Shown here: positions 1 through 25,929 of the stretch, piece by piece | Position numbering within the stretch: the first letter of the stretch is position 1 | Layout: every line of letters begins with the position of its first letter | DNA from: Clostridia bacterium | Lineage (GTDB): Bacteria; Bacillota; Clostridia; Oscillospirales; QAKW01 | Direction of reading: 5' to 3' | Assembly: GCA_017442025.1 (NCBI GenBank) | Contig: JAFSBD010000042.1 | Location: forward strand, 1 to 25,929 | DNA: 25,929 bases | Translations under genes and position numbers: made by a program | The notes under the pieces: model-generated | Seen by the model: the letters and a program-made list of their open reading frames with translations, nothing else | Database searches by the model: none | Told to the model about the DNA's origin: nothing

Positions 1-1
1 A

Positions 2-86
2 GCCCGCCTGCAGGCGGGCGGAAGGGCGGAGAAAGGGGGACGGGATGCCCTGCGCTCAGCATTTTTTCGGCTGCTGCGGGCAAAAG
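2..86. repeat. Partial GC-rich palindromic (REP-like) element at window edge
   Basis: Perfect 18-bp palindrome gcccgcctgcaggcgggc (2-19). The segment ggctgctgcgggcaaaa (69-85) resembles the reverse complement of the hairpin repeat end at ~24277-24295. Confidence 0.4.
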
Positions 87-94
87 TAAGCTGA

Positions 95-267
95 ATGAAA
101 TATTGCTACGCAATATGAAATAATCCGAACGGATTATGAAATTTTCTGCTACCGCAGAAAGTGAAATAAAATTCGTTCCTTCATATGCCTCGGGCATATT
201 TCACATTTGCGAAGCAAATATTTCATAGCGAAGCTATTTCACTCGTTCCGCAAGGAACGAATTTCAT
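95..267. repeat. Hairpin-ladder repeat 1 (4x RTGAAAT then 4x ATTTCAY, hairpins between units)
   Basis: RTGAAAT at 95, 115, 136, 161; ATTTCAY at 198, 220, 236, 261. Intervening hairpins: attgc-tac-gcaat, aatcc-gaac-ggatt, tttctgc-tacc-gcagaaa, atatgcc-tcg-ggcatat, atttgc-gaa-gcaaat, agc-gaa-gct, tcgttcc-gcaa-ggaacga. Confidence 0.9.
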
Positions 268-302
268 TGAAAAAAGCACTTGCCTTAGCAAGTGCTTTTT
301 TC
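268..302 (-). terminator. Intrinsic terminator downstream of tRNA-Ser
   Basis: gaaaaaagcacttgc-ctta-gcaagtgcttttttc, a perfect stem with T-tracts on both strands, directly after the tRNA CCA end. Confidence 0.85.
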
Positions 303-390
303 TGGCGGAGGAGAAGGGATTCGAACCCTTGTGCCTTTTGGGCAAACGGTTTTCAAGACCGCCTCGTTATGACCACTTCGATACTCCTCC
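303..390 (-). tRNA. tRNA-Ser (anticodon TGA)
   Basis: The reverse complement reads GGAGGAG...GCGGT-CTTGAAA-ACCG...long variable arm...GGGTTCGAATCCC-TTCTCCTCC-G-CCA. Acceptor stem GGAGGAG/CTCCTCC, G73 discriminator, encoded CCA, 88 nt. Confidence 0.97.
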
Positions 391-404
391 GTGTTTCTTT
401 CCAT

Positions 405-433
405 ATTATACTGATTTCCTTCGGCAGTGTCAA
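405..433 (-). promoter_or_regulatory. Consensus SigA promoter of tRNA-Ser
   Basis: Minus strand TTGACA (433-428), 17 bp, TATAAT (410-405). Confidence 0.85.
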
Positions 434-435
434 GA

Positions 436-466
436 TAAAAAAGCGGCGATTTTAAGAATCGCCGCT
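436..466 (-). terminator. Intrinsic terminator of the zinc-ribbon gene
   Basis: agcggcgatt/aatcgccgct stem (442-466) followed on the minus strand by a T-run, just after the stop at 473-475. Confidence 0.75.
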
Positions 467-472
467 CAGATA

Positions 473-1042
473 TTATTCTACAGTAGTTTGGTTTTGAATA
501 ATGCGTTTGACGGTTGCTTTTTCCGATTTGAAGCGGAGGAGGTTGATGACCCAAAGGACGAGGGCAAAGGGGTTGAAGAAGAGCTCCAGCACCACCCAGC
601 CCACCGATTGATTTCTTTCGGCGGCGGGGCGAAGATCGGAATAAATCCCGTTCAGATAAGGGGTGAGCTTTGCGGCGGCCACCAGGTTGACGATCCCCCA
701 AGGGATCATCGCCATGGCGCAAAGGGCCAGCAGAAGGGCGGCAAGGCCGGTGCCGAAGGCGGCGACTTTGGAGAGGGTATCGGAATCGAAGACCAGGGCG
801 CCGAGCCCTGCGATCGTCAGCCCGCAAAAGAGCAGGAAGATCCCGCCAAACACCAGGAAAAGAATGCCGACGGTGCGCAGGGCGGTGCGTTCATATTTTA
901 AAAGGCGGTGGGTCTGATCCAAAAAGGATTGCTCCTCGGCGGCGCGGGCGTGGATGGCCTCGGCCTCCACCGATTTTCCGCAACGGTCGCAAAAGCGATC
1001 CTCGGTTTTGAGGGATTTTCCGCAGAAAGGACAATAAAACAT
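473..1042 (-). CDS. Zinc-ribbon domain membrane protein (hypothetical)
   Basis: N-terminal CPFCG-x9-CDRCG double CxxC, followed by about three hydrophobic TM segments; AGGAGG RBS upstream. Confidence 0.8.
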   Translation of the reverse strand: MFYCPFCGKSLKTEDRFCDRCGKSVEAEAIHARAAEEQSFLDQTHRLLKYERTALRTVGILFLVFGGIFLLFCGLTIAGLGALVFDSDTLSKVAAFGTGLAALLLALCAMAMIPWGIVNLVAAAKLTPYLNGIYSDLRPAAERNQSVGWVVLELFFNPFALVLWVINLLRFKSEKATVKRIIQNQTTVE

Positions 1043-1145
1043 TTTTTCTACCTCCTGATTATTTTTATCTTACCATAGGCGGGGGGATTTTTCAACCGTT
1101 TGAGGGGAATGTTAAAGAATAGGAAACAAAAAAGGAGCCATTAAA

Positions 1146-2075
1146 ATGTGTACAGCCATATCCTATCTTTGCTCTGATCATTATTTCGGGCGCACTTTAG
1201 ACTATGAGCAGTCCTATGGGGAAGAGGTGGTGGTTACCCCGCGGGGCTTTTTGCAGGGACAGTATGCCCTGCTCGGCATCGCAACGGTGCGGGAGGGGAT
1301 GCCCCTTTATTACGATGCGATCAATGAAAAAGGCCTTTCGATGGCGGGCCTGCTCTTCGCGGGCAACGCCTGCTATTTCCCGCCCCGCGCAGGCGCAAAA
1401 AATATTCCCTCATTTGCGCTGATCGCATCGCTTTTGGGGGAGTGCGCCAACCTTTCGGAGGCGCGCCGATGGCTGGAGGACTGCGTTATCACCGACCAAC
1501 CCTTCTCCGCCGACCTGCCGCCCTCGCCCCTTCATTGGATGGTGGCCGATCGGAGCGGGGCGTTGGTGGTGGAATCCACCGCCGCAGGGCTGAAGGTTTA
1601 TGAAAATCCCATCGGGGTGCTGGCCAATAACCCGCCCTTCGATCAACAGCTTACCCGCCTGGCCGATTATCAGCATCTCTCTCCCGAAAATCCCGCGCCT
1701 TCCATGGGCTTGCCCCTCTATAGCCGCGGGCTGGGGGCGGTGGGTCTGCCGGGGGATTATTCTTCCCCTTCCCGTTTTGCTCGCGCCGCCTTTGCAAAGC
1801 AAAACCTGCGCCCCGCCCAAAAGGAGACCGAGCGGGTGGGGCAGTTTTTTCACCTGATGGGGGCGGTGGAGGTGCCGAAAGGGTGCCTGCGGGTGGAGGG
1901 GGCGGATGCCTATACCCTCTATACCTCCTGCGCCAATACCGATCGGGGGATCTACTATTATACCACCTATGAAAACCGCCGTATCTCTGCGGTGATGCTG
2001 ATGGGCAAGGAGAGCGGAAATACCCTGCGGCGGTATTCTTTGGGACGTAAGCAGGATATGGGTTGCATTTTATAG
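1146..2075 (+). CDS. Choloylglycine hydrolase family Ntn-hydrolase (bile salt hydrolase / penicillin V acylase-like)
   Basis: N-terminal MCT nucleophile (Cys2), GRTLD (Arg16/Asp19), INEKGL, VLANNP, GLPGDYSSPSRF and YYYTTYEN motifs; AAGGAG RBS. Confidence 0.9.
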   Translation: MCTAISYLCSDHYFGRTLDYEQSYGEEVVVTPRGFLQGQYALLGIATVREGMPLYYDAINEKGLSMAGLLFAGNACYFPPRAGAKNIPSFALIASLLGECANLSEARRWLEDCVITDQPFSADLPPSPLHWMVADRSGALVVESTAAGLKVYENPIGVLANNPPFDQQLTRLADYQHLSPENPAPSMGLPLYSRGLGAVGLPGDYSSPSRFARAAFAKQNLRPAQKETERVGQFFHLMGAVEVPKGCLRVEGADAYTLYTSCANTDRGIYYYTTYENRRISAVMLMGKESGNTLRRYSLGRKQDMGCIL

Positions 2076-2091
2076 CAGGCTATGGTAAAAT
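2063..2091 (+). promoter_or_regulatory. SigA promoter of the THF riboswitch/folT transcript
   Basis: TTGCAT (2063-2068), 17 bp, TAAAAT (2086-2091) with an extended -10 TG; overlaps the hydrolase stop codon. Confidence 0.65.
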
Positions 2092-2102
2092 AAAGAAAAT
2101 AT

Positions 2103-2238
2103 TAGCAGAGTAGATCGTTGCGGGTTAGGTGCAAGACTCGGTGTTATCTTGCCACCTTGAGTGCCCAAGGGACGGGGAGTTGTCCTTGGGACGAAAAAGG
2201 CCATGCCTTTGCCGTGCGGCGTTCGCATCCCGTTGCTG
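2103..2238 (+). ncRNA. THF (tetrahydrofolate) riboswitch aptamer, atypical
   Basis: GCAGAGTAG...GCG, TTGAGTG, P3 CCCAAGGGAC-GGGGAGTT-GTCCTTGGG, ACGAA, P4 AAAGGC-CAT-GCCTTT and GCATCCCG-TTGC match the THF family layout. It lies upstream of a folate ECF S-component. Confidence 0.85.
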
Positions 2239-2242
2239 TAAA

Positions 2243-2513
2243 GGTAACAAGATATATCCAAACCTGCCTCAATGCGGGATATTTTGGATATTTTCGCCCA
2301 TTTTTTCTTGATAGGCGCTGGCCTATCTGCGAAAAAGATGAACAAAAATCTCTCAAAATCTCCGCGCGTTGAGGTCGAAGATTTTAAAAAGAGCGGATTT
2401 TTGTTTCATCAAGGCACAAAACGCAGCCAATGCCGGCGCATTGGCGAGTATTTTAACAAAGATGGAGCGAAAATCCGCCTTTTTAAAACAAGGTCTGGAT
2501 ATATCTTGTTACC
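2243..2513. mobile_element. Putative MITE / self-pairing insert (271 bp, 23-bp terminal inverted repeats)
   Basis: GGTAACAAGATATATCCAAACCT (2243-2265) versus AGGTCTGGATATATCTTGTTACC (2491-2513), 22/23 complementary. No plausible coding gene inside, several internal hairpins, no clean target-site duplication. Confidence 0.55.
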
Positions 2514-2525
2514 ATAAAGAGAACC

Positions 2526-2555
2526 CTCTTCTATGCAGTAACGCGATAGGGGAGG
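2526..2555 (+). promoter_or_regulatory. RBS-sequestering hairpin (riboswitch expression platform) of folT
   Basis: ctcttctat (2526-2534) pairs with ataggggag (2546-2554), covering the GGAGG RBS. The segment 2534-2543 is complementary to the aptamer 3' strand 2231-2240. Confidence 0.6.
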
Positions 2556-2564
2556 TATTTTTTT

Positions 2565-3344
2565 ATGACCGAATGCAGTAATTTTCTCACATCCGCCTAT
2601 TGGAAGGCGGCCTGCGCCGAGCTGAAAAAGCCCAGCCGCCTGGCCTTGGCCGCGCTGTTTTGCGCGCTGAGCGTGGTGGTGGGCGGAATCACCATCAACA
2701 TCACCGTTTCGGTGCAGATCCATTTCACCTTTTTCATCGTTGCCCTGGGGGCGGCGATCTATGGGCCGGTCTGCGGAATGGTGGTGGCGGCGGTGGCCGA
2801 TCTGCTCAATTATATCTTGTTTTTGAGTGCCTACCCCTATTTCCCCGGCTATATGATCAGCGAAATGCTGGTGGCGTTGCTCTTCGGTCTGCTGTTATAT
2901 CGGCAGAAGATCACCCTTTCCCGTCTTTTTATCGGCAAGGCATTGATGAACTTTCCTATCAATGTGGGGCTGGGGTCCTTATGGAGCTGGATGCTTTATG
3001 ATAAAGCCTACCTTTATTATTTTTGGGAAAAGATGATCAAAAATACCCTTTTACTTCCCTTGGAGGTGATGGCGTTGGCGGCCTTCTTTGGGCTGATGAT
3101 CCCCATTCTGGCGCGTATGCGGCTTTTGCCCGCCCAGGAGGAGCGGGAGCTAAGGCGCCTGCGGTTCGGGTCCAGCGCCCTGCCCACTCTGGGAATGACC
3201 TCGCTGGTGGTGGCTTTGATCGGTTGCTATTACGCCTGGGTGATGGCCACCCTGGCCCTTTGGATTTTGGCAGGCTTTCTGCTGGCGGCAGGGATCGCCC
3301 TGCTGATCGCGGCGGCGATCATCAATAAAAAAAGAACAGAATAA
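2565..3344 (+). CDS. folT: Folate ECF transporter S-component with C-terminal two-TM extension
   Basis: ELKK..LALAALFCAL, GPVCGMVVAAVADLL and YPYFPGY S-component motifs, polytopic membrane protein, THF riboswitch upstream. Confidence 0.85.
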   Translation: MTECSNFLTSAYWKAACAELKKPSRLALAALFCALSVVVGGITINITVSVQIHFTFFIVALGAAIYGPVCGMVVAAVADLLNYILFLSAYPYFPGYMISEMLVALLFGLLLYRQKITLSRLFIGKALMNFPINVGLGSLWSWMLYDKAYLYYFWEKMIKNTLLLPLEVMALAAFFGLMIPILARMRLLPAQEERELRRLRFGSSALPTLGMTSLVVALIGCYYAWVMATLALWILAGFLLAAGIALLIAAAIINKKRTE

Positions 3345-3434
3345 AGAAATCTCTCGATCCATAGCGGATCGAGAGATTTTTATGTTCTACAGAGTACAAA
3401 TGAATTGTACTGCTCTTGCCGACACAATTCATTT
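3343..3434. repeat. Direct repeat copy 1 (terminator hairpin + AAATGAATTGT inverted repeat)
   Basis: 3343-3417 matches 4098-4172 except for the 5-nt hairpin loop; the match resumes at CACAATTCATTT. Confidence 0.92.
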
Positions 3435-3465
3435 GCGTAGGTATAAGCTGATGCAGGCTATATCA

Positions 3466-3735
3466 TTAGATTAAACCTAAAATTTTAAGTAATATACCGG
3501 CATCTTTTAAGCCTTGCAAATATAAACGATCCGCTTCCTCCATGTTGAGGTTGTTTTCTGCTTCCTCTAATCGAAGAATCAATTTCTTTTCTTTTTTCGG
3601 CAAATAATTTTTGATCCGTTCCATATAGAACAATTTTTTCTCACACTTTTCTCGATATGCCTCGTTGCTGACCAGATCCTTATCTACTTTATCTAAAGCG
3701 AGTTCGATTAAAGCCATTTCATAATTTTTATACAT
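3466..3735 (-). CDS. Small helical hypothetical protein (resembles DUF6809-type proteins)
   Basis: 89 aa from ATG 3735 with a GGAGG RBS; C-terminal YLQGLKDAGILLKILGLI; own TTGACA-17-TATATT promoter (3800-3772); AT-rich. Confidence 0.7.
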   Translation of the reverse strand: MYKNYEMALIELALDKVDKDLVSNEAYREKCEKKLFYMERIKNYLPKKEKKLILRLEEAENNLNMEEADRLYLQGLKDAGILLKILGLI

Positions 3736-3877
3736 ACTACCTCCAAAGTCATTTAAATGGATGATAAATGTAATATAACACATCGCATTTCACTTGTCAA
3801 GTCATTTGTTTGGATGATTTTTAATTCGTTTGAATTATTTGTGTTACAATAAAAGCACAACCTTTGGAGGTGTGCAG

Positions 3878-4096
3878 ATGAAATATGTAAAACGAATTAA
3901 GGATACCCGCATCGATAACGATAAGGTGCAGGAAGATCTTGCTAAAGTTTTAGAGATCACAAAGCAGCAATACAGTCTTTACGAAACAGGTAAACGCAAG
4001 ATCCCTATTGATAAATTTATCAAGCTCTGCGAGTATTATAATCTTTCGTCCGATTACCTTTTAGGGTTAAGTGATGAACCTAAAGCGTTAAAATAA
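3878..4096 (+). CDS. XRE-family helix-turn-helix regulator
   Basis: 72 aa, RIKDTRIDNDKVQEDLAKVLEITKQQYSLYETGKRKIP...DYLLGL is a typical HTH_3 pattern; GGAGGTG RBS. Confidence 0.9.
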   Translation: MKYVKRIKDTRIDNDKVQEDLAKVLEITKQQYSLYETGKRKIPIDKFIKLCEYYNLSSDYLLGLSDEPKALK

Positions 4097-4097
4097 A

Positions 4098-4186
4098 AAA
4101 GAAATCTCTCGATCCGCTATGGATCGAGAGATTTTTATGTTCTACAGAGTACAAATGAATTGTACTGCTCTTATCACAATTCATTT
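4098..4186. repeat. Direct repeat copy 2
   Basis: Offset 755 bp from copy 1; loop GCTAT instead of ATAGC. Confidence 0.92.
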
Positions 4187-4194
4187 ATGTTAGG

Positions 4195-4348
4195 GCGATA
4201 TGCTTTTTTACATACCTCGCCTTGGCGAGATATGTAAAAAGCGCGATATATTTGCCATGGGCAAATGCGATATCATTTTGCAAGCAAAATGGCGATATGA
4301 TATAAACCCCGCAAGGGGTTTATATCGCTGCCCAAGCGTTGCTTGGGC
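4195..4348. repeat. Hairpin-ladder repeat 2 (4x GCGATAT, 1x ATATCGC; collapsed form)
   Basis: GCGATAT at 4195, 4243, 4267, 4292 with hairpins between; gatataaacccc-gcaa-ggggtttatatc; ATATCGC at 4322; gcccaagc-gtt-gcttgggc abutting the radC stop. Confidence 0.88.
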
Positions 4349-5040
4349 TACAACCCACGATTGAGATAACCGCTATCCTGCATAGAGAGGGCCTCGGATC
4401 CGCAGACGATGATATGGTCCAAAAGGCCGATATCCTTTTCCAGCAGCTTTTTGCGCAGCAGGCGGGTGATGTTGACATCCTGATTGGAGGGCGCAACGCC
4501 GGTGAAATGATTATGGGCCAGCACCACATAGCGGCAATCCTGCCGCACTGCCTCCTTCATCAGTAGTTCGGAATGGACCTCCACCGCATCAAGAGAGCCT
4601 TGATAGAGCAAGGTGCAATCCAGCAGGAGCTTAGTTTGATCCAAAAAGGCAGCGAAAATGCATTCATCGTTCCGCCCTAAAAAGCGGGGGATGAAATAAT
4701 CCATCATCTGGCGGCTGTCCAAAAACCGCGGGCGGTGCTCCGCGCTTTGCTCATAATAGCGGCGGCTGATATCGGGCAGCATCCGCAAAAAGAAGGCGGT
4801 ATGGGGGCCAACACCCTCTACCCGGGTCAGCTCTTCTTCCTCGGCCTCCAAGACCTCCCTCAGAGTGCCGAACTTCTCCAGCAGAGCGTGGGCGATGGGG
4901 TTGGTATCCTTTTGCAAAATGGTATAGCCCAGCAAGAGCTCCAGCACCTCATGGTCGGCAAAGCCTTCCAATCCTGCGGCGCGGTAGCGTTCCCGCAGGC
5001 GGTGGCGGTGTTTTTCGTGAATGGAACGTTCCTTAGGCAA
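4348..5040 (-). CDS. radC: RadC family (JAB/MPN domain) protein
   Basis: HRHRLRERY, DHEVLELLL, HhH region VEGVGPHTA, JAB motif AHNH..G..PS..D and LLDHII; TTG start with GAGGTG RBS. Confidence 0.9.
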   Translation of the reverse strand: MPKERSIHEKHRHRLRERYRAAGLEGFADHEVLELLLGYTILQKDTNPIAHALLEKFGTLREVLEAEEEELTRVEGVGPHTAFFLRMLPDISRRYYEQSAEHRPRFLDSRQMMDYFIPRFLGRNDECIFAAFLDQTKLLLDCTLLYQGSLDAVEVHSELLMKEAVRQDCRYVVLAHNHFTGVAPSNQDVNITRLLRKKLLEKDIGLLDHIIVCGSEALSMQDSGYLNRGL

Positions 5041-5055
5041 GATGGTTCACCTCGC

Positions 5056-5895
5056 TTAAACAAATCGAATGGTGCGGCGGATATAATAGGTGCGCCGTTG
5101 GCTTTGCATCACCCTGAGCTTGACCGAAAGGCGGCCATGGGGGGTCTGCACCTCCGCTTCGGCGTTCTTTTCGTCCAGGTTGGAAAAATCCGCCACCTTG
5201 AGTTTTTTGCCGCAGATGGGGCAGGTGATCTTTTTCAGCCGTTTATCCGCCAACGCCTTTTCGGCGGAGCGGAAAGGGGGGAAATAATCCTTGGTACTAT
5301 GCATGCTATGCCAGAGCACGCCGTTGAGCTCGGTATAGTTGCGCACACCCTCTCTGAGGTTGAGTGCGCGGGCGACCCGCGCAGTATAGATGGCATCGTT
5401 GAAGGCGTTATGGATCTGCAGGGTCGGAACAATATTTAACTGCTCCATGGCATATTCCAAAGAAAACTGACGGTTTTCATGGGCGATCTGCCCATTGAAG
5501 ATGCCCTGCAGATTGAGGCAGGGGGGAAGCCAATCTTCCTCCAGATCGTGCATCAGCAGGTTGTCCTTGAGCATCTGAATGTCATCATAGCCCCAGGAGA
5601 GCAGCAGGCAATCCTTGCCGCACCAGGCGCGAAACTCCTCGATCGCCTCTTTGAATTTCTTCTGCCCCTTGAGCATCTGCTGATCGATGCCGGTCATCTT
5701 TTTGATGCGGTGATGCAGCTTGCGGTAGAAGGTGGGGGCGATCAGCAGGTCGATGCAGTCGATGGCTTCGGCGCGCTCGTTTAATTTAACGGCACCGATC
5801 TGGATGATCTCGCCCGAAAGATATATAGGGGAAAGGACCGCCGTTTCCTTGGAGAAGGGCTGGTTCCATTCCATGTCGAAAACAATATAGTTCAT
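5056..5895 (-). CDS. DEDDh 3'-5' exonuclease (KapD/Eri1-like) with C-terminal extension
   Basis: IVFDMEWNQ (ExoI), EIIQIGAVKL, WGYDD (ExoII), HNAFNDA (ExoIII), C-terminal CPIC; AGGAG RBS before ATG 5895. Confidence 0.85.
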   Translation of the reverse strand: MNYIVFDMEWNQPFSKETAVLSPIYLSGEIIQIGAVKLNERAEAIDCIDLLIAPTFYRKLHHRIKKMTGIDQQMLKGQKKFKEAIEEFRAWCGKDCLLLSWGYDDIQMLKDNLLMHDLEEDWLPPCLNLQGIFNGQIAHENRQFSLEYAMEQLNIVPTLQIHNAFNDAIYTARVARALNLREGVRNYTELNGVLWHSMHSTKDYFPPFRSAEKALADKRLKKITCPICGKKLKVADFSNLDEKNAEAEVQTPHGRLSVKLRVMQSQRRTYYIRRTIRFV

Positions 5896-5919
5896 GAACA
5901 CTCCTGAGGTAAATATTTC

Positions 5920-6273
5920 TCATTTTGAGGTTGCTTTTTCTTTTGCAGTAGTTATGGATGCAATCAGTTTGCGTCGAATGGTTCCGCATTGCCGGGATAA
6001 TTGTTGATATTGCGTTTCCGTCAATGAGGATGTTTTGAATAATACTTCCAACCAATAATCCGTTTCGTAGCATTCTTTCAGCGCAATTTCAAGCTTATGG
6101 ATAAAATCGGCTCGGCTTTGCGCGTATTTTGCTTCATAAGCATTTGCTCCGATGGAAGAGCAGGAACGAATTACTTGGTTAATGAAAACGGAACGATTTT
6201 TAATATGATCGCATATAGCAGTCAGCTCAACGGTCAGATCTACTGCTAATTCCTTTATGGTAGGCTGGTTCAT
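5920..6273 (-). CDS. Four-helix-bundle protein (23S rRNA IVP / Avd-like family)
   Basis: QVIRSCSSIGANAYEA..AQSRADFIHKLEIALKECYETDYWL is the family signature; AAAGGA RBS. Confidence 0.92.
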   Translation of the reverse strand: MNQPTIKELAVDLTVELTAICDHIKNRSVFINQVIRSCSSIGANAYEAKYAQSRADFIHKLEIALKECYETDYWLEVLFKTSSLTETQYQQLSRQCGTIRRKLIASITTAKEKATSK

Positions 6274-6289
6274 GGGGGATGTCCTTTCG

Positions 6290-6488
6290 GCGATATATTT
6301 GCCCGAGCGGGCAAATGCGATATAAGCTTTGCTTGCGATATATACACGGTGTGTATGCGATATGATATAAATCTGCCTATTCCTCGTTTTTGAGGCAACG
6401 CCTCAAAAACATATCGCGTGTGAAGCACATATCGCGCGAAAGCTTTTTCTTTTGCATATCGCAAATCTGCAGAGCAGATTTATATCGC
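6290..6488. repeat. Hairpin-ladder repeat 3 (4x GCGATAT then 4x ATATCGC)
   Basis: GCGATAT at 6290, 6317, 6335, 6357; ATATCGC at 6411, 6429, 6456, 6482; a hairpin between each pair of neighbouring units. Confidence 0.92.
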
Positions 6489-6526
6489 TGAAATAAAATC
6501 TTTAGATGCTTAAAGATTTTATTTCA
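6489..6526. repeat. 16-bp perfect inverted repeat spanning the mgtC stop codon
   Basis: TGAAATAAAATCTTTA-gatgct-TAAAGATTTTATTTCA. Confidence 0.85.
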
Positions 6527-7206
6527 GGATGTTCATCCATAAATTTCAAAACTTCACTAAAGGGAATATTCTGCTTCATTCGCACCTGCAGGATCATATT
6601 AAGGGTATTATCGGCGCAGGTAGTGATGCGGGAGGAAACGATGGTGATGCCCAGTTCCTGTTGCTTTTCCTTTAAGATGGCGCGGATCTCGGGGGTATCC
6701 ACCAAGGTCATGCGGATCTCGCCGTTGGAATAGGCATCGTAGCCCACGTTGAAATGGTGCATCAGCAACTGAACGCCAAGGATCAGCACCGCCATAAAGA
6801 TGGCGACCCAATAGAGCCCGCTCCCGCAAGCCATACCGACCGCGGCGGTGGCCCAGATGCCTGCGGCGGTGGTGAGGCCCTTCACGGTGTTGCCGTTCTT
6901 ATAGATAACGCCCGCGCCCAAGAAGGAGATGCCGGTTACCACCTGGGCGGCGATACGGGCAGGATCAGCGCCCCGAGAGCCCACCGCATCGGCCATATCA
7001 AAGAAGGCGTATTTGGAGATAACCATAAAGAGGGCGGCCGCCCCTGCGATGATGCAGTGGGTGCGGATGCCGGCTTCTTTGGAACGCTTAGTACGCTCCA
7101 GACCGATGATGGCGCCCAGGAAGGTGGCCAGAATGATGCGCAGAAGATAGATCAGCATCGGGTGTTGAACGAAAAATTCTTTTATAATGTTTAAAACAGC
7201 AGCCAT
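6502..7206 (-). CDS. MgtC/SapB family membrane protein (canonical copy)
   Basis: GLERT, AGIRTH, DPARIAAQVVTGISFLGAG, GLTTAAGIWATAAVGMACG; C-terminal soluble ACT-like domain. Confidence 0.92.
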   Translation of the reverse strand: MAAVLNIIKEFFVQHPMLIYLLRIILATFLGAIIGLERTKRSKEAGIRTHCIIAGAAALFMVISKYAFFDMADAVGSRGADPARIAAQVVTGISFLGAGVIYKNGNTVKGLTTAAGIWATAAVGMACGSGLYWVAIFMAVLILGVQLLMHHFNVGYDAYSNGEIRMTLVDTPEIRAILKEKQQELGITIVSSRITTCADNTLNMILQVRMKQNIPFSEVLKFMDEHPEIKSLSI

Positions 7207-7219
7207 GATAATGCTCCTT

Positions 7220-7924
7220 TTATATTGATATTTCGGTGATTTCAGGGTGGGCCTTCAAGAAATGATAAACATCCTCGAAGGATATGCTTCGGGGGGTGCG
7301 GATCTGGAGATAGATGGAGACCGAACCGTCGGCGCGGGTGCGGCCGTAGCGGGCGGAGACCACCTGGATCTGATATTCCTCTTTTTTCTCCTTCAGCATC
7401 CTGCGAAGCGCGGGAGTGTTTTGCACCTTCAGATAAAGAACGCGGATGGGCGCAATATAAACATGGTTAAAGGCGATCAACCGCGGGATCAAAAGGAAGA
7501 GCAGGGTGGTCAAAATTCCCAACAGCAAAAGTCCGCTCCCGCAGGCCATGCCGATGGCGGCGGTGGCCCAGATGCCTGCGGCGGTGGTCAGGCCTGAAAC
7601 GGTATCCTGATCCACCTTATTGAAGATGATCCCCGCGCCCAGAAAACCCGAGCCGTCGATAATGTAGCAGGCGATCACCGTTGGGTCAAAGCCCTGCAGC
7701 CCCGCGCCCTTGGCAAGATCAAAAAAGGCGTATTTGGAAAGGATCATAAAGAGCGCCGCGCCGCCCGCCAGAATGGCGTGGGTGCGCAATCCTGCGTGCT
7801 TGGAGCGAAAAGAACGCTCCATTCCCAAGAATGCACCGCATAAAACGGCGATCAGCAAGCGAAAGGAGTAGTCTACCTGCGGTAAGGTAAGAAATCCTTG
7901 CAATATTTCATTCAAGCGCGCCAC
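7220..7924 (-). CDS. MgtC/SapB family membrane protein (divergent paralog)
   Basis: GMERS, AGLRTH, DPTVIACYIIDGSGFLGAG, GLTTAAGIWATAAIGMACG; GTG start with AAAGGAG RBS. Confidence 0.9.
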   Translation of the reverse strand: MARLNEILQGFLTLPQVDYSFRLLIAVLCGAFLGMERSFRSKHAGLRTHAILAGGAALFMILSKYAFFDLAKGAGLQGFDPTVIACYIIDGSGFLGAGIIFNKVDQDTVSGLTTAAGIWATAAIGMACGSGLLLLGILTTLLFLLIPRLIAFNHVYIAPIRVLYLKVQNTPALRRMLKEKKEEYQIQVVSARYGRTRADGSVSIYLQIRTPRSISFEDVYHFLKAHPEITEISI

Positions 7925-7948
7925 TCCTTTCCTGTTTTATAAAAATTT

Positions 7949-7977
7949 ATTATAATATATATGAGAAGAAAAGTCAA
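7949..7977 (-). promoter_or_regulatory. SigA promoter for the mgtC run
   Basis: Minus strand TTGACT (7977-7972), 17 bp, TATAAT (7954-7949). Confidence 0.75.
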
Positions 7978-8003
7978 CCGCATGCCTTCATAAGAAAAAA
8001 GCC

Positions 8004-8032
8004 TTGCAATTTCTTGGAAAAAAAGTTACAAT
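8004..8032 (+). promoter_or_regulatory. SigA promoter for the dual-HTH regulator
   Basis: TTGCAA (8004-8009), 17 bp, TACAAT (8027-8032). Confidence 0.65.
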
Positions 8033-8127
8033 AAATACGGCAAGGCGAACAATATAATATTCGCCAAAACGAATGATAAAACGGCGTTAAAACGAATAAT
8101 ATGTCGGTTTTCGGGAGGGCAACCGGG

Positions 8128-9369
8128 ATGGATTATAAAAAAATCAGTGAGATTTCGATGGAGTGGGGGATTTCGCCCCGCCGCATTCAGGCCTTATGCG
8201 CCCAGGGGAAGATTGAGGGCGCGGTCCGCTTCGGGCGGGATTGGATGATCCCCAAAAATGCGGCGCGGCCGATGGACGGGCGGACCAGAGCAGGGCGGGA
8301 AAAAGAGGCGGCAGAGGGCAAGATGCCCATGCCCCGCAAAACCCCCTTTTTATATATGACCGATCTCTATAGCGTGCCGGGGAGTGCCGAGCTTTGCGCC
8401 CAGAACCTGGCGGATAATCATGAGGCGCAGGTGCTTTTTGAGGCGGAGATCGCCTATTCCCGCGGGGAGATCGATCGAGTCTATGATCGGGCCAATTATC
8501 TGCTCCATAAGCATTCGGGGTTTTATGCGGTGCTTTCCGCCGGAATGCTGCTGGCCCTTTGCGCCATCTGGCGGGGGGATCTGCAGATGTGGCGCAAGGC
8601 AAAAAAGCATATTGCGGAAGCGCCCGCGAAAAACGATCATGATCGGGACCTGATGGCCTTTTCCATCACCGCGGTGGATAGCATGCTTTATGATACCACC
8701 TCTTTCCCCGAATGGTTCAAGATCGGTTGCTTTGAACCGCTGCATCGGGATGCGTTGCCCGCCTGCAAGGTCTTTTATGGGAAATATCTTTATGCAACGG
8801 CTTATGCGGTGGCAACCAAGGAGCTGGAGCTGCGGGGGGCGCAAGGGCTTTCGGTGATGAAGATGGTGCCCCTTGCCATCGAGCCGATGGTCTCCCAGGC
8901 GATGGCGGATCAAGCGATTGTTGCGGAGATCTATCTGCGGATGATCTGCGCGGCGGTCTACCGCACCGCCGGCAACGATGCCCGGGCGATCCTCCATCTG
9001 GATCGGGCCATTGAGCTGGCAATGCCCGATCGGTTTTATGGCCTGCTGGCGGAATACTGCCGCGTTTTGGGGCCCCTTTTGGAGCAGAGGCTTTCTTTGG
9101 CGGATCCCATGGCCTGGGAGCAGGTAAAAGAGCTTTATAAGATCTATAATGAAGGCTGGACCAAGCTGAGCGGAAGTGTGCGCGGGAAGGTGCTCGCCAC
9201 CACCCTCTCCCAGCGGGAGCGGGAGGTGGCAAAGCTGGCCGCCTTCGGGATGCAAAACAGCGAGATCGCCGAGAAGCTCCATATCTCCCTCTCGGGGGTC
9301 AAGCAGGCGGTGCGGATCGTTTCGGAAAAGACCGGCGTCGGTCGGGATGAGTTTGCGGCGGTGCTTTGA
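8128..9369 (+). CDS. Transcriptional regulator: N-terminal excisionase-like HTH, helical core, C-terminal LuxR HTH
   Basis: N-term MDYKKISEISMEWGISPRRIQALCAQGKIEGAVRFGRDWMIP; C-term LSQREREVAKLAAFGMQNSEIAEKLHISLSGVK; GGGAGG RBS favours ATG 8128 over 8101. Confidence 0.85.
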   Translation: MDYKKISEISMEWGISPRRIQALCAQGKIEGAVRFGRDWMIPKNAARPMDGRTRAGREKEAAEGKMPMPRKTPFLYMTDLYSVPGSAELCAQNLADNHEAQVLFEAEIAYSRGEIDRVYDRANYLLHKHSGFYAVLSAGMLLALCAIWRGDLQMWRKAKKHIAEAPAKNDHDRDLMAFSITAVDSMLYDTTSFPEWFKIGCFEPLHRDALPACKVFYGKYLYATAYAVATKELELRGAQGLSVMKMVPLAIEPMVSQAMADQAIVAEIYLRMICAAVYRTAGNDARAILHLDRAIELAMPDRFYGLLAEYCRVLGPLLEQRLSLADPMAWEQVKELYKIYNEGWTKLSGSVRGKVLATTLSQREREVAKLAAFGMQNSEIAEKLHISLSGVKQAVRIVSEKTGVGRDEFAAVL

Positions 9370-9463
9370 GCCGATATATCCCAAAACGCTTCAAAAGATA
9401 TATTTTGACCGCCGAAATATGACCAAAAAAATCCATTTTAGGTAATAAAAAAACAAAAGAAGG

Positions 9464-9503
9464 TCTGCTATACTGTTAGCGTAAACAGTATAGCAGATTT
9501 TTT
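9464..9503 (+). terminator. Terminator hairpin containing an extended -10 element
   Basis: TCTGCTATACTGTT-agcgta-AACAGTATAGCAGA + TTTTTT; TG-C-TATACT at 9466-9474 lies in the left arm. Confidence 0.7.
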
Positions 9504-9523
9504 ATCTGCAGAAAGGAGCTGCG

Positions 9524-9874
9524 ATGCTGAATGCCTTATTATCAAAAGACATAAAAGAACCGCAACCCCAGGCGGGCGATCTTTATAAAGAAATAGAGAT
9601 CTTCGGGAAAACCTTTCATATTTATTACGGATATTATGATGAATGCGAGCAGGATAATCCTTTGGTGGACCCCATGCCGATCTATCCCGATTTCTTAAAA
9701 GATCCCCAACATACCGAAGAAGGCTATGCCTTTGTTACCAAAATGCAGGACGCCTGCAAACATTATGACGGAAAGCCGAGCGAATATAAAGAATGTGCCG
9801 AATGTGCTTATTACCATCACGGCGAGGAACTGCTCGGCATCTGCACCTATCCCGAAAGGATGAAGGAGGAATGA
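9524..9874 (+). CDS. Small Cys-rich hypothetical protein
   Basis: 116 aa with AAAGGAG RBS; C-terminal C-x12-C-x2-C-x11-C; stop overlaps the adhesin translation-initiation region. Confidence 0.8.
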   Translation: MLNALLSKDIKEPQPQAGDLYKEIEIFGKTFHIYYGYYDECEQDNPLVDPMPIYPDFLKDPQHTEEGYAFVTKMQDACKHYDGKPSEYKECAECAYYHHGEELLGICTYPERMKEE

Positions 9875-9876
9875 AC

Positions 9877-12800
9877 ATGAACAAAACCATCTTTAAAAGA
9901 ACCGTCAGCATCATTTTAAGTATAGTCATGCTGATCTCCTGCCTGCCCATCGTTGGCATGGCGGCAGCGGGAAGCAGCACATCGGTTGCGGACCCCAAAA
10001 CGTTAAGTGATTGGGAAAATTGGTTTTCTTCGGAGAGCAGCCGTTATGCCGGCGGCGTTTTCCTGGATAAATCGGTTTATACCGCAACCGAAGCAAAGGC
10101 CGATGATTATTTTGAGGATATCCGAAGCTTGTTATCCTTCGGAACGGATTCTTTCGGAAACGAGAATTTCATGGTAGCTCTTTCCGCACTTGGATCCAAC
10201 TCGGAGGTGCTTGGCTATTCTCATACACCGACCGACACTATGTTGGTGCTCGATGCCAGCACCAGCATGGGCACCGGAGATGCCTCCTCCTCTTCCATCG
10301 ATGATATGGTCTCCGGAGCCAATGAGGCGATCAAGCGTTTGCTTGCGCTGAATAATTATAACCGCGTGGGCGTTGTTATTTATAACGGTACCGCCTCGGT
10401 TTTGTTGCCCCTCGACCGTTATGTTGCGGGCAACGCCAATGGCGACATTCTTCGTTTTGAGCGAAGCAGAACCGGCGGTTCCGGCTCCTGGCGGGATCCT
10501 TATACCTATGAAAACCGCATTTATGTTGCATCCGATGTGAAAGACAGCAACGGAGCGAATGTGGCAACCACCTATAACGCACAGGCGCAGGGTACCTATA
10601 CCCAAGGCGGCATTTATGCGGCCGCGCAGGAATTTTTGCGCGCCGATACCGTTATTGAGGATGGCAAGATCCAGGGCGGAACAAACCGTATGCCCATTAT
10701 GGTCTTGATGACCGACGGTGAGCCTTCTTATCGCACACAGACCGGCAGCAACACAACCATCAACAAGTATAACGTTGCAAGCAATAATAATGCCGACAGA
10801 AGCAACTTCCGCGAGGATGATGTTACCGCCTTCAGCACCATGCTGACCGCGGCCTGGGCCGAAGCGGAGATCACCGCCCATTATAATATGGATACCCGCT
10901 TTTATACCTTGGGGTATGCCCTTTCTGCCAACCATCAGTATGCGCAGAACGTTTTGGATCCCATGAATCCCAATAATGCGTTGGCCGCTCGTTTTTCGGG
11001 CTATGCAACCCAATATCTGGCGATGAACCAAAACGCAACCGCCGCCTTTCGCAACGAAAACAATCAGCAAGTCTTTCGCGTAACCAGAGCCACTTCCCCG
11101 GAAAGGGTAAAGACGCTGGATTATGTTGATAAATATTGGCAGGCCGCGCAGGCCTCCCAGCTTTCGGCGGCCTTTGATGAGATCGTGGATGAGATCATCA
11201 TTCAGTCGCGGTACTACAGCACCTTGGTTTCCAACAATAACTATGCGCAGGACGGCTTTATTTCCTTCACCGATGAGATCGGCACCTATATGGAAGTAAA
11301 GGACATTAAGGGCATCTATATCGGCGACGGCAAGCTGGTTTCCGGCGGAATGTTTGCCGAGTTTGCAACCACCGGGAAGGTGGCGGATTACGATCAATCC
11401 AACTATTCCGAGGCGGAATTGGAAGGGTTTGAAAATGAAATCTTAAACGCCGTTTCCGAGCGGTTCGGCATCTCCCTTTCCGAAGCGATGCTGCTGATCA
11501 ATACCGCCAAAGAAAACGGCTATATCTCCTATACCTCTCCCGATGCGTTTTCCAACTATATTGCTTGGTATGCCGATGAGGATAATAATTATATTGCTCC
11601 CTTTACCAACGCAAATATTTCGGCGCAAAACAATGCAAAATATATCGTTCGCTCCTATTTTTATATGGGCGATGTTACCCAAAACCGTGTGGAGACCTCC
11701 ATGCTCTATGCGCTGGTGCGGGTACGAGAGGATATCGAGACCGGCCGCCAGATCGTGGATATGAATGTCCCTGCGGCCCTCCTGCCGATGGTTACCTATA
11801 CCATCACCGTTGACGGCGATACGCTGACCCAGCAGAATATAACGGGAATGACCTGCGAGCAGGAAAAGCCCATCTCACTGCTTTATGAGGTGGGGCTGGA
11901 TCGCGCGATCAATCCCATCAATATCGGCGAGAAGGTGGGCGAGAGCTTCCGCAAGGATGCCGATGGCGTTTATACCTTCTATACCAACCGTTGGAGAGAT
12001 GATGCGGGGAACCCCTTTGGTTATGTTGCAGGCTCCGCGCATTTCACCCCTCCCGCCGATCCCGATCCCCATGTTTTCAACCATGGGATCATGAATACCA
12101 CCGTTACCCAGTTCATCCCCTCCCTGGAAAATGAACGGTATTATTTCACCGAGAATAAGCAGATTCTGGACCAAAACCATCATGTTTATAGCGGCAGCAA
12201 GCCGACTGCAAGCGGGGAATACTATGTTCCCTATCATTGGGTAGAGGTTCATAACAATCAAGCCGAGCTCAAGACCGCCTACGATAAGGTATCCTCCGAG
12301 ATCTTTAAAAAGGCAGAAAATGTTATTGAGATCGACGGAAAAACCGGCTGGTTTATTAAGAAGGGCACCCCGCAGTACTACTTCGGCGAAGAGATCGACG
12401 GGGAGCAGGCCCACAGCCATAAAACCGCCAATACAACCAACACCCTCGCCTTCTCGGATTATCCCCAGGTGGTTTATCATGAGTCGGAGGGTCATACCGG
12501 CTATCATATGCTCAATTACCATGGGAATAACGGCCGCATCAATGCGGAGCCTGCCCAGGGAATTAAGCTGAGCAAGACGGTGGAAGAGGCAGTTGAAGGC
12601 GCGCCCGATTCCTTCGACTTTGAAATCGCATTAAGCGGAACCCAACTGGCGGCATCCTATCCGGTTTATATTGAGCACGCAGACGGAACCGCAACCACCG
12701 CAACGAAAAATGTTGAGGGCGGAAAGCTGACCGTTACCCTTGCCGATGGGGATGTGGCGTATATCTATGACCTTCCTGTCGGAACAGAGTATACGGTGAA

Positions 12801-15800
12801 AGAGGGAGATAACGCCTATTATGCGCCCTCCTCTTCCAATGCGAGCGGAACGGTTGCGCTCCACACGCTCTCTGCGGTGGACTTTAAGAATCATCCCAAG
12901 ACCTACGGCAGCCTGCTGGTGGCCAAGGCTGTTACCCATCCCTTTGGAACCGAAGCGATCCCCCAAGCCCTGATCGATAAGAAATTTGATATCACCGTTG
13001 CCTTTGAAGGTTCTGCCGAAGAACTTGAAAAGATCGAGGCTCCCAACGGGATCACCTCCGCCGATAACAATAAGACCTTCCGTTTTACCCTTACCGACGG
13101 AACCGACGTTTTGTTTACCAACATTCCCGAGGGAGTTGGCTATAAGGTAACCGAAAGCAATCTGCCGGCAGGCTTCACCTTAGTTACGCCCGCCGCCGCG
13201 CTGGAGGGAACCATTCAAAAGGATCACCAAAGCAACGCAGAGCTGGTCAACAATTATGCGCCTGCTCCCGTTGATCCGAATATCACTTTAACCGGAACGA
13301 AAACCATCCCCGATTTTACCTGGACCGCAGGCACCTTCGAGGTTGCCCTGCAGCAGGTGCGCATCGGCGGCAACGAAACCACCAATATCGGCGCGCCCAT
13401 CATCATCGGCTCGATGAAGCCCGATGGGAAAACCTATACCTTTAAGGATCTCGCCCCCTATGATCGGGTTGGGCATTACTCTTATATGGTTTATGAGGTG
13501 GAGCCCGCCAATAAGGTTGCGGATATTGCCTATGATAAAACCTTCGGGTTGTTTACCGTTGTTGTTACCGATGAGGATGTCGATGGGGCGCTGGAGGTTT
13601 CGGAGGTAATCGTCCATTATGGCAGCGCGGCCCTTTCGGGAGATCGGCAGAGCGGCTGGACCGTAACCAAGGATTTCACCAACCTGCATCTGGCAGAAAC
13701 CGAGACCTTTACCGTGCAAAAATCCATCAACGGTTCTACCGCCGATCACGCGCATGATTCGGGCATTTTGTTTGGCTTGTTTGCCGATAAGCAGGATGCC
13801 GATCCGATCTATGCGGCGTTGACCGATGAGACCGGTGCGGCAGAGTTTACCATCAATATTTTGCAGAGTGATTTCAGAAATGCGGTAACCTATTATCTGC
13901 GGGAGATCGCTCCCTTGGAAGAGGACCGTGTTGTCGGGATGACTTATGATACCGATTGGAAGTATTCGGTAACCATCCATTGGCCCGACGGTGCCGCAGA
14001 ACCCACCGTTACCTATAAGACGGAGGGCGGCAATGAAGTGGGCAAGACCGAGCTGATCATCGATAATGCTTATGACAGCAATGTTCCCCCGCCCTCCATC
14101 GTCTTCCGCGGCAAAAAGACCCTCAACGGCGGAGCGCTCCGAGCGGGCGATGCCTTCACCTTTGAGCTTTATGAGACCGACGGCGATTTCCTGACCGACG
14201 GACTCTCTGCCAAGCAAACAAAGGTGGTTACCGATGCCAACGGAACCATTCCCTTCGACGCGGTTTCCTTCAACAGCACCGGAACCAAGTATATCGTTGT
14301 TCAAGAGGTACGCGGCGCGGCCGACGGCATTACCTACGATGCAACGCAATACCATATCACGCTGGATGTGGTCAAGGGCTTGGATGCCTCCGGCAAGACC
14401 GTCCTCAAGATCGATGAAAACACGCTTCACATTCATAAGACCGGCCATGGGGATGTTGGCGCAGAGGAACTGAACTTCAATAACACCTATGCCGTAAACG
14501 ATGAGGAAGAAGTGGTTGTCTGCGGCAAAAAGACGCTCCACGGCAGAACCCTGGTTGAGGGCGAGTTTGAATTTGAGATTCTGGCTCAAACCGCCAATGC
14601 GCCCTTGCCCGCAAAAACCAAGGTCAAAAACGACCTGAACGGGAATTTTGCCTTCCCTGCCATCCGCTATGATGTGGCGGATAAAGGGGTTGGCTATCAG
14701 GCGGAGTATGCCTATACCATCCGCGAGGTTGTTCCCGCCGATGCCGATAAAAAGGGCATCACCTATAATTCCAACGGCAAGAGCGCGTATACGCTGGTCG
14801 TTCGGCTGGAGGACGACGGCCTGGGCGGAATTAAAAAGACCGTTACCCTCGATGGGCAGGCCGTTGCCGATGTAACGGTTGCCTTTGAAAACACCTATGG
14901 TGCGGCAGCAACAAATCTTACCTTCCGCGGAACCAAGACCTTCAATAAAGAACGCGGAGAATTCACCTTTGCCCTTTATGAGACCGGCAAAGAGTTCGCC
15001 ATCCGTTCCGCCGCGGTCAAGACGGCGAAAGCAACCGTTGCAAACGGAAGCGGAGCATATTCCATCAACCTGGAGTATGCAAGCGCGGATAAGGGGTATC
15101 ACTATTATGTGATCAAAGAGGTAGTCCCTGCCGCGGCCAACGGCATCTCTTATGATGTTGCCGAGTATCATATCACCGTTAACGTTTTGGATAACGGCCA
15201 TGGCGAATTGGAGGCTCATGTGATGAGCATTCATAAGGCCCATACCTCCGAAACAGCCACCAAAGATACCTTGAATTTCGCCAATGTTTATGAGGCGGCC
15301 CCAACCGAATATGCGCTGAAGGGCAAGAAGACCTTGGTTGGAAAAGAGCTGAAAGCGGATCTCTTTGAATTCCGCCTGAGCGATAACGCCGGCGAGATCG
15401 CCACCGTTAAAAATGCGGCGGATGGCAGCTTTGCCTTCCCTCTGCAAACGCTGGATGAGGCGCGGGATTATGTCTTCTATGTGGAAGAGATCAACGGCGG
15501 TTCCACCATCAAGGGCATTGCCTATGATGCGGCGACCTTTACCGTTACCATCCCGGTCCTGGATGATGGCCTGGGTCAGCTTTATGTGGATGAGGCCAAT
15601 ATCAAGATCCAAAAAGAGGTTGCCAATCAGAAAACAGATGTTTCCGAGATCTCTTTTACCAATGAGTATAGCGCCACCGCAACGGATGAGCTCTATCTCG
15701 AGGGTGTAAAGCAGATCGATGGAACCACCTTGAAGAAGGGCGATTTCACCTTTGAGCTTTATGAAGCGGATAAAAACTTCAAAAAGGGCGCATTCCTCAA

Positions 15801-17064
15801 GGATGCCGCAAATGAAGCCGACGGAACCTTCAAGTTTGATAAGGCCCTGACCTTCGATAAGGCGGATACCTATTATTATGTGATCCTTGAAAAGAAGGGC
15901 GATAAAGAATATATTGAATATGATGATACCGTTTACGGCGTTGTTGTTACCGTTGAAGATAACGGCGAAGGAAAGCTTTTCGTTGAGAAGAAGGAGATCG
16001 TTGTTGTTGCCGAAGGCGGAACAACGGCGGCGCAGGCAGTAGGATTTTTGAATCAATATGTTCCTGCAGAGGCAAAGATCCGAATTTCCGGCCAAAAGAC
16101 GCTGGAAGGCAGATCCCTCAAGCAGAATGAGTTTAAATTCTTGCTCTATCCCGCAAACGATCAATATGCGGTGGATCCCAATGCGGTCGCGAAGGAGGCC
16201 AAGAATAAGGCGGACGGCAGCTTTGCCTTTGAGGAGATCACCGTCGACCAAGTCGGAACCTATTATTTCGTTGTTCGGGAGGATGCCGAAACCAAAGCCG
16301 AGCGCGTTACCAACGATACCGCGGTCTACCGTCTGGCGGTTGAGATCAAGGACGATCTCAACGGAAAGCTTTATGAAGCCGGCCGTAAGATCGAAAAGGT
16401 CGGAAGCGCAGAGCCGGCTCAGGCGATTGCCTTCAAGAATGTCTATACGCCCAAGCCGCAGGATATCCCCTTGGAGATCGGCGTCCAAAAGACGGTCGTG
16501 AATAAGGGCAGTGAAAAGATCGGCCCCGAAGGCTTTGAATTCCTCTTGGAAGAGGTGGATTCCAGGCAACAGTTCAAGGCGCAGTCGGATGCAGAAGGAA
16601 AAGCAACCTTTGCGCTTCGGTATAGCGAAAGCGATATCGGCAAGACCTATACCTATAAACTGACCGAATTGAACGGCGGGAAGGCGCACGTTCAGTATAG
16701 CGCGGCCGAATATACCGTTACGGTTGCGATCGCTTTGAATGAAAGCAACGAGCTGGTTGCCGCTCTTACCCAAAATGGGGAGAAGGTCGCGGCGGTGGTT
16801 GCGGCGTTTGAAAATGTTTATGATCATACGCCCGATCCCACGCCCGATCCCGATCCTAAGCCGGATCCCGATCCCACGCCCGATCCCGATCCCAAGCCGA
16901 ATCCCGATCCGAAGCCCGATCCCAATCCGGCTCCTTCGGATAGCCCCGATACCGGGGATGAAACCAATCTGGGCCTCTGGTTCGCCCTTCTCTTCGCCAG
17001 CGGCGGCGGACTGCTGCTCGCCACCCTCTATCTGAAAAAGAAGGAAGAAACCGAGCAAGCCTAA
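9877..17064 (+). CDS. Giant sortase-anchored adhesin: signal peptide, vWA domain, ~11 CnaB/Spy0128-like domains, Pro-Asp stalk, SPDTG anchor
   Basis: AAGGAGG RBS before ATG 9877 (~2395 aa). Signal peptide MNKTIFKR..VGMAAA; MIDAS D-A-S-T-S, GTYTQ, LMTDGEP; repeated K-T-L-x-G ... F-x-N-x-Y domains; SPDTGD + TM + KKK tail. Confidence 0.92.
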   Translation: MNKTIFKRTVSIILSIVMLISCLPIVGMAAAGSSTSVADPKTLSDWENWFSSESSRYAGGVFLDKSVYTATEAKADDYFEDIRSLLSFGTDSFGNENFMVALSALGSNSEVLGYSHTPTDTMLVLDASTSMGTGDASSSSIDDMVSGANEAIKRLLALNNYNRVGVVIYNGTASVLLPLDRYVAGNANGDILRFERSRTGGSGSWRDPYTYENRIYVASDVKDSNGANVATTYNAQAQGTYTQGGIYAAAQEFLRADTVIEDGKIQGGTNRMPIMVLMTDGEPSYRTQTGSNTTINKYNVASNNNADRSNFREDDVTAFSTMLTAAWAEAEITAHYNMDTRFYTLGYALSANHQYAQNVLDPMNPNNALAARFSGYATQYLAMNQNATAAFRNENNQQVFRVTRATSPERVKTLDYVDKYWQAAQASQLSAAFDEIVDEIIIQSRYYSTLVSNNNYAQDGFISFTDEIGTYMEVKDIKGIYIGDGKLVSGGMFAEFATTGKVADYDQSNYSEAELEGFENEILNAVSERFGISLSEAMLLINTAKENGYISYTSPDAFSNYIAWYADEDNNYIAPFTNANISAQNNAKYIVRSYFYMGDVTQNRVETSMLYALVRVREDIETGRQIVDMNVPAALLPMVTYTITVDGDTLTQQNITGMTCEQEKPISLLYEVGLDRAINPINIGEKVGESFRKDADGVYTFYTNRWRDDAGNPFGYVAGSAHFTPPADPDPHVFNHGIMNTTVTQFIPSLENERYYFTENKQILDQNHHVYSGSKPTASGEYYVPYHWVEVHNNQAELKTAYDKVSSEIFKKAENVIEIDGKTGWFIKKGTPQYYFGEEIDGEQAHSHKTANTTNTLAFSDYPQVVYHESEGHTGYHMLNYHGNNGRINAEPAQGIKLSKTVEEAVEGAPDSFDFEIALSGTQLAASYPVYIEHADGTATTATKNVEGGKLTVTLADGDVAYIYDLPVGTEYTVKEGDNAYYAPSSSNASGTVALHTLSAVDFKNHPKTYGSLLVAKAVTHPFGTEAIPQALIDKKFDITVAFEGSAEELEKIEAPNGITSADNNKTFRFTLTDGTDVLFTNIPEGVGYKVTESNLPAGFTLVTPAAALEGTIQKDHQSNAELVNNYAPAPVDPNITLTGTKTIPDFTWTAGTFEVALQQVRIGGNETTNIGAPIIIGSMKPDGKTYTFKDLAPYDRVGHYSYMVYEVEPANKVADIAYDKTFGLFTVVVTDEDVDGALEVSEVIVHYGSAALSGDRQSGWTVTKDFTNLHLAETETFTVQKSINGSTADHAHDSGILFGLFADKQDADPIYAALTDETGAAEFTINILQSDFRNAVTYYLREIAPLEEDRVVGMTYDTDWKYSVTIHWPDGAAEPTVTYKTEGGNEVGKTELIIDNAYDSNVPPPSIVFRGKKTLNGGALRAGDAFTFELYETDGDFLTDGLSAKQTKVVTDANGTIPFDAVSFNSTGTKYIVVQEVRGAADGITYDATQYHITLDVVKGLDASGKTVLKIDENTLHIHKTGHGDVGAEELNFNNTYAVNDEEEVVVCGKKTLHGRTLVEGEFEFEILAQTANAPLPAKTKVKNDLNGNFAFPAIRYDVADKGVGYQAEYAYTIREVVPADADKKGITYNSNGKSAYTLVVRLEDDGLGGIKKTVTLDGQAVADVTVAFENTYGAAATNLTFRGTKTFNKERGEFTFALYETGKEFAIRSAAVKTAKATVANGSGAYSINLEYASADKGYHYYVIKEVVPAAANGISYDVAEYHITVNVLDNGHGELEAHVMSIHKAHTSETATKDTLNFANVYEAAPTEYALKGKKTLVGKELKADLFEFRLSDNAGEIATVKNAADGSFAFPLQTLDEARDYVFYVEEINGGSTIKGIAYDAATFTVTIPVLDDGLGQLYVDEANIKIQKEVANQKTDVSEISFTNEYSATATDELYLEGVKQIDGTTLKKGDFTFELYEADKNFKKGAFLKDAANEADGTFKFDKALTFDKADTYYYVILEKKGDKEYIEYDDTVYGVVVTVEDNGEGKLFVEKKEIVVVAEGGTTAAQAVGFLNQYVPAEAKIRISGQKTLEGRSLKQNEFKFLLYPANDQYAVDPNAVAKEAKNKADGSFAFEEITVDQVGTYYFVVREDAETKAERVTNDTAVYRLAVEIKDDLNGKLYEAGRKIEKVGSAEPAQAIAFKNVYTPKPQDIPLEIGVQKTVVNKGSEKIGPEGFEFLLEEVDSRQQFKAQSDAEGKATFALRYSESDIGKTYTYKLTELNGGKAHVQYSAAEYTVTVAIALNESNELVAALTQNGEKVAAVVAAFENVYDHTPDPTPDPDPKPDPDPTPDPDPKPNPDPKPDPNPAPSDSPDTGDETNLGLWFALLFASGGGLLLATLYLKKKEETEQA
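16828..16930 (+). repeat. Coding tandem repeat (CCCGAT-based) giving TPDP/KPDP stalk
   Basis: Repeated cccgatccc units encoding TPDPTPDPDPKPDPDPTPDPDPKPNPDPKPDPNP. Confidence 0.9.
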
Positions 17065-17071
17065 TAAAACC

Positions 17072-17104
17072 AACGCCCCCTGCGGAAATTCCGCAGGGGG
17101 CGTT
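17072..17104. terminator. 16-bp perfect inverted repeat after the adhesin
   Basis: AACGCCCCCTGCGGAA-a-TTCCGCAGGGGGCGTT; weak T-tract, so it is either a terminator or a REP-like stem. Confidence 0.7.
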
Positions 17105-17124
17105 ATCTTATGGGGACAAAAAAC

Positions 17125-17165
17125 TTTACAGATAAGTTGACAGATGTAAACTTCGGTGTTATAAT
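17125..17165 (+). promoter_or_regulatory. nad operon promoter with overlapping putative NiaR operator
   Basis: TTGACA (17137-17142), 17 bp, TG-T-TATAAT (17160-17165). The palindrome TTTACA-N14-TGTAAA (17125-17150) has ACA-N2-x-N4-ACA-N2-TGT spacing, matching my recollection of Bacillus/Clostridium NiaR boxes; niaR is in the operon. Confidence 0.8.
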
Positions 17166-17209
17166 CTATGCGTTTGATAAAGAAGTTTGAGAAAAAAGGA
17201 AAGGCGCAT

Positions 17210-18109
17210 ATGAAAAAACAGATCAAACAATTAAAGAAAGAAAAAAATGCGGTGATGCTTGCCCATTATTACGCTCCCGCCGAAGTGCAGGAGGCGGCAG
17301 ATTTTGTGGGCGATTCTTTTTATCTTGCCAAGGTCGCCAAGCAAAGCGATGCAGATATCATCGTTTTTTGCGGGGTTCGGTTTATGGGCGAAAGCGCAAA
17401 GATCCTGAATCCCGATAAAAAGGTGCTGATGCCCGATCCCACCGCCGATTGCGCCATGGCGCATATGGTGCGGGAGGGGATCATTGCCGAAATGAGAGCA
17501 AAATATGAGGATCTTGCCGTTGTTTGCTATATCAATTCAACCGCCGAGCTGAAATGTCAAAGCGATGTTTGCGTTACCTCTTCCAATGCGGTTCGGATCG
17601 TTAAAAACCTGCCGAACAAAAACATATTTTTTATTCCCGATCGCAATCTCGGCGCCTTTGTTGCCGCGCAGGTTCCCGAAAAGAATATCATTCTCAACGA
17701 CGGCTGTTGCCCCATCCATGCGCATATTTCAGCAAAGCAGGTCCTTGCCGAAAAGGGAAAGCACCCCATGGCAAAGGTGCTTGCCCATCCCGAATGCGAG
17801 GCGGAGGTGCTTGCATTATCCGATTTCATCGGGAGCACCGCGGATATTATTGCCTTTGCAAAAACCGATCCTGCCGCGGAATATATCATCTGCACCGAGG
17901 ACGGTGTGGACTATAAACTGGCCGCGGATCATCCCGATAAGCGGTTTTATTATCCCGAACCCCGCCCCTGCTGCAAGGATATGAAGCGCAATACCCTTGA
18001 GGCGGTCTTGGCGGTTTTGGAAAAGGAAGATCAAGAGATTATCATATCGGAGGAGATCCGCCGCGATGCGCTGATCCCTCTGGAAAGAATGTTGGAGCTT
18101 TCGAAATAA
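17210..18109 (+). CDS. nadA: Quinolinate synthase
   Basis: LAHYY, ADFVGDSFYL, FCGVRFMGESAKIL, three Fe-S Cys (ADCAMA, GCCPIH, CKDMKRN), VCYINS; start 17210 after AAGGAAAGG. Confidence 0.96.
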   Translation: MKKQIKQLKKEKNAVMLAHYYAPAEVQEAADFVGDSFYLAKVAKQSDADIIVFCGVRFMGESAKILNPDKKVLMPDPTADCAMAHMVREGIIAEMRAKYEDLAVVCYINSTAELKCQSDVCVTSSNAVRIVKNLPNKNIFFIPDRNLGAFVAAQVPEKNIILNDGCCPIHAHISAKQVLAEKGKHPMAKVLAHPECEAEVLALSDFIGSTADIIAFAKTDPAAEYIICTEDGVDYKLAADHPDKRFYYPEPRPCCKDMKRNTLEAVLAVLEKEDQEIIISEEIRRDALIPLERMLELSK

Positions 18110-19383
18110 TGAAAACAGATATTTTAATCGTTGGCTGCGGCGTTGCGGGGTTATACTGCGCGCTGCATTTGCCCCAAGAGAAAACCGTTACCGTTATCAC
18201 CAAAAACGAAGCGCCCAAGAGCGATTCCTTTCTCGCCCAGGGCGGGATCTGTGTCCTGCGGGATGAGGCAGACTATCAGGCGTTTTATAACGATACGATG
18301 AAAGCGGGTCATTATGAAAACAATCCCGAATCGGTGGAGATCATGATCCGCTCCTCTCAAGAGGTCATCGGGGACCTGGTGGATTTTGGCGTTTGCTTTG
18401 AAAGGGAGGGGGAAGCCTTTGCCTATACCCGCGAAGGGGCCCATTCCAGAGCGCGTATTCTTTTTCATGAGGACGAGACCGGCAAGGAGATCACCTCCCG
18501 CTTGCTGGAAAGGGTAAAAGAACGGCCGAATATAACCCTCATGGAAAACTTCACCATGGTGGATTTGATCTGCGAAAAGAACCGTTGCGCAGGGATCGTC
18601 GGGCGGGATGCAGGCGGAAATTATCAGAGCATCGATGCGGATTATACCGTTCTTGCAACCGGCGGGATCGGCGGGCTTTTTAAGCATTCCACCAATTATC
18701 GGCACTTAACAGGCGATGCCTTGGCGCTTGCCTTGAAATATGATATCAAGCTGCAGCATATGGATTATATCCAGATCCATCCAACGACCCTTTATACGAA
18801 AAAAGAAGGCCGCGCCTTTCTCATTTCCGAATCGGTGCGCGGCGAAGGGGCGATCCTGCTGAATGGGAAAGGCGAGCGGTTTGTTGATGAACTGCAGCCG
18901 CGGGATGTTGTTGCAAACGCGATCTTTGAAGAGATGAAGAAAGAAGGCAGAGAGCACGTTTGGCTTTCGTTGGCACCGATCCCTGCCGAAGAGATCCGCA
19001 ATCATTTCCCCCATATCTATCAGCATTGCCTGGAGGAGGGGTATGACGTAACCAAAGAGCCCATCCCGGTTGTCCCGGCGCAGCATTACTTTATGGGCGG
19101 GATCGATGTGGACCGCCATAGCAAAACCTCCATGGATCGCTTATATGCCATAGGAGAAACGGCCTGTAACGGGGTCCACGGTAAAAACCGCCTGGCCAGT
19201 AATTCGCTGCTGGAAAGCCTTGTTTTTGCCAAGCGGGCGGCAAGGCATATCGCAGAAAATTATGAAGCGTCGGCGCATCGGCCGGAAAGGGCGGTGGACG
19301 CTTCGCTTTATGAGGAATGTTCGGAAAAATATAAAGATTGGGTCTTGACCGCGATCGAAAAGGAGAAAAACAACCATGAATAA
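18109..19383 (+). CDS. nadB: L-aspartate oxidase
   Basis: GCGVAG FAD motif, SFLAQGGI, REGAHS, LATGG, IQIHPT, LISESVRGEG, PRDVV, HYFMGG, GVHGKNRLASNSLLE. Confidence 0.96.
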   Translation: MKTDILIVGCGVAGLYCALHLPQEKTVTVITKNEAPKSDSFLAQGGICVLRDEADYQAFYNDTMKAGHYENNPESVEIMIRSSQEVIGDLVDFGVCFEREGEAFAYTREGAHSRARILFHEDETGKEITSRLLERVKERPNITLMENFTMVDLICEKNRCAGIVGRDAGGNYQSIDADYTVLATGGIGGLFKHSTNYRHLTGDALALALKYDIKLQHMDYIQIHPTTLYTKKEGRAFLISESVRGEGAILLNGKGERFVDELQPRDVVANAIFEEMKKEGREHVWLSLAPIPAEEIRNHFPHIYQHCLEEGYDVTKEPIPVVPAQHYFMGGIDVDRHSKTSMDRLYAIGETACNGVHGKNRLASNSLLESLVFAKRAARHIAENYEASAHRPERAVDASLYEECSEKYKDWVLTAIEKEKNNHE

Positions 19384-20227
19384 TATTACCATGAAATTAA
19401 ATGCAGACGATCTGATCCTGGCGGCGTTGAAGGAGGATATCACCAGCGAGGATATCTCCACCAATTCGGTGATGCCCCGTTATCAGTTGGGGGAAGTGGA
19501 GCTGATCTGCAAGGAAGAGGGCATTATTGCGGGCTTGGATGTGTTCAAGCGGGTGTTTGAGCTGCTGGATGAGCAAACCGAGGTCTCCTTCTTTTGCCAA
19601 GATGGGGATCGGGTCGCAAAGGGGCAAAAGCTGGGCGTGATCCGCGGGGATATCCGCGTTTTGCTTTCCGGCGAGCGAACAGCGCTCAACTATCTGCAGC
19701 GCATGAGCGGGATCGCCACCTATACCCGCGCCATTGCCGACCTGCTGAAGGGCAGTAAGACCAAGCTTTTGGATACCCGCAAAACCACCCCCGGGATGCG
19801 GATCTTTGAAAAATACGCAGTCAAGGTCGGGGGCGGATGTAATCACCGCTATAATCTCAGCGACGGTATCCTTCTGAAGGATAACCATATCGGTGCGGCA
19901 GGGGGCGTAAAAGAGGCGGTCCAAATGGCAAAGGAGTATGCGCCTTTTGTCCGCAAGATCGAGATCGAGGTCGAAAGCCTGGATATGCTCAAGGATGCGC
20001 TGGATGCGGGTGCGGATATCATCATGCTGGATAATATGAGCGTGGAGGATATGAAAGAAGCGGTAAAGCTTTGCGCAGGCAAGGCGGAAACCGAGTGCAG
20101 CGGGAATGTAACGAAGGAAAACGTTTCCAAGCTTATCGGGATCGGGGTGGACTATATCTCCAGCGGTGCCCTTACCCACTCTTCGCCGATCCTGGATCTT
20201 TCTCTTAAAAATCTTCATGCAGTATAA
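19376..20227 (+). CDS. nadC: Nicotinate-nucleotide pyrophosphorylase (QPRTase)
   Basis: LLSGERTALNYLQRMSGIAT, DTRKTTPG, NHRYNLSDGILLKDNH, IEIEVE, IMLDNM, ISSGALTHS. Confidence 0.97.
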   Translation: MNNITMKLNADDLILAALKEDITSEDISTNSVMPRYQLGEVELICKEEGIIAGLDVFKRVFELLDEQTEVSFFCQDGDRVAKGQKLGVIRGDIRVLLSGERTALNYLQRMSGIATYTRAIADLLKGSKTKLLDTRKTTPGMRIFEKYAVKVGGGCNHRYNLSDGILLKDNHIGAAGGVKEAVQMAKEYAPFVRKIEIEVESLDMLKDALDAGADIIMLDNMSVEDMKEAVKLCAGKAETECSGNVTKENVSKLIGIGVDYISSGALTHSSPILDLSLKNLHAV

Positions 20228-20239
20228 AGGGGTGAATTC

Positions 20240-20752
20240 ATGAAGGTGCTTGACAGAAGAAAAGCGATCGCCAATCGGCTTTTATCGGCAAAGGAAGCGA
20301 TCTCGGGCGGCGCGCTTTCGGAGGAGTTCGGCGTATCCCGGCAGATCATTGTCCGGGATATTACCGTGCTGAAAGGCTCGGGCTACGATATCCTTTCAAC
20401 CCATAGCGGATATGTGATCCAAAAATCCCCCCTCAAAGAGCGGGTGTTTAAACTGCGCCATACCACCGAACAGACCGAGGATGAATTGGAAACGATCGTT
20501 GATCTCGGCGGAACGGTGGTGGACGTTTTTGTCTGGCATAAGGTCTACGGCAAGGTGGTCGCACCCTTGAATATCTTTTCCCGCCTTCATGTGAAGCAAT
20601 TTATCGAAGGGGTCCGCAGCGGAAAGTCTTCGGAACTGATGAATATTACCGGCGGTTATCATTACCATACCGTGCGCGCAGAGTCTGAGGAGGCGCTGGA
20701 TCGGATCGGGGATGCTTTGAATGCCCGCGGGTATATCGCACCGATGATTTAA
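20240..20752 (+). CDS. niaR: Niacin-responsive repressor (HTH + 3H domain)
   Basis: N-terminal HTH (VSRQIIVRDI..L), DELETIVDLGG, conserved His residues (VWHKVYG, GYHYHTV); located in the nad operon. Confidence 0.92.
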   Translation: MKVLDRRKAIANRLLSAKEAISGGALSEEFGVSRQIIVRDITVLKGSGYDILSTHSGYVIQKSPLKERVFKLRHTTEQTEDELETIVDLGGTVVDVFVWHKVYGKVVAPLNIFSRLHVKQFIEGVRSGKSSELMNITGGYHYHTVRAESEEALDRIGDALNARGYIAPMI

Positions 20753-20771
20753 GGCGGAGGGATGCAACGAA

Positions 20772-21365
20772 ATGGAAAAAAACAGATTTGAAAAACAGTT
20801 GGATTTCATTTTAGAGGCCGATAAAGAAAAAAACATCCTGCGCCAGACCCATTTAAGCGGTCATGGGCGGCGGGAGAACGATGCGGAGCATGCATGGCAT
20901 ATGGCCATGATGATCTATCTTTTGAGGGAATATTCCAATGCGGATTTTGATGTTGCCAAAGCAATGATGATGGCCTTGATCCATGATATCGTTGAGATCG
21001 ATGCGGGCGATACATATGCCTATGATTCCGCCCGCCTGGAAACCCAAAAGGAGCGGGAGCAAAAAGCGGCCGATCGGATCTTCGGCCTGCTCCCCGCCGA
21101 TCAGCAAAAGGAACTTCGCGCCTTGTTTGAAGAATTTGAGGCGTGGGAAACGGCAGAAGCCAAGTTTGTGCATACAATGGATAATTTCCAGCCGTTTCTG
21201 CTGAACCATTCCAATAACGGCGGCGATTGGCGCGAGCATCAGGTCTGCCGTTCGCAGGTGATGGGCAGGCAAAAAACCTCCAAGCTCGGCTCGGAGAAAA
21301 TATGGGAATATACCGAAAAACGGATCGAAGAACACGTCGAAAAGGGAAATATACGCAATGAATAA
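20772..21365 (+). CDS. HD-domain phosphohydrolase (YfbR/HDDC2-like)
   Basis: RENDAEHAWHMA, ALIHDIVEIDAGD, EAKFVHTMD. Confidence 0.88.
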   Translation: MEKNRFEKQLDFILEADKEKNILRQTHLSGHGRRENDAEHAWHMAMMIYLLREYSNADFDVAKAMMMALIHDIVEIDAGDTYAYDSARLETQKEREQKAADRIFGLLPADQQKELRALFEEFEAWETAEAKFVHTMDNFQPFLLNHSNNGGDWREHQVCRSQVMGRQKTSKLGSEKIWEYTEKRIEEHVEKGNIRNE

Positions 21366-21396
21366 GAGGGTAGACGTAAGGTCTACCCTCTTTTTT
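21364..21396. terminator. Bidirectional intrinsic terminator between HD and MATE genes
   Basis: AAGAGGGTAGAC-gtaag-GTCTACCCTCTT + TTTT, between convergent stops. Confidence 0.85.
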
Positions 21397-22750
21397 ACAG
21401 CTCCTTTAGAGCTTTTTTGAATTGAATGGCGAAAAGAACGGCGGTGAAGGAAACAGCGAGCAGGTCGGCGACCGGCTCGGCCGTATAAACGCCCATTGTT
21501 TGATCTGCGATCAGTTGGGGCATCAAGTAGATCAGCGGCAAAAGCAAAACGAACTTGCGAACGATTGCAACAATGATCGAGCAAGGCGCGTTGCCGATGG
21601 AAACAAAAGTCATCTGGCAGGCGATCTGGATCCCGAAGATACATAAAACACCGCAATAAACACGCAATGCCTTTGCGGTAAAGGCGATCAGCGTTGCATC
21701 GGGAGAGAAGATCCCCGCAAACAGTTGCGGAACCAACAGGATCGCGCTCCAGACGGCAAAGGAATATATGAGGCAGGAGATCAGCAAAAGCTTAAAGGTC
21801 TTCTTGACGCGCGCGGTATTTTTTGCACCGTAGTTATAGCTGAGGATCGGCTGTGCGCCCTGCGCGATGCCCTGCATCGGCAGCATGGCAAATTGCATCA
21901 CGCTTGTGAGGATCGTCATCGCGCCGACAGCAATATCACCGCCGTATTTTAAAAGCGAAGAATTAAAGCAGACCGAGATCACGCTTTCGCTGCTTTGCAT
22001 AATAAAGGTCGCCGTTCCTAACGCAACGCAAGGGAAGATGCGTTTGCCGTCGATGGGCAGATTTTGTTTCTTGAGTTTGAGATCGGTCCTCCTGCCGCAA
22101 AGGAAGCAGAGCACCCAAACGCAGGAGATGGCCTGGGAAAGGATGGTGGCAAGTGCCGCACCCTTCACGCCCAGATGAAATCCGAAAATGAAAACGGGAT
22201 CGAGAATAATGTTGCTTAAAGCCCCGATCAGTACCGTTATCATGCTGACCTTGGTATAACCCTGCGCGGTGATGAAGGCTCCCATGCCAAGGGTCAACTG
22301 GACAAAGACTGTGCCGATCGCGTAAATATTCATATAAGCGGTGGCGTAACCGATGGTGTTTGCGCTGGCACCAAACATTAAAAGCAGATCTTCATTCCAG
22401 ATCAGCAAGGCGGCGGTCAAAACAGCGGAGATAATAAGTTGCAGAGAAAAGCAACCGCCCATGATTTTTTCGGCCGCGTCGGTGTCGCCTTTCCCCATCG
22501 AGATCGAGGCCTTCGGCGCACCGCCCGAGGCAATAAGCGCCGCAAAGGCCGAGATGATCATAATGATCGGCATACAAACGCCAACGCCGGTAAGCGCAAG
22601 GCTTCCCTCGCCCGGCATATGGCCGATGTAAATGCGGTCAACGATGTTATAAAGCATATTGATAAGCTGAGCCACCACCGTCGGAACGGCTAATTTAAAA
22701 AGCAGCTTGCCGATGGGTGCTGTGCCAAGCATTTCTTTGTTTTCGCTCAT
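21395..22750 (-). CDS. MATE family efflux transporter (MepA-like)
   Basis: KLLFKLAVP, MLYNIVDRIYIG, LTGVG, NIILDPVFIFGFHLGVKGAALAT; about 12 TM segments. Confidence 0.93.
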   Translation of the reverse strand: MSENKEMLGTAPIGKLLFKLAVPTVVAQLINMLYNIVDRIYIGHMPGEGSLALTGVGVCMPIIMIISAFAALIASGGAPKASISMGKGDTDAAEKIMGGCFSLQLIISAVLTAALLIWNEDLLLMFGASANTIGYATAYMNIYAIGTVFVQLTLGMGAFITAQGYTKVSMITVLIGALSNIILDPVFIFGFHLGVKGAALATILSQAISCVWVLCFLCGRRTDLKLKKQNLPIDGKRIFPCVALGTATFIMQSSESVISVCFNSSLLKYGGDIAVGAMTILTSVMQFAMLPMQGIAQGAQPILSYNYGAKNTARVKKTFKLLLISCLIYSFAVWSAILLVPQLFAGIFSPDATLIAFTAKALRVYCGVLCIFGIQIACQMTFVSIGNAPCSIIVAIVRKFVLLLPLIYLMPQLIADQTMGVYTAEPVADLLAVSFTAVLFAIQFKKALKEL

Positions 22751-22783
22751 ATCTTCACTCCGTAAAATCTAAAACTACAATGG

Positions 22784-22812
22784 ATTATATAATATTTTGC
22801 CGTATAATGCAA
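22784..22812 (-). promoter_or_regulatory. SigA promoter of MATE gene
   Basis: Minus strand TTGCAT (22812-22807), 17 bp, TATAAT (22789-22784). Confidence 0.7.
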
Positions 22813-22860
22813 GGGCCTCCGCCGACTTGGTCGGGAGGCCAGAGGCCGGAAGTTCGAGTC
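22813..22860 (+). other. Hairpin plus degenerate tRNA-like (variable loop/T-arm) fragment
   Basis: ggcctcc-gccgac-ttg-gtcgg-gaggcc hairpin, then AGGCC-GGAAG-TTCGAGT-C; the T-stem 3' strand and acceptor stem are missing. Confidence 0.3.
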
Positions 22861-22906
22861 AACGAACGTATCCTGTTTTTGGGCGCAACTTGCTTTGATT
22901 TAGAGG

Positions 22907-24085
22907 TCATTCGTTTGAGATATATTTTGCTGTGTATCCAAGGTCGGCAAAATAAATGCGGATCAAGTTCTTTATTTCTTTTACGGTATCTTTTGCAATT
23001 TTATGGGATTTTGGATAATCCCAGCAATCAATGGTATCAACCTCGGCGATCCTCGATTCGTCATCGAGTTCAACTGAAAGCCAAAGGCCGTGCTCCTTCC
23101 ATTTGAGATAAATGTAATCGTCTTCAAAGGCGATTTCCCCATGCTTCATTTTTTCGAAGCGTTTCTTCAATTTCTTATTGTCCAGAAGCAACTCTTTTTT
23201 GGTCGTTTTCCAAAAACACCATAAGCTCTGTTCGGGATCCATATCCTTGATGGGATCAAGCGTGTCCGGTGAATCGGCCAAAGGAAACTTGTTTTTGAAT
23301 AAATACTTTCGAATTATTTTTATGCCGCGGTTCTTTACGGGATATTGAAAACCGATATAGGGGATGCGCATACTGTCGAATGTACAGTTTTGTTTTTCCA
23401 AATCTATCACACACGGAAGCACCGCCGTATCAAAACCGTCACCGCCGTTTTTACAAACCAAATCGAATAAATCGTCTCTGAGTTTTTCATCCACTTTTTT
23501 CGCATATATAATGATTACGGTTACGCGGTTTAGTGCAGAGCTTTTCTGTGCTTTGTCCAGAAAATAGTGTTTCTTTTTACCTGTTAGTGCTTTTGAATTC
23601 GCTGTGGCAGACTGGACAATCAAGTGGTATTGGTTTTGGTCTAAGAAATCAATGTGGTATGTTGCAATCACCTTCTCAATGCCGCTTGAATAAATCGTTA
23701 TCGGAGCTTTACTCTTGTAGCGAAGCGTTTCGGGGCGCGGTAAGATGGCGATCGGCTCTGCTTTTTCGCCAAAGCGAGAGATTTTCTTTTCGGTCTTTTG
23801 AACCGAAAAGGATTGGGGCAAAGAAAAGCGTTTTCTTGCCGTATTATGACAATGCAGCATTGCGAGTCCAACATCCATTGTCATTAATAAAACAAAGTTT
23901 TGAATGAGATATATTAATAGGCCGACAGCCAAACCGATACCGACAAGGACCTTTATTGTTTCCGAGATGAATTTCAAATTTGCCGCAAGAATGATCGGGG
24001 CAATAAATCCGCCAAGAACAACAACATAAACAAGAATTCTGCAAAACAACGCATTTTTTAACTGTGGAAATTTCAAAAAACTCAC
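22907..24085 (-). CDS. AT-rich hypothetical protein with two N-terminal TM helices
   Basis: 392-aa ORF, visibly AT-richer than its neighbours, with its own TTGAAA-17-TG-C-TACACT promoter (24141-24113). The true start may be TTG 24076 after GAGGTG. Confidence 0.75.
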   Translation of the reverse strand: MSFLKFPQLKNALFCRILVYVVVLGGFIAPIILAANLKFISETIKVLVGIGLAVGLLIYLIQNFVLLMTMDVGLAMLHCHNTARKRFSLPQSFSVQKTEKKISRFGEKAEPIAILPRPETLRYKSKAPITIYSSGIEKVIATYHIDFLDQNQYHLIVQSATANSKALTGKKKHYFLDKAQKSSALNRVTVIIIYAKKVDEKLRDDLFDLVCKNGGDGFDTAVLPCVIDLEKQNCTFDSMRIPYIGFQYPVKNRGIKIIRKYLFKNKFPLADSPDTLDPIKDMDPEQSLWCFWKTTKKELLLDNKKLKKRFEKMKHGEIAFEDDYIYLKWKEHGLWLSVELDDESRIAEVDTIDCWDYPKSHKIAKDTVKEIKNLIRIYFADLGYTAKYISNE

Positions 24086-24149
24086 CTCGATAGAACATAA
24101 CCTTATATTTTAAGTGTAGCATAAAAAAGTGATGATTTCAAATGTTATA

Positions 24150-24162
24150 TGGTCGGAGTGAG
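24150..24162 (-). other. 13-nt tRNA-Pro-type 3' end fragment (possible att relic)
   Basis: Minus strand CTCACTCCG-A-CCA matches the G72-A73-CCA end typical of tRNA-Pro; the rest of a tRNA is absent. Confidence 0.4.
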
Positions 24163-24221
24163 GCGATGAAAGAGTCTGCCTGTCTCTATCGTTGGTTCCG
24201 TTTCGGAAGTTTTGATCAACT

Positions 24222-24310
24222 GCCCCTTTGCGGTAACCCGAAATTTTCAGGCGGTCGGCGGGGCACCCGCCCAAAATTTCGACCGCAGCAGCAGCCCCGC
24301 CTCGCCTTCA
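24222..24310. repeat. REP-like GC-rich long hairpin
   Basis: gcggt..cgaaatttt..ggcgg / ccgcc..aaaatttcg-accgc (24230-24286). Confidence 0.6.
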
Positions 24311-24320
24311 TCCGCGCGTG

Positions 24321-24383
24321 GGCGGCGGCTTACTGCTCGCCACTCGCTATCTGAAAAAGAAGGAAGAAACCGAGCAGGCGTAA
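24321..24383 (+). pseudogene. Remnant 3' end of an adhesin paralog (GGGLLLATRYLKKKEETEQA*)
   Basis: 56/63 nt identical to 17002-17064 in the same orientation, including the stop codon; no upstream gene body. Confidence 0.85.
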
Positions 24384-24392
24384 AGTAAAAAT

Positions 24393-24434
24393 AAAAAGCA
24401 GGATGCGAAAGGTTCCTTTCGCATCCTGCTTTTT
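24393..24434. terminator. Bidirectional intrinsic terminator
   Basis: AAAAAGCAGGATGCGAAAGG-tt-CCTTTCGCATCCTGCTTTTT, a 20-bp perfect stem. Confidence 0.88.
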
Positions 24435-25929
24435 TATGAGTCGTATTCTACGGTCTTCAGGGTTGCTCCCTCGGGTAATTCCGCTTTCAGCGGGATTCCG
24501 CGGGGGATGGCAAGGGTATAATTCTTTTTCCCATCGCAGCAAACGGCGATTTCCCCATGGGGCGTCGGGATAACGCCCTTGAAAGAGCCGACGTTGCCGC
24601 AAGGGCGGAAGAGGATCTCATCGTAGCCCGCCTTTTGGGGTTGGATGCCCAAAACAAACGCGCTCAAAAGATAGGTACAGCCCGCCGACCAGGCGTGTGC
24701 GCGGTATTGCCAGCAATCGGTGGGATGATTGGGGGCATATTCCCAAAAGGTTTTGGCCCCTTTGCGGATCATCGTCCCCCAGCAGTTTTTGATGAGCTGC
24801 AACGCGCCCTCGGCATCGCCAAGGCGGAAACGGGCTTCCGCCTCATAGGTGCAGAAGGGCGGGGAAATGGTATAAACACCGTCGCGGGTATCCCTGGCGC
24901 GGGAGGGTGCGCTCATCATCGCGCTGCCGTAGGACGACCAGTTTTTCTCTTTGAGGGTCTTCAGCACCCGTTTGGCGCGTTCCCTTTGGGCCAGCCCGAA
25001 GAGCAGAGCCAGCGCGTTGCCGTCTTGCGGAATATAGGCGGTATCGTAGGTGTCGAGATAAGCACCGCGATCTTCGCTCCAAAGGCGCGCGTTGAAGGCT
25101 TCGAAAACCTGATCCGCCATCTTGGCCCAGATTGCGCTCCGAGCATCTTGCAATGTTTCGGCCAACATGCTCATGCACCGCAGGCTTTGATAAAAGAGGG
25201 CGTTTAGGTAGGGGCGCTCCCCCAGCCGATCCATACTGCAACCGTAGTCTACCGGCCCAAAGCCGCGGTTAAAGGCACCGCCGGGGATGGGGTATTGATA
25301 GATCAACCCTTCCCGATTGGTTTTGGCGATCATCCATTCCAGGCAGGTTGCCATCTCTTCAAAATACCGCGCAATAAATGCAGGGTCGGTGCAATAGCGG
25401 GTGTGATTATAAAACATAATGATCCGCCAGCCGGGATAATCCCAAAGTAGGGAGGAATTATCAAAAAGATCGTGGCGCAGGCCCCCGTCCCGCCCCGCTT
25501 CGGTGAGGGAAAGGGAGGCGTCCACCAAGGGCGCGTTGCCAAAGGTATAGTAGTCCACCAGCGCGTCGATGATGCCATCGCCGCTGAAAAATTTCATCTT
25601 GTTGCGGGGGCAGGATTCATATTCCTGATGCTTATTGACCAAAAGGGTGTATTTCCCCATCTCCCAGATTTGATTCAGGAGGGGATCGTCGCACCGAAAC
25701 CAACCCACCGATTCGCCGTTTAGCATGCTCAGGTGCAGGTGAAGATCGCTTATCGCGGCCTCCCCATCGAACTTCAGATAGCGAAAGGCGCGGCGCCGCG
25801 GAATCAAAACGCGGTGAACGCCCTTTTTGTCTAACAAAACCACCGGCGGTGCCGGTGGTACCCAAAAGCTTTAGCTATGAGTGGAAAAAATATCCTCCTT
25901 TGTCTAAAATAGAAGTGGGTTTGCCAACC
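24434..25929 (-). pseudogene. GH78 alpha-L-rhamnosidase-like gene, probably disrupted
   Basis: RRAFRYL, DDPLLNQIW, PQDGNALA, TFWE and AHAWSAG motifs in the ORF 24434-25843. In-frame stops upstream at 25871-25873 and 25904-25906, no RBS at GTG 25843, and the presumed acid-catalyst loop lacks a carboxylate. Confidence 0.6.

Follow-up and report, generated by a model that had tools for sequence, protein, structure and literature searches.

The DNA analysed here, referred to as the window, is the entire contig C4 of a Clostridia bacterium (25,929 nt; JAFSBD010000042.1 of GCA_017442025.1), whose genome of 1.69 Mb is distributed over 347 contigs and is 80% complete. A tRNA-Ser gene with the anticodon UGA is located at 303–390 on the minus strand, as found by ARAGORN and by the Rfam tRNA model, and a ladder-like unit of short repeated words and hairpins begins at the first base past its CCA end. 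Directly beside the tRNA is a palindrome with perfect 15-bp arms, GAAAAAAGCACTTGC (269–283) and GCAAGTGCTTTTTTC (288–302), which enclose a 4-nt loop and carry an A run and a T run. With an 8-bp G+C-rich core in the arms and six T on each strand, the palindrome 269–302 is read here as a putative intrinsic terminator on both strands, and a simple terminator scan missed it because the T run falls within the counted stem. The same scan flags hairpin 243–260, and each ladder hairpin followed by AUUUCA looks like a weak terminator.

Behind the palindrome, bases 95–268 consist of four words followed by four reverse-complement words, with a hairpin in each gap. In the tRNA-distal half-array (95–167, plus strand) the RTGAAAT words are ATGAAAT at 95–101, 115–121 and 136–142 and GTGAAAT at 161–167, and the hairpins fitted flush between them occupy 102–114, 122–135 and 143–160. 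The tRNA-proximal half-array (183–268, minus strand) has the ATTTCAY words ATTTCAC at 198–204 and 236–242 and ATTTCAT at 220–226 and 261–267, together with the flush hairpins 183–199, 205–219, 227–235 and 243–260. The centre between the fourth word and the first proximal hairpin is 15 nt long, and the fold z-scores of the ladder against shuffled sequences are −9.8 and −9.2 on the two strands. In the flank beyond the ladder (1–94), positions of about 20–75 are the remaining distal end of a tRNA-trailer sequence, termed element X, with the pattern ..GCCCGCAGC.GCCGA.AAAAA..GAGCGCA..CATCCC, as aligned with the tRNA-Ser trailer of the closest relative (G043) and with the trailers of other relatives. 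No relative of the PF05635 family was detected in 1–94 by tblastn, and the Rfam models gave no rRNA match in the window.

The original prediction, which was made from the sequence and came without the Rfam identity, the tRNA link or the protein partner, had the 4+4 layout at its exact coordinates with a flush hairpin in every gap. The second ladder at 6290–6488 with its palindrome 6488–6527 is also as it described, and both end palindromes indeed touch the 3′ end of a minus-strand gene, since 269–302 abuts tRNA-Ser and 6488–6527 overlaps the mgtC stop codon (6502–6504). It was mistaken in calling the cores of the two ladders unrelated, because GTGAAAT and GCGATAT are identical at 5/7 positions.

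The element is an inverted pair of Gut-1 motifs

The Rfam model Gut-1 (RF01706, gathering cut-off 50 bits) matches 193–269 on the minus strand end to end with 63.1 bits, and in the consensus alignment this segment has three covarying hairpins separated and flanked by (G)UGAAAU linkers. The tRNA-distal half gives a second, weaker copy at 82–147 on the plus strand (42.1 bits, below the cut-off). As the matches to the two halves are on opposite strands, the element 95–302 consists of two copies of this known orphan motif that face each other in inverted orientation. The GCGATAT ladder at 6290–6488 reaches only 22.7 bits with the same model. Gut-1 was reported from human-gut metagenomes and from no sequenced organism, and nothing more was said about it (Weinberg et al. 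2010, PMC2864571 and its supplement); our search of the literature gave nothing on the subject beyond this note and general papers on Avd and on intervening sequences. The ladder is therefore the known motif in a fuller, unpublished form, since the 2010 description lacks the inverted pairing of motifs, the central long-range helix and the link to a terminator and a tRNA, as well as the other word classes and the PF05635 partner. Moreover, the loop and wobble asymmetry of the hairpins described below favours the strand opposite to the Rfam orientation.

A long-range helix is a general character of the family

The central segment 165–181, which comprises the end of word 4 and a copy of the 5′ arm of hairpin 243–260, is complementary at 16/17 bases to 252–268, which comprises the 3′ arm of the same hairpin and the last word. 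The helix 165–181/252–268 competes with the local hairpin 243–260, and the hidden pairing of 169–179 with 254–264 noticed earlier is real and is contained in it. To place this pairing in the family, 61 ladders were oriented by their gene or tRNA and the part that best complements the end of the centre was determined. It is the outer arm of the first hairpin in 49/61 ladders, with 5 ties and 7 cases elsewhere, and the mean exact match is 7.0 nt for the first-hairpin arm vs 4.2 nt for the best other hairpin. When the first word is included, the helices reach 10–14 bp of exact pairing with about 20 different sequences, for example GATATAAATTCCT, TGAAATTTGCCC, TAAATCCACCC and AAATTCGTTCCTT, and a first word of the variant form TAAAT has its counterpart in the central partial word, ATTTA, with the last word remaining ATTTCAC. 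The helix side is always the tRNA side, therefore the element is asymmetric and has a fixed orientation. The original prediction was to be abandoned if most other copies had no such complementarity or if shuffled controls yielded the pattern equally often; since the centre pairs in most copies, with a sequence that varies across the subtypes, and three shuffled genomes contain 0 ladders, it withstands both checks, and the long-range helix is a general family character.

On the tRNA-sense strand the minimum fold energy is −84.0 kcal/mol, with −82.7 kcal/mol when the long-range helix is enforced and −75.1 kcal/mol when the nested word–word pairs are enforced; the corresponding values on the plus strand are −79.8, −74.6 and −71.5 kcal/mol. 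The fold with the long-range helix is thus within 1.3 kcal/mol of the minimum on the tRNA-sense strand, where these energy models make two near-equal states possible. As for the selection on a two-state fold that had been proposed, the conserved pairing and the closeness of the two energies speak for it, but selection is not the only explanation available, because the elements carry locally templated inverted copies of the host flank (see below) and DNA-level inverted copying could therefore produce such helices. A ladder fold in which each word pairs with its mirror word is not supported, as enforcing it costs about 9 kcal/mol relative to the best fold. The related candidate of a word-to-word four-way-junction ladder was also rejected, being 8–9 kcal/mol above the minimum on either strand and showing no compensatory change; GTGTTAT left words face ATACCAC or ATATCAC right words in some arrays, so the mirror complementarity of the words is not strictly kept. 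In addition, the window contains a collapsed GCGATAT array (4243–4330, also present in the closest relative), which differs from the full form in lacking the block between two directly repeated copies of the hairpin arm, and in which the long-range helix is a simple terminal hairpin.

Word classes and tRNA sites

A genome scan for 6-mers that are present in three or more copies and are followed, at hairpin spacing, by three or more copies of the reverse complement revealed 15 ladder loci, vs 0 in three first-order-shuffled genomes. Seven of them are TGAAAT ladders with homologous hairpins (the one at base 95 of C4, and those on C51, C57, C108, C137, C199 and C340), GCGATAT or TCGATAT is found in many further ladders, and CAATTCATG and GTGATAT are found in two each. 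The word types in relatives also include GTGAAGT, GTGATGC, GCTAAAT, GTATATCA and others, and all observed types approximate GYGAWRT, with the words spaced at 16–28 bp. The mirrored 4+4 layout is repeated in the loci fetched from relatives, and the expected family of constant topology with several word subtypes is thus confirmed. Of 41 related genomes, 29 have Gut-1 matches, and several other families of the order are represented among them; one genome contains as many as 43 matches, and the matches frequently lie at contig ends, although these counts overstate independence because the compared genomes are related.

Among the seven TGAAAT ladders, five are directly behind the CCA end of a tRNA, namely Ser-UGA, Ala-CGC, Leu-UAA, Gly-GCC and one tRNA cut by the start of contig C340. 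The order at these five sites is always the tRNA, a GAAAAA..TTTTTC palindrome, AA and the first word, and the arrangement of tRNA and then ladder is also found in most ladders fetched from relatives. Behind most tRNAs of the genome there is a plain terminator alone. Half arrays standing alone on contig C22 sit flush between two terminators. A central promoter for divergent small RNAs, with TAAAAT (type A) or TGATATAAA (type B) as −10 boxes, was considered and rejected: the consensus scan finds nothing, such a box is lacking in the other word types, and initiation at this position would cut the long-range helix.

A four-helix-bundle gene follows complete ladders

Five PF05635 relatives are encoded in the genome, and 4/5 adjoin a ladder in the order of palindrome, ladder and gene, with one word each: GCGATAT on C4, TGAAAT on C199, CAATTCATG on C137 and GTGATAT on C133. 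The fifth gene (C120) is cut by the contig end, and its product is 91% identical to the C133 protein. At 95–302 no PF05635 gene directly follows the last word, making this an orphan copy; the TGAAAT-class gene of the genome is behind the sister ladder after tRNA-Gly on C199. A clear ladder that ends 13–55 nt upstream of the gene is seen at about 65 of the 80 PF05635 loci collected from gut and rumen Clostridia MAGs, among which are, by title, Congzhengia, Faecousia, Acutalibacteraceae, Oscillospiraceae and Christensenellaceae. The protein tree separates GCGATAT, TCGATAT, GTGAAAT, WTGAAAT and GTGATAT clades with SH-aLRT values of 85–98; simple linkage between gene and ladder could be part of the cause of this agreement. 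Furthermore, the gene and Gut-1 matches occur together in 26 of the 41 genomes and both are missing in 10, whereas one has the gene only and four have matches only, which are few or weak. Four genomes of the same genus are without both.

The idea of one gene per word class holds for TGAAAT, GCGATAT, CAATTCATG and GTGATAT and fails for TCGATAT, of which no clade member was found in this 80%-complete assembly despite the TCGATAT ladders; the C120 fragment, which was tried for this place, is actually a second GTGATAT-type gene. Likewise, the fragmentary assemblies of G021 and G003 yielded no cognate gene for their GTGAAGT and GTGATGC orphans, respectively. GTGAAAT-class cassettes have a TTGAAA-18-TATAAT promoter between the last word and the gene, with the last word abutting the −35 box, and in the GCGATAT cassette of the window only 16 nt separate the last word from the gene; therefore, the ladder is not generally the leader of the gene.

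In a passage that cites the Xcc0516 structure, members of the family are reported to assemble from five four-helix bundles (PMC3936711), and the closest solved relative is 2RLD (E 1e-37, 5 chains). The related Avd is a barrel that binds structured RNA lying over it (bioRxiv 10.1101/2023.10.23.563531). The reported motif GxxRxxxSxxxNxxE is present as R36, S40, N44 and E47, and residue 27, which is R, C, H or K depending on the word class, is a candidate specificity position. No catalytic site is evident in the 117-residue helical bundle, so that mobilisation would need host functions. A kinship of PF05635 with HEPN RNases was also considered and rejected, as there is no Rx4-6H motif and the family is unmentioned in the HEPN survey paper.

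The two halves favour opposite strands

The minimum-energy folds of 356 inter-word hairpins were compared between the strands. Ladder stems are about 98% Watson–Crick. Relative to the tRNA or gene, the antisense strand gives the more stable hairpins in the proximal half and the sense strand in the distal half (Wilcoxon p ~1e-11 for each, which is indicative only since the sequences are related). G–U pairs in these folds number 53 on the strand reading ATTTCA/ATATCGC vs 14 on the other, and internal wobble positions 16 vs 4, again among related sequences. The loops on the ATTTCA/ATATCGC strand are GAA, GCA, GTA, GCAA and GAAA, namely of the GAA, GNA and GNRA types. The favoured strand is opposite to the Rfam Gut-1 orientation and is mirrored between the halves, as would be expected if the two halves function on separate strands or if the element originated through inverted copying, and this preference argues against one RNA using both halves equally.

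Insertion history at tRNA-Ser and at protein genes

Behind tRNA-Ser, the closest relative (G043; neighbouring gene 86% identical) has a different terminator and then element X of about 190 nt, the start of which repeats the 3′ end of the tRNA itself in inverted orientation. As only the distal end of element X remains in the window, the palindrome and ladder have replaced the native terminator and most of X, and by this comparison the ladder at tRNA-Ser is a later arrival. Ladders of other types stand behind the same tRNA-Ser elsewhere, namely GTGATAT (G013 and G017), GTGAAGT (G021) and GTGATGC (G003). The palindrome arms of 269–302 recur in G013 (locus L121), in G008 (L002) and in L088, where the same arms are behind tRNA-Tyr in a gene-bearing GTGAAAT cassette whose hairpins 2 and 3 match those of ladder 95–302. 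In addition, the gene-bearing ladder behind tRNA-Gly (C199) and the orphan behind tRNA-Leu (C137) share a common palindrome and 6/7 hairpin stems; this sharing behind different tRNAs indicates that palindrome and ladder move or are copied as a unit.

For comparison, the window contains a complete 606-nt cassette on the minus strand (5896–6501), which consists of the PF05635 gene (5920–6273), the GCGATAT ladder (6290–6488) and the inner arm of palindrome 6488–6527. This cassette is absent from G043 with a clean junction and contiguous flanks, and most of the genus does not have it. In the palindrome, the outer arm consists of the last mgtC codons, which are present everywhere, whereas the inner arm repeats these codons in inverted orientation and provides the mgtC stop codon; the other cassette end supplies an AGGAG box 5 nt before the ATG of the next host gene. 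Three genomes retain a remnant in which the inner arm matches their own mgtC ending. The same is seen at the 3′ end of an rlmD-like gene, where four genomes have ladders (TCGATAT in two, GTGATAT and ATGAATTG in one each): the inner arm mirrors each genome's own codons, and the ladder-less relatives have no palindrome. Moreover, about 20 of the examined cassette loci have a long upstream ORF whose end falls within the palindrome. The inner arms are inverted host flank and are absent at empty sites, thus an inverted copy of the flank is part of the arrival or settling of the cassette, and we infer that a fold-back or template-switch step, or a later quasi-palindrome correction, may be behind it. 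No blastn match of ladder DNA to phages was obtained; a TGAAAT cassette is present on one faecal contig titled 'UNVERIFIED Bacteriophage sp.'.

Discussion

The explanation that we prefer, and to which we give about even credence, is that bases 95–302 are a gene-less ('orphan') member of a dispersed family of selfish cassettes of uncultured gut and rumen Clostridia, with the words as sites of a cognate protein. Going away from the tRNA, the unit consists of a terminator palindrome, four 7-base words with hairpins between them (one Gut-1 motif), a centre in which an arm of the first hairpin is found again, and four reverse-complement words with hairpins between them; in complete members, the PF05635 gene comes right after the last word, and it is this part that 95–302 does not have. 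The words may be the recognition sites of the cognate, probably pentameric, protein on single-stranded nucleic acid, and the hairpins, whose pairing is kept and whose sequence is free, may be spacers that present consecutive words. The long-range helix of 12–17 bp would close the tRNA-proximal half into a compact three-hairpin domain in competition with hairpin 1. The family behaves as an insertion-prone module with a logic comparable to that of a REPIN and its RAYT gene: cassettes and orphans land at the extreme 3′ end of a tRNA or protein gene and in the orientation of that gene, and close relatives differ in whether they have them. We also propose, with clearly lower confidence, that ladders and PF05635 genes together are unrecognised self-propagating modules, in which a pentamer would read its own word 4–5 times between hairpin struts, orthogonal classes would co-evolve, and fold-back or template-switch copies would arrive with an inverted host flank at the 3′ ends of tRNA and protein genes.

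An element acting at the DNA level is unlikely, though it has several observations on its side. Here the single-stranded hairpins and words would be a substrate of recombination or template switching that is copied by replication fold-back, with the bundle gene only as cargo. The nearly complete Watson–Crick pairing of the stems is in line with this, and so are the GAA loops, as those of the GCGAAGC type are stable as DNA hairpins. The inverted host-codon arms, verified against empty sites at mgtC and, with three word types, at the rlmD-like gene, the upstream ORFs ending inside the palindrome and the block lost between direct hairpin-arm repeats at 4243–4330 point in the same direction. However, the co-variation of word and protein clade, the uniformity of the words within an array and the absence of ladders from gene-less genomes are left unexplained, and no recombinase is linked to the ladders. 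This view is compatible with the cassette explanation if the protein assists the single-stranded DNA step.

Somewhat less probable still is the earlier view of a free-standing structured non-coding RNA without a dedicated protein, which would switch between hairpin 243–260 and the helix 165–181/252–268. In its favour are the strong fold z-scores, the compensatory changes that keep the hairpins in the Rfam consensus, the near-equal energies on the tRNA-sense strand with a long-range helix conserved across word classes, and the terminator that follows the proximal half on the plus strand. Nevertheless, the consensus scan found no sigma-70-like promoter in or beside the ladder, the C22 half arrays between two terminators leave no room for one, and the loop and G–U asymmetry places the halves on opposite strands. 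Furthermore, it does not explain why all 8 words are identical within an array and change with the clade of the neighbouring protein, and dozens of copies per genome with insertion polymorphism resemble a repeat family and not a gene.

That the ladder is a duplex operator array, with the bundle protein as a transcription factor on its own promoter and the orphans controlling neighbouring genes or tRNAs or acting as decoys, seems to us very doubtful. The last word abutting the −35 box in the GTGAAAT class would suit it, as would the position of some orphans just upstream of a TATAAT promoter of the host (C51, L006 and L007). But the variation of the word spacing over 16–28 bp means that there is no helical phasing, hairpins that strictly keep their pairing while their sequence is free would serve no purpose in duplex DNA, the orphan 95–302 is without a promoter on either side in the consensus scan, and the known relative Avd binds RNA. 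Finally, passive punctuation, in the sense of a reinforced bidirectional terminator, an insulator or an RNA-stabilising tRNA trailer without a specific partner, is hardly credible: the ladders are always at 3′ ends beside terminators and hairpin plus AUUUCA resembles a weak terminator, but a plain terminator suffices for most tRNAs of the genome, other word types (ATATCGC and GCATCAC) are not U-rich, and the word–protein matching and the conserved long-range helix would have no explanation.

The selfish-cassette explanation of 95–302 can be compared with several known systems. REP/BIME and REPIN elements are short dispersed extragenic palindromic repeats at gene ends, with an inverted doublet as the unit; REPINs have many gene-less copies and one protein gene (RAYT) per repeat class, flanked by its own repeat, and several classes coexist in a genome. 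The ladders likewise are inverted doublets at gene ends with gene-less copies, a protein gene beside its own repeat class and several classes per genome, but they conserve the linker word and leave the hairpin sequence free, whereas REP does the reverse, and the linked gene encodes a four-helix bundle and not a Y1 (HUH) transposase. A RAYT or IS200 partner was looked for, and the only hit in the genome is one weak PF01797 match of 29.7 bits on C336, which is neither flanked by nor linked to ladders. In integrons, attC sites are imperfect palindromes defined by structure, with 7-base inverse core sites, and belong to mobile single-gene cassettes that stack at a hot spot. The ladders share with them the 7-base words in inverse orientation, the weight of structure over sequence, the single-gene cassettes and the stacking at hot spots; by inspection, however, the words do not fit the RYYYAAC/GTTRRRY core, and the multi-hairpin architecture and the inverted host-flank copy are features of the ladders and not of integrons.

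The 23S rRNA of Leptospira contains ORF-bearing intervening sequences. Such sequences with an S23p/PF05635 ORF are also described in a passage on Coxiella (PMC4990558). They resemble the cassettes in having the same protein family and in being small selfish inserts with stable-RNA genes and inverted repeats, but the ladder is behind tRNA-Ser and not in helix 25 or 45 or any other helix of an rRNA, its repeat array precedes the gene and does not flank it, and 95–302 has no ORF at all. With diversity-generating retroelements (DGRs), the resemblance is in Avd, a homologous barrel-forming four-helix bundle, which binds a multi-hairpin RNA encoded beside it. The ladders have no template/variable repeat pair, their words and layout have no DGR counterpart, and a DGR was rejected since no reverse transcriptase (PF00078) was found in the 80%-complete genome.

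Rfam has listed Gut-1 as an orphan since 2010, without assigning it an organism, a context or a function, and the non-DGR PF05635 proteins are equally unexplained, though frequently encoded in bacterial genomes, rRNA intervening sequences and cas loci. Since the motif is half of a mirrored element, the words match the protein clades, and ladders and genes appear and vanish together, both orphans can be brought under one testable hypothesis, that of a sequence-specific protein with a multivalent structured nucleic-acid partner. If the self-propagating modules should prove true, they would provide a function for Gut-1 and for the widespread non-DGR four-helix-bundle family, including the ORFs of rRNA intervening sequences. 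Moreover, an inverted flank copy that is templated locally is unusual as a signature of insertion, and it hints at spread without a transposase. For annotation, dozens of these elements per genome break the assemblies of gut Clostridia, many being at contig ends, and the ladders should be masked or annotated as repeats and not as sRNA genes.

Promoter and ribosome-binding region of GTGAAAT-class cassettes, and a cassette on a putative phage contig

In the cassettes of the GTGAAAT class (loci L086, L088, L093, L094, L095 and L097), a near-consensus promoter, TTGAAA-18-TATAAT, and a AAAGGCGGTG ribosome-binding region are both located between the last repeated heptamer and the PF05635 gene, in a stretch ~75 nt upstream of the gene start. 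A similar TATAAT..AAAGGCGGTG stretch is present behind the gene-less ladders of contig C51 and loci L006 and L007. A TGAAAT-class cassette is also borne by MT835590.1 from human faeces, which was deposited as 'UNVERIFIED: Bacteriophage sp.' (locus L233); it consists of a ladder with the long-range helix and a PF05635 gene, the product of which is 71% identical to the TGAAAT-class protein encoded on contig C199 of the genome under study. MT835590.1 may represent a phage that carries the cassette, or bacterial sequence that was misclassified.

Insertion sites and host genes

The 606-nt cassette of the window, with junctions at 5896-5919 and 6488-6510, can be described as 'polite' to its host genes: the inner palindrome arm contributes the stop codon of mgtC, and the far end contributes the AGGAG ribosome-binding site of the next host gene. 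Its empty site has 1 base between the two host genes (TAA, T, ATG). A gene for an rlmD-like methyltransferase has an insertion hot spot at its 3' end (L219, L221, L228 and L231), which is occupied by ladders of three word classes across different genomes. In each ladder-bearing genome the inner palindrome arm at this gene mirrors that genome's own last codons, and no palindrome is found at the rlmD-like gene end in ladder-free relatives.

Other repeated elements

A second tRNA-trailer element of ~190 nt, distinct from the ladder and without an Rfam family (element X), occurs at window 1-75, on contigs C122, C200, C319, C329 and C345 of the same genome, and at loci L110, L112, L114 and L117. 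The native terminator is followed by an inverted copy of the same tRNA's 3' end, a T/A-rich hairpin and a conserved last stretch terminating in ..GGTCGACAAAAACCGAGAGCGCACCGTATCCC. In the window, its proximal part has been overwritten by the ladder at 95-302. Another short repeat family forms clustered hairpins of the forms GTACAATTTAATTGTAC and ..CCAATTCATTTGGG.. (C188:4237-4540, C255:2509-2812 and C336:1752-1963; L111, L112 and L114), and such hairpins are also contained in the tRNA-Ser trailers of relatives. The only Y1-transposase-like ORF in the genome (C336:9049-9465, L139; 29.7 bits) has a 31-nt inverted repeat, 90% complementary, within its reading frame.

Follow-up and report, generated by a model that had tools for sequence, protein, structure and literature searches.

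A hairpin-ladder cassette carrying a PF05635 four-helix-bundle gene between mgtC and an exonuclease gene in a Clostridia genome, and its relatives in gut Clostridia

Results

The mgtC-exonuclease locus and its ladder

The window analyzed in this study is a 25,929 nt stretch of a Clostridia bacterium genome (assembly GCA_017442025.1, contig JAFSBD010000042.1). At the locus of interest three genes are read on the minus strand: mgtC (6502-7206), a gene for a four-helix-bundle protein and an RNase_T exonuclease gene. Directly 5' of the four-helix-bundle gene, which belongs to PF05635/TIGR02436, the stretch 6290-6488 consists of four GCGATAT and four ATATCGC words with a hairpin in every gap, and all of the words and hairpins of the original prediction could be located there. 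On the plus strand the GCGATAT words start at 6290, 6317, 6335 and 6357 and the ATATCGC words at 6411, 6429, 6456 and 6482; the gene-sense strand also reads four GCGATAT followed by four ATATCGC. Following the mgtC stop codon, the order on this strand is hairpin A, the four GCGATAT words with hairpins B, C and D between them, hairpin E with a short centre, and the four ATATCGC words with hairpins F, G and H between them (Table 1).

Table 1. Coordinates of the features described in the window
Feature	Position	Strand	Description
Whole inserted cassette	5896-6501	-	606 bp; hairpin A 3' arm, ladder, RBS, four-helix-bundle gene, 24-nt tail
Four-helix-bundle gene	5920-6273	-	117 aa; PF05635 23S_rRNA_IVP / TIGR02436; Avd-like fold
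Second half-ladder	6290-6363	-	4x ATATCGC; hairpins F 6342-6356, G 6324-6334, H 6297-6316; ends 16 nt before start codon
Ladder centre	6364-6410	-	hairpin E 6386-6410 (11 bp) and 13-nt B-arm copy with partial word 6364-6376
First half-ladder (gene-sense)	6411-6488	-	4x GCGATAT; hairpins B 6463-6481, C 6436-6455, D 6418-6428
Hairpin A	6488-6527	-	17-nt arms, 100% complementary; 5' arm is the last mgtC codons; stop codon straddles loop and 3' arm
Second, gene-less GCGATAT ladder	4195-4328	+	4 words and 1 inverted, collapsed form; between XRE gene and radC
TGAAAT-type 4+4 ladder	82-302		behind tRNA-Ser; halves match RF01706 on opposite strands

Hairpin A is an additional 17-bp hairpin (arms 6488-6504 and 6511-6527) which encloses the mgtC stop codon, its 3' arm being the reverse complement of the last mgtC codons. 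Hairpin B, of the AAATC..GATTT type, is common to all ladder types; the 13-nt copy of its arm in the ladder centre can pair with 6474-6486 (100% complementary), and in other ladders this central copy co-varies with hairpin B. The exact word GCGATAT occurs 16 times in the window, 8 of these within 6290-6488, compared with 5.3 ± 2.2 occurrences in shuffled sequences, and none of 100 shuffles reached 16. Folding of the ladder compared with shuffles gave z values of -6.6 and -7.2 for the two strands, and in the minimum-energy structure of both strands the heptamers were zipped, as had been anticipated for the left and right arrays. The word counts, the folding z-scores and the recurrence of the ladder in about 60 species rule out a chance origin.

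The ribosome binding site AAAGGA (6282-6287) precedes an ATG at 6273 and does lie just after the last heptamer as originally described, its first base being the third nucleotide after it. A scan of the gene strand for sigma70-like promoters found none in or before the window ladder, which is therefore probably part of the mgtC-gene-exonuclease operon transcript.

The four-helix-bundle protein

The encoded protein is a member of PF05635 (E 4.6e-21, 75.5 bits, curated cut-off 33.8) and of TIGR02436 in NCBIfam (E 9.7e-24, 83.7 bits, cut-off 24), with 2RLD (BT_0352) as its closest PDB match (E 4.8e-22, 42% identity). An AlphaFold2 model (pLDDT 95.8) placed helices at residues 6-21, 28-48, 54-80 and 86-115, giving an up-down four-helix bundle like that of solved members of the family. 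Foldseek matched the window protein to 2RLD (TM 0.83-0.90), 2GSC (Xcc0516, TM up to 0.88) and the Avd structure 4DWL (TM 0.80-0.87), each of which is present as five chains (A-E) among the structure matches, and by analogy the window protein probably forms a pentameric ring. Residues N32, Q33, R36, S40, N44, E47, Y50, D56, K60, E67 and E70 make up an invariant polar face. Clade-specific residues gather at one end of the bundle, at positions 19-31 and 79-83, and are candidate specificity residues. The paralogues of this protein within its own genome are only 47-58% identical to it.

Insertion of the cassette

The sister genome G028 (89% nucleotide identity) does not contain positions 5896-6501, and its exonuclease start and mgtC stop are 1 nt apart; the flanks compared were 4348-5895 and 6502-7924 of the window, at 89% identity. 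A similarly compact mgtC-exonuclease junction was found in G024, G026, G009, G019 and others. Because the site is empty in the sister genome and in several other species of the genus, the ladder and gene are a discrete insert, and 5896-6501 is one inserted cassette, which bears out the original prediction of a small insertion cassette at this junction. The 24-nt tail of the cassette supplies a new AGGAG for the exonuclease gene, the true start of which is probably the ATG at 5895.

Gene-less remnants consisting of hairpin A, one GCGATAT word and hairpin B are present at the same junction in three further genomes (G025, G004 and G029). Hairpin B of these remnants equals that of the window over its first 17 nt and, in G029, over all 19 nt. 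The mgtC ends of the three genomes carry synonymous differences, and each is matched by its own hairpin A 3' arm; the same hairpin A construction is found at the end of a rumA-like gene in other species. The cassette may predate these species and have been lost several times, or it may have entered repeatedly at the same site, and both histories fit. Contigs from goat and bovine gut span the exonuclease gene, the four-helix-bundle gene, the ladder and mgtC; no joint which skips the cassette, and so no within-species empty allele, was seen among them. Among RNA runs none was found to contain the locus. Nor was any target-site duplication recognized at the filled and empty sites compared (this cassette and two solo ladders described below), where the insertions lie in or at terminator hairpins.

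Ladders and word types across related genes

A one-genome-per-species search yielded 80 loci, all of them from gut or rumen Clostridia MAGs. When a word-blind ladder detector was applied to 71 related genes from other species (drawn from loci L018-L097), a ladder was found no more than 420 nt upstream of 59, compared with 12 of 1811 random tiles of the window's genome, so the enrichment of ladders beside four-helix-bundle genes on which the predicted module depended is present. Within the clade of at least 64% identity to the window protein, nearly every locus has 3-4 + 3-4 GCGATAT words in the 350 nt upstream of the gene, with hardly any downstream. Four relatives have the ladder immediately 5' of a gene whose product shares 62-72% identity with the window protein, and in none of the four is mgtC or the exonuclease gene nearby. 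Among close orthologues (63-77% identity) this ladder recurs in no fewer than 10 distinct genomic settings. The GCGATAT module lies behind a rumA-like methyltransferase gene, whose last codons form hairpin A, in at least 22 cases and in at least 9 other contexts. In all cases the gene upstream of the module is co-oriented, and the last word of the module falls 13-61 nt before the start codon.

Loci of lower identity use other words, namely ATGAATTG/CAATTCAT, TGAAAT/ATTTCA (Gut-1, see below) and GTGATAT, while 20 further paralogues add GCTAAAT, CGTGAAG, CATATCATC, GTTATGA, GTATGTAAT, CGTGATGC and ACATCATT; the further word types upstream of such other paralogues number eight. In a tree of 87 proteins the GCGATAT, ATGAATTG, TGAAAT and GTGATAT clades were each supported at 100/95 or better, and word type tracks protein clade. 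Physical linkage alone would make word type follow protein clade. In several ladder types, TGAAAT, GTGATAT, CGTGAAG and CGTGATGC among them, a canonical TTGAAA/TTTACA-17-TATAAT promoter follows, its -35 box directly adjoining the last word; this sigma70-like promoter stands between ladder and gene, and therefore the ladder lies outside the gene's own mRNA there. In G039, L049 and L065 a duplicated half-ladder stands on either side of the gene, and complementary word arrays flank the ORF in G039, L060 and L076, whereas in the window both arrays are upstream.

Selection on the hairpins and polarity of the half-ladders

Words are invariant within a ladder while the hairpin sequences turn over freely and stay paired. 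The 247 spacers compared, 187 of them distinct, were Watson-Crick at 86.5% of their symmetric positions (27.5% in shuffles), and an alignment of 27 homologous right halves contained compensatory changes in 10 of 11 predicted (alifold) pairs. The stem covariation which the original prediction called for is thus found, and it points to selection acting on the folding of the spacers and not on the sequence of the hairpins.

On the strand which reads hairpin-ATATCGC, G-T/U wobbles outnumber A-C wobbles 60:21 and GNA triloops are dominant; triloops of this kind with a C:G closing pair are characteristic of stable DNA hairpins. In gene-sense reading the gene-proximal half contains 36 G-T/U and 10 A-C wobbles with GAA/AAA/GGA triloops closed by C:G, and the far half has 11 G-T/U and 24 A-C wobbles with the complementary loops. 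From this mirrored wobble and loop polarity, each half looks functional on the strand reading hairpin-ATATCGC, which is opposite to the orientation of Gut-1 in Rfam. As a rule there are 4 or 5 words per half, the two halves frequently have unequal numbers of words (only 26 of 56 are 4+4) and word variants are mirror-symmetric between the halves. The mirrored polarity, the mirror-symmetric variants and the unequal copy numbers lead us to think that the half-ladder is the conserved object. We also considered the zipped four-way-junction ladder as the conserved object, a view which lone half-ladders, unequal halves, mirror-symmetric variants and mirrored wobble polarity do not support.

Gene-less ladders and Gut-1

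The genome containing the window (G000; 1.69 Mb in 347 contigs, about 80% complete) has about 19 ladder loci, of which about 18 are gene-less. All of them consist of words followed by inverted words, and the hairpin modules are recognizably homologous across the loci. Ladders are thus not specific to the window gene, as is also evident from the second GCGATAT ladder in the window (Table 1), which is found at the same place in G028 and gave only a weak match to the Rfam Gut-1 model (25.2 bits at 4265-4330). Two loci are insertion-polymorphic, with a ladder in the window's genome and none in G028: at one the ladder is inside the loop of the terminator hairpin of the upstream gene, and at the other it replaces the 5' arm of the terminator. 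Gene-less ladders are dispersed, insertion-polymorphic repeats. Half-ladders persist alone in some loci, and ladders also bracket unrelated genes behind rumA (L043, L052).

Gut-1 (RF01706) entered the literature as an orphan non-coding RNA whose organism was unknown (PMC2864571). The TGAAAT-type ladder in the window matched RF01706 with 63.1 bits at 193-269 on the minus strand and 42.1 bits at 82-147 on the plus strand, and since its two halves match on opposite strands, Gut-1 is one half of a TGAAAT-type ladder. The window ladder is laid out like Gut-1, each unit having four copies of an invariant heptamer in alternation with variable hairpins; positions 6290-6488 gave no match to the Gut-1 covariance model even at E<=5 (gathering score 50 bits). 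The original statement that the element was not recognized as a named system therefore stands only in part, in that the TGAAAT-type half is Rfam Gut-1 and the window ladder is its sister, while we found no paper which pairs Gut-1 with the protein. The 61 related genomes together gave 525 Gut-1 matches, with a maximum of 43 in one genome.

Co-occurrence with the gene family and candidate partners

Across the same 61 genomes Gut-1-type ladders and PF05635 genes occur together (counts 37/4/3/17, Fisher 1e-8, rho 0.84), and with one genome from each of 24 families the correlation of Gut-1 and PF05635 counts was rho 0.82. Ladders were absent from 17 of the 20 genomes without the PF05635 family. Solo ladders far exceed genes in number (525 Gut-1 compared with 106 PF05635 matches). 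In the window's genome the abundant solo types GCGATAT, TGAAAT and TCGATAT have resident genes of matching or probably matching type. A strict type-specific tie between GCGATAT ladders and genes of the GCGATAT clade was rejected, as it fails in G038, G028, G006, G054 and G023. Some of the GCGATAT ladders without a cognate gene are near-identical recent copies (G038 has 28 pattern hits), and G023 (97% completeness) gave no PF05635 match at all despite its GCGATAT ladders. The predicted dependence between gene and ladder is therefore upheld as a strong enrichment, but not as an obligate association, with gene-less ladders common and GCGATAT ladders in G038, G028 and G023 lacking a gene of that clade.

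No rRNA was found in a search of the window. A search of the whole genome for a reverse transcriptase (PF00078) gave no match and its sole Y1_Tnp match (C336, 29.7 bits) was weak and on another contig with no ladder nearby, in agreement with the earlier observation that the window has no rRNA, reverse transcriptase or transposase. Reverse transcriptase genes are present in only 11 of the 61 relatives and do not follow the ladders, which together with their absence from the window's genome rules out a DGR-like mobilization. A RAYT or IS200-type transposase partner was likewise ruled out, given the single weak, ladder-free gene and a Y1_Tnp distribution that does not follow the ladders.

The wider PF05635 family

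When 25 canonical PF05635 genes, drawn from 25 other families in the phylum, were put through the strict ladder detector, no hairpin ladder was identified. Twelve of the 25 genes were flanked by mirrored word arrays, in which a short word is repeated upstream and its reverse complement downstream without hairpins, compared with 47 of 3697 control tiles. Two of the 25 lie inside 23S rRNA genes and are classical intervening sequences; one of these (L110) counts among the 12, and in the other (L109) mirrored arrays could be made out only by eye. A looser test for any repeated 6-mer was uninformative since 46% of control windows passed it. Given the mirrored arrays around canonical members, the hairpin ladder is a lineage-specific elaboration of a family-wide rule by which each gene has its own word.

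Discussion

At the window locus a discrete insert joins a ladder to a PF05635 gene; ladder and gene are linked across relatives, the word matches the protein clade, the hairpins covary, and related ladders are dispersed and co-occur with the gene family. We propose that the cassette is a unit similar to an rRNA intervening sequence (IVS), whose Avd-like ring reads its own words in single-stranded form and acts on its own ladder and on gene-less ladders, a reading which in our judgment has about an even chance of being correct. The cis element is an array with mirror symmetry, in which freely varying small hairpins separate 4-5 + 4-5 copies of a word of 7-9 nt particular to the protein clade; the hairpins would act as spacers to keep the words unpaired and exposed. 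The proposal is drawn from the analogy with Avd in the DGR particle, where all five protomers grip one RNA hairpin and flipped-out bases lie in the crevices between protomers (10.1101/2023.10.23.563531). About one word per crevice in a ring that is probably a pentamer would make one half-ladder fit one ring. We infer direct binding, a single-stranded ligand, the stoichiometry of the oligomer and any role in spread; the ligand may be RNA or single-stranded DNA, both of which fit. At the window locus binding would most simply feed back on expression of the gene or on processing of its transcript. The same protein would act on gene-less ladders which bear its word, and their spread or retention would depend on the protein as that of REP sequences does on RAYT. 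To our knowledge a 117-aa helical bundle has no catalytic activity, and therefore the window protein could not cut or join DNA by itself. Also speaking against the reading are the GCGATAT ladders of genomes where a gene of that clade was not found, the word types with a promoter between ladder and gene, and the fact that physical linkage by itself would produce the match of word and clade.

An RNA-level role for the ladder, as a leader or intercistronic processing element similar to the stem of the 23S IVS, would not require the protein to read the words. Cleavage sites of the RNase III type would be supplied by the paired arrays and hairpins, which would also shield the 3' end of the upstream message and release a translatable mRNA, and gene-less ladders would be decayed cassettes. 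The zipped fold of both strands of the window ladder fits such a role, as do the co-oriented upstream gene in all cases, the lack of a promoter in or before the window ladder, and hairpin A, which closes over the upstream stop codon and is kept by compensatory change; the family also includes classical IVS copies whose complementary word arrays form the excised stem. We nevertheless consider this explanation unlikely, since it leaves unexplained why 8-10 identical words per ladder change in concert between protein clades. In addition, half-ladders persist alone, the two halves mirror each other in the polarity of their wobbles and loops, which is not uniform on the sense strand, many types place the ladder between a terminator and the gene's own promoter, and the solo ladders are fresh insertions rather than decayed cassettes. 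That same position beside a promoter, where in types such as TGAAAT, GTGATAT, CGTGAAG and CGTGATGC the -35 box adjoins the last word, would suit a protein that is a transcription factor, with the words as its double-stranded DNA operators and the ladder as an autoregulatory operator array. There is no promoter near the window ladder, the known relative Avd binds structured RNA and not duplex operators, and such operators need no hairpins, yet the spacers are strongly selected to fold and have strand-specific wobble; we regard an operator function as very improbable.

It is also conceivable that the ladders are autonomous, selfish repeats of the REP or MITE kind, moved by host functions and also serving as attC-like landing or recombination sites, and that the genes are passengers which repeatedly end up beside them, with no recognition of the words. 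Such repeats would account for the great excess of solo ladders over genes, for their polymorphic insertion in terminator hairpins, for the bracketing of other genes behind rumA, for half-ladders on both sides of the gene in three relatives and for genomes with GCGATAT ladders and no cognate gene. They would not be expected to show a single word type for each protein clade across about 12 types, nor to be nearly absent where the gene family is absent (17 of 20 such genomes have none), nor would mirrored arrays be expected around canonical members in other families and in rRNA, and this origin of the ladders seems to us distinctly unlikely. Recognition of the words by the ring remains the reading which we prefer.

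Among known systems the 23S rRNA IVS with its S23p/PF05635 gene is related through the same protein family, through a gene tied to complementary arrays of short words able to form a long stem and through its character as a small, insert-like unit without a recombinase. The window cassette differs in lying outside an rRNA gene, in having both arrays upstream of the gene rather than flanking it, in the hairpins which part its words and in its dispersed gene-less copies. Gut-1 shares an invariant 7-nt word followed by a variable hairpin and the word again, a first hairpin of the AAATCCC..GGGATTT type and an occurrence in gut Clostridia. Unlike Gut-1 the window ladder uses GCGAUAU and not UGAAAU and falls below the threshold of the model; further, the element is seen here as half of a mirror-symmetric, multicopy structure linked to a protein gene, with a wobble polarity favoring the other strand than the one read by the Rfam model. 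REP/BIME and REPIN-RAYT systems of Proteobacteria are short structured intergenic repeats present in tens of copies, often at gene ends or terminators, and in REPIN-RAYT one cognate gene is itself flanked by the repeat, whose type matches the protein clade. Dispersed structured repeats, a cognate gene beside the repeat and agreement of repeat type with protein clade are common to both, but the window protein is a 117-aa helical bundle and not a Y1 HUH transposase, and the repeat unit is a word with a variable hairpin and not one conserved palindrome. Avd of DGR (4DWL; particle 8UB7) has the same fold and forms a pentameric ring which binds structured nucleic acid with bases held between protomers, whereas the window's genome has no reverse transcriptase and no template or variable repeat is present. 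The resemblance to integron cassettes and attC sites rests on the ladder-bracketed cassettes behind rumA.

Our search of the literature on the word, on Gut-1 and on the protein family found no description of the gene-ladder pairing; Gut-1 and the protein family were both already known, and what is new, as far as we found, is the link between them. Also new here are the empty site and remnants at the locus, the mirrored polarity, the quantitative co-occurrence, the insertion into terminator hairpins and the negative tests for reverse transcriptase and RAYT.

The cassette belongs to a large unpublished family in gut Clostridia in which each gene has its own repeated short word. The PF05635 "23S rRNA intervening-sequence protein" family is widespread, with Avd as its only studied member, and this family, the orphan Gut-1 motif and the origin of rRNA intervening sequences have been unexplained for 15-30 years. 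One rule, that each gene carries arrays of its own short word, joins all three, and through it both the orphan motif and a protein family without an assigned function gain a partner that can be tested. In practice ladders also cause breaks in metagenome assemblies and land in terminators and operons, and one can readily take them for regulatory RNAs or operators. More broadly, and only tentatively, PF05635 proteins could be sequence-specific readers of a whole class of short-word arrays, and may also mobilize or maintain them. If this is true, Gut-1 would belong to the class together with related ladders, the stems of intervening sequences in rRNA and the plain heptamer arrays around canonical members of the family, each half-ladder would wrap a single pentameric ring in which every crevice between protomers takes up one word, and protein and array together would be a new kind of selfish or domesticated element without a conventional recombinase.

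Altered gene copies and the exonuclease gene start

The locations of most features described here are presented in the table below. A copy of the four-helix-bundle gene from the clade whose ladders use the word GCGATAT was found in a relative to be interrupted by a stop at a codon which specifies Arg elsewhere in this clade and which is among the clade-specific residues. In another relative (locus L016) codon 47 of the gene was directly joined to the last ladder hairpin at a common GCAAAATAT microhomology; this locus is a ladder with a dead gene remaining. Upstream of two canonical PF05635 members (L145, G054:C21; L153, G031:C35) we observed plain tandem heptamers AATGCAG/AATGCAA in about 6 copies extending into the RBS, and no hairpins were present in either array.

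Although the ORF list places the start of the exonuclease gene at the upstream GTG at window position 5901, the start is probably the ATG at 5895 (region 5893-5901), which is kept in relatives. The AGGAG for this gene comes from the cassette.

Features located in the window, its genome (G000) and related genomes
Feature	Location	Remarks
TGAAAT/ATTTCA ladder, 4+4 words	window 82-302	directly behind tRNA-Ser
tRNA-Ser	window 306-390	minus strand
THF riboswitch aptamer	window 2104-2237	57.9 bits
Y1 transposase homologue, RAYT-like	L001 (G000:C336:9049-9465)	single-copy; HLH and YYDH motifs
MITE, 280 nt, distinct from ladder	L160:1489-1767 (G000:C25)	adjoins a ladder
GCGATAT-clade gene	L071:3001-3333	behind mutS2; in-frame stop, codon 27
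Four-helix-bundle gene, 5'-truncated	L016 (G009:C29:8610-8974)	
Two gene copies, divergent	L040:1100-1530	inverted half-ladder in between

Other ladders and repeats

The two halves of the ladder at the tRNA gene matched Rfam Gut-1, each on the strand opposite to the other, and no four-helix-bundle gene adjoined it. Compared with the Rfam consensus, the riboswitch aptamer of the window contains an insertion of 32 nt. The surroundings of the Y1 transposase homologue contained no ladder and no other obvious repeat.

The MITE has terminal inverted repeats of approximately 26 nt with a TA duplication, and dozens of copies with 85-92% identity were found in all searched genomes of the genus. Many gene-less ladders shared a terminator-like hairpin of the type AAATCTCTC..GAGAGATTT at one of their ends, in the position expected for the gene; it was observed at window 4100-4135 and at solo ladders of G000 on contigs C103, C271, C25, C159 and C332. 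This hairpin may be a component of the solo ladder element.
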